A stretch of DNA of 64,000 bases from Octopus vulgaris. Lineage: Eukaryota. A program made the translations under genes and the position numbers. Shown here piece after piece: positions 1 to 64,000 of the stretch (position 1 is its first letter; each line of letters opens with the position of its first letter). The DNA is taken from the NCBI GenBank assembly GCA_951406725.2, contig OX597821.1:45508001-45572000 (forward strand). The letters are read 5' to 3'. The notes beneath the pieces are model-generated. The model saw nothing but the letters and a program-made list of their open reading frames with translations, was not told where the DNA came from and made no database searches.

Positions 1-1407
1 TTAGTTGGAAGGTAGGATAAGCTGAATCGCTTCTTTTTTTTTTTTTCAGTAGAAACAAAGAACCTGGTAATGACTGTGCTGCCATCTCGTGACTGCCTGC
101 CATACTGCCTTTCCGCCATATTGCTATCAATTCAATATAGAATATTTTCCAACTTACAGAAAGCTCGTTGTATTTGCTTTACGTCTTCAAGTAAAATATT
201 TACTTTTCAGAAATATTCTGTTTATTTAGCAAATACTACATCAGCGTTTTTTTGTTTTGACTGTGTAGCAGAAATTGGAATGAGGGCAGTAAGAAATTTA
301 CCTGTTCCAATGTGTGTTGCGTGCACTGCTTTATTGGGGTCATTATGACAAAGTGCTCCATGATGAGAGGGATATTTCAGTAATAAGGAGGATGTGTCAG
401 TTCCAACTGACCGCTATCATTAATACGCTGGCACGTGTAGGGAAGTTTAATATCTACAGGAGGTTAGGGAAAATTGAATATATGAGTAAACTTTAGTATC
501 TTAAAATATACGATACTTCAGTATTGAGTGAAGAATGGAAGCACCGGCAAAGGCTGGATGTACAATTCTCTTAAGAAACACAACGACAGGAAAATGGAGA
601 GCCTTCATATATATATATAGGGATGGGAGAATATATTCTTGTGCATTTTGCAAGGGGGAAATGGCTCAGTATTATGTTGCATTGGTTGCTGAAATCGTGG
701 ATAATGATGAGGTAAAAACAAAATTTTAACGGTATTCCGAGCAATGACTTTGTGGTAGCTAATTCACATATGTAGACATGAAGGTAAGGACATTGGAATT
801 ACTCTGCTTGCTCCGTACAGCATTGGAAGAACAAGTTATCGTCGAGTTAGAAACCGAAACCTGTGTTTCTTGTTGATCTAACAACCTACAAGTCAGAGTA
901 AACAAGGACTAACTGTGGACCAATTTATTGGTGATAAATCAAAGTGACAATTATTCCTAGTGGAAGTTTATCTGATAAAATACATCGTTGGAATTGTATA
1001 TTGAAATCACGTCATCATTATTCTTGAATTGTCCTATAATTACTAGCGTTCCAATGTATTCTCACATCATGTTCTAAGTTAATTCGTTGTGGGGCAAGCT
1101 GGAATGTTTAGATTTGGCTCACAAACATTATTTTTCTTTTGAATCTATGTAAGGCTTTGCTGAACCAGCTTGCTAAATATGTCGTAAAAGAATCTATATA
1201 TAAAATAGATGATAAGTGACAGATTTATCAATATGTCAAGATTTTGAAAATAAACATTTTTATGAAATGTGTTTCAACTAACGCCACCCGTCTCAATATA
1301 TGATTATACATACAAGGGTGTTACAAAAGTTTTAGGCCAACATACTTAGCGACATGACAGTAGATTGACACTCAGAGAAAGTTTAAAAAGAAAAAAAAGG
1401 GGGAGGG

Positions 1408-1434
1408 GACGTTTCGAGCATGATTCATCGTCAG
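1408..1434 (-). ncRNA. Degenerate minimal hammerhead ribozyme motif (PLE 3'-end type)
   Basis: Minus strand reads CTGACGA-tgaatcatgctc-GAAA-CG-TC. Stem I partner not retained. Confidence 0.45.
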
Positions 1435-1691
1435 AGAGAAGAAAGAGGGAAAAGTCCAGGGAGAAGGATAAGAATAGTCCGAGGAAGGCACGGGTGTCAT
1501 TACATGGCTGAAAAATAACTGGCCGAAAGAGGAGAGAGATAGAAACTAACCGGAAGACAGGAGAGTGCGAAAATGGCCCGTGTGTGTGTTTTTATACGTT
1601 CGTATGTATATGTATGTATGTGTCTGTCTGTCTACATATGTATGTGTGTGTGCGTATTTGAATATGCATATTAATTTGTGTATATATATAT

Positions 1692-1734
<43 letters not shown>

Positions 1735-2030
1735 TACATAGTTTACTTTCCTTTTAAGGTATGATTAGCACCCCCCCCAAAAAAAACCCCAAAACAATCC
1801 ATCAGGTGAGAAATAAATGTTGCTTAATGTACATAAAATATAGTTTGAGCTACTAATAGCTTCATACAATAGAGATGTTATCTAGCCAGTGTCCCGAAGC
1901 AAGCTTCAGCCCGAGGATTGCTTGGAGGCAGAAGGTGTTTTAGTAAAAGTTGCCTAGATAACATCTCCAATGTATAAGACTATAAATTGCTCATAACCAT
2001 ATATATATATATATATATATATTACAATTC

Positions 2031-2073
2031 TTGTGCTGATGACACCGATTAGTGCAGAAAAACGTGTCGACAA
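2031..2073 (+). ncRNA. Degenerate type I hammerhead ribozyme next to (TA)n
   Basis: ttgt-g-CTGATGA-CACcgattaGTG-ca-GAAA-aacgtg-TC-g-acaa; stems I and II recognisable. Confidence 0.55.
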
Positions 2074-2301
2074 ATGTTTTCATGTCTTCAAGCTAAGTTT
2101 CTCCTTTTCTTGAATGGCATTTCAACTTCAGCGATTTTTCACGCTTTGAGATTATCTCCCCTTCTCAAATGAAACTAGTCTTAATTGCCACTTGCTAATT
2201 GTGACACATGACCTGGGGGGCAGAGATAGTCTTAATAAGTCAACAATCAATGCTGTATGGTATTGATTAATTTGCATTTGATTTTATATGCGTGCGTATG
2301 T

Positions 2302-2368
<67 letters not shown>

Positions 2369-2843
2369 TGTGAGTGTGTGTGCGCACGCATGTATGTGTG
2401 CGTGTATATAAAAATAAATGGATAGATATATTTTCATGCATATTTACATTCTGCATATATAAATCCTAATGTGTGTGAGAGTATACACTCGCAAACACAA
2501 ACATAATTATGCATAGTATGATATTCATATATAACATATATTTATATGCAATGCAATTTTTTAAAATGTATGCATAATACCATTTTTGTTTTCTACACCA
2601 CCTGTCTTCGTCTTTTGTTTTGTTGTGAATTCTCCCCCGCACATGCATACATTTTTTTAGATAGATGGGTGCATCTATACTCTCACACACGTTAAGATTT
2701 ATGTATGCAGAGTGTACATATGTTTGTAAATATCTGTACACTCTGCATACATATATAAATGAACACACATATATACATACATACATACATGCACACACAC
2801 ACAGACACACACATATAACTAACTTTGGCAGTGTCGAATGTGG

Positions 2844-2904
<61 letters not shown>

Positions 2905-3333
2905 GAATGGAGTTGAACGACTAGTTAACAAATATCTTTTATTCTCGACATATGTTTCGAAGGCTGCATATTCCTAATTCTGATGTGAATTTGCTACCCA
3001 GGTATCGGTTATCTTTCGAATTATCCTTAATAAGATAATTCATTCAACTACTCAAATATATATATATATATATGTGTATGCATGTATACATCATCGGTAA
3101 ATCATAAATCCGAAAGAGTTGCACACTCTAAGTTATAGAGCAGTAGAGTATTTAGAGGAAGGTAGTTATGGCTGGTTCGTAGGGTTACCCAGGTTTTCAC
3201 ATCCATAAGGCTCTTAGCTTTACATTCTCCATTTTTCTGTCTAAGAGCGTAGGTTCGACACATCAAAGACTTTTCCATTCTTCCTGTGCGTTAAACTGTT
3301 ATACTTGCTTGTTGCTGGTTTTCTGTAAATTTG

Positions 3334-3477
<144 letters not shown>

Positions 3478-3705
3478 TATTCAAAGGAATTCCAACTCTG
3501 TCTGTTTTTTTATGTTTTACTTATATTCTTTATAATATTAATATAGAATATATAGTATAAATAGTATATATAGTAAAATGAAATATTGAATATCAAATAT
3601 TAAGGGACTAGTATACTTTCTTGCATTTTAGCAGTCTTCAAGGTCCCAGGTTGTGACAGGAATGTTTCAACATACATATATACATATATGTATATATGTA
3701 TGTAT

Positions 3706-3751
<46 letters not shown>

Positions 3752-3920
3752 ATGTATATATACATACACATACATATGCATGTGTATCATTTATATAAGT
3801 ATATGATGCACAGTCGGTTAAGAAAGAATGCATAATTATGAGGTTTTAGTTGAACGCCGAAAGTATGGGTCTTCTCAATATATTCATACGCATATTATAC
3901 TCGTATGCTTATTACAATAT

Positions 3921-5949
3921 GGTACTAGGAAAATTCGGTCCCAATAAATTTGGTCCCAGACAATTTGTCAATTCGGTATCCGGTCATTTCGCCCACTATG
4001 GAGTCCGTTCGCCCACACATCACTTTGCCCACAAGATAGCAAATATTTCCAATCTTAAGAAACCCTAATATGGCTGCAAAATATTTTACAAGTGAGAAAA
4101 ACAAAGACAAATTGATTGATGAACTTAATTATGTTTACGACTTTCATAAGTTTAGTTCCGATGAGACAAGGAAACTGTGGGACTGTCAGATTCGCAATAT
4201 ATGTCGTGCTCATATTCATACAGAGAATAAACCAGCTGGACCTATAATTATTTCAACAATCAATAGACATGATCACGAACCAGCACCGAATGCAGTGGAG
4301 GCACAATTTGCCATTTCAGCATTAAGAAAAAAGTTGCAAGATGGAGTTGAAACTAGTACTTGAGTGCTCATTTCAGAAACGACAAATGATATTAGTGAGA
4401 ATGCGAAATATGAATTACCACGGTTGCAAACAGTTTCTAGAAGTATTACAAACTGGCGCAATAAAGCTTTTGGTGCTCCTCCGTTGCCTCTTCATCGAAC
4501 TGGATTTCATGTGCCCGATTCTTTTATATACTTGGAAAGCGGTGATTTGTTCCAGCAATACGACACAGGCAGTAATGATGAAAAGAAGATTTAATCTTTG
4601 CCTCTAACGAAAGTCTTCAACAACTGGAAAACACCTCATTTTTAGGAATGGAGGGCATATTCAAATCATCACCAAGTGCATGGTATCAGCTTTTCACCAA
4701 TCTTGCTATCATAAATGGTTGATCTTATTCTCGAGCTTTCATTCTACTGCCGGACAAAACACAAGCAACATATGACAAAAAACTTTTCTTGAAATAAGAA
4801 AATTGCAGCCCATTGTTAAAAACCACGTCAAGTATTGATTGACTTTGAATGGGCAATACGTAAGAGCTGTGATCATAACTTTATTGGAAGCACCAGTGGA
4901 GGTTGCCAGATAGGAAATTATCGGAAATTATGCCAACTCGGATATAAAGTTCAATATAGTATTGATGGTTCTTTTGCCACTAAAATAAAAATGTTCTGAG
5001 CACTGGCATTTTTACCACCAGAAGTAATTGATACTTATGAAGATCTCTGTGAAGACGAATCTATTCCAATAGATTTTATAAGCTATTTCGAGCTGACATA
5101 CATTGGACCAAAGAGAGGAAAACTCGACAGTCGAGAAGAGCCCTTATATCCAGTTAATTTTTGGAATGTTTACAGTCGAGTAATTCAGGAAATGCCTCGG
5201 ACAAACAACGCTCTTGAGGGGATACACTCAGTATTGCTCACATCAATAACAAGCAAGCACCCAACCATCTGAAAGCTTATTGATACTCTTCGAAAAGAAG
5301 AATCTCTTACACAGACCAAAATGATTCATGCCCAAAGAGGGGATAATCCAGAGAAAAAGAGAAAATACCAGTCAATTGAAACGCGGTTAAAAATACTTGT
5401 GCAATCTTATGATAGTAACGATAAATTAACTTTCCTAAAGGCAATTGCCCATTCATTAAATTTTTCGGTTTAATTTTCAGGGACAGAATGTTCTCAGACC
5501 TATTTTCCTAATTTTTGCTTAATATGTTTGATAAAAGTAAATATCATATATGTATTTTTTTTATAGTTTAAACATGAGCTACCCTTATTTTTCTGTTAGT
5601 TTTTACATGTGATTTTTATATTTTTGTTAATAAAATTATTATTCTATTTTTTTTAATTATTTATACTGATTAGTTAAATCAATGTTTACTGTAGAAATAT
5701 ATTAATAACGTTTGGGGTCAATAATTTTCGGGACCGAATTTTCTCGGACTCAATTTTCCTAATTTCTTGTGTAATATGTCTGATAAAAGGTAATATTATA
5801 AAGATATTTTTTGCTGTTTTATACATTAGTTTATTTATTTATTTCAATAAAATTACTCTTCTATTTAGTTACGTATTTTTTTTTATTTGCTTAATTAATC
5901 TTTTCATAAGTAGTTTACTAATAATTTCTGGACCGAATTTTCTGGTCAC
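3921..5949 (+). mobile_element. MULE/Mutator DNA transposon with disrupted FLYWCH-like + MULE transposase
   Basis: ORF fragments 4070-4594 (LWDCQIRNICRAHIHT...HDHEP), then GIFKSSPSAWYQLFT near 4650 and PRTNNALEG near 5195. Imperfect TIRs (aaaattcggtcc / ggaccgaatttt). Flanks attacaatat (3911-3920) and attactatat (5950-5959) form a 10-bp TSD with 1 mismatch. Confidence 0.85.
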
Positions 5950-5951
5950 AT

Positions 5952-5987
<36 letters not shown>

Positions 5988-5992
<5 letters not shown>

Positions 5993-6458
5993 TCGGTACT
6001 TAGTTGTGCCATTTATTTACTAATTTGTGTATTTTTCCCTCACGGGCTACTTTTTACTGGAAGGCAATACTTTGTATTGCATTACTGATATTTTGAAACT
6101 TCTTCACCGTTTCTCGTACTGTTAGCGTTCCGCATTTCAGTCGAGTGTGTTAGTATTAATATGGTAACATCGTAGATTTCGTCTTGGTATATGTTTGGCT
6201 GATGAAGGTAAAACAAAATATGGGTGAGAGACATATCTTGTAAAACCTGAAACCTGCAGGTACCACATTATCCTTTTCCGGGTGTTTCATCTTTCAGATG
6301 TTCTCCCTGGAGGTAAGACGGTTTTTTTTTCTCTAATTTGTTGCACACACGCATTTTTGCTAATACATACGCGGTGAAGCTACACATTAGCGTCGTATTT
6401 TTACGTTCGCTATTTCCAGTAAATATCGGTACTTAGTTGTGCCATTTATTTACTAATT

Positions 6459-6461
<3 letters not shown>
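5988..6461 (+). mobile_element. Retrozyme-like / PLE pseudo-LTR unit, 433-bp monomer with 41-bp terminal redundancy
   Basis: aaatatcggtacttagttgtgccatttatttactaatttgt occurs at 5988 and 6421. (TA)n on both sides, internal HHR, no ORF. Confidence 0.75.
6191..6268 (+). ncRNA. Type I hammerhead ribozyme, intact core
   Basis: CTGATGA (6199-6205); stem II AGGT..ACCT with inner acaaaatatg/catatcttgt helix; GAAA (6249-52); palindromic CCTGCAGG; GUA site (predicted cut after 6262); stem I atgt-tt-gg/cc-acat. Confidence 0.85.
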
Positions 6462-6529
<68 letters not shown>

Positions 6530-6531
<2 letters not shown>

Positions 6532-6956
6532 TAACAGTATAGCCCGGCGTTGCTTGGGTTTGTATTTTAGTTGCGCTTACAACGGCAGACTTTGATGTCG
6601 TGTTAACGAAGTTTTGACATAGTTTCAATTTTTTTTGAAAAGTAAAAATTTTGCATTATGTAGCTTGTTATTCTTTTTAAGTGAAAATTATTCTGGTTGA
6701 AATACACCGAAAAATGGCGACACAGCAGTAAAACATAGGAATTTTCATAGAAAAAACCCCCCACCTTTTTGATGTAAATAACTTTTGGTCTTAACATGGT
6801 CCAATTTGAATTTTTTCTTCTACGGAATGAAGAGCAAGCCTTCTATCATACTCTCAATTTTGGTCAACATGCGCCGCAGGGTCTCGGGGGAGATACTGTT
6901 AGTTGAAGGCTACCAAACTTGCCACACACACACACAGACAACTTCAGCTTTATATG

Positions 6957-6960
<4 letters not shown>
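6530..6960 (-). mobile_element. Non-autonomous Helitron
   Basis: Minus strand starts tata(c)atataaagctgaag. It ends with hairpin cccaagcaacgccggg about 8 nt before TTAG|T (CTAG-like). Sits in (TA)n. Confidence 0.65.
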
Positions 6961-6987
<27 letters not shown>

Positions 6988-6989
6988 AT

Positions 6990-7351
6990 GTATGTATCAC
7001 ATTTTCACACCTACATATACACACACGCACATGTCAAGATCACTAGCCCTCTTTCACACGCACATACGTACTCTCTTACACACACACACACCCTCGTTTT
7101 GGGATCACTACTACTTTGTTATCTCCCCTACTTCTTAGCTCTCCTGTGTGACCCTTCTGTCCGGCATTCGCCATAATAGATCGGTAGCCACTAGACACAT
7201 TTTTTTCTCTCCTTATTTCTTTGTGTTCCTTTCTGTGGAAGAGCGTAAGCCCGAAACGTTAAAGACTTTTTCAATTCTCGAGCGTTGTACTAATACATCT
7301 GTCTGTTTTCTACACCACCTGTCTTCGTCTTTTGTTTTTTTCGTGAATTCT

Positions 7352-7355
<4 letters not shown>
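6990..7355 (+). mobile_element. 3' UTR fragment of a Penelope-like family with variant HHR (7229-7264)
   Basis: cttt-CTGTGGA-agagcgtaagccc-GAAA-CG-TT-aaag. Same sequence family at 3236-3335, 60380-60545 and 62313-63323. Confidence 0.7.
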
Positions 7356-7410
<55 letters not shown>

Positions 7411-7414
<4 letters not shown>

Positions 7415-8220
7415 GTTGAATTGAGCAAACACTATATGAGAGAGATTTTCTTTAAGTATTAGAAATAGTTTTAAAAAAGTTTTTTTAGCTACTATTTCTA
7501 ATGAGTTCAGTATATGTGGCAAAGTAATTTATTTTACTAAGCCCTTTTATATAATGTAATAATTTGAATTCGCCTTAAATGGTCCCTTTACATACTGAAC
7601 ACTTGGCGAAATTGATTAATAATTAATTAATTAATTTTACCCTCAATTGTTGAAATTATAATTCATCTCTCTCTATTTAATGTCTCGGATTTACCGAAAA
7701 AGCATAGTGTTTACTGATTTTAACCCACGCTGGTGGAAAGGGGAGAGCAGAAATTCTTCGCTTGCATATTTTGGGTGTGCTGACACTGTTAGTTTCGAGC
7801 AGATCTTCAGAAGCGATAAGAAGCCGAAAGGGTATGCTCCCACTTTCAGTGTTTTCAAATCCAAACCAAGGAGTTCTGAGCTGATGATAGAAATGTCGAG
7901 TTTGACTAATCTTGAAACGTACGTTCTCAAATAACCTTTGCATTTGATTTTTTAATGTCTTTACCCCCATACTTTCGTGAGTTGAATTGAGCAAACACTA
8001 TATGAGAGAGATTTTCTTTAAGTATTAGAAATAGTTTTAAAAAAGTTTTTTTAGCTACTATTTCTAATGAGTTCAGTATGTGGCAAAGTAATTTATTTTA
8101 CTAAGCCCTTTTATATAATGTAATAATTTGAATTCGCCTTAAATGGTCCCTTTACATACTGAACACTTGGCGAAATTGATTAATAATTAATTAATTAATT
8201 TTACCCTCAATTGTTGAAAT
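7411..8220 (+). mobile_element. Retrozyme-like unit, 566-bp monomer x ~1.4
   Basis: About 245-bp near-identical direct repeat starting at 7411 and 7977. (TA)n on both flanks; HHR inside the unique part. Confidence 0.75.
7877..7929 (+). ncRNA. Type I hammerhead ribozyme
   Basis: tgag-CTGATGA(7881-87)-tAGA..GTCgagtttGAC..TCTt-GAAA(7914-17)-CGTACG-TT-ctca. Palindromic stem III, GUU site. Confidence 0.8.
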
Positions 8221-8245
8221 ATATATATATATGTATATATATACA

Positions 8246-8314
8246 TAGGGTTGGCAACTAAGTTCCCGCCGTTGTTTTAAATTTAAATTTTTTCAAAGGT
8301 TTAATAAAAAATAA
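8246..8314 (-). mobile_element. Mariner 3' terminus (TIR + subterminal), probable missing end of the 25728-26918 element
   Basis: ggttggcaactaagttcccgccgtt matches the reverse complement of the TIR at 26891-26918. Confidence 0.7.
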
Positions 8315-8675
8315 GGATCTTTTCTTTTTGAAAGCCAGATTTTCCTAGTCAACTAAACAATTTGAAACTTCGTATACTGGTAAAATGTGTCAAAAGAAAA
8401 CATAATTGTTAACCAAAATGAAAACGGAATTGTAATTTCTAAGTTTGACGTTGTTTAAAAATTCGAATTTTAACCAATGATATTCTTTCTTTCGGCCTCA
8501 TATTAATTACTGCTTCTCAAAATATTGTTACTGTGACGTAAACAGCTATTTTGTGACGTAGTTAACGTAAACAGCTAACTAAAATGTAAACATCTCCGAT
8601 TATCATAAACTTCGTGGAGTATATATAAAATTTGTGTAGATCCTAAATAGCTACACACACATGTATACAAACATA

Positions 8676-8722
<47 letters not shown>

Positions 8723-9389
8723 CTATACACACATATTCTAATGCATATGCATATATGTGTATATATTTATAATGTGTGTGTATTATAGATGCATACATTA
8801 TATATATATATAGATAAAAGATGTTTACATACAATATATATATGTTATATACATCTACATGTATATGTATGTATGAATATATAAGTACCATAGAATTTGA
8901 ATCAAATTGTTTTGATCCATACATACACACACACACACACACCAACACTACCATCCATGAGACATCCTAACATTATCAATGCTACTACTACTACTATCAT
9001 CATCATCCACTGCCGCCACCACCACCACCTCTACAAAAATACCAACACTATAATTGCTGCCATCATACATATCCACTGTCACCACTACCACCACTGCCAT
9101 GATAACCACATCTACCACAGCTCTTTGCTTACTGCTTACCCACTCACAAAATAGCTATCTACGTCACATTAACACTATGCAGCTAATAATTTCAAATGAA
9201 AACAGACAATATGATTGGTTAAAATTCGCAGATTTAAACTACGTTTAAACTTATAAAATATATTTTTGTCAAAAAAAACTAGTTGAAATTATTGTTTTCT
9301 TTTCACACATTCTACCAGTATACGAAGTTTCAAATTATTTAGTTAACTAGAAAAATCTGAAAAATCTGGCTTTCCAAAAGAAAAGATCC
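8315..9389. mobile_element. TIR non-autonomous DNA element (GGATCTTTTC...GAAAAGATCC; Merlin-like by GG ends and possible 8-bp TSD)
   Basis: Long imperfect inverted repeats 8315-8560 and 9140-9389; interior is low complexity. Superfamily is inference. Confidence 0.7.
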
Positions 9390-9512
9390 GGGTTTGGGTT
9401 TTAAGGTTAGGGTCTTAGGGTTAGGGTTTTAGAGCTAGGTTTTATGGTTAGGGTTTTAGAGTTAGGGTTTGGTTTTGGGTTTTAGGGTTAGGGTTGGGAT
9501 TTAGGATTAGAG
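9390..9512 (+). repeat. Degenerate (TTAGGG)-like tract; a second short (TTAGGG)4 tract at 11326-11353
   Basis: Multiple ggttaggg units seen directly. Confidence 0.7.
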
Positions 9513-9976
9513 TTACGAAAACAAGCGAGAAATGAAGAAAGGTGGAGGGGTAGAGGGCAAAATTTTTTTCCGAAAATAGTTGCTGAAATCAAGAAATTGC
9601 CGAAGAAAGACTTTCACTTTATCATGAGCGGCTATCGAAAACGCTGGGGTTTTAATATGACAAAAGAAAATACAAAAATGGTGGGCTTTTATGCACATAT
9701 GTACTAAGGGATATCATATATATGTACAAAATGAAACTTGAGATTTCGAAAGAAATTGTGATGTGTGCCACTATTTTCCTTTTCACATCAAATTCCAATA
9801 TAATCTGAATGTATACATTCTGAAAAGTATTTGTAGCAAATTTCATTAAAAAATACCCAAGTTATGAGGAAACAAAGTCAACTCATGTGAATTTCCCGAA
9901 ACCTCTCTTCCTAACCACAGAATTTTTTAAAATATTAAATTCCTACATAAGCGGAATATACACCATCTAAAACATA

Positions 9977-10484
9977 CCGTAAATCCTCAAGTATAATCCG
10001 CATTATTTTCCCAAAATTTAAAGGTCAAAATCCCTAGTGCGTACTATATATGCGGTTAAAAATGGAAATTATTTTCTAAGCAATGTCCAAGTCTCTATTT
10101 GCTGTCAGGCAATGTTTATTCAGAGGTATTTTGTGATGTCGGGCTCGAAAATACCTTAAGCTAAGCCTGAAAGCAATGAAGTCATAAAAGAATCATCCAT
10201 AACTTGCAATAAGCAACATTTATTAAACGTTATTACTGTTATTTCTTTATTTTCTGCAAACAAAATGCACAAAAAGCTACGTTTGCATTATGTTATATAT
10301 ACAATAATAATAAAGGACGTTACTGTATACATTTTTAGAAACCAAGGACGTTATATAGACCTCCTTGACTGAAGTTAGAGAAGGGGTGCGTATTATACAC
10401 AAGGTTTAGGTTTTCCAGAGGTACAGCCCCTAAAAATCCCCTGCGTATTATACTCAAGGGCAGACTATACTCGAGGATTAACGG
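9977..10484. mobile_element. Tc1/pogo-type MITE
   Basis: TA|ccgtaaatcctcaagtata ... tatactcgaggattaacgg|TA: TIRs with TA TSD. Confidence 0.8.
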
Positions 10485-10954
10485 TATTTTTTGAAAATTT
10501 CATTAAAAAATTTACATTTTTCTGGAAGTTGTGAGGCAACAAAGTCGGTCGGGTAGGGGCACACATCTATAGGTAAGCCGACATTTGCATTATTTTACAA
10601 TAATCATTTCAAATCCTGCTCGGCTGGTTTTTGTCTTATCTTTCTGGGCCCAATAGAATGAGTTAATCGTAATGAAACAGAGTTGTAAACACCCCTATAC
10701 CTATCCATTCAAATGCTGACGTCAGTAAAGTTGGTCAAGGAAAACGGGTCTTTTTACTTTTATTGGAATTAATATCGTATATATTTAAGATGCCAAAGGA
10801 GTTCTGTGTTTTCGTTTTTATGAAGACGCTTCATGAATAATCTAATCTTCTCACTCTTTCGGTCATTGTTTTTTTAAAGATAAAAATAGTATGATGACTT
10901 ATAAAATATTTAGAGGATTATTAGGTTTTACAGGCCAGATGTTAAAAAAATATT

Positions 10955-11288
10955 GGAGTGGCTGATTCCGGGTTCAGTCCCACTGTCTGGCACCTTGGGC
11001 AAGTGTCTTCTCCTATAACCTCGGGCCAACCAAAGCCTTGTGAGTGGATTTGGTAGACGGAAACTGAAAGGAGCCCGTCATATATATATATATGTATGTG
11101 TGTGTGTTTGTGTGTCTGTGTTTGTTCCCCTAGCATTGCTTGACAACCGATACTGGTGTATTTATGTCCCTGTTACTTAGCGGTTCGGCAAAAAAACCGA
11201 TAGAATAAGTACTGGGCTTACAAAAAGAATAAGTCCCGGGGTCTAGTTGCTCGATTAAAGGCGATGCTCCAGCATGGCCGCGGTCAAG
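10955..11288 (+). mobile_element. Major tRNA-derived CORE-type SINE
   Basis: ggttcagtccc B-box, caccttgggcaagtgtct core, internal TA/TG tract, gctccagcatggccgc tail. Many copies in the window. Confidence 0.8.
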
Positions 11289-11678
11289 AGTAACATTAAA
11301 AGTAAAATATGTTTTATATGACACATTAGGGTTAGGGTTAGGGTTAGGGTTAGTGTCCGAAGGTTGAAAGTGTTTAGTTACAAAAAATTTATTTCTCGAT
11401 CTGCTGTTCAAAGGGTAAAGATCCCTTATATTATCTATTTAAACCCTTTACAACCTAGAAGGGTTATGGGTCAAGAGGAAAATACATCAATCAAATGTTG
11501 GCAAGGCCATCGGTTGAATAAAACAACATTGTTCCTCAACAGAGCAATAAGGCTCTATAGTTAGGGGGAAATTTACCCATTCAGTTTCAAAACTCAGGTG
11601 GGGCCAAAAGAGGTCTCTACACATACATACGTATACACACACACACATACATACATACATACATCCAAACAACTTCTT

Positions 11679-11999
11679 CATGTAGAATGAGGTGACGATG
11701 CTCGTGGGCTACCTTAGAAATCCATATCTTAAAAGGTGTGGTTGCTAGGGGCCATCTTCCTCACTCACCCTATTTCCTCCAGTACTCTCTCACTCCTCTT
11801 CATTTGACAATGCCACTACGGTTATTTAATGTAAAGTCTTCCTCAAATCACTCTCTCGCTTTTCCTCTCTTCCAAGAACATTTTCACTCACTCTTATCTC
11901 TTAGCTTCCCATACATTTTACTCATGTATCTATCAGGTTTCATAGACAGAAACAAATATTACATCATCATCGCCATCGCATTCTATTGTCTACCTGTCA

Positions 12000-12032
<33 letters not shown>

Positions 12033-14637
12033 CATATATCTAATATTATATTTTTATTTTTATGTTTTTGTTTTTGGTTTTTTACTGTTTCATTTCCCTA
12101 TTAGTGGTTTTATCTCTAATTTAATTTCTACAGCGTGCACACACACACCTATATGTGGCCCCAGTACACCCGAATGAAATTGGGTTCTCTTCATCAAAAT
12201 GTGAAAAGGGGTCTACAATTATCATCGCCACAACTTATGTATGTCTTCCTCACTCACTCACTCTTTTTCCTAATGATAATTATCATCGCCACCACCAACA
12301 CCACCAACACACAATCATGACAATCTTTCTCTTAAAACAAATCATGTTTACATTGCAAAATATTTCATTTTCCCGTCCTCTCTTTCATATATCACCTTTT
12401 CTTTCTCGAGCTCTCTCTTTTTTCGCCGTTTCTATTTATTCTACAACGAGTCTATCAATGACAGCCGCAAAAGTTTCAATATTCCTACTTCACCTCTTTC
12501 AGAAACGCAACAGATATTATTTTTTTTGCCGGGGTTAAAGCCCACTACATCCCGTCGGATTCACTCCAAAATTTACACCTCTTTCTACCTCTAACTCCCA
12601 TTCAATTTCTCTTTATCTCCATTCTTAAAGATAATTATCATCGCCACCACACCCACCAACACACAATCTGGACAATCTTTCTCTTAAAACAAATCATGCT
12701 TACATTGCAACGACGGCTGCCACCTCCGCCGTCTCTATTTATTCTGCAAATGACCAGAACTCGGGAAACTTGGTTTAGTATTCTATGGTCTATGACCAGA
12801 ACTCGGGAAACTTGGTTGAGTGTTCTATGGTCTATGACCAGAAGTCGGGAAACTTGGTTGAGTGTTCTATGGTCTATGACCAGAAGTCGGGAAACTTGCT
12901 TGACTGTTCTATGGTCTATGACCAGAACTCGGGAAACTTGCTTGACTGTTCTATGGTCTATGACCAGAACTCGGGAAACTTGGTTGAGTGTTCTATGGTC
13001 TATGACCAGAACTCGGGAAACTTGCTTGACTGTTCTATGGTCGATGACCAGAACTCGGGAAACTTGCTTGAGTGTTCTATGGTCTATGACCAGAACTCGG
13101 AAACTTGCTTGACTGTTCTATGGTCTATGACCAGAACTCGGGAAACTTGGTTGAGTGTTCTATGGTCTATGACCAGAACTCGGGAAACTTGCTTGACTGT
13201 TCTATGGTCTATGACCAGAACACGGGAAACTTGGTTGAGTGTTCTATGGTCTATGATCAGAACTCGGGAAACTTGGTTGAGTGTTCTATGGTCTATGACC
13301 AGAACTCGGGAAACTTGGTTGACTGTTCTATGGTCTATGACCAGAACTCGGGAAACTTGGTTGAGTGTTCTATGGTCGATGACCAGAACTTGGGAAACTT
13401 GCTTGACTGTTCTATGGTCTATGACCAGAACACGGGAAACTTGCTTGACTGTTCTATGGTCTATGACCAGAACTCGGGAAACTTGGTTGAGTGTTCTATG
13501 GTCTATGACCAGAACTTGGGAAACTTGCTTGACTGTTCTATGGTCTATGACCAGAACTTGGGAAACTTGGTTGAGTCCTCATCTTATAAAATGTGGCCCC
13601 AGTAGACCCAAATGAAATCGGGTTATATTAACCAAAATGTGAAAAGGGGTCTAAATGGGGCTGGAAGGGGATTCAAATTTAAAGGAGCGGGTGTTTAGCA
13701 ATTCTCTGTTACAGCAAGCTAAAAAATTTGCGCCAGCCTTTTAATCGTCAATGTGTTGCCGTCCATGATAAAGAACTTTTGAATGCTTGCCATGGTGAGT
13801 CTACTGTCGTGAGAAAGAATCACTTCAAAACTTGGTGTTTACGAATTTTCTTATACATCAAGTTCAAAATTTTACGCCAGCCGTTAAACTGTCACTACGT
13901 TGCTGTCCGTCGTTAAGAAATGCCAGCCATGGTGACTCTACTATCCTCAGATTCTATCCCTTCAAACTTTAGTTTCCAATATTTTATTATTTTTCTTCAG
14001 CTCGCAAGTTCGTCTGTCCCTTTTAAATGTTAGTGTTTTGCTGTCTGCCTTGAAGCAGACCTTTCCATTGTTACTGCCTGATATTTATGATTGATCTTTC
14101 TAAATATTTTATTTCTCAACTTACTCAAGATCTTCTGTTGTTTATAAATGGGAGAGAGATAGATAAAGATAGAGAGTAAGAGGAAGCGAGGGAGGGTCCG
14201 AGAGAAAGGAAGAGTAAGAGAGTGGGAAAGTGAGAGAGAAAGGAGAGAGAAACAAAGAGGGAGAATCATCATCATCGTTTAACGTCCGTTTTCCGTGCTA
14301 GCACGGGTTGGACAGTTTGACAGGGGTCTGGGAAGCCAGGAGGCTGCACCAGGCTCCAGTCTGATCTGGCAGTGTTTCGACAGGTGGATGCCTTTCCTAA
14401 CGCCAACCACTCTGTGAGCGTAGTGGGTGCTTTTTTCGTGCCGCCTGCACAGGTGCCAGGGTGGCTGGCAGCGGCCACGATCGGTTGGTGCTTTTTACGT
14501 GCCACCAGCACAGAAGCTAGTCAAGGCGGCGCTGCAATCCGCCACGTTCGGATGGTGCTTTTTACGTGCTGAAAGGAAGCAACAGAAAGTAACAACCACA
14601 CTCTTACCCGCGCGTAGAGCGGGTCACCTTCAGCTAG
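11679..14637 (+). mobile_element. Non-autonomous Helitron, copy 1 (contains 42-bp array and captured RTE-type tail)
   Basis: Ends with hairpin acccgc-gcgtaga-gcgggt (14606-24), then CTAG (14634-37). 11679-11950 and 13577-14440 are duplicated in copy 2. The 5' boundary is uncertain. Confidence 0.65.
12749..13577. repeat. 42-bp minisatellite, ~20 copies
   Basis: Unit tatgaccagaactcgggaaacttggttgagtgttctatggtc with few variants. Confidence 0.95.
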
Positions 14638-15454
14638 TCTATATATAAAACTGAAATGCGTTTTTACCGCTTGGATCGCTTTCAATGCCACTACATCCCA
14701 TCCGATTCGCTCCAAAATTTACAGGGACATGTAGAATGAGGTGACGATGCTCGTGGGTTACCTTAGAAATCCCTATCTTAAAAAGTGTGGTTGCTAGGGG
14801 CCATCTTCCTCACTCACGCTATTTCCTCCTTTCCCTCTCTTACTCCCCTTCATATATAACTTTGAGAGTTCCACTACCGTTATTTAAAGTATCTGTCACT
14901 CTCGCTATTTCCTCTCTTTTTTCACTGACTCTGTTTCCTAGCTTCCCATCACTTCGGCGGCGTTCTTTTAAGTATCTGTCTGTCACCAACAAACAACACA
15001 CGAGCATGAGAACAAATATTATGAATCAGATATTCTTGCGTTCATTTATATGTGTGTGTGTGTGTGTGTGTGTTCTATATATAAATATGTATATATAATG
15101 TATGTGTGTGTGTGTGTTCTATATATAAATATGTATATATAATGTATGTGTGTGTGTTCTATATATAAATATGTATATATAATGTATATATACAAAGTGC
15201 ATATATCTGTATTTATGTATATTAAACTTTTTCATACTTTTTCAGTTATATATATTTTTAAACAAATTATAAATATAATTTGATAATTTTTATTTTCAAT
15301 TTAAATAATTTAAATTTTATATTTTATATATTTTCTATATTATATATTTTTTTATGTTTTTGTTTTTGGTTTTTCACTGTTTGATTTGCCTATTAGTGGT
15401 TTTATCTCTAATTTAATTCATACAGATATATATCTCATTTGTATATATAATGCG

Positions 15455-15488
<34 letters not shown>

Positions 15489-16500
15489 GATATATACATA
15501 TATAATGTGTGCATTACGTAGTCGGTCGATTCAGCTGAAAATATGCACACCTATGTTAAAAGTGCTGGCAAGTTTGCATGACAACTATTTTTTTCCTCAA
15601 ATGAAAGGCGTCACCTCTAGGACAAAATTCCTCATCTTATAAAATGTAGCCCCAGTAGACCCGAATGAAATCGGGTTATATTAACCAAAATGTGAAAAGG
15701 GGTCTAAATGGGGCTGGAAGGGGATTCAAATTTAAAGGAGCGGGTGTTTAGCAATTCTCTGTTACAGCAAGCTAAAAAATTTGCGCCAGCCTTTTAATCG
15801 TCAATGTGTTGCCGTCCATGATAAAGAACTTTTGAATGCTTGCCATGGTGAGTCTACTGTCGTGAGAAAGAATCACTTCAAAACTTGGTGTTTACGAATT
15901 TTCTTATACATCAAGTTCAAAATTTTACGCCAGCCGTTAAACTGTCACTACGTTGCTGTCCGTCGTTAAGAAATGCCAGCCATGGTGACTCTACTATCCT
16001 CAGATTCTATCCCTTCAAACTTTAGTTTCCAATATTTTATTATTTTTCTTCAGCTCGCAAGTTCGTCTGTCCCTTTTAAATGTTAGTGTTTTGCTGTCTG
16101 CCTTGAAGCAGACCTTTCCATTGCCACTGCCTGATATTTATGATTGATCTTTCTAAATATTTTATTTCTCAACTTACTCAAGATCTTCTGTTGTTTATAA
16201 ATGGGAGAGAGATAGATAAAGATAGAGAGTAAGAGAAAGCGAGGGAGAGTCCGAGAGAAAAGAAAAGTAAGAGAGTGGGAAAGTGAGAGTGAAAGGAGAG
16301 AGAAACAAATACGGAGAATCATCATTAGCATCATCGTTTAACGTCAATTTTCCGTGCTAGCACGGGTTCGACAGTGTGACCGTGGTCTGGGAAGCCAGGA
16401 GGCTGCACCAAGCTCCAGTCTGATCTGGCAGTGTTTATACAGGTGGATGACCTTCCTAACGCCAACCACTCTGTGAGTGTAGTGGGTGCTTATTTCGTGC
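14638..16500 (+). mobile_element. Non-autonomous Helitron, copy 2 (3' truncated)
   Basis: Begins TCTATATATAAAACTGAA directly after the CTAG of copy 1. 15630-16500 is near-identical to 13577-14440 (offset ~2053). Confidence 0.7.
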
Positions 16501-16502
16501 CA

Positions 16503-17215
16503 TGAGACGAGTCCGAGTCCGAGACGAGACGAGTCCGGTCCGGTCCGGTCCGGTCCGGTCCGGTCCGGTCCGGTCCGGTCCGGTCCGGTCCGGTCCGGTC
16601 CGGTCCGGTCCGGTCCGGTCCGGTCCGGTCCGGTCCGGTCCGGTCCGGTCCGGTCCGGTCCGGTCCGGTCCGGTCCGGTCCGGTCCGGTCCGGTCCGGTC
16701 CGGTCCGGTCCGGTCCGGTCCGGTCCGGTCCGGTCCGGTCCGGTCCGGTCCGGTCCGGTCCGGTCCGGTCCGGTCCGGTCCGGTCGGTCCGGTCCGGTCC
16801 GGTCCGGTCCGGTCCGTCGGTCGGTCCGGTCGGTCCGGTCCGGTCCGGTTCGGTTCGGTTCGGTTCGGTTCGGTTCGGTTCGGTTCGGTTCGGTTCGGTT
16901 CGGTTCGGTTCGGTTCGGTTCGGTTCGGTTCGGTTCGGTTCGGTTCGGTTCGGTTCGGTTCGGTTCGGTTCGGTTCGGTTCGGTTCGGTTCGGTTCGGTT
17001 CGGTTCGGTTCGGTTCGGTTCGGCTCGGCTCGGCTCGGTTCGGTTCGGTTCGGTTCGGTTCGGTTCGGTTCGGTTCGGTTCGGTTCGGTTCGGTTCGGTT
17101 CGGTTCGGTTCGGTTCGGTTCGGTTCGGTTCGGTTCGGTTCGGTTCGGTTCGGTTCGGTTCGGTTCGATTCGATTCGGTTCGGTTCGGTTCGGTTCGGTT
17201 CGGTTTTCGGTTCGG
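16503..17215. repeat. GC-rich pentanucleotide satellite: (CCGGT)n switching to (TCGGT)n
   Basis: Seen directly; switch near 16848. Confidence 0.97.
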
Positions 17216-17221
17216 TAAAGT

Positions 17222-18260
17222 AAAAAAGGAAAATTATCATTTCTTATATTTATTTGTTTATGTTATGATTTTATTCCATAAACCCAGACTTCGTGGACAC
17301 CCTAAAATTGCTTTGATTAAAACCCTTTCAACATGGAAGTATCCAAGGAGCATTTAAGGCACATATAATTCTCTATGAGTACAATAAAGGTAACTCTGCA
17401 GCCGAAGTGACTCGAAACATACACTCAGTTTATGGCAAAGTGCTCGAATGAAAGAACTTGCAGGAGATCGTCTGCAAAATTGAAGATGAATATCGAACAG
17501 GATGTCCAGTTGAGTTTGACAAGCTCCTTGAGGCATTACTTGAAGAAAATCCGTCATTATCAGTTGAAGAATTGGCAATAAAGCTTACTTCAAACCATAC
17601 AACAGTTCATCGTCATCTTCAACAACGTGGAAAGATTCCTAAACTTGGAAAATAGGTGCCTTATGTATTGTCCGAAAGCAACCGCAAATCCAGAGTTGGC
17701 ATCTGCTCTTCTCTCCATTCTCGCAAACTCATTTCACCCTTTTTCGATAGACTTGTGATGAAAAATGGATTTTCTATCGAAATGTTAGACGTCGTAAACA
17801 GTGGCTTGGTAAAAGGGAAAAATCTCAACCACAACCGAGAAGGGAACTTCATGGGAAAAAGGTTCTACTCTCTATCTGGTGCGATTGCAAAGGCGTAATT
17901 CACTTTATATTGTTGCCACCTAATGCAACAATCAATGCTCAAGTCTACTGTCAGCAATTAGAGCGTTTGAACCAAGCTTTGAAGGAAAAGAGAGCCGCTT
18001 TAGTGAGTCGAAAACGAGTGATGTTTCATCAGGACAATGCGCAACCCCACATTGCAAAGATCACATCACAGAAGATCGAAGGGGTCGGTTTGGAAAAATT
18101 TCTTCATCCAACTTATTCTCCCGACCTTACTCCTTCAGGATACCATTTGTTTCATAGTTTACAGAATTAGTAGGAGGATACAACTTTCGCAAGCCAGGGG
18201 AGGTCGAACCTGACATTTCAGAGTTCTTCGCTTTGAAACCTAAAGAGTCATTGGCGAAAA
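17222..18260 (+). mobile_element. Degenerate mariner (DD34D) transposon
   Basis: Fragments GCPVEFD, TVHRHLQQRGK, MFHQDNAQPH, HPTYSPDLTPSGYHLF; several frameshifts; TIRs not found. Confidence 0.9.
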
Positions 18261-18640
18261 TATATTTAAGACAGACGATAAAAGTTCTATTTCTTACAAA
18301 ATATTTTGTTACTAACACCGTACAAATTATTTTTATCTTTTACACCTTATGCAAAATTTATTTCGCTTTCTAGTGATGCAGACAATAACCATTTTTATAC
18401 AACTTGAAGAATTCTAATGCTAAATATAATTTTAATGGAGATAACCTGCAGTATATAGTACAACATTTCTGTCTCCGTATATGAGACAAGTATTAATAAA
18501 ATGTGGTATACGATAAAAAATTTCGGATATTTGTCTTAAAACATTCAGACAAGAAAAGTCAGATCTAGCACATGAGGTATTATTCCATACGAATATCCAC
18601 ATATTTATATTAAGAATTTCATGATAAAAATATAGAAATA

Positions 18641-19208
18641 TTGGGTTGTCCGGAAAGTTCTTGCCGATTTATAGCAGCTTATCTTTCGACTTATTTTAGA
18701 AAAATGTTTGAGTCCATAAAATAGGATTTGACTACACCTCCATTTGGAGCACAGTTTAATCTATCTTTTCGTGGAAGAAGGTTTATGTTCCAATAACCTG
18801 TGTTAATTCTGTAACCCTTTAAATTAAAAAGATGAGAAAAATTCATAATCGGCATTTGATGCTTTGGGAACCAGACAAAAATTGCTGCAGCTTGGCTGGG
18901 GTGACTTACCCCACCCTCCATATTCACCAGATATTACTCCTTCGGATTTCCACTTATTCAGGTCTCTGCAGAATAGTGTTAATGGTGAAAATTTCAATTC
19001 CTTAGATGACGTAAAAAGATACCTTGATGAATTATTTGCCTTGAAACTACCCCAATTCTGGGAAGAGGGTATTTTTAAGGTAAAGGTAAGATGGAGACGT
19101 ATTATGCAACGAAATGGTTCAGATTTGGTTCATTAAAAATGTAATGGCAAGTATTTAGTGACCATGTACTTTCCTTTAAAATCAGAACGAACTTTCCGGA
19201 CAACCCAA
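18641..19208 (+). mobile_element. Internally deleted mariner
   Basis: TA|ttgggttgtccggaaagttc ... gaactttccggacaacccaa|TA. Encodes LPHPPYSPDITPSDFHLFRSLQN. Confidence 0.92.
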
Positions 19209-19635
19209 TATAAACATAACAATGAAATATGAATATAAACATGAAAAATTAAAACCTAAATTGAAAGAGGCGATTAAAATTTTTTCCTAACCTGCAGCCG
19301 TTTGAAGTACGAAGTATTCGAAATTCGGCCCTCCTTCCTCAGGGTTCCTTTCTCGCGGTAAAATCCAGCAGAAAGCAGTAAGGCACTACATGAAGAGTAT
19401 TCAGTTGGTGAAAGTTCAGTTTTTGAGTATCTATGAATATGAATCAGTGTCATTATATCACATCCTTGTATCAGTGATTTTTTATTACCCACTAGGGGCT
19501 ACATAGAGGGGACGTTACAAACATTGGGGACATAGAACATCACAATTACATATATATGGGCAAAATGAAATATGAAAAATGATATATGAAAGCGATGCCG
19601 ACGGCCCCATCCGTCAGCATCACTTACCTGTCCTT

Positions 19636-20877
19636 TCACCCATTTCCAATTAGCATTCCTTGCTTACCTATCACAACGTTCATTTTTCTTTCAGCCCTCT
19701 CTATCAATTCATCCTTCATTTGCACTGACTTCCAACACACACCCTCTTCCTCAAACCTTCTCACCAATAAGCCCATATCATCACCATCCACAGCCGTGTA
19801 ATTACAATCTTCATGTTCGTACCAATTGCTTAACACCCCTTTTGCGTTTTGTGTGTCTTTCCCATTTATAACACATAAAAAGTGGGTCTTGGGACTTTCT
19901 TTGTTCTGTGTGTCTGTTTTTGCTTTTCTTGTAGGCGGGGAGTGGGTGGAATCACTGTTTGCAGGGGAAGGATGGGACTCCAAGGGTGTGGGTGGTGTTG
20001 GGGTGGGTTGGGGCTTCGCACAGTTTTTCTTTTTCTTTCTTTTTCTCTTCTTTCTGCCTTCTTCCCACTCTTGCTGCATCTCCTCTTCTTCTGTCGTTTC
20101 CTTTTCTGTTTGGTTCTCTTTAGTTTCTTCCTCTTTTGGGGCTTCAGCAACGATTTCCTTTTCCTTTGGTGGGGGAGGGCAGTAGGCTCTTATGTGACCC
20201 CTCAGGCCACACTTATAGCACCTGGGCGCCCTACCCTCCACCCACACTCTCATAATAATATTCCCAGTTATTATGCTGCCCGTCAGCTTTTCTATTACTT
20301 CCGTCTCCGTCTGTATGTTCATGTCTAATGTGGCACCTCTCACGCCTTCATATTTCATAATGGCGTGGAGGATGTCCACTCTATCTTCGTTTCCTTTGAT
20401 TACCGCGGCCGTTATATATTCGCCCTCTAGGTGTGGAGGTATTCCCTCCACCCTAATTCTGGTGGTCCTTCTATTTAAATACGAGGGGAACAAGTAAATT
20501 TTTTCCGTCCTCACCACCTTGGCTGCTATATTCCTGGCAACTTTCTCGCTTCTAAATTGTACCGTTATAGTTCCATATTCTAATCCTCTTGTCAGGTACA
20601 CGATTTCTTCTCCTGTCTGTTTCAGAGCCTCTTCAATTGCTTCCATATTAATTATTTCCATTTTTCTTCCTCCATTCATATATACTTTATATTTAATGGT
20701 TCTACGATTGAGCCAGTCTCCGCGCCCTGCTGGAGGCAACTGCTCGACCTCTCCGTTCTCCTCCTCCTTCATAAACTCCTGGAAGCCCGGCAACTTAGCC
20801 AGGTCTATCTCTTTTTCTGTTGACTTCTTCGTTATTCTTGCGTAGGTGCTTTCCATCTTTTCCACCGCTCTCTCCAA
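19636..20877 (-). CDS. Gag-like / LINE ORF1-like protein (RRM-like region + CCHC zinc knuckle), element A
   Basis: Uninterrupted 413-codon frame with CYKCGLRGHIRAYC (CX2CX4HX4C), acidic and basic tracts. First in-frame ATG near 20856. Clear paralog in element B. Confidence 0.8.
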   Translation of the reverse strand: MERAVEKMESTYARITKKSTEKEIDLAKLPGFQEFMKEEENGEVEQLPPAGRGDWLNRRTIKYKVYMNGGRKMEIINMEAIEEALKQTGEEIVYLTRGLEYGTITVQFRSEKVARNIAAKVVRTEKIYLFPSYLNRRTTRIRVEGIPPHLEGEYITAAVIKGNEDRVDILHAIMKYEGVRGATLDMNIQTETEVIEKLTGSIITGNIIMRVWVEGRAPRCYKCGLRGHIRAYCPPPPKEKEIVAEAPKEEETKENQTEKETTEEEEMQQEWEEGRKKRKRKKKKNCAKPQPTPTPPTPLESHPSPANSDSTHSPPTRKAKTDTQNKESPKTHFLCVINGKDTQNAKGVLSNWYEHEDCNYTAVDGDDMGLLVRRFEEEGVCWKSVQMKDELIERAERKMNVVIGKQGMLIGNG

Positions 20878-21203
20878 CTCCTCCTCAGATGTCGACGAAA
20901 TTTCAGAGAAATTTCTCCTTCCATCTCATCCGTTTGGTAGAGGCGGCTCATAGTCGCCTCAGACCGAAAAACGGCCTCCCGAACTGAAACAGTGCGACAC
21001 ACAGAACCAGTGCGACGCGAAACCGCACCAACCGACGTTCAAAATTCCACAACATGATTCTTTATTACCCACCAGGGGGTGACACAGAGGGACACCACAA
21101 GACATGGGGACATAGAACATTACAATTAAATTTATGAAAAATGAGTTATTACATGAAAATAATGATAATATGAAAGCGATGCTAAAGGCCCCATCCGTTA
21201 GCA

Positions 21204-22468
21204 TCACTTACCTGTCCTTTGGTTTTCACTGTCACTTAAATGTTCATTCCCGATACGAAGACCTTCCATATCCATTCTTACTCCGAAATACTCCTCCATT
21301 TTTTCCACGAATTCATCGCTCATTCTTGTATCTTTCACCTCCCAATTCTCCCTTTCACACCTCAACACAAACTCATCTATTTTCTTTTTCTCAATCACTG
21401 CATATCTGGTCTCACCTATTTCATACCATTTATACTCTTCCATTACCCTTTTAACTTCTTTCTGTTCAGTCATAGTACAAATGTACGGCCTGGGTTCGAT
21501 TTCAATCTCTTGTCTGTCTGTATTATTTTTTTTCTTTTGTTTTCTTGTTGGAGGGGAGCGGGTGGGTTCACTGTCTGCAGGGATAGGGTGGGTCTCAGAG
21601 GGTGTGGGTGGTGTTGGGTGGATTGGTGTTCTATGTTATTTTCTTTTCCTCGTATTCTCCTCTTCCTCTTATTCCCAGCTTCTTTCCATTTCTGTGAATT
21701 CTCTTCTTCTACTGTCTCCTTCTCCTCTAGTTTCTGCTTCTCTCTCTGTGGTTCGGAATCCATTTCTTTCACTGGGGGAGGGCAGTAGGCTCTTATGTGA
21801 CCCCTCAGGCCACACTTGTAACAACGTGGAGCTCTGCCCTCCACCCACACTCTCATGATCACGTCTCCCAATCTGATGCTTTCCGCCAGGTCCACCAGCA
21901 CATCGTTCTCTGCCTGCACGTTCAGTTCCACTGTTACGCCTCTCCAGCCCTCGGTCTTAACCGAGGCATGGAGAATATCCACTTCCTCCTCGTGGCCGCT
22001 GATCACAGCCGCCACAATCCACTCGGCCTCAACGTTTGGTGGCACTCCCTCGACCCTTACTCTAGTAATTCTTCTTTTTAGATACGTAGGCAAAAGTGTT
22101 ACCTTCTCGGATTTTACCGCCTTTGCCGCCATCTTCCTTGCTGCATTCTCACTTTTAAACTGTACCACTACAGTTCCATACTTTGATCCTCGAGTCAGAA
22201 AATTAATCTCCTTTTCCGTTCTTCTTAGCGCCTCCTCTATCCACTCCATGTTTACAACTTCTATCTTCTTCCTTTCGCTTGCGAACACCCTGTATATGAT
22301 GGTCCTTTTATCGTACCATTCTTTTCTCTTGGGTGTCGGTGCTAGTTCGACCTCACCGCTGTCCTTCTTCATATATTTCTGGTAACTTGGCAGCTTGGCC
22401 AAGTCCACCCCTTTCTCTTCCGCCTTCCTGGTCACTCCGGCATAGGTATAACCCAGCTTCATTCCCAC
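21204..22468 (-). pseudogene. Gag-like ORF1 protein, element B, one frameshift near 21620
   Basis: Shares IMRVWVEGRAPRCYKCGLRGHIRAYCPPP with A. The C-terminal segment 21204-21473 resembles A's C-terminus but lies in another frame. Confidence 0.8.
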
Positions 22469-22674
22469 TAACTTAAATTCTGAGAGGTAAACGGTTTCAT
22501 TAAATCTCTAGTGCCAGTTTAGCATACAGTAAATGTGGCCATTTACAATTTAGTATCCTATCTGTTGCCAATTCTAGACCATAGCTCTAACCCTCACATA
22601 AACCATAACAAGGCATGCACACAATGTAAACAAAAACAGAAACACAACCAAATAAAGAGTAAATCAATTTTAAT

Positions 22675-24305
22675 GCAGGATGTTAGAATTTGTGATGCAA
22701 ATGCAAAGAATAGAAGAAGAGTCCATGGCCACACTGCAATTGTACAACAGGTGTGTAATACATTTTGAAGCATGATACATGTATGCAAGCAAGATGTTAC
22801 AATTTGTGATGCAAATGCAAAGAATAGAAGAAGAGTCCATGGCAGCACTGCAATTGTACAACAGGTGTGTAATACATTTTGAAGCATGATACATGTATGC
22901 AAGCAGGATGTTAGAATTTGTGATGCAAATGCAAAGAATAGAAGAAGAGTCCATGGCAGGACAGCAATTGTACAACAGGTGTGTAATACATTTTGAAGCA
23001 TGATACATGTATGCAAGCAGGATGTTAGAATTTGTGATGCAAATGCAAAGAATAGAAGAGTCCATGGCTGCACTGCAATTGTACAACAGGTGTGTAATAC
23101 ATTTTGAAGCATGATACATGTATGCAAGCAGGATGTTAGAATTTGTGATGCAAATGCAAAGAATAGAAGAAGAGTCCATGGCAGCACTGCAATTGTACAA
23201 CAGGTGTGTAATACATTTTGAAGCATGATACATGTATGCAAGCAGGATGTTACAATTTGTGATGCAAATGCAAAGAATAGAAGAAGAGTCCATGGCCGCA
23301 CTGCAATTGTACAACAGGTGTGTAATACATTTTGAAGCATGATACATGTATGCAAGCAGGATGTTAGAATTTGTGATGCAAATGCAAAGAATAGAAGAGT
23401 CCATGGCCACACTGCAATTGTACAACAGGTGTGTAATACATTTTGAAGCATGATACATATATGCAAGCATGATGTTAGAATTTGTGATGCAAATGCAAAG
23501 AATAGAAGAAGAGTCCATGGCAGGACTGCAATTGTACAACAGGTGTGTAATACATTTTGAAGCATGATACATATATGCAAGCAGGATGTTAGAATTTGTG
23601 ATGCAAATGCAAAGATTAGAAGAAGAGTCTATGGCCACACTGCAATTGTACAACAGGTGTGTAATACATTTTGAAGCATGATACATGTATGCAAGCAGGA
23701 TGTTACAATTTGTGATGCAAATGCAAAGAATAGAAGAAGAGTCCATGGCCGCACTGCAATTGTACAACAGGTGTGTAATACATTTTGAAGCATGATACAT
23801 GTATGCAAGCAGGATGTTAGAATTTGTGATGCAAATGCAAAGAATAGAAGAAGAGTCCATGGCAGGACTGCAATTGTACAACAGGTGTGTAATACATTTT
23901 GAAGCATGATACATGTATGCAAGCAGGATGTTACAATTTGTGATGCAAATGTAAAGAATAGAAGAAGAGTCCATGGCAGGACTGCAATTGTACAACAGGT
24001 GGTTAATACATTTTGAAGCATGATACATGTATGCAAGCAGGATGTTACAATTTGTGATGCAAATGCAAAGAATAGAAGAAGAGTCCATGGCCGCACTGCA
24101 ATTGTACAACAGGTGTGTAATACATTTTGAAGCATGATACATATATGCAAGCAGGATGTTACAATTTGTGATGCAAATGTAAAGAATAGAAGAAGAGTCC
24201 ATGGCCACACTGCAATTGTACAACAGGTGTGTAATACATTTTGAAGCATGATACATGTATGCAAGCAGGATGTTACAATTTGTGATGCAAATGTAAAGAA
24301 TAGAA
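22675..24305. repeat. 114-bp tandem repeat, ~14 copies (some 111-bp variants)
   Basis: Unit caggatgttagaatttgtgatgcaaatgcaaagaatagaagaagagtccatggc...gtatgcaag recurs every 114 nt. Confidence 0.95.
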
Positions 24306-25084
24306 ATAGCAGCCAGTTAATTCTCTCAAATGTCACATTACTATCGGTTATACAGAAATTTATGCCTGCAGGAAAAAAAAATGAGCAGATTACAGTGAGA
24401 TTGTCTTATCATCGTGGGTTTTCTTCGATCAGGTTGACCTTGAGTTAAATAACAACATAAAGTTCCAATAGAAATCACTCCAGTAACCTCTATGTTGTAG
24501 AATCAATTACTGCTTACTGCTGAGAAGGAAAGAAATATGAGACAGACACAGTTGCTAGAAATAGCAGTCAAATCTACACCACTTCTAGCTATCTTTAAAA
24601 CGGGGGTGAAAGACGCGACAAAGCGGTTGTTTGTTCGGCTTGAAATAGCAGCTATTTAGCTCCAACCACTCCCAAACCACCTTAAAAAAGGAATGGAAAG
24701 ACGAGACACAGCGACTGCCTATTCTGCTAGAAATAGAAGCCAAATCGTCACTGCTAACCTTTGTAAAAAGGGGACTGTGCGATAATGTAGTGTTAGATAC
24801 TCGAAAAAGTGATGGTCACGGTTGAGTTGGGAAAGCCTTTCGTCATTGTTCTCTTTGAAAAGGCTTGGTTTAGGACTAAGTAATAAACCTGTGCAGGGTC
24901 ACTTTGACGGAAAATGTAGAATCGGGAAGTTCGCGATCGATAATATAACAAAACAAAAAAGTCCCAGAACTACACGTAAACACACACATACGAAAATGCA
25001 TGTGTGTATGTATCTATGTTTGTGTGTGTGTGTATGTATGTGTATGTATGTGTGTGTATGTATGTGTGTGTATGTATGTATGGC

Positions 25085-25727
25085 CGATTCAGTGTTTACA
25101 TTATTTCGAGTTGTTTACATTTCACGTATGTTATTGTAAATAATAAGCGAAAACCTAAACAATTCACCTAGACTAGCCATTTTAAAAATTATTGTTTGTA
25201 AAACAGCTCAAATTATTAGTTTTGTATAAAATTTTAAACAGAAATTAAATAAAATACAGTCAGACCTCCGCACATGTTCTCTTCTTAATGAGGCACTGGT
25301 AAAACGGAAAATTGACAAAGATTTACTTTAAGGCTGTAATGATAATAATGTAAATGACAGAATTATGTGAACCTCTCGATGTTACAGTAATTAGTTTTCG
25401 AAGCGAAAACGAAATTTAAAACGACGGAAATATAATTTGCTCGTCTTAGTTAATAATTTCCAAACTGTGCACAGTTGCCTACGTCACAAAATAGCTTTCT
25501 ACATCACACTAAGAGAATGCAGTAAAGTATTACATATGAAAACAAACAATATGATTGGTTAAAATTCGCAGATTTAATCTAAGATTAAAGTCATAAAATA
25601 GATTTTTCTCAAATAAACAAGTTGGAATTAGTGTTTTGTTTTGAGACACTCTACCAATACACGAAGTTTCAAATTATTTAGTTAACTAGAAAAATCTGAC
25701 GTCCAGGCGACGAAAATGAAAAGATCC
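25085..25727. mobile_element. Right end of a GGATCTTTTC-TIR element (related to 8315-9389)
   Basis: 25480-25700 is homologous to 9140-9360; ends gaaaagatcc. Confidence 0.7.
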
Positions 25728-26918
25728 AAAAATAACAGCTAATTAATCAATAATGTATTCACCCTTGTTGTTTACAACTTCTTCCTAACGTTCAACAAGA
25801 TTTTTAATACCTCGTTGGTAGAAATCACCAGATTTCGACTCGGAAAATTAATCCAACAATGGTCTCAATTCTGCAGCAGTATTGAACGAAACTCCGCGCA
25901 TAGCATTTGAAAGAGATCAAAAGAGGTGGAAATCCGTTAGTGCCAGATCAGGAGAGTACGGCGGGTATGGCAACACTTCCCAGCCATGCGTTTCAATGGT
26001 TTCCTTGGTCATATTGGCGATATGAGGGCAGGCATTGTCGTGCAGCAGAAGAACTCTATGCTGACGATTAGGTCTTTTCTCTTGAATAGCCATGTTGAGT
26101 CGTTCCATCTGTTGAGCATAGAGTTCCACGTTGACCGTTTGGTTCCGTTCAAGCGATTCGTAATGGATAATCCCTTCCCAGTCCCACCATACGCACAACA
26201 TCGTTTTACACGGATGAAGATCTTGTTTCACGCGCGCTGTCGCTTGTTTACCAGTGCTAAGCCATTCCTTACGCTGCTTCATATTGATGTACAGGCACCA
26301 TTTTTCGTCGTCATTAACAATTCGGTAAAGAAATCGTTGCTTGTGTCCATGAGTTGAGCGGTGACGAGCAAGCAAACCAGCGGAGATTGTGGCTCGTTGA
26401 TTTTTGCTGTTGTCACTTAAAGCATGCAGAACCCATGCTCTGAATCTTTCCCATCGAGTGAAGATGCTTCTCTATAGCAATGTGGCAGCATTCCATTTTC
26501 TCTGCTAGTTCCCTTGTCGTTTGACGAGAATTTTCGTGCAAAAGTTGGTTTAATCGCCCTTCATCGAACTCAACTGGATGGCCAGAACAGGGTGTGTCTT
26601 TGAGGTCAAAATTTCCACTTTTGAACTTGGCATACCAATCACGAGCGGTTCTTTCAGCTATGGCACCCTCTCCATACACAGCACAAATGAATCTTGATTA
26701 AAAGCAAAAAGAAGGAGGTGTGGAAAATGTTCGTTTCTTAACTTGACATTCTATTTTAAAGATCTGAAAATAAGCAAAAACTAACTAAAATTAACTAAAA
26801 AAAAAAAAAGATTCCAAAATGATTCAAAAATAGAATTCTCGAAAATAGATTCCAAAATTTAAAAACGCAATAAATTCCAGAATTTAAAAAAACCGTGGAA
26901 ACTTAGTTGCCAACTCAA
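25728..26918 (-). mobile_element. Degenerate mariner lacking its 3' TIR
   Basis: KTMLCVWWDWEGIIHYE, LLHDNACPH, PYPPYSPDLALTDFHLF. 5' TIR at 26891-26918 followed by TA. Confidence 0.92.
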
Positions 26919-26959
26919 TATATATATGTAAGGAAATAGAGAAGACCTACATAGAGTAG

Positions 26960-27300
26960 AGGTAAATAAAACAAGCATTCCAGAATGAATTTGTAATGTC
27001 ATTGTGCATGAATTCAGGATACAAATGAACTGAAAGAGAAGAGGGTTGCATAAGTGTAGTGTGGAAGAGGCAGGGTAGCATTGGTATGGGTATGTGAGAT
27101 GTATAGAGGCTGATTGTTGCATAAGGAAGTGCTATATACTCTGAGTTAGTGAAACTTGCATAAGTGGGTGACTGAGGAAGATTTAGGATGAAGTGATGAA
27201 GACTGATCTGAATATACTGCATCTTTTGGAAATGATGACTAACTGTATTGGTTGGTGATGCAGTTGCTGCCGAAAGCCAATGCAAAATGTATATTGAAAC
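26960..27300 (+). mobile_element. Highly decayed RTE-like LINE 3' fragment
   Basis: Remnant resembling RL.WYGHV.RM (cattggtatgggtatgtgaga). Weak. Confidence 0.35.
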
Positions 27301-28424
27301 AAGGATACTGATTAAAGGCTGGGATATTTTGTATCTTGCCAAGTCTACATTTGCTGACAGGCCTTTCATCTTTGACCTCACTCTCATTTACTTATAGCTC
27401 CCCCTATTTCTCTCCCCATCTCTCTATCACTCATTTCCCATCAGTTCTCATCTCCTTGCTACCCCTGTTGATTTCCTCACTTTTCACTAGGTCTAGGTAT
27501 AAGGGACTGCATCGGACCATTCTCATTCTATACCTCAATTCTCATCTCTATGCCATGAAGAAGAGACTGTAGTGAATCATCTGTGCCCAATACACTCTAA
27601 CTTCACTCTTTCTATACTGTCAACAATCACGATCCTTTCTTTGAGCCAGTTCTACTCTCACCCATTACCAACTTCTCTCTTATTTCATCTCTTTCTATTG
27701 CCTTTGTCCATCTCTGCTATTGTCCACTCATCACCTCTCATAATTCTGCCTTTTTAATCATACTTTTGCTCCTATCACCCACCCATTCTAGTTTTCCTGC
27801 TGCCATCATTTCTTTATTCTCCTCTAAGTCAACTGAGTGAAAGTACGCCATTAGTTATCCAGTACTCTTTAGTCTTGTACTCTTGCCTTTTTATCCACCA
27901 ATTTCTGACCTTCCTCCTGTCATTATTCTTCTTCCTTGCTCTCCCTCTTCTCTATTCCTCTCCATTGTTACATCTTAGATTACTGATCACTCTTTACATT
28001 TATTATGTACAAGGCCTCACCCCGTCTCATGTGCTGGTGTCTCAGTGGTAACCTTTCACTGCCCCATGCATTCTCTAGTGTGCTCAGTATGAACCTCTCT
28101 AGCACTGGTGCCATAAAAAATATTGTAAACTGGATGTAAAGAGATGGTGTATGAGTGGGGAATGCATAATTTTGTGAGGTTCCTTCAATCAAGTTTCACC
28201 AAAGACTTAAAAATCTTTCTAGTGTTGTTATCATGAGAAAATGCACGACTGATAGGAAGAACATCCAGCCATAAAAACCAAGCATCAGTTTATGTGAGCA
28301 GAGGCTCATTATATAAACTGACACTGACTGTGAGCCTGTTCAACCAATACTAATATAAGAAGCAGACATAAATTGATGAATATGATGATATGCAGATATT
28401 TATACAATTATATATGTATATGTA

Positions 28425-28531
<107 letters not shown>

Positions 28532-28694
28532 TGATTGCTAATTATTCTAATAGTTATAATGTTAGATCATAATTTATTAAATTATATTTTTTGACCATAT
28601 CTCTGTATTCATTTCACTTGTCATACAAATCCACTCTTGAAGTGAAAGAGTGAAAATGAAAAGATTATTTTTGATATATACATAAACCAAGGTG

Positions 28695-28905
28695 TTGATC
28701 TGGTAGAATCATTAGCATACATGGTAAAATGCTTAGCAGCATTTTGTCCATCTTTACATTTTGAGTTTGAATTCTGCTGAGATTGACTTTGCATTTTATT
28801 TTTTCACGGTCGATAAAATAAGTACCAGTTGAGCACTGAGGTTGATGTAATTGACTTAGCCCCTCCTCTAAAATTACTGGCCTTGTGCCAAAATTTGAAG
28901 CCAAT
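28695..28905 (+). mobile_element. tRNA-derived SINE with Meta-like domain (decayed)
   Basis: gactttgc..ttt..cc..gtcgataaa..agtaccag core, as in the copies at 33888, 46430 and 58932. Confidence 0.65.
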
Positions 28906-29800
28906 AATCACAAAACCCACATTAAACAAATGAGAAGCAAAATGGTGGTTCATGAAATTTCAATTCTAATCAAATTAGTACCCCATTAGACACAGTATAT
29001 AATAATCTAGTGAAATATTCTGCAATATGTTACAAGAAATTGCAATGGAAAAGAGAATAGAAGCAAGGGCAGTGATGTTCTTAATTATTCTCATGGGTTT
29101 TAACAATAGATGTGAAGCAATTCAATTTGTAATGAGAATCAAAACTATTTTTGTTATATTTTAGTGTAGGAAAATTAGCAAACACAGTATCAAAATATCG
29201 TTACTGACAGTGTTTGCCTTCAAAATGAAGTAATTTTAATTTCAGCAAACACAATCGATTCATTTCTCTTCAAATAAAATAATGATTATCAGCATTCCTT
29301 TAATCTATAAGGTTTTGTAATGGTTCAGAAGGTAAGCTGTTATCCTGTTATCTGAAATGTTGTTTTCATATTCCATCTCTACCACAGCACTGAGTTCTAA
29401 TGAAGGAGTTAAACCAATTTTTGTATACACTTATCTGAAAGGAGTGTAAAGAGAATTGAGGATGGAGAACATTTCAAAGAACATGGACATTTGGCAAATA
29501 GTTTGGTGGTGTACAGGACTCTCATACCAGACCAAATAAATATTAAATTTCACAAAGATATTCATTTAAATCTTTATCAATTTCATTAGGCTTTTATTTA
29601 TAGGGAGTCATATTGCTTTCAGGACATTTGGTGCTCATGAGCACTGTATACAATAAGCTCTGAGGTCGAAAATTCTGCTAAGTTCGACATCACCTTTCAT
29701 CCTCTTGGGCGTCGATAAAATTAGTACCAAGTGAACATCAGGGTAAATGTAATCGACATACCCCAACCCCGAAATTGCTGGCCTTGAAATCATCATCATT

Positions 29801-30697
29801 ATTACATGGAAAAATGCGAGCATAAAAAGTAAGACAAGTTATTACACCTGTAAAAGTATAGGACAAACTATTACTTCAAGTAAAGTAAAGAATAAGAAAC
29901 TTTTTACTTAAAATATTGCAGCAAAGAATGCCAGTTTTTCTAATTTATCACTCTTTACAGTTCTCATCTTTTAAATTTATTGTACAAAACTGTTCAACTA
30001 ATTTGTAAGTTTGTCTAATTACTCTTTTTTCTTTTACTTGTTTCAGTCATTTGACTGTGGCTATGCTGGAACACCGCCTTTAGTCAAACAAATCGACTCC
30101 AGGACTTATTCATTGTTAGCCAAGTACTTATTCTATCAGTCTCTTTTGCCGAACCGCTAAGTTACGAGGACGTAAACACACCAGCATCGGTTGTCAAGCA
30201 ATGTTGGGGGGACAAGCAGAGACACACAAGCACATACACACACATACAAATATACATATATACAATAGGCTTCTTTCAGTTTCCGTCTACCAAATCCACT
30301 CACAAGGCTTTGGTTGGCCCGAGGCTATAGTAGAAGACACTTGCCCAAGGTGCCACGCAGTGGGACTGAACCTGGAACCTTGTGGTTCATAAGCAAGGCA
30401 CTTACCACACAGCCACTCCTACATCTATTAGTCACTTTTTTCTGTATCTACGATAGTAAATTAGCCAAGTTCTACTTAAATAAGTATAGTGTTATTTGTA
30501 AACTATAATAAAATAATTTTTAATATTCAAATTTTAATTTTAGCTACAATATTTTAAGTAAAAAGTTTCTTATTCTTTACTTTACTTGAAGTAATAGCTT
30601 GTTCTATACTTTTACAAGTGTAATAACTTGTCCTGTACTTTTCCAGGTTTATAATCTTAAGAATATTACTTTTCATGCTCACATTTTTCCATGTAAT
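29801..30697. mobile_element. MITE with ~130-bp TIRs, interrupted by a SINE (30021-30420, minus)
   Basis: attacatggaaaaatg...ctttttacttaaaatattg is inverted at 30545-30697. Confidence 0.75.
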
Positions 30698-31763
30698 CCA
30701 TGATTTTTCCAGGCAATGCTGTTATAAGATAATTAATAATGTGTCAATTAATAATGTAAGATTTTATCTTATAAAATACTGAAAGATAATATTTCAATTT
30801 TTCCATGTAAGTGATGATAATATTTCAATTTTTTTCATGTTTAATTTAAATATATGTTGTGATTGAATTATTTAATATTACCAATCCACACCAAATTAAT
30901 GGCAGGGATTTTTACCATGTAGTTGGTTGCACCATGGCTCACCAAAAGCTACAAACAACAAGCCCCCAAAACCATCAGTTATCAGGCTTAATAACCTAAT
31001 TTTGCAAAAAAAAATTACTATTATTATACCTTCAATTTTATGTAAATATTTGGTTTTTCATAAATTAAAACCATTTTTAATTTCTAAATTCAAGAAAATG
31101 TTCTTGTTTATTTTTTAAAAATCAATCATATTAATCTACACCTTAAATTTAATTTTTAGACACAATTTCACTGAATTTTGTTTTTTAGTTTTTTACATTT
31201 TTTTCCATAAATAATAAAACAATGATTGGCAGAAGTTAGAGAGTAAGTCAAAAGCTGAGAGTTTCGTGTATTGGCACTTACCAAACATGAATTTGTCCAT
31301 TGTCACTCTGTAAATTCTAACGAAATAACTTCTAAAATACAAAATTTTGTCCAAAACGTTAAGAGTAAACACTGTTCTATGTGACACATTCGACTAGTAT
31401 TGGAAGTTTGAAAGTGTTTAGTTAAGAAAAATTAATTAAATAATCTGTATGTCTAATTAAATAGATCCGAAATGGATGAAAGGCAAAGTCGACCTCAGCG
31501 AAATTTGAACTCAACAATGTAAAGATAGATGAAATACCATTAAGCATTTCACCCGGCGCACCAACGTTTCTGCCAACTTGCTGCCTTAGAAAGTAAATAA
31601 AATCTTCTCTTAAACATTCTGCCTGGTTGTGTCTACCTTTTCCTTCTGGCACTTATCCTTTTTTATATTTACTATATTGACTGTGCGATGTACTAAAGGT
31701 GCCATTCTTGTCCCCTCTCCTCGTTTACACATACATACATACATACATACATATATACATACT

Positions 31764-31828
<65 letters not shown>

Positions 31829-31950
31829 TGTGATCACGTGATCACGTGACCGACCAGACCATCAGATGTTGTTACACATCGCTGGTCACAATGCGTTCGC
31901 ATTGTTTTAGCCTTCGAATGACGCCACCCCGCTGGCTTAGCGAGCAGGCC

Positions 31951-32014
<64 letters not shown>

Positions 32015-32218
32015 GATATAGGTTTCAAAGAGAAAAGAGACTACATGTGGTATAAATAGAGGAAAAGTAAAAAGAAAAAAGAAAAAATGCACATTGAATA
32101 TTAAAATAAAGAATTTTTTTATGAAGAGTAAAGATATATATATATACAATTAGATGAACAGAGGTAGAATTAAGAGGAATAAAAGTCATTATTATGAATT
32201 ATTAAAGAGATTCAAAGT

Positions 32219-32321
32219 AAAAAAATATGGAACACTTCACGAATTTGCATGTCATTCTTGCGCAGGGGCCATGCTAATCTTCTCTGTATCATTCCAATTT
32301 TAGTATATGTATTACCAAAGC
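32219..32321 (-). pseudogene. U6: U6 snRNA-derived copy (near full length, 5' ~6 nt missing)
   Basis: Reverse complement reads catatactaaaattggaatgatACAGAGAagattagcatggcccctgcgcaagaatgacatgcaaattcgtgaagtgttccatattttt; several substitutions. Confidence 0.93.
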
Positions 32322-32375
32322 ATGGCCCCTGCATAAGGATGACATGCAAATTTGTGAAGCGTTCCATATTTTTTT
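32319..32375 (+). pseudogene. U6: U6 snRNA 3' half, inverted relative to the first copy
   Basis: agcatggcccctgcataaggatgacatgcaaatttgtgaagcgttccatattttttt. Confidence 0.92.
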
Positions 32376-32539
32376 ACTCTGAATCTCTTTAATAACTTAT
32401 AATATTGACTTTTATACCTCTTAATTCTACATCAGTTCATCTAATTGTATACATATATATATTTACTCTTCATAAGAAAGCCTTTATTTTTTAAATCCAA
32501 TGTGCATTTTCTCTTTTTTCTTTTTCCTTTTTACTTTTC

Positions 32540-32686
<147 letters not shown>

Positions 32687-32858
32687 TGTCTGTGTTTGTC
32701 CCTCACCACTGCTTGACAACTGGTGTATTTATGTCCTTGTAACTTAGCAGTTTGGCAAAAGAGACTGATAGGATAAGTACCAGGCTTTACAAAAATTTTT
32801 CAAGGTGATGCCCTAGCATGGCTGCAATCAAATGACTGAAACAAATAAAAGAATAAAA

Positions 32859-32905
<47 letters not shown>

Positions 32906-33836
32906 CATACATACACTGTGCTTTGAGGCATACATTGTGTAAACATGTAATGTAAACATTCAATCATTTTCACTATCTTTCACATGTAATTGTTGACCCT
33001 CCAAAGCTGTCTTTGAGCATATGTTGACCTACTGGTTTTGGTTGTAAATTTTCACCTGAAAAATTCAACTTGTATTCTAGAAAATAAGGTATCTCCCCAC
33101 TTGCACTCACCTTTCTCTCTTGCTCTCTCTCTCTCACTCTCTCTCCAAAACACACACATACACAGATTCACACGGACGTTAAACGATGATGATGATGATG
33201 ATGACAGTATACTTTCAATGGGAAAAATTTGCATTACAAATTGTAATAAATTTCTAATTCAGATTATAATTAACTTATTCCACTGTGCTGCACTTTTAAT
33301 TTGAATTACTGATAAAATCAAAACCATTTCAAGAATTCAAGATCCTTGCTGTAAATTGACTTTAAAAGAATCTTGATTCAATAAGGAATGGAAACTAATC
33401 ACAATTCACTTGAGAAAGTTTATGATGACATTTAATTATTATTATCCATAAATGGAAATAAAAAATGAAACACTTTGTTAAAATTAACAAAAGACATTTT
33501 TAAAAATATCTTATTGAAAGTACATAAGAATTTCCAGTAATTAAAATTCTTTGATAAGTGTATTTAATACAAAAATGATAAATAAAACTAAATGTTTATT
33601 TACAAAGCAAACTATGAGAAGTAATGGTTTGTACCTTTACCTTGTATTTCAATATATCAAGCTAAAATTTTAAACCATGGATCAAGTTTTATTATACAGT
33701 TAGTTACATTGTTCTTCATTAAGACCTATATATGTTTCCACTGCAATCTGGTGCTTGACCAAAATTATTCTCTTATGTGTTGTTAGCATTACTACAAATT
33801 GTCATATATCTCTAGTCATATGTGTGTGTGTGTATT

Positions 33837-33887
<51 letters not shown>

Positions 33888-33889
<2 letters not shown>

Positions 33890-34105
33890 TTCTTTACTAC
33901 CCACAGGGGGGACAAACAAGGACAGACAAACGGATTAAGTCGATTACATCACCGCCAGTGCGTAACTGGTACTTAATTTATCGACCCCTAAAGGATGAAA
34001 GGCAAAGTCAACCTCGGCGGAATTTGAACTCAGAACGTAACGACAGACGAAATACGGCTACGCATTTCGCCCGGCGTGCTAACAATTCTGCCAGCTCGTT
34101 GCCTT
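33888..34105 (-). mobile_element. tRNA-derived Meta-type SINE (other copies 31465-31590, 46430-46626 +, 57650-57775, 58932-59105)
   Basis: A/B boxes (tggcagaattg, gagttcaaattcc), cctttcatcctt..ggggtcgataaa domain, tail gtgggtagtaaagaa. Confidence 0.8.
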
Positions 34106-34157
<52 letters not shown>

Positions 34158-34595
34158 GTGTATGTATGTATGTATGTATGTATGTATGTATGTGTATGTG
34201 TGTGTTTGAGTGTGTGTGTATCTGTAGATATAACCTTGAAATTGAGAATGATTTGCATGTCATTTTGTGAAGAGCAAAACCCAGGAGATATTAACATAAA
34301 CGTTTTGGGATATTTTACAAAATTCTTCCATAAATTCTTCAGTCCTCAAGAGACAATCTAATAATTTTTCTTTTTTTATAAAAATGGAATTCTTTAAAAA
34401 AAATGTTCTTATAAAATACCAATTAACACCAAAGTTCGTACAAATCACGTGTAAAATTATAACAAAAAAGGCAAAAATTTCCCAAACTTAGTTTACGACT
34501 GTTTTCTTGAATAAATATGTATATATATTGAATACGTATGTATGTAAATAAATATATATATATATATGCACACACAAATATACATATATATATAT

Positions 34596-34653
<58 letters not shown>

Positions 34654-34657
<4 letters not shown>

Positions 34658-34956
34658 AAACAAGTCAAGATAGAAAATGCTAAAATAATTTTATAAAGAA
34701 CATATCAGTACCGGTTTCAGTCTTTTTGAGGCCTTCTCAACTCTCTCTCTCTTTACTCTTTTACTTGTTTCAGTCATTTGACTGCGGCCATGCTGGAGCA
34801 CCGCCTTTAGTCGAGCAAATCGACCCCGGGACTTATTCTTTGTAAGCCCAGTACTTATTCTATCGGTCTAGTTTGCCGAACCGCTAAGTGACGGGGACGT
34901 AAACACACCAGCATCGGTTGTCAAGCAATGCTAGGGGGACAAACACAGACACACAA

Positions 34957-34991
<35 letters not shown>

Positions 34992-35357
34992 CATATATAC
35001 GACAGGCTTCTTTCAGATTCCATCTACCAAATCCACTCACAAGGCATTGGTCAGCCCGGGGCTATAGCAGAAGACACTTGCCCAAGATGCCACGCAGTGG
35101 GACTAAACCCGCAACCATGTGGTTGGTTAACAAGCTACTTACCACACAGCCACTCCTGCGCCTATGTAACGATTAAATAATTAAATTTTTATATTTGAAC
35201 ACTATGCAAATATTCTTTTAAAAGAACTTTTCTTTTAATTTTTCTAAATTTAATTATTTAATTGTTACAGTTGAAAAGGTCTCAAAAAGACTGAAAACGG
35301 TACTGAAATGTTCTTTATAAAATTATTTTAGCATTTTCTATCTTGACTTGTTTTTTC
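34654..35357. mobile_element. Fold-back element with variant HHR-like motif in each arm, interrupted by a SINE
   Basis: 34654-34742 plus 35165-35190 is the reverse complement of 35245-35357. (TA)n on both sides. Confidence 0.75.
34750..35162 (-). mobile_element. Full-length CORE-type SINE (other copies 30021-30420, 38702-39090, 45516-45886, 60625-61070)
   Basis: Same family as 10955-11288; tRNA head gcgcaggagtggctgtgtggtaag. Confidence 0.85.
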
Positions 35358-35391
35358 ATATATATCAACTTGTGTGTTCCTTTTCATCCTT

Positions 35392-35522
<131 letters not shown>

Positions 35523-35555
35523 TATGTATATATATACATACAAACGTACATACAT

Positions 35556-35586
<31 letters not shown>

Positions 35587-35718
35587 ACTTACTTGGAAAG
35601 GGATGCGTGGCGTTCGATCATATAATAATATAAAGAATATATATAATTAATATAAATATATTTATATATTATTTATATTCTATTCTATTCTATTATATTA
35701 TATTATATTATATATATA

Positions 35719-37662
<1,944 letters not shown>

Positions 37663-37829
37663 ATGCACACACACATTTAATTGCCAAATAATGTAACATG
37701 GCAAGTTACAGTAGCTTGAAAATAATTACGTAGAAGTTGTTTCCCTTTGATTATTGACAAACTGCAGAAGCGAACGACTAACATTGTTTACTGAGAGTAT
37801 ATTTTCAAGAAATGCACACAGACACCGCG

Positions 37830-37875
<46 letters not shown>

Positions 37876-38205
37876 TTCACACACACACGCACGTATATGT
37901 ATTTATATACACATATGCGAGTGTGTGTGTTGTGTGTGTGTGTGTATGTATGTGTGTGTGTGTATGTGTGTGTCTACCTGTCTGTATATGTTTTTAATTC
38001 GTTTTACTTGTTTCAGACAAGTAAAAAAAAAATCACCTTTTTTGTCTAATCGGATTCTTTTGACGAACCATTAAGTTACTGGGTTGTAAATACATCAGCA
38101 TCGGTTGTCAACAGCCAGAGATGATGACAAGTCTGTGACCAGCGTCATAGAGGACGTAACTAACGACCCTCGGTACCACCGACACATATGATGAACAAAC
38201 CATTG

Positions 38206-38254
<49 letters not shown>

Positions 38255-38513
38255 ACGGGTTTTTTTTTCAGGTTTCTGCCGACTAAATCCACTCACACAC
38301 ATATATATATATAATATATATATAATATATATATACGCATATATATATATGCATATATATGTGTGTGTATGTATATATATGTTTGTATTATGTATATATA
38401 TATATACACACACACACATATCTATACATACATAAACACACACACATTATATATGTATGTATGTATGTATGTACGTGTGTGTATATGTGTGTATGAATAT
38501 ATACATATATATG

Positions 38514-38593
<80 letters not shown>

Positions 38594-39419
38594 TATATAT
38601 ATATGTATATATATATAAATATATGTATGTATATATATGTATATATATATATATATTTATATATATATGTATATATATATATATATGTATATATGTATAT
38701 TCTTTTATTCTTTTACACGTTTCAGTTATTTGAATGTGACCATGCTGGAGCACCGCTTTAAAGGGTTTTAGTCGAAGAAATCGACCCCAGAACTTGTTCT
38801 TTATAAGCCTAGTACTTATTCTATCGGTCTCTTTTGCCGAACCGCTAAGTTACAGGGACGTAAACACACCACATCGGTTATCAGACGATGGTGGGGCGTG
38901 GGGGACAAATACTGATACAAAAGCAAACACGCATTAATACACACACACATACGACAGGCTTCTTTCAGTTTCCTTCTTGCAAATCTACTCACAAGTTTGG
39001 CTCGAGGCTACACTAGAAGACACTTGCCCAAGATGCCACACAGTGGGACTGAACCCGGAACAATGTAGTTGGGAAGCAAGCTTCTTACTTGTGTACATAT
39101 ATAGATATATATATATACTCACATATGTATGTATATATATATGTATGTGGATGTGTATGCGTATTTGTGTATATACCTATACATATGTATATACATATAC
39201 ACACACATTAATATAAACAGCTAGGCGCAATGTTATAAAAGAAATATGTATACACACACACATACATGCAAACATACATACATATATACATATATATATA
39301 CAGACACACACACAGACATATATGTATAATATAATATAAATAATATATATATATCCATATATGCATACGTATATGTACATACACCTATATATACATACAT
39401 ACATACATACATACATACA

Positions 39420-39503
<84 letters not shown>

Positions 39504-42500
39504 TATAAATATATTTGTGAATTTTTTTCTTCCACAATTTTTATAGCGTGATTTCTTTTTGATATTCCTACATTAAGATTTCTGTTTTACCACTTGGGGT
39601 AAAAACTATAGTAAAACGACGATCTGATCTGGTAGTGTAGAGTTGGGGGTTAATAGATTTTATTCTGTAAGATATAACTCTAATTTTAAAAGATTTAATT
39701 AATTTTTTATTGTCTACCTGGATACGATGCGTATCGAGTACAAAATATTTCCTTTAGTTTCCTTTATTTTACAACTCAATAGAAACAAAAACATTTGTGT
39801 AATTATTATAATTATTTCAAACATAAAAGATAATAATTATTTCTTATTTCGGGATAACAAATTTAGGGCGTTACTCAGTTAAAACGACTCCTGTGTATGA
39901 TTGCTACTCTATGTTACCGACCCCGGAGGGATGAACGACCAAATTAACCTCGTAAGAATTCGAACTTAATAAAGAATCGGGCAAATACTGTAAGGCACGC
40001 TGTCTGAATCTCTAACGATTCTGCTAGTCCTTCGCCCTTAATTATTCCTAATATTGGTACAACACCTGAAATTTTCGGGGACAAGATTTAGTCGATCAAG
40101 TGCTCCAGTACTTGACTTGAACGTTATTTTATGGCTCTCTGAGGATTTGAAGCCAAAGTATATTGTCCCGGAACAAATACCGCAAGGTCGTTTTTTTTTT
40201 TCGAAGCTCTGACGATTCTGTCAAGTAATAATAAAAATAAAATGATGATGATGCCTGTAGAGTTTATGTTTATCTCGAACCAGTAGTGGCCCTCGGTAGC
40301 ACTGCCAAATCAGAGATTTCCTGCAGTTTTCTATGGTGCTCCCTGGCTTAAAGTCCTCGGAAACAGACCAGCTGGTTCATTCTCGTAGGCACCTTGAGCT
40401 TACCTGAGAATCTCATCGCTCTTACCTACGACTAGATCTCTATATATTGCTAACGAAGAAATTCCACAGAGTACTAAAAACACAACAAAAATAAACAATA
40501 TTTTTTTTTTTGCGACAATGACGGCAGATGAAGAGACATTAGAAAGACAGAGTACAAAATACTGCGCATGTCTATCACAAAATTAATTATAGAAAACACA
40601 AGTATGGCCTGAACTCCATGTCCCCCTACATGGCCTTGCTTTTTGCTTTTTGAATCAAAAAATTAACTAACTAACTATATGTGAAATGAGACGTCCCCAA
40701 AAGGATGACAAAAAACTAGGGACGATTAACAAATCTCAAAATTATCTATGAAGGGTAAGTGCTAACTCATAGCAGTGTTTTTCGACTGATGAGAGTAGAC
40801 CCATTCTTGAGGACCATTCTCAACACTTTCACCTATCCTCCTCCTCCTCCTCCTCCTCCTCCTCCTCACCACTGGACCACTTTGTGTCCCAAGATTGCCT
40901 CTATGCAATAAAGACTTTTTTTTTTTTTAGTTCAGTGCTCATTTTTCTCCTGTACATAACTCTTAATTAAGATCTCTTAATTACAATAGTGGCCAGAGCA
41001 GAATTTCTTTCACAAAACGCACAGGGCCGGAAATGATACCACTAGGCCGACGTTTTACCACTTCACCAATTTATCGACTGGTGTTTAATTTATCTATCCT
41101 GAAAGGAAGAAAGGCAAGCGAATTAACCGAAGAGGAACAACTTTCTTTCTACGAGGAATTTAGAGAAGCTGTTGAGGGTTGGGTCGAAGAATGAAGTTGT
41201 CTCTCTTCAGTTACATCAATCTTGTCCACAATGCAATAACTTCCTCTATAACTACGAGACAGAGGAAAAGAATTTGCCCTTCAAGCGTAACGAAAGCCGC
41301 GGAGGGATTAGAAACAATCCACCCACTTTAAATTACTATTTTTGTTATTGTTGTCGTCGTCCTTATTATTATTATTTGTATAAACTATATTTTTACATTT
41401 ATACGCGAATCGTCCTTCAATTTTGAAATAAAATTTTATTCAAATTATTGACCTTTAAATAACATATAGTGTGTGTGTGTGTGTGTGTTTTCTTTGTCAA
41501 AAAAGACCTTCACCATAACCACTGACGGGATATCTGACGGTAGCATAAGTTGCTCGTCTTCTCCAGGGGTCTATTTAAGGTAACCAAAATCTGATACAAA
41601 TTTGTCTTCCACTTAAAACAAAAATCCCATTCGGCCATTAGTAGTCTTTGAATTATGCCCAAACAATATTTGATTTCCACAGATATTTATAAAGTATAGT
41701 TATAGGAGGAAACATTCGCTCAAATAAAAATAAGTTGTTTTTTTGTTTTAAAGCAAAATTTAGGTTCTGAAGATTTCCAATCTGAAGTCCCTTACAGTAC
41801 CACTACCTATATTTCGATTACAACAGTCATAGACAATTCTAAATAAAGTGCAAGTAGCTTTTTGCCGTACGTCCAGTTTCTCTTCCTAAACACTGCACCT
41901 TCCTTTCGAAGATCGTTAATTTGTGTAACCTGTTTCTGCAAATTATTGTTCTATCGACATCGATCAATACCTTTCGATCTATGACTCAAAGCGTTCTGAA
42001 ATGGCACTGTCGTAACTTCTCTGCCCGGAGTTCAACTCTACCTGGTTCCCACTTTGATTTTCATTCGTCACAGAATCTATAATAAACCCTATATCTAAGC
42101 CTAAATGCCATTCCTTTGGAAAAGTGATAGTATGTCCAGCCGAAAGTAAACTTTTTCAATATGCTTTAGCGTGTGAAATAAATAGTTTCCGATTTTGGAC
42201 CATTTTGCCAATGGTTTCCTGTCATAGTCAAATATATCGGACAATAACTATTTAGTCATACCTACATTTAAATGATGGTACAGGAGTAAACCAGTAACCT
42301 CCGCTAGCTGAGGTTCTCATGAAGTTCTAATATATTTTTACTGCTACATCAACACCTTAGACTGGATATGATTCAACATGTTTAAGCAGCTCAAGGAAAT
42401 ACTATTTGAATATATCTGTAGATATGAGCAACCGTATTACTGATTTTAACGATATTCTAAACGGATTCTCTTCTCATGTGATGTCGAATATTTTAGCTTT

Positions 42501-42809
42501 GTTTTAAGTTATAAACGGAATAAAATCTGGAATCTCAGTAAATTATCGGTGGCCTGTATCAGCAAAAATTATTCTAGAGAAGAATTTAACAAGTTCAGTT
42601 GTCTTAAGGAGTGAATAATTGAATGTCTCGGATTTTGTCGTTTGAGAGGGCTTAGTGGTCAATTTCTCGTTCTCTGCTTACTTACAAGACTGTGAAGATT
42701 TATTCCTTTGTACTAACTTTGGTATAAATGACCTGTGAAGAAAACAGAAGAATTACTAGCAGTAGAATATTATTGTATTCTATTAAGTTGTATTAGATAA
42801 GCTAGCACC

Positions 42810-42883
<74 letters not shown>

Positions 42884-44702
42884 CTAGTAATTGAGTATTT
42901 GTATAAATATGGTTGGAGGCCCAGTCGCTACATGAGATCGAGACTCTGGCAGCCAAAGAGGATCGTGAGTATCTGACAGGTACCATGTTCAAAATATAAA
43001 AAAAGCAACAAAAACCAAAAACCCTCTTTGCAGGGGAGGTAGGATAGAAGCAGTCTTGCTTTGCCCATAAAATTTCTCACGGACTCCCCGTCTACTAATG
43101 TATGTAGGCCTTGTCTATATGAATATACATAATCTACTTGTGTATGAATGTATGTAATCCCTGTCGAAAGGAGAAATTAAACCTGTTTTAATAATATTTC
43201 AAGGTCGTTAAACCGTCTGGTTTTTTCAAATCTCAAGAGTTTGTCAGAATCGTAATATATTTCTTAGTTACATACAATCACGAAAACTTATAATAATTTA
43301 TCTATCGTTCCAACTAGTTTATGTGATGTCATAAATAAATTGACATTCTCACGTCACTCAAACGAACGGATCCGCTCGAAAGGTTACTTTTCTTCCTTGC
43401 GGCAAATACAATTTATACCATTTTGTGAACTTTTTATGGAACCTACTGCTTCTTTTGTGTATACGTAGCAAAACTTTATAAAACTATCACAGTCAAGTTT
43501 GTCATTTAATTAGGAGTTTTTTTCTTCTTCCCGAAGCATTACAATTTAAGGAACAAAGAAGAGATTTTGAAGGCATTTGTTGGGTCAGTGGCGTGCAATG
43601 GCTACAACTGGAAATCAAAATCATATCCCATTTTTTATTTCCTGAGGCGTACAACATGCGCTGCCACACTCGCCCCTATTGTTTATACAATCATCATGTC
43701 GACATCGAGACAATAAACCTATACTCCATTGGACCAGGCACTCTTACATCACAAACTAAAGATAAATAACATTCCTAATCCATAAATCACAAAGAAATGA
43801 TATCGTAGTATTTACGTTCCTATTATTATATTTAAGTATCAAATGTTCTATTTTCATGCCTTTTCATGATTGAGGATTTTCTTTTCAAAGTTTATCTTGA
43901 TATTAACTTCCGGTGTCTCAATACTAAAAATATTTTTATTGTCAAGATATTAGTTGTTACCCAACCACAAACATCTGTCGAGATATGTCTAACCTGAGAC
44001 ATCGGTCTTGCCAAGTTTTTAGACCAAATTCAATAGGTTCAATATGAAGAATTACTTGCTGTCATTGGTTATTCACGAGAAAATACGTTGCTATTTCAAA
44101 TAAACGGGTTGACTTCAAAACTCCGACTAAAAAATGATATAAGGTTTAAAATATTTAAGGAATAAGATATAAAAATGATATTTAAAAGCTTCATTTGTAG
44201 CAACTATCATGTTTTGGCTTTTGATAGATTTGAATAAAATGATTGGCATGGTTAAAGTACAAGCTGTTTACTTTATTTAGTGAAATAGTTTTTACTGAGG
44301 GACTGCAGCTGACGATGGGAACTGGTAACGGCTGGTGAAATGTTTTCTAAATTAGGATCAATCATCAATGACTGACAACCTGTAGCCTTGTCAATGGATA
44401 TGTTTTCAAACACTTCACTGTGACCAGCTGGTCTAAAGTATTTGAAAATATATTATAATCATTGAGAGGAGTACAAGTTTTGTAAGGTGGGAAATATTTT
44501 TGGGGGAAAATATTTGATGAATATCAACCAGTTTGGAAAAAGAAAAAAAACATGTTGATGAACAACCACCGGTGAGTGTGTATATAGGGTTTTAGTTTTT
44601 AGTTATGAATTTTTCGAAATAAGTTTTCAGATGAAAATTCTTGCAAAGCAAAGGTAGATATTTAATTTTGCTTTACACACATGCACGCACGCACGCACAC
44701 AC

Positions 44703-44759
<57 letters not shown>

Positions 44760-44816
44760 ACACACATTTATATATAGGTGTGTGTATATATATATTAATA
44801 TATATGTATATATAAT

Positions 44817-44884
<68 letters not shown>

Positions 44885-44895
44885 TTGCGTGTTTG

Positions 44896-45490
44896 GGGGT
44901 TTATCCGCACCCTTTGATATAATTAAATCATATAATTATAAATTAGTATGAATTGTTACCTGTAGGGTTTATTTCACGCTGGCCACTTGATAAAATCATT
45001 AAAGTGGTTTTATCCTTAATTTTGTATACAATATATATTTTTTGCTCCTGATCAAATTGCATTCGTTGCGAGATTATTTTGTTAAAAAAAGCACGTAGCT
45101 GAGGTGATAAAAAATTAGATTTTTACTAGTGTATACATGTAAATGTATGTATATAATCGTGTAGCTATGTTGTTCGTATGGGTATGTATAAATATTTGCA
45201 TCTATATACTTTGGTATATCGTACTGAAGACAACAAGGGGTTTTACAACCCAAAACCAGAAATTAACCATCTTTTTTCAAAAAAATGTTATTCATTTTTT
45301 CATCTGCCCGCTTACAACCTGTGCTAACGGAGTATAGATGTGGTTTTTCTAGCCTGTTGGTGGGGTTTATCCGCACCCTTTAATATAATTATATCATATA
45401 GTTATAAATTAGTATAAACTGTTACCTACAAAGTTTTCATTTCATGCTGGCCACTTGATAAAATCATTAAAAGTATCTCTCATTTTGTAC
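44896..45490 (+). mobile_element. Older terminally redundant unit (466-bp period), retrozyme/pLTR-like
   Basis: About 130-bp diverged direct repeat at 44896 and 45362; CTGAAGA at 45224 with decayed downstream core; (TA)n nearby on the left. Confidence 0.5.
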
Positions 45491-45901
45491 GAATTATATA
45501 TATTATACATATTATTTTATTCTTTTACTCTTTTACTTGTTTCAATCATTTGACTGCGGTCATGCTGGTGCACCGCCTTTAGTTGAAGAAATCGACCCCA
45601 TCGATTTCTTTTGCCGAGCCTCTAGGTTACGAGGAGGTAAACACACCAATATCGGTTGTCAAGTGATGGTAGGGGAACACAGACACACAAGCACATACAC
45701 AACACACATGCACACATACACACACACACACATACACACATACACACACACAAATATACAATGGGCTTCTTTCAGTTTCCGGCTACCAAATCCACTCACA
45801 AGGCTTTGGTCGGCCCGAGGCTATAGGAGAAGAACGTGCCCAAGATGCCATGCATTGGGACTGAATCCGGAACCATGTGGTTGGAAAGTATATATATATA
45901 C

Positions 45902-45956
<55 letters not shown>

Positions 45957-45961
45957 TTATG

Positions 45962-45993
<32 letters not shown>

Positions 45994-46018
45994 TGTATGT
46001 ATGTATATATACGTATAC

Positions 46019-46055
<37 letters not shown>

Positions 46056-47391
46056 TCAGATAATATTACGTCTGAATATGTAAGCTTATACTTACATACA
46101 ATTAGTCATGAGGTTGACTTGTTGCCTAAACCCCAATTTGCCAGTAAAAATACTGGAATGTTATAGCTGCCTAATGAAGATTGGCTATAGGTAGTGTTTC
46201 AATCGGGCTGGTTCGTTTATGCTAGAGTAAAGGTGTAAACAGGTAAACAACTGGTGTCAGGTCAGATTATGACTTATATTTATACATTGACATAACTTGA
46301 GAGTAAAACTGAATGTTACAGGAGTTTAGATCACAAGAGGTCAATTAAAAAACAGTTGAGGAATGTTCATAATGTTTGTGATATATGCTGGAATTCCCCC
46401 GGAACAGTTATAAGTAAGTCCATACTACGCGAAACGCGTAGCCGTATTTCATCTGTCGTTACGTTCCGAGTTAAAATTCCGCCGAGGTCGACTTTGCCTT
46501 TCATCCTTTCGGGGTCGATAAATTAAGTACCAGTTACGTACTGGGGTCGATGTAATCGACTTAATCCGTTTGTCTGTCCTTGTTTGTCCCCTCTGTGTTT
46601 AGCTCTTTGTGGGTAGTAAAGAAATACATATTACTGATATTAAACACTAGGTTAAAACAGGTCATCGTTGGTAGAATCTAAAGTTGGATAAGTAGAAGGA
46701 AGCAGATGTGCAGGTAGTCCCTTATAAGTTTTTCAAGAATAGATGTGCAGTTTGTGCAGTTCCTTGCAAGCAGTCCACAAGAAGTCCTACAAGTAGTCTG
46801 CTGGCTGAAGATGGCCAGAAATTTGCATATCATTGTGAATATGCGGAGACAGCTTTCAGCCGATCAGTAAATGTGGACAACGTTTGGAATCTTGTCTCCG
46901 ACCATCATGTCCACGTATCAGTCTTTAAAGTGTGGTTAACAAGTTCATATATTTAGGAATTACGATTTCTGTTGACATCATTTTGGACGTAGAGGTAGAT
47001 CGCCGCCTGCTGCGGTTCCTGTGTGTGAGTGTGTGTTGTTGTAAGGGTTTTGCAACGACGGAGAAAAGTCATTAAACGAAAACTCAATTAAACAAGTAAC
47101 CTGATTGCAACTGTATAAGGGACGACAGCGATTGACAGCAATGGTCAATGTCTTTAAAGAAAAGACATATTTATCGACGAAACGAGAGAAAATACTTGAG
47201 CATGATACATTACACAATATCCGTTAATCTTGTCTAGAATTCAATCTCTAAACTGCCATCAATGATGCTTCATGTGTTTAGTTGTTTATTCCTGGTTTTA
47301 CTTGATCTTCAAACTCGTTCAATTTGATTTAAATACCCAGGACTATATTTACAGCTAGAGACATTGTCATTGGGTTACGAAATACATGGGA

Positions 47392-47512
<121 letters not shown>

Positions 47513-50500
47513 CGCTCAAGGGGGAAAGGTACGATGCGTTGAAACTTTAACTCACCAAATATTTAAAAATCATTGAGGCTTCCACGTCTCATCCAAATTT
47601 ATACCTATTAATTATAAATTTACTAAATATCTATGTTAGTGTAATTATCATACCTACGCAGATAATTGTTACTTGTTAAGGCAAAGGGTCTAAATAATAA
47701 TAGAGCAGGGATGGCCTCATTCTTTTAGAAGCGATTCTTACGACATATTGTTTATCAAAAAACATGCATTACCACTAAAAGAATAATTTACGCATAATAT
47801 ACAATACATAGTACCCTATGTATTACATTAAGACCAAATTAACTGCTTATAGAATACAGAGTAAACTAAATATTGCATTAAGGTATAGCTAAAAGTATAA
47901 GCAGCACAGACTGTAGTATATATTGCAGTTAGCAAATCATAAAAATTTGAGAGAAAGAGAGAGAGAGAGAGAGATAGAGAGAGAGTGTGTGTGTGTATGT
48001 GTGTAATTGAATGAGAGAGAGAGACAGAGGAGGAGGAGGAGAGAGAGAGAGAGAGAGAAACAAACAAAATTGTTGAAATGAATGAAATCAAATCTAGAGA
48101 TAATGTAACAAAATTTTAATTTAATCTTATTATGTTTATATTATTCATGACACCATAAGCCATTTAAAAGTGCTGCTGATTTTCTGCCTCCTTAATAAAG
48201 TAAATAAAGTAAACTCTTTATGTATGATACTTAGACGATGTCTTCAAGAGTACATATACGTAAGCTGCAGAATATTTTCATATTAGAATCATATTTGCTT
48301 AATATTCGGAAAACATGTAAAATAATTATCTTCGCTACAGTCATATTTCTTACTAGGCCGGTGATCCTCTAGCTGACAAAATACCAGCTTCCCCTCAACC
48401 CGAATTTTAGTAAAATGATTTAACACCTACTCTTTGTTAATCAGGTGACAAAACATTTTGTTTCCTTAATACTTCATATTCGCAAACGTGTTTCTCTAGT
48501 TTAAAGAGTTGTAAACTCTTAATTTTGTTAAACATTATAGTTTGTTCAACCCCTTTTCCAGTCGTCACGGTCTCATTAAGAGAAGCACTAAACTAGGTAA
48601 CAATAGTATTTCCAGTTAAGTAGACAAGAGTATTTTGTTGTTAATGGTAGTGTATCAAATCATCATATTACATCATATTTGTTAGGGGAGAGATGGAAAT
48701 GGATGGGTTAATAAAGAAATATACTAGATATTTTGGAGTATATTGAACGGGACCCTAAAAAGATCTTGATCTTTAATGGGATGGGGGCGATAATGTAAGT
48801 ACCATCAATAACTGATAGTTCAATTACTAATATTATATATTTACAAATAGTTGTTGTTGTTGTTTGGCCTCAGGGTCGAACATGGCCGGACAAATCTATG
48901 ATTAAAGGCATTATAGCCATGACTATCCCATCTTTCTTTACGCATAATGTAACTAAGAGTACATTTACGCAATGTGATATTCTTTTTCTTTAAAGGATAG
49001 AAATAATTGGCTGTTATTTCTAGCAAGTCATGCAATCACATAGAGACTCCCTCGTTGGTTCGATTTACAAATAGCAGAATTCATAGGACACTTTGATAAA
49101 TTCAAAAACAGTTCTTTTGGATCTCTTGTCACCAAATTTATGAACAGTGCCGTGTATTTAAACAAAATAAATGCCATCACATTACGTTTATGTATTTGTT
49201 TTGCAAGATTCCTGGCGTGAAATTGTGTATTGAGAGAATGGACTTAACAGGACAGGAGGAGACACATGGGATGGAGAGTCGCTGAAGAAGTCACAAAACG
49301 TTTGACAAAAAATTTCCAGGCAAATAACACTAAAATAAGAATAATAATAAAGCTGAAGTGAAGAACGAGTATGTAGTGCGAGTGGTTATTTGGCGAAAAA
49401 AAAAAGTAAAAAGATCATTGCGAAATCTAATGTCATCACAGTTACCGCTCTAACCACCACTTTAACCAGATAGTGACAGGGTGTATCACGGTAAGATATG
49501 TGAGGGGTTATAAGGTTTAATAAGTGTAAACGCATCCAGGTATATAGTTATTATGTAACCTAAAGTATCAGAAACTAGCTGATAGGGGAAATTTTTAAAA
49601 ATCACGAGATCACATGACACTGTCTCGTGTTTATACAATAATCTTTCATTCTCGTGCAAGAGCATTTAATATTGGCACTGGATACCAGGAAACTATCAGT
49701 CACTTGTAGTTGTGGTTGTTGTCCCAAATAGAAGACCAATGTTGTAATTTGAGTTGGAATGGTAGAATGGCTTCAACTGGAATTGGCTTCAGAGTTAAAA
49801 CCCTCTGGGGAGAATTTGGCCATGAAGTTTGTGCCTCGAGCTAGATTAGTAGTGCAATTTATTTTCGATTTCGAATATGATTGCACTTCGAAATAACTGC
49901 TTCAATGGAACCAACAGTGTCATTTATCATCGGCGTGCCGCCGCCATACCATTCTCTCCCTTACTCTTTCTTTCTTTCTCCCCCCTCTCTCTCATCTTGC
50001 TTTTCTGAACCTAACACAAACTACAGAGAAAATGTCAAGTCCCACTTTAACAATTTCCTGATGGTCTCAATTAGTTTACCAGTTTTCATTCCTGATTATA
50101 GCTGCTTCAAATTCCTTTCGTCGTTAATCTTTCTCTGGTTAAACAGCATGAACATCATACAATCTCACTTTTCTTATTCTGTAACCTGAATGGTTGTTCA
50201 TATGGGAGAAATTAGCTCATTTTAAATGACTCTCATGTACAATAATTTATTGAAATGAACGGAGGCAAAGTATCAGAGATAACATCTCTTAATTAGGAAT
50301 TATCAATTGTCAATTAATTCTGCTCTCCATTCTGTCACATCATAAAAATAAACTAATTCAAATTTCCGCTAATAAAAATTAAACACACTCAATAAACCAA
50401 TAATCAAAATATATCAAGCCACAATTACTAATTAGACTTTGGTTGTTGCTGTAGTTATTGTTCAAGCCCAAATCAACTCTGAGTAAACTTATCATCAAAT

Positions 50501-51276
50501 CTATGGGTCGAGTATAGCTGCGCGATTACGAAGTTAGTTTCACAACGTTCTCGGGTTCGATCTCACTGCGTGGCACCTTAAGTATTATCTGTCACAGGAT
50601 CGTATCGACTAAAATCTTGTAAGCGAAATTTGTTTTAAGGAAACTGTGTGGAAGCCTGTCTGATGGACTATTTCCCGTTGTTGAGTAGTAGATTTAAACT
50701 GCCACCTGGTTTAACACAACACTTTGGACTTTTGGTATCTTTAGCGGGGTCCAATATTTTGTAAACATACGTGTCAAGTCTCTGAAGATAAGTTTCCCAT
50801 TTCCTTTCATCAGTACCAGAGATCTTTAAAAGGTGCATGACCACCGTCGTCTTTCCTTCTCTTACTAAACTAGTAAGCAAAAATCAAAAGTGCATTCCAG
50901 CCGTGGCCAATCTGTATTTTTGTGCGCGAAGGATTACATAGAGTTTAATGAGTGACTTCTATTTTTCTAGACTGTAGGATATGACTGGAAGCAAATTTCG
51001 ACAGTTATACCTGATAGGTCGAAAAGCCGCATAAAATCTGCTTCCACTCAGTGGGATACGTATATATTGAAGCGAGATGAAGCCATCAGCTGGTGTTGAA
51101 GCTGCAATCACAGTAGGTCGCAAAGAGGACAATCAGCTGCTCTGACTCATAGCTTTCATTAAGAATCAAACAACATTCTTAATCCAGTCCTTCCCATCAC
51201 TACAGAGTTTAGTTTCTTTTAATTAATCGCTGATTAACATTGTTACAGTGTATGGTATGTAGGTATGAATATAAGC

Positions 51277-51329
<53 letters not shown>

Positions 51330-51348
51330 GCTTATATTCATACCTACA

Positions 51349-51515
51349 TATCATGGACACGTACACTCATACACGCACACACACGCACACATGTTTATTG
51401 TATGTATACATCTGTGTGTGCGCGCGTGTGTACATACACATACATATATACATACATGCATACATATAAATATATATATATATATACATACATATATACA
51501 TACATACATGCATAC

Positions 51516-51553
<38 letters not shown>

Positions 51554-51668
51554 GTATGCATGTATGTATATATGTATGTGTATGCACACACGCGCGCACA
51601 CACAGATGTATACATACAATAAACATGTGTGCGTGTGTGTGCGTGTATGAGTGTACGCGTCCATGATA
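51349..51668. repeat. Near-perfect palindrome, ~135-bp arms around a TA-rich centre
   Basis: tatcatggacacgtacactcatac... versus ...gtatgagtgtacgcgtccatgata; about 2 mismatches seen. Confidence 0.9.
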
Positions 51669-52163
51669 ATATAATGTGTCTGTTTGTGCGCGCGTGCACA
51701 CACGCACGCACACATACGCGCGCGCGCACACACGCACGCATACACACACACACACACACACGCACACACACGCACGCGCGTTTTCCCACGCTCTAACACC
51801 GTATATATATATTTTAATTTTTTCAGCCGTTTAACTTAAAACGTATTTGTATGAATGTATGTTTGAATGTATATATGTATGTATTGTATGTATCTATCTG
51901 TCTATCTATACACACGCATACATACACACACACACATACATATGCATATATACATGTATATATGTACATGTGAGTATATGTATATGTGTGTGTGTGCGCG
52001 CGTATAGGTATGTGCACATGTATGTATATATTTATTTGCGTGTATGCATGTATGTATATATAATACTTTTTAATACATTTTTCGCTGTATTACCTGATCA
52101 TTTCTTTTTTGCATCTGTCATTTTATTTTTTGTCTTCTAAATGAAGATGTATCCTTTGATTTG

Positions 52164-52548
52164 TGAAGGCGCAATGGCCCAGTGGTTAGGGCAGCGGACT
52201 CGCGGTCATAGGATCGCGGTTTCGATTCCCAGACCGGGCGTTGTGAGTGTTTATTGAGCGAAAACACCTAAAAGCTCCACGAGGCTCCAGCAGGGGATGG
52301 TGGTGATCCCTGCTGTACTCTTTCACCACAACTTTCTCTCACTCTTACTTCCTGTTTCTGTTGTACCTGTATTTCAAAGGGCCGGCCCTGTCACTCTCTG
52401 TGTCACGCTGAATATCCCCGAGAACTACGTTAAGGGTACACGTGTCTGTGGAGTACTCAGCCACTTACACGTTAATTTCACGAGCAGGCTGTTCCGTTGA
52501 TTCGGATCAACCGGAACCCTCGTCGTCGTAACCGACGGAGTGCTTCCA
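52164..52548 (+). mobile_element. tRNA-derived SINE with 13-bp TSD
   Basis: A box tggcccagtgg, B box gtttcgattcc; TSD atcctttgatttg at 52151 and 52549. Confidence 0.9.
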
Positions 52549-52659
52549 ATCCTTTGATTTGCTGCTTTTCTTTACACGAAATTAGAAGATACATTGCAGA
52601 ACTGTTATTTTAATGAGTTATATCAATTTATAATCCAAAGAGACACATTTGCACCATTG

Positions 52660-52960
52660 TTGTCTGTTCCTTCTCGAGCCATGCCTGGCTCATAAGGACC
52701 GGTTTCCCGGTTTCCGTGGCGTATAGGTTCCCTACCTAGACGGGATGCCGGTCCGTCGCAGGTGAGCTGCAAGATGCAGGAGGAAAGAGTAAAAGAAAGT
52801 TGTTTCGAAGGAGTCAGCAGAGGTTCGCCATTACCTTCTGCTGGAGCCGCGTGGAGCTTAGGTGTTTCGCTCGTAAACATACACAACGCCCGGTCTGAGA
52901 TTCGAACTCGCGATCCCTCGACTGCAAGTCCACTACTCTAACCACTAGGCCATGTGCCTC
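52660..52960 (-). mobile_element. tRNA-derived SINE with 16-bp TSD
   Basis: Head tggcctagtgg / gagttcgaatctc on the minus strand; TSD cacatttgcaccattg at 52644 and 52961. Confidence 0.9.
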
Positions 52961-53245
52961 CACATTTGCACCATTGGATGCTCCTGAACCAGTTATTAAG
53001 TAGTCCGCCCGCGAGGGATCGATGCTAGATGTATTGAAACAATTGTGGTAGTTAATAAAAATTCTCGTATCCATGGGTGCTTGGATAAGACCCAAAAGAC
53101 CCAACACTCAGACAAATACGGGAGTACGTCCTTATAAATGAAACTTCCCCAATACTAAATAGGAAACATACATAGTAAATATATCCCCCTACCCACAGTT
53201 TACACAGGTAGAGAGGAATAGTTAGTTGGCTGTTATGTAAATAGA

Positions 53246-53301
<56 letters not shown>

Positions 53302-53740
53302 GGTATGTGTGTGTGTATATGCACATGTATGTAAGCATATGGATATGAAAATAAACAGATCAACATACAGACGGATAGGTACATAGGTTATATGAACAGA
53401 CAAGCACACATATGCAAATGGAGACTGAAACACATGACCATATATACACACACACACACACTTTACTTCACACAAGGACACATATGGAGACACGTGTCCA
53501 CACATATGGAGATGCACCTCTATACATACAAACACGGTACATGGTTGTAAAACACACACACGCACACACTCAGACATGCACACACAAGGAGACAGAGGTG
53601 CATACATATACAAACACACGCATACACACACACACACACACACACATATACATACAGATGCACACCCATACATACATATATACATATGCATACACACATA
53701 TATACATACACACACATGCATAATACATACATGCATGCAT

Positions 53741-53781
<41 letters not shown>

Positions 53782-53789
53782 ACCCACAC

Positions 53790-56405
53790 ACACTTCCCGG
53801 AGAAGGCAGCATCAGAGAAGCTGGCTCCAAATACACCATTTTTTGGTAAGGAAAAAATCCTGACGAACCACGCATCCATGGAGTTGACCTTGCCATCAAA
53901 ACAAAACTCGTGGACCAATACAGACTTTTCCTAACTGCTGTCAGCGAGCTCCTGATGACTGTTCGGACCCCGCTCTTTCGGGACAGATACCTTACGCTGA
54001 TCTCTGAGTACGCCCCTACTTGAAGTCGACATCAAGGTTTCGTTCTACAACCTGCTGAACCGCACAATCCCTACGCATGACAAACTCGTCGTGTTGGGGG
54101 ACTTTAACGGCTGAGTCGGCAGTGACCATCGTGGAGCGGCATTCATTGGTCATCACGGCACTGAGAAATGTAATACCAATGGCCAACTCCTCCTGGGCCT
54201 TTGCGCTGGGCATGAACTCGTCATCGCCAACTCCTTATTTCGTCTCTCTACCCGACAAAAGACGACCCGGAAACACCCACGGTCTAAACGCTGGCACATC
54301 CTCGACTTCATTTTGACAAGATCCAAGGACAGACGAGATGTACGCATCACCCGCTCCATCCCTGGTGCAGATGGCTGCTGGACAGATCACCGCCTTGTTA
54401 TTTCCCGCCTTGACATCAAGATCCGCCGCCCACCGAAGCGGGTCTCAGCAAACATCCCTTGCCGGCGCTTCGACTGCGCCAAACCCCGGAACTCACAGGC
54501 ATTCCAAGACTATAGGGAATGAGGATCGCTGGACCAGCCTTCGTGAAGCGATGACTGCTTCCATCGAAGCGATGATCGGCTTTGCCCGGAAGAAGAACCA
54601 AAACTGGTTTGACGAAAATGATGAAACCATTTCCTCATGAGTTCAACAAAGCATTCGAGCGCACGAAGCTGGGCAAAACTCCGGGACCAGACAACATCTC
54701 GTTTGATTTGTTCACGCAAGGAAGTCCTGATCTGAGAAATCCTTTGACGCTCCTTATCCTCAAGATTTGGGAGAGTAAAACCCTCCCAAACGACTTCCGC
54801 GATGCAACTATCATCACCATCTACAAGAAGGGAGATCGAGAGGATTGCAACAACTATATGAGCATCTCATTCCTGAGTATTGTAAGCAAGATCTTCGCTC
54901 GTATCCTACTCAATCGCATCCTCATCCTTGCGAAAAACGTCCTCCCTGACTCCCAGTGTGGATTTCGACCCTCTCAAGGCACAATCAACGTGATCTTTTG
55001 TGACCACCAACTTCAGGAGAAGTGTCAAGAACAACAACAGCCTGCAATGTTCATCTTGGATCTAAAGAAAGCCTTTGACGAGGTCGCCCGTCCTGCAATG
55101 TGGGCCGTCCTTGCTCGGTGTGGATGTCCGGAGGACATAATTGCCCTGGTCCGCTTCCTTCACGACAGCATGGTGTGTAGGTATGCCATCAAAATGCCTT
55201 CACAGACCCGTTTCCCATCACTTGGGGTCTTAAGCAAGGATGCGTCCTGGCACCAACTTGTTTCTCTTTGTACATGGCCGCCATGTTCAACGAAATCCCA
55301 CTGGACTCACCTTCCACCAAAATGCACTATCGCTTGGATGACGGACTCTTCAATCTTGCACGTCTCCACGCAAAGACTAGGACCTCCACCATCTCAGTCC
55401 GTGAGATGCAATATGCCGACGACAATGCCACCCCGAGCCAGACCGTAGATGGCCTACAAAGGACGGTTGATCTTTACAACGTGACTTATGAACGCTTCGG
55501 GATGCTGGTAAACATATTAAAGACCTTGACCCTGATCCAACCTGCACCAGGCCAGAACAGTTCACCCACAAACATTAGCATCAACGACCAACCTCAAGAA
55601 AAAGTTGAACACTTCTCATACCTTGGGAGTATTCTTTCGAAAAACCCCACATGGGAAAAGGACTCGGAGAACCTGATCAGGGCGGCCCACTCTGCCTTCG
55701 GTAGACTCAGCCAACGTGTATTCTTCAATCACGCGCTGACCATCCGGACAAAGATCATGGTCTTCCATGCCATTGTCCTTCCTGTCAACTCTTCTCTACG
55801 CTTGTGAGACTTGGACACTGTACCACCGTGACTTCAAGCGCCTTGAATGCTTCCAGCTATCCAAGCTACGAGAGATCTTCAATATTCAAGGGGAAGATCA
55901 CATTACCAACAATGAGGTTCTTCGCCACACCTCATTACCAAGCGTCGAAGCCACCATTCTTCGCCATCGTCTCCGCCGGGCAGGTTACGTCCAGCGTGTG
56001 GAGCCCTCCCGTCTCCCGAGGATCGTGCTCTACAGAGAACTTACAATCGGAACAAGACCCAGTGGAGGCCCGATATTCTGTTTTAAAGACCAGCTTAAAC
56101 GGACCTTGGCTCAGACTAACATCCAGCCATCCTCATGGAAACAGATAGTCATGGATAGGACTGCCATCCGCAATGGAGCCAGCCCCTTCGAGCAGTACAG
56201 ACAACAGAATGAGGAGGTAAAACGCAGGAGAAGAAAGGAACGTCTTCAACATCCTTGACCCGCATCGACAATCCTGTGCGAATTCTACCCACGACTCTTT
56301 CACCACCGACTAGGACTCCAAAGTCACATTAGGCAAAAACATCGGCCGAGGAGACTGGATAGAAACTGACGAGCCCAATGCTTGGATACGAGCTGGAGCC
56401 GACGA
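53790..56405 (+). mobile_element. Degenerate RTE-clade LINE (APE endonuclease + RT)
   Basis: [75 protein letters not shown], terminal C..H..H remnant. Frameshifts and an internal deletion near 54636. Confidence 0.95.
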
Positions 56406-56532
56406 TATATATATTACATATATGAAGATGGCATTGCATTTGAATTAATGTAATGATTGCAGTGTTCAATAAAATCGAGTCGCTTGAAACGGTCATACTG
56501 CATCACTACTTGATATCCTGTTACCTATTTTG

Positions 56533-56577
<45 letters not shown>

Positions 56578-56708
56578 CTATTAAGTTAGACATGGCCTGG
56601 GCCAATAATGGCCGAAACCTATCAAAGTATCAAAGTATCAAAGTATATATATGGCGGTGCCCCAGCATGGCCACAGCTCAATGAGCTGAAACTAAAATCA
56701 ATCAATCA

Positions 56709-56747
<39 letters not shown>

Positions 56748-57907
56748 CTACTGCTCTGTTATAACTTAGAGTGTGCTTCTTTTTCGGATTTGTGATTTAC
56801 CGACGACACACACATACACACACACACACGCACGCACCATACACACACACACGCACGCACGCACGCACACACACAAACACACATACACAGACAGACACAG
56901 ACACATCACGTGTGCCACACGCGCGCTCACATTATTTTCCAATTATGCGCCCCCGTCTCTGACACGTGATTGTCATTATCATCATTATCATCATTATCAT
57001 CATTATTGTCATCATCTTAATGCTCATCGTGGTAGTCATCATATTGGTTGGTTGATAATAGATGTGATGTAGTATACGATACCATATAAAGTTAACAATA
57101 GTCTTAGAAGCATCAATACCACCACCACCACCACCACCACCACCAACAGCAATATAACAAGCCATTATTTGTAGGAAAAGAAAACAAAGAAAACTCACGA
57201 AGATGACAAAACAGTAAATTTTACTCAACGTGATTGGTCAAGTTTTAGGTGGTCACGCGATGTGCTAGAAAAAGCTGCTAAATTCTCCTAAAATTAGACC
57301 CTACTATCATATGTTAGAAAATGACTGATTTTGAATAATATTTCTGAATATATTATATGAAAACAGTTTTGGATGGCCATGCTTGAAATCATTTATTCAG
57401 TAAACTGACTCAACAGTGCTGAGCAGGGTCTTAACAATCATAGCAACAGCAAAACAATAAACAACGAGATCAAGAACAACAATAAAGCAACAGCAATAAG
57501 AATCATAATTTCATGATTGTCATTCCCTCTTTATCCTCCTCTTAAACCATTCCACTGTTAAGTTACTGCCATGTTTAACTACCAATTTTCAAATATTTCT
57601 TTAGTTCATTAACCCATCTCTGTGTCCTACTCCTTCATAGATATTTTATCCTTTTCTACTGTAGGCACAAGGCCTGAAATTTTTGGGAAGGGGCCAGGCG
57701 AAAGGATGAAAGGCAAAGTCGACCTCGGTGGAATTTGAACTCAGAACGTAAAGTCAGACGAAATACCGCTAAGCATATATATATATATAGAGAGAGAATA
57801 CATTGCATCGTTTCTTTTTCTTGTTCCTTTCATTTTATCTATGTAAATGTTTTTTCTTTATAATGTTGATGATGATGATAATGGTGATGGTAATAATAAT
57901 AATAATA

Positions 57908-57964
<57 letters not shown>

Positions 57965-59239
57965 GTACAATTAAAATAATGATAATAACGATGAAAATAA
58001 TAAAAATAAGGAAAATAAGGATGAAAATAATGGTAATAAAAATGAAAATAAGATGAAAATGACAATAGAAATAACAATGACAATAACGATGAAAAATAAC
58101 AATGGAAATAATGAAAAATATTTGATCAATCAAATTATCTGTGGTGTATTAATTTTGATAACTACTGTTCAAGGTACATATTGTCCGCCTTTCTACTGGT
58201 TTCGGTAATCTTCAGTGATGACCAGACTGTTAGGAAGTCTACGGTATCGCCCTACACTGCACGAATTGCAGCAGTAGGGGGCCTTGAGAATTGTTTCAAG
58301 TGATTGTTTTAGCAGCAACACGTTGACCCTTCTGTAACCATGTCTCTTGCAAACCTTCGGGTGAGGTTTCCGGTGTAAAATTAACTTCTGCTTATTACGG
58401 AAGCTATGAATATGTTTGATGGACGCTATCTTTACTCTTCTGATTAAAGCATGTATAGTCTTCGATGAGATTTAAGTTTAAAAACCTAAGGAACCCTAAC
58501 TAAATAACGTAGCACAATTTAGTTCGACATCTACCATTTCTGTCGCAACACCATTATCTAAAGAGCATAAGATAGCTAAGTCTGGCTGCAACCTTTCCTG
58601 TCTTATCATTGCCTAAATAACGTGACGCAGTTTTATCTAGCATATGCTACCTGTGTCACACCATTACCTAAATTTCAAATATGTGACAGCACAAAGTCAT
58701 TCACCTGAAGGAGAAGGAGTGTCGCAGATTGGTTCGATGTCCCGTATGTTACTGTTATTTACGTCATCAATTTCAGGACAAACAAATGATTGCCTGAAAC
58801 AGAATTGATTAAAACATACTCATCTCAATGTAAAAGAAGTAAACTGATTAACAGGTGTGAATCGAAACTAGATCAAAAGCGCTGCCCGTCAGACATTTAC
58901 CACCAACCTGTTATATACGTAACGTATATATATTTCTTTACTACCCACAAGGGGCTAAACACAGAGGGGACAAACAAGGACAGACAAAGGGATTAAGTCG
59001 ATTCCATCGACCCCAGTGCGTAACTGGTACTTAATTTATCGACCCTGAAAGGATGAAAGGCAAAGTCGACCTTGGCGGAATTTGAACTCAGAACGTAACG
59101 GCAGACAACGTAACGTATATAGAAGTGTTCACACGCTTTAACCACAGGAAGATAACTAGTTAACTTTTAATTTAATCTATTTTTTTTACAAATAACATTC
59201 ACACCCCCGTCATTACACGTGCACGCACACACACGCACT

Positions 59240-59284
<45 letters not shown>

Positions 59285-59914
59285 ACACACAATGCTATAT
59301 AACATCCTGATCATGTTTTCTATTATCATTGTTGTACTGCATTGTTAGTAAAGCATTAGTTGTAATCGCTACGGCACGTTTTCACTATATTTTGAGTAAT
59401 TTATAACAACAGTTGGTATTGGTTGTTTTTGTGGCATTTTCACTTCAAAACAGCTGAAGTTTAGCGATTAGAAAACTTGCATCCATGAAGACCGCGACTT
59501 TGTCCTGTGACGTGGAAGTACAGGGCCACATTATCTAACGTGTACGCTTCGAAGACAGTAGAATGTTATATAAAAGGAATATGGTTGCTATTTCTTGCAA
59601 TTCTATCAATCACATATATGTTCCTTCGTTTGCTTGAGCTGTTCTTTGTGTAGTAACCTGTACTTGTGACCCGGATAATATACGGCTGTAGACCTAATTA
59701 ACAGACACTAAAGTCATTGTTGTTTACCTTTTAATGTTTTCGTTTCCTTTGAGTTCAATAATGGACTACACCCAATGTGTAGTGTCCCCTCGATACACTA
59801 CGCCTGATACTCTAGCGTTACTGTCTCCATGATACACCACACGAGCTGTTGCAGCGTTAGTGTTTCCATAACACACAACAGCAAATAGTGGAGTTTTAGT
59901 GTCTCAATGATGTA

Positions 59915-59974
<60 letters not shown>

Positions 59975-60338
59975 CTTTACTTCCACACACGCCAGCTTAA
60001 TTTAATTCGTCCTTAGTTGAATGACACCTGTTGTTAATGTCCTGTTATTTGTATTTGTGTACCATTTCTCCGTTTTTTTCCCGTCCTTGTTTTCGTATAC
60101 ATTCGCTGCTTTCTACCAAGGAATCTAGTGCTCTTAGCTTAGTTTTTCCTTGGGGCTGACCAAATTGGAGCGATCTCGAGTATAATCAGCCGAAATTGTA
60201 AAGATAATCTGGAACTCGACTGAGGAAAGAAAACTCCGAATGACCCGTCCTTGTTTTCTTTGTATCGTCTGTCTGGGTGTTTTTTTGTTCCTTTTTTGTA
60301 TCACTTGTCTGGATGTTTTGGTTCTTGTCCCATTTTTG

Positions 60339-60382
<44 letters not shown>

Positions 60383-60547
60383 AGAATTCACAAAAAAAAC
60401 AAAAAACCAAGACAGGTGGTGTAGACAAAAAACAGATGTATTAGTATAACGCACAGGAAGTGAGAAAGTCTTTAACGTTTCGAGCCTACGCTCTTCCACA
60501 GAAAGGAACACAGAAAGAAACAAAGAGAGAAAAGAATGTGTGGTGGC

Positions 60548-60590
<43 letters not shown>

Positions 60591-60848
60591 TGTATGTATG
60601 TATACACACACACACACATACATATATCTTTTGCATGTTTCGTCAGACTGTCGCCTTGCTGGGACACGGCCTTGAAGAAATTTTAATCGAATTAATTGAC
60701 CACAGTACTAATTTTTTAAAATTTAAGTACTGGTATTTAATTTATTGGTCTCTTTTGCCGAACCGCTAAGTTACGAGGACGTAAGCACACAACCCTCGTT
60801 TGTCGAGTGATAGTGAGGGACAAACACAAAGATACATACACGCACGTG

Positions 60849-60906
<58 letters not shown>

Positions 60907-61310
60907 CATACGACAAGCTTCTTTCAGTTTCCGTCTACTAAATCCAACTCACAAGGTTTTGGTCAGCTTGAGGCTATAGTAGAAGACATTTGCCCAAGGT
61001 GCCAAGCTGTGGAACTGAACCCGAAACCATCTGGTTTGGAAACAAGTTTCTTACCACACCTCCACGCCTGTCAGTGGATCGTATATACGACAAAGGAAGC
61101 ACACTCTAAAAGTTAGAGCAGTAATGTATTTACCAGTAATTTTTCCGGGGTCGATAAGAACTACCCACCAAAAGAATAATATACACTATCTGAGCCTTAA
61201 ATGGGACGAAAGGCTCAGACAGTGTATATTATTCTTTTGTTTACAAGTTAAGTAACCGTAGCGGTTATCTACCTTTAGTTTGCAGAGACGTTATATGCCC
61301 ACGGCCATTA

Positions 61311-61707
61311 GAGTCTGACGAGTCATCTATAAAGCTGAGCACTATATGGATGCGGTGAGGGCGCGTGGCTTAGTGGTTAGGGCATTTGGCTCATGATCGT
61401 AAGGTTGTGAGTTCGATTCCCGGCGACGCGTTGTGTCCTTGAGCAAGACACTTTATTTCACGTTGCTCCAGTCCACTCAGCTGGCAAAAATGAGTTGTAC
61501 TTGTATTTCAAAGGGTCAGCCTTGTCACTCTCTGTGTCACGCTGATTATCCCCGAGAACTACGTTAAGGGTACACGTGTCTGTGGAATGCTCAGCCATTT
61601 GCACGTTAATTTCACGAGCAAGCTGTTCCGTTGATCGTATCAGCTGGGACCCTCGTCGTCGTAACCGGCGGAGTCTTTAAATATGGATGCGAAAACATTG
61701 GTCACTC
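61311..61707 (+). ncRNA. Hammerhead ribozyme interrupted by the SINE
   Basis: Removing the SINE and one TSD gives gagt-CTGACGA-gtCATCTATA..TATATGGATGc-GAAA-acattgg-TC-actc. Confidence 0.75.
61355..61680 (+). mobile_element. tRNA/CORE SINE with 11-bp TSD
   Basis: TSD atatggatgcg at 61344-54 and 61681-91; body shared with the 52164 SINE. Confidence 0.9.
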
Positions 61708-61742
61708 TATGACCGGACATATATTAACTCCAAGTAAATATA

Positions 61743-62291
61743 CAGTTGCGGCCAAAATGTTCAGGTGGTCATGAACTTCCTCAAGTCTGAAAAGGTTATT
61801 ACTATGGATTGGCCTGCTCAAAGCCCAGATCTCAATCCTATTGAAAATGTGTAGAATATTCTAGGAGAACGTTTGAAAGCCAGAAATCCTAAAACAACCG
61901 AGCAATTATGGAATGCCCTTCAGGAAGAATGGAATAAGATCACCTAGCAAGAAATTGAAAATTTAATTTCCTCATGCAGTCGAAGATGTCAAAGTGTGAT
62001 TGAAGCTAAAGGGCTTCACACTAAATATTAAATAATTCCAGTATTCTCTGTCATTTTTGATTATTTTGTTATTTTTTCAACCGTTCTGATCATTTTGGCC
62101 GCCATGGGTTTTGCAGTAAATCACTAAATCATCCATAACTTTTGTATTATCCTCTCAAAATCTCAGACAATAACAATTAATATTGTATATATTGTCTGTG
62201 AAAGTTATAGAACATAAAACAACTTTGATAAAAACTTATACCTACTTTTCTGGCGAAAACAATGCTGTTCTGAACATTTTGGCCGCAACTG
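61743..62291 (+). mobile_element. Internally deleted Tc1 element
   Basis: TA|cagttgcggccaaaatgttcag ... ctgaacattttggccgcaactg|TA. Encodes WPAQSPDLNPIEN ... IEAKGLHTKY*. Confidence 0.93.
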
Positions 62292-62312
62292 TATATATAT
62301 ATATATATATAA

Positions 62313-63323
62313 CGGGAAGCTTTATGAAAATAGACAAAAGACGAAGGCAGGTGGAAAACAAACGAACAATTGTATTAGTATGGCGCTCAGGAAATATAAA
62401 TAAAACAAGTCTTTAACGTTTCGAGCCTACGCTCTTCAACAGAAAGATACACAGAGAGAAAAAAAACACAGAAAGAAGGAGAGAAAAAAAATGCGTGCAG
62501 TAGCTAACGAATCAACATGGCGATCTGATTTCGGCCAGAGGTCAAAGATCAAACATGAGACGCGAGAGCGAAATAAGGGGAGATAATAGGGTTGATAATA
62601 TGGTTGAAGGACCAGCTAATAGTGCGTAGGAGGGGTCTGGACGTGTGTATGTATAGGGTTGGTGTATGTATTAGTATGTATAAGGGTGTGTGTGTGTGTG
62701 TGTGTGTGTATGAGAGAGTATTAGTGCGTAGGATTGGTGTGGACGTGCGTATGTATGGGGTTGGTGTATGTATTAGTATGTATTAGTACGTATTAGTATG
62801 TATAAGTGTGTGTGTGTGTGTATGAGAGAGTATAAGTGCGTATGAGGGGTCTGGACGTGTGTATGTATAGGGTTGGTGTATGTATTAATATGTATTAGTA
62901 TGTATTAGTACGTATTAGTATGCATTAGTTGGTGTATGTATTAGTATGGCACATCATATATGATGTGATGTGTGAAGTCGTGTGGTGTAGTGAGGAGAAG
63001 AGGGGGAGGAGGAGAGGGGGAGGAGAGGGGGAAGAGGAGAGGAGGGGAGAGAGAGGAGGGGGAGAAGGAAGAGGAGGTGTGGGGAGGAAGGAGGAAAGAG
63101 GGAGAGGGGGAGTGAGGGAGCAGAGGGAAGGGGAAGAGGGAAGGAGGGAGGGAGAAAGAGGGAAGAAGGGAAGGGGAGTAGGGGTGAAAGGATGAAGGAC
63201 TGAAGAAGTAGGGGTCGGGAGAAAGGATAGGTGAGGAGGGGGGAGAGGGGTGTTAGATGAGGAGGGGGGAGAGTTGAGACCAAATGGCGTATAAGAGCGA
63301 AGAGAGAAGATTAATTCCTGTTC
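62313..63323 (-). mobile_element. Neptune-type PLE 3' fragment with long low-complexity 3' UTR and variant HHR (62411-62446)
   Basis: Begins EQELIFSLRSYTPFGLN (typical PLE endonuclease C-terminus); (TA)n at both ends. Confidence 0.75.
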
Positions 63324-63412
<89 letters not shown>

Positions 63413-63413
63413 C

Positions 63414-63457
<44 letters not shown>

Positions 63458-63700
63458 AACTTACTTGGAAGAGGATGCGTGGTGTTCCATCACATAACAA
63501 AATAATAGATAAAACATATGCATATATACATACATATAAGTACGTACCTACATCTATATGTATATATACATGCATATATGGGTACAGGACACCAAAAAAA
63601 CGTCGAACACAATGAGAAACGAAAACATAAAAACAGAACCATGGAAACGGACATTTTTTTTAAACAACGAAAAAACAGGGTACAAGACATACAACACAAG

Positions 63701-63735
<35 letters not shown>

Positions 63736-63747
63736 TATATATATATA

Positions 63748-63783
<36 letters not shown>

Positions 63784-64000
63784 ACCTAGTCAGGCCATAT
63801 CCCGTGGCCCCTACCTGGGACGTAGTCGATCCACCTGTGCATACCTTCCTTCTTGTGACACTTGTGAAGACCTGCTGAGGCAAGTGAAAATCAATCAAAA
63901 TAGATGAACATCAATGGAATTTGTATCTTTGTCGTACCAGTGCCTGTGGCACACAAGAAAACCATCCGAACGTGGCCGTAGCCAGTACCGCATCGACTGG

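What the first reader, a model, noticed from the sequence alone, without database searches (positions are those of the whole stretch)
19476..22480. Tandem gag/ORF1-only retroelements with no reverse transcriptase
Seen: two diverged ~1.5-kb units, each with an RRM-like + CCHC-knuckle ORF followed directly by a short conserved 3' UTR and A-rich end. A has an open 413-codon frame. The knuckle peptide is identical between copies while surrounding sequence has diverged, suggesting selection. Known: HAL1-type elements encode only ORF1 and borrow RT from L1. Inference: a possibly undescribed invertebrate half-LINE (L1/Tx1-like) family. B's 3' end joins A's 5' end, hinting at target preference.
Basis: partly seen in the sequence, partly recalled or inferred. 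Interest (0 to 1): 0.76.

Follow-up and report, generated by a model that had tools for sequence, protein, structure and literature searches.

The report
Octopus half-LINEs stacked inside Helitrons
These two units are damaged copies of an octopus jumping-gene family that encodes only a predicted RNA-binding protein and no copying enzyme; family members share their 3' end with a complete Tx1-like retrotransposon that likely copies them, and they pile up head-to-tail with it, in mixed chains, at particular spots inside two other mobile elements.

Summary
Confirmed and extended. A (19476-21055) and B (21056-22460) are damaged members of an ORF1-only, non-autonomous L1/Tx1-type family in an octopus genome. 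In 163 of 163 evaluable copies the 3' tail follows ORF1 within 397-745 nt, leaving no room for ORF2. Full-length solitary copies have 16-23-bp target duplications, and ORF1 core dN/dS is 0.10-0.22. At least three more ORF1-only lineages and a SINE share the ~40-nt tail of an intact autonomous LINE (X), the likely helper. Units stack in mixed trains up to ~40 kb at hot spots inside two Helitrons; 97 of 124 array units have their closest relative at another locus, favouring repeated insertion. Corrections: there is no poly(A); the identical knuckle is identical in DNA too (likely recombination); both window copies are frameshifted; the B-A junction alone does not show targeting. ORF1-only LINEs (HAL1, HeT-A, Ag-Sponge) and transposon-targeting Tx1 elements are each known, and this scan noted HAL1-like elements before on other DNA. 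I found no description of this combination. Verdict: new variant of a known kind.

The parts
19476..21055 (-). Unit A: ORF1-only retroelement, lacking about the first 75 nt of the family 5' UTR
   Evidence: nearest relative found differs by 2.1% (C18)
19636..20877 (-). Open frame of A, 413 codons (TTG start; first ATG at 20856). The family start at ~20951 is cut off by a 1-nt frameshift
   Evidence: intact relatives of 442-454 aa
20233..20727 (-). Two predicted RRM/ferredoxin-like domains of ORF1 (model residues 28-112 and 111-192)
   Evidence: AlphaFold2 model; Foldseek; VIA-align (best Z 9.0, rmsd 2.3, 78 aligned; middling Z)
20176..20223 (-). CCHC zinc knuckle of A
   Evidence: zf-CCHC in 9 of 9 aligned members, best E 5e-5
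20170..20214 (-). 45-nt tract identical to B 21773-21817, synonymous sites included; likely a recombination tract
   Evidence: alignment; pS 0.70 over the core
19618..19630 (-). Splice-donor-like motif with an overlapping stop/ATG, resembling the ORF1-ORF2 junction of autonomous X and X3; likely a relic of the lost ORF2 start
   Evidence: present in 14 of the 30 loci of the diverged-homolog search
19592..19623 (-). Predicted 13-bp stem-loop with a G-rich loop in the 3' UTR
   Evidence: fold; 19 sequence variants mostly keep pairing, largely through G-U
19476..19520 (-). 3' tail (~40 nt) shared with B, Y1, Y2, Z, autonomous X and a SINE; likely the RT-recognition end
21056..22460 (-). Unit B: 5'-truncated ORF1-only element of a sister subfamily (61% aa identity to A in the core), frameshifted near 21617
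   Evidence: nearest relative found differs by 5.5%
21779..21826 (-). CCHC knuckle of B
21176..21214 (-). B ORF1 stop, donor-like junction relic and stem-loop
21056..21100 (-). 3' tail of B, joined directly to A's 5' UTR
17217..19475 (+). Remnant (one side of the insertion hot spot) of target repeat T2, an ~11-kb composite Helitron-like element lying antisense to A/B; holds mariner-like pieces, one at 18641-19208

Best explanation
A and B are damaged copies of an ORF1-only retrotransposon family that moves as a ~1.6-1.7-kb unit with target-site duplications, likely copied by the endonuclease and reverse transcriptase of a co-resident Tx1-like LINE (X) that shares its 3' tail, and likely stacking into head-to-tail trains by repeated insertion at preferred sites inside two Helitrons and at the 5' ends of earlier insertions. 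Shown: no ORF2, duplications, 5' truncations, purifying selection on ORF1, the shared tail, an intact X ORF2, occupied and empty targets, mixed trains. Inferred: (1) the unit is transcribed and its own ORF1 packages the RNA in cis, which would explain the selection; (2) X-type ORF2 recognises the shared tail in trans and primes reverse transcription at a nick; (3) the target duplication, or a target-like 5' leader carried by the element, recreates a site at the 5' junction, so later insertions land upstream and the newest unit is 5'-most; (4) recombination between RNAs swaps 3' halves and tails, giving mosaics such as the 45-nt knuckle tract. The window pair is an older, dead example next to one half of the second target.
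For: No ORF2: 163 of 163 evaluable A/B knuckles (173 found, 10 too near a stretch end) have the tail 397-745 nt downstream. Of 60 loci from the diverged-homolog and Z searches only L259 has endonuclease sequence within 1.5 kb downstream, and it lies behind that unit's own tail. Retrotransposition: full-length solitary copies of 1569-1660 nt with 16-23-bp duplications in 4 of 15 older loci inspected (L320, L321, L322, L324); 5'-truncated copies with 11-18-bp duplications (L032, L038, L041, L044). Selection: core dN/dS 0.13 (A/B; dS near saturation), 0.22 (A/A1), 0.16 (A1/A2), 0.12 (B/B1), 0.08 (Y1/Y2); upper bootstrap bounds at most 0.38. Helper: X ORF2 of 1132 aa with endonuclease, RT and zf-RVT; about 50 of 150 listed hits have a 1129-1133-codon open frame (hand count); shared tail. 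Targets: 17 of 30 T1-Helitron loci filled at one spot, 12 empty, 1 deleted (the query came from a filled copy); 836 exact empty sites; 14 of 30 T2 loci have a family tail at one ~60-bp spot, and 8 show both T2 flanks, with 7-36-bp duplications. Independent arrival: 97 of 124 units in multi-unit loci are closest to a unit elsewhere, 26 to a neighbour, 1 tie. Neighbouring units share locus-specific variants of the duplicated target.
Against: Trans-mobilisation by X is not shown; other autonomous relatives (X2, X3) carry the tail too. Copies were picked by similarity to A, Z or one homolog (top 150 per search), so a diverged autonomous element with an A/B-like ORF1 could have been missed. Targeting is not strict: many solitary copies lie elsewhere. 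Some arrays are locally homogeneous (C2:158.8M, 4 of 5 units closest to a neighbour; C2:138.8M, 3 of 3), which fits local duplication. Identical junctions at many loci could reflect Helitron-mediated copying. The window pair has no target duplication and lacks the upstream half of T2. The RT clade was not fixed by a tree with reference elements.
Confidence: 0.8

Rival explanations
1. Same elements, but trains form in one event: RT starts on X RNA at the target and jumps from the 5' end of one RNA to the 3' tail of the next (as described for R2), or copies a multi-unit read-through transcript.
For: X is the 3'-most unit in all 19 X-containing T1 trains whose 3' end I saw (hand count). Many A/B/Z junctions join tail to 5' end with no obvious spacer. 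5' leaders typical of one locus (the C2:158.8M duplication, a T2 piece) occur inside a train on C3, so RNAs do carry flanking DNA.
Against: Target-derived spacers of 11-65 bp lie between many units, and neighbours share locus-specific spacer variants. One T2 copy has an A/B unit and an X separated by ~50 bp of target. Trains without X exist, one train has A downstream of X, and units of one train differ by up to 35%.
Confidence: 0.25
2. Trains are mainly DNA-level products: unequal crossover between units, and Helitron transposition carrying a few founder insertions.
For: Near-identical neighbours in some arrays (0-0.3%); identical unit-Helitron junctions at about a dozen loci; the window block shares 2.3 kb of flank with loci on C1 and C4.
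Against: 97 of 124 units are closest to a unit at another locus. Filled Helitrons differ in content (A only, B last, Y2 last, X only, mixtures) and in junction bases. An older lineage sits at a different site of the same Helitron (3 loci).
Confidence: 0.15
3. The units are ordinary LINE copies that lost ORF2 after insertion, or a host ZCCHC3-like gene family.
For: ESM Atlas look-alikes include a ZCCHC3 cluster (score 0.90); some copies are annotated as uncharacterised octopus proteins; internally deleted X copies exist.
Against: Duplications flank the ORF2-less unit itself. The A/B clade (support 100/99) is only 36-38% identical to X ORF1 and diversified under purifying selection without ORF2. 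There are hundreds of dispersed, intronless, often truncated copies.
Confidence: 0.03

Closest known systems
HAL1 (half-L1) of mammals (passages in PMC5753468, PMC3627910, PMC5786205; Bao and Jurka 2010 not held)
   Same: ORF1-only non-autonomous derivative of an L1-group LINE; ORF1 coding capacity kept over long times; ORF2 supplied in trans (proposed there, inferred here).
   Different: Mollusc; type I ORF1 (RRM + CCHC) rather than the mammalian type II; no poly(A) end but a shared ~40-nt tail; at least four coexisting lineages, some very young; target preference and mixed trains.
HeT-A with TART/TAHRE, Drosophila telomeres (passages in PMC13534243, PMC5786205)
   Same: ORF1-only elements in mixed head-to-tail arrays with autonomous partners; about 40% of Drosophila telomeric families are ORF1-only (PMC13534243).
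   Different: Jockey clade, chromosome ends, host function. Here the arrays are interstitial, sit inside Helitrons, carry target duplications, and have no known host role.
Tx1 in Tx1D (Xenopus); Tx1-Mar with SINEU in Mariner-N4_AMi (crocodilians) (passages in PMC4494074)
   Same: A Tx1-type LINE and its non-autonomous followers prefer a non-autonomous DNA transposon, use more than one hot spot, and form tandems that sandwich a target duplication.
   Different: Followers there are non-coding SINEs and the targets are piggyBac or Mariner. Here followers encode ORF1, the targets are Helitrons, one hot spot lies inside a decayed ORF1 fragment, and trains reach ~20 units.
Ag-Sponge of Anopheles (passage in PMC5786205)
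   Same: Invertebrate ORF1-only non-autonomous LINE.
   Different: CR1 clade; the passage read says nothing of targeting or arrays.

Membership tests
ORF1-only non-autonomous LINE (HAL1/HeT-A/Ag-Sponge kind) | Encodes ORF1 and no ORF2, consistently across copies | tested here: met
   163 of 163 evaluable A/B copies; 59 of 60 further loci have no endonuclease downstream, and the exception lies behind the unit's tail
ORF1-only non-autonomous LINE (HAL1/HeT-A/Ag-Sponge kind) | Transposes as an ORF2-less unit (target duplications, 5' truncations) | tested here: met
ORF1-only non-autonomous LINE (HAL1/HeT-A/Ag-Sponge kind) | ORF1 under purifying selection | tested here: met
   core dN/dS 0.08-0.22 between ORF1-only subfamilies
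ORF1-only non-autonomous LINE (HAL1/HeT-A/Ag-Sponge kind) | Autonomous partner with a related ORF1 and shared 3' end | tested here: met
   X, X2, X3:
ORF1-only non-autonomous LINE (HAL1/HeT-A/Ag-Sponge kind) | Mobilisation by the partner's RT in trans | not testable with these tools
   needs a retrotransposition assay
HAL1 in the strict sense | Derived from mammalian L1, with a type II (Transposase_22) ORF1 | tested here: not met
   Pfam shows zf-CCHC and no Transposase_22; tandem RRM-like fold; type I as defined in PMC5203782
Tx1 clade (partner X) | APE endonuclease + RT + C-terminal zinc motif in ORF2; RRM/CCHC ORF1 | tested here: met
Tx1 clade (partner X) | RT groups with reference Tx1 elements in a phylogeny | not tested
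   no reference set at hand; the only named homolog is labelled 'Transposon TX1 149 kDa protein' at 26% identity, a lead only
Tx1 clade (partner X) | Target preference for a repeat | tested here: met
   a preference, not strict specificity
HeT-A/TART telomeric system | Arrays confined to chromosome ends | tested here: not met
   arrays lie deep inside contigs, e.g. C10:47.7M of 118M and C1:142.9M of 226M
Helitron (targets T1, T2) | 5' TC start, 3' hairpin before CTRR, no terminal inverted repeats | tested here: met
   termini read; criteria recalled, not from a call
Helitron (targets T1, T2) | An autonomous RepHel partner with the same ends | not tested
   not searched

The most novel reading that the evidence does not exclude
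An interstitial counterpart of the HeT-A/TART partnership: one Tx1-type RT serves a guild of old, separately selected ORF1-only lineages and a SINE, and a Helitron that captured a piece of their own ORF1 gene spreads hundreds of landing pads (836 exact empty sites) on which they stack. The ORF1-only proteins would then act in trans, steering or supplying the autonomous element, and the Helitron and the LINEs would spread each other.
Probability: 0.2. Interest if true: 0.8.

Novelty: new variant of a known kind. Interest (0 to 1): 0.58.

Why it matters
It extends ORF1-only LINEs to a Tx1-like lineage in a mollusc and shows them as a young, diverse guild: 97 of 154 units are under 1% from a copy at another locus. 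A likely active helper, a defined tail and defined targets make an old question testable: why RT-less LINEs keep ORF1 (cis packaging, or a trans role as proposed for HeT-A). It also offers a compact endonuclease with a target preference, and warns that some 'uncharacterised' octopus genes are these elements.

Tried and rejected
Knuckle identity as proof of selection: rejected, because the DNA is identical too. Poly(A) tail: not present in A/B. Splicing from the donor-like motif to make ORF1-only mRNA, or to join A ORF1 to X ORF2: no such joint among the listed joints in contigs of five coded runs; contigs cannot exclude it. Expression: no RNA holder listed, so no evidence either way. 'X ORF1 is usually broken, so the ORF1-only units complement it': dropped, because run contigs carry an extra A at the same A-runs, so those frameshifts may be assembly errors. 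'X is always last': true for 3' ends, but X also occurs inside trains. Autonomous A-like element at L259: rejected. Target duplication around the window pair: none found. tRNA and Rfam scans of the SINE-bearing locus: nothing relevant. One junction pattern was badly designed and gave 0 matches. Two knuckle searches missed the A2 subfamily and were replaced. The sensitive profile search of cluster representatives was not available, so distant homologs outside Octopus are poorly sampled; the two word-index searches found only Octopus proteins. No formal test of the target-allele bias was run; the counts given are by eye. No earlier notes of this scan for this genome or protein.
Full report
Observation. 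The window holds two head-to-tail units on the minus strand: A, 19476-21055, and B, 21056-22460. A has a 413-codon open frame. B's frame is split near 21617. The two are 70% identical over 686 nt of ORF and 81% over the last ~170 nt. Pfam sees only a weak CCHC knuckle. An AlphaFold2 model from a 9-row alignment (pLDDT 81) has two RRM/ferredoxin-like domains; Foldseek's best hits are tandem-RRM proteins and VIA-align gives middling Z up to 9.0. RRM plus CCHC is the type I ORF1 associated with Tx1 elements (PMC5203782, passages). Homolog searches returned only Octopus proteins, so I treat the genome as an octopus.

The family. The genome (2.8 Gb) gave the maximum 150 scored hits to A's core and 237 exact matches to a 30-nt motif at the ORF1 end, with 0 for the control. 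In 937 kb of fetched DNA I found 173 A/B-type knuckles; 163 could be evaluated, and all have the 3' tail 397-745 nt downstream. Among 60 loci from searches with a diverged homolog and with lineage Z, one had endonuclease sequence downstream, behind the unit's own tail. These samples are ranked by similarity and are not a census. Four of 15 older loci are full-length solitary units of 1569-1660 nt with 16-23-bp target duplications; four 5'-truncated copies have 11-18-bp duplications. Intact ORFs are 442-472 aa, so both window copies are damaged. Core dN/dS is 0.13 for A/B (dS near saturation), 0.22 for A/A1, 0.16 for A1/A2 and 0.12 for B/B1; whole-ORF values are higher (0.16-0.53) because the C-terminal half is mosaic.

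Relatives and helper. Next to A/B units lie three more ORF1-only lineages (Y1, Y2, Z) and a complete LINE, X, whose 1132-aa ORF2 has endonuclease, RT and zf-RVT domains. About 50 of 150 listed X hits have an open frame of 1129-1133 codons (hand count). A, B, Y1, Y2, Z, X and a SINE share a ~40-nt tail. Each LINE-derived 3' UTR has an inverted repeat around a G-rich loop; it folds as a hairpin in A, B, Y1, Y2 and X but not in the best fold of Z, and 19 A/B variants mostly keep pairing. A/B end their ORF1 in a donor-like motif with overlapping stop and ATG that resembles the ORF1-ORF2 junction of X and X3, as expected if ORF2 was deleted from an ancestor. In the ORF1 tree (22 rows, one row without a knuckle left out, midpoint root) A/B and the O. 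sinensis protein form a clade (100/99), Y and Z another (94/94, with a long-branch warning), and both stand apart from autonomous X/X2, X3 and W. A is 36% identical to X in the core. The ORF1-only lineages are therefore old, yet 97 of 154 units are under 1% from a copy at another locus.

Targets and trains. Many units sit at one spot in a ~1.15-kb non-autonomous Helitron, T1. Of 30 T1 loci, 17 are filled, 12 empty and 1 deleted (biased query), and the genome has 836 exact empty sites. The spot lies inside a decayed ORF1 fragment of the same superfamily (tblastn E 1e-7). Filled copies hold mixed trains, for example Z-B-A-Y2-X at C4:26.04M and about 20 A/B units followed by three Y1 and X at C10:47.67-47.71M. 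By eye, 32 of 33 filled 3' junctions carry one allele of the target, against 30 of the first 100 listed empty sites; the filled sites may not be independent. The window's A abuts a second target, T2, an ~11-kb composite element with Helitron-type ends lying antisense. Of 30 T2 loci, 14 have a family tail at one ~60-bp spot, and 8 show both flanks with 7-36-bp duplications. The window, C1:106.9M and C4:124.8M lack the upstream half of T2, and the window pair has no duplication; whether it is a 3' transduction, a partial duplication or a rearranged insertion is open. Many solitary copies lie outside both targets, so this is a preference.

How trains form. Of 124 units in multi-unit loci, 97 are closest to a unit at another locus, 26 to a neighbour, 1 tied. 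Target-derived spacers lie between many units and share locus-specific variants. This favours repeated insertion at a regenerated site. For template jumping or read-through: X is 3'-most in all 19 X-containing T1 trains whose end I saw (hand count), and locus-specific leaders turn up in trains elsewhere. A few arrays look locally duplicated. All three processes may contribute.

Mechanism. Shown: an ORF2-less unit, duplications and truncations, selection on ORF1, the shared tail, an intact helper candidate, hot spots, mixed trains. Inferred: cis packaging by ORF1, trans use of X-type ORF2 through the tail, target-primed insertion, regeneration of the target at 5' junctions. No expression evidence was obtained.

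Comparison. ORF1-only LINEs are known: HAL1, HeT-A and Ag-Sponge (PMC5786205, passages; PMC5753468 and PMC3627910, passages; Bao and Jurka 2010 not held). Mixed head-to-tail arrays with ORF1-only members are known at Drosophila telomeres (PMC13534243, passages). Tx1 elements that target DNA transposons, with SINE followers in tandems around a duplication, are known (PMC4494074, passages). Nine answered literature searches listed no paper whose title, abstract start or read passages describe ORF1-only Tx1-like elements, Helitron targeting by them, or such trains in cephalopods. A recent octopus repeat annotation (PMC13282606: first third of the text, passages and one supplement) lists 80 L1-Tx1 families and never mentions ORF1. 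I could not see its repeat library, Repbase or Dfam, where these families may already be filed; most subscription papers are not held. PMC8967140, PMC4824008 and PMC4758252 (passages) add only that octopus L1-Tx1 is expanded and that octopus CORE-SINEs exist; that the SINE here is one of them is recalled, not tested. Earlier notes of this scan report HAL1-like elements on other DNA; they are unchecked and not used as support.

Verdict. A real feature, and a new variant of a known kind. Interest 0.58.

Noticed in passing
L103 (G000:C11:46.889M) and window 17217-19475: The T1 Helitron carries a decayed ORF1 fragment of the same LINE superfamily and the main insertion spot lies inside it; T2 shares T1's 5' end and also holds mariner and RT fragments.
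   Followed up: partly
L020, about 100-330 nt downstream of the unit's tail; also L042 and L059 3' flanks: A SINE ends in the same ~40-nt tail as X and the ORF1-only units, so X may be its partner LINE; two B-type copies are inserted at a similar spot in the 5' part of this SINE.
   Followed up: partly
L131-L134, L196-L197, L235-L236 (C27:32.95M, C30:10.43M, C22:14.18M, C58): Autonomous X2 (ORF2 ~95% identical to X, ORF1 only ~69%) forms its own ~5.3-kb tandem arrays in T2; ORF1 diverges much faster than ORF2 or was swapped.
   Followed up: partly
L136:8085-8100 and L237 (ORF1-ORF2 junctions of X and X3): A splice-donor-like motif is conserved between the ORF1 stop and the ORF2 start; no spliced form was seen in run contigs. 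A role through U1 binding (read-through, nuclear retention) is untested.
   Followed up: partly
L311:3640-5700: An X-like element whose short 5' frame runs straight into the endonuclease domain (ORF1 deleted), directly behind an ORF1-only unit.
   Followed up: no
L314, L315, L316 (C32:307k, C20:31.9M, C23:48.75M): An older A/B-clade lineage sits at a different site of T1, about 65 bp upstream of the main spot.
   Followed up: partly
L320 and L322 (C16:57.88M, C20:29.53M): [quoted passage not shown]
   Followed up: no
L198-L199 (C27:26.27-26.28M): Two A-type units in an ~8.4-kb tandem duplication that also holds a long C2H2 zinc-finger array frame.
   Followed up: no
window 16536-17216 and 22675-24305: The element block is bounded by a pentanucleotide microsatellite that switches unit midway and by a 114-bp satellite (14.4 copies, 96% matches).
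   Followed up: no
window 9390-9515, 11326-11353 and 12750-13576: Degenerate telomere-like hexamer repeats and a 42-bp minisatellite (19.7 copies).
   Followed up: no
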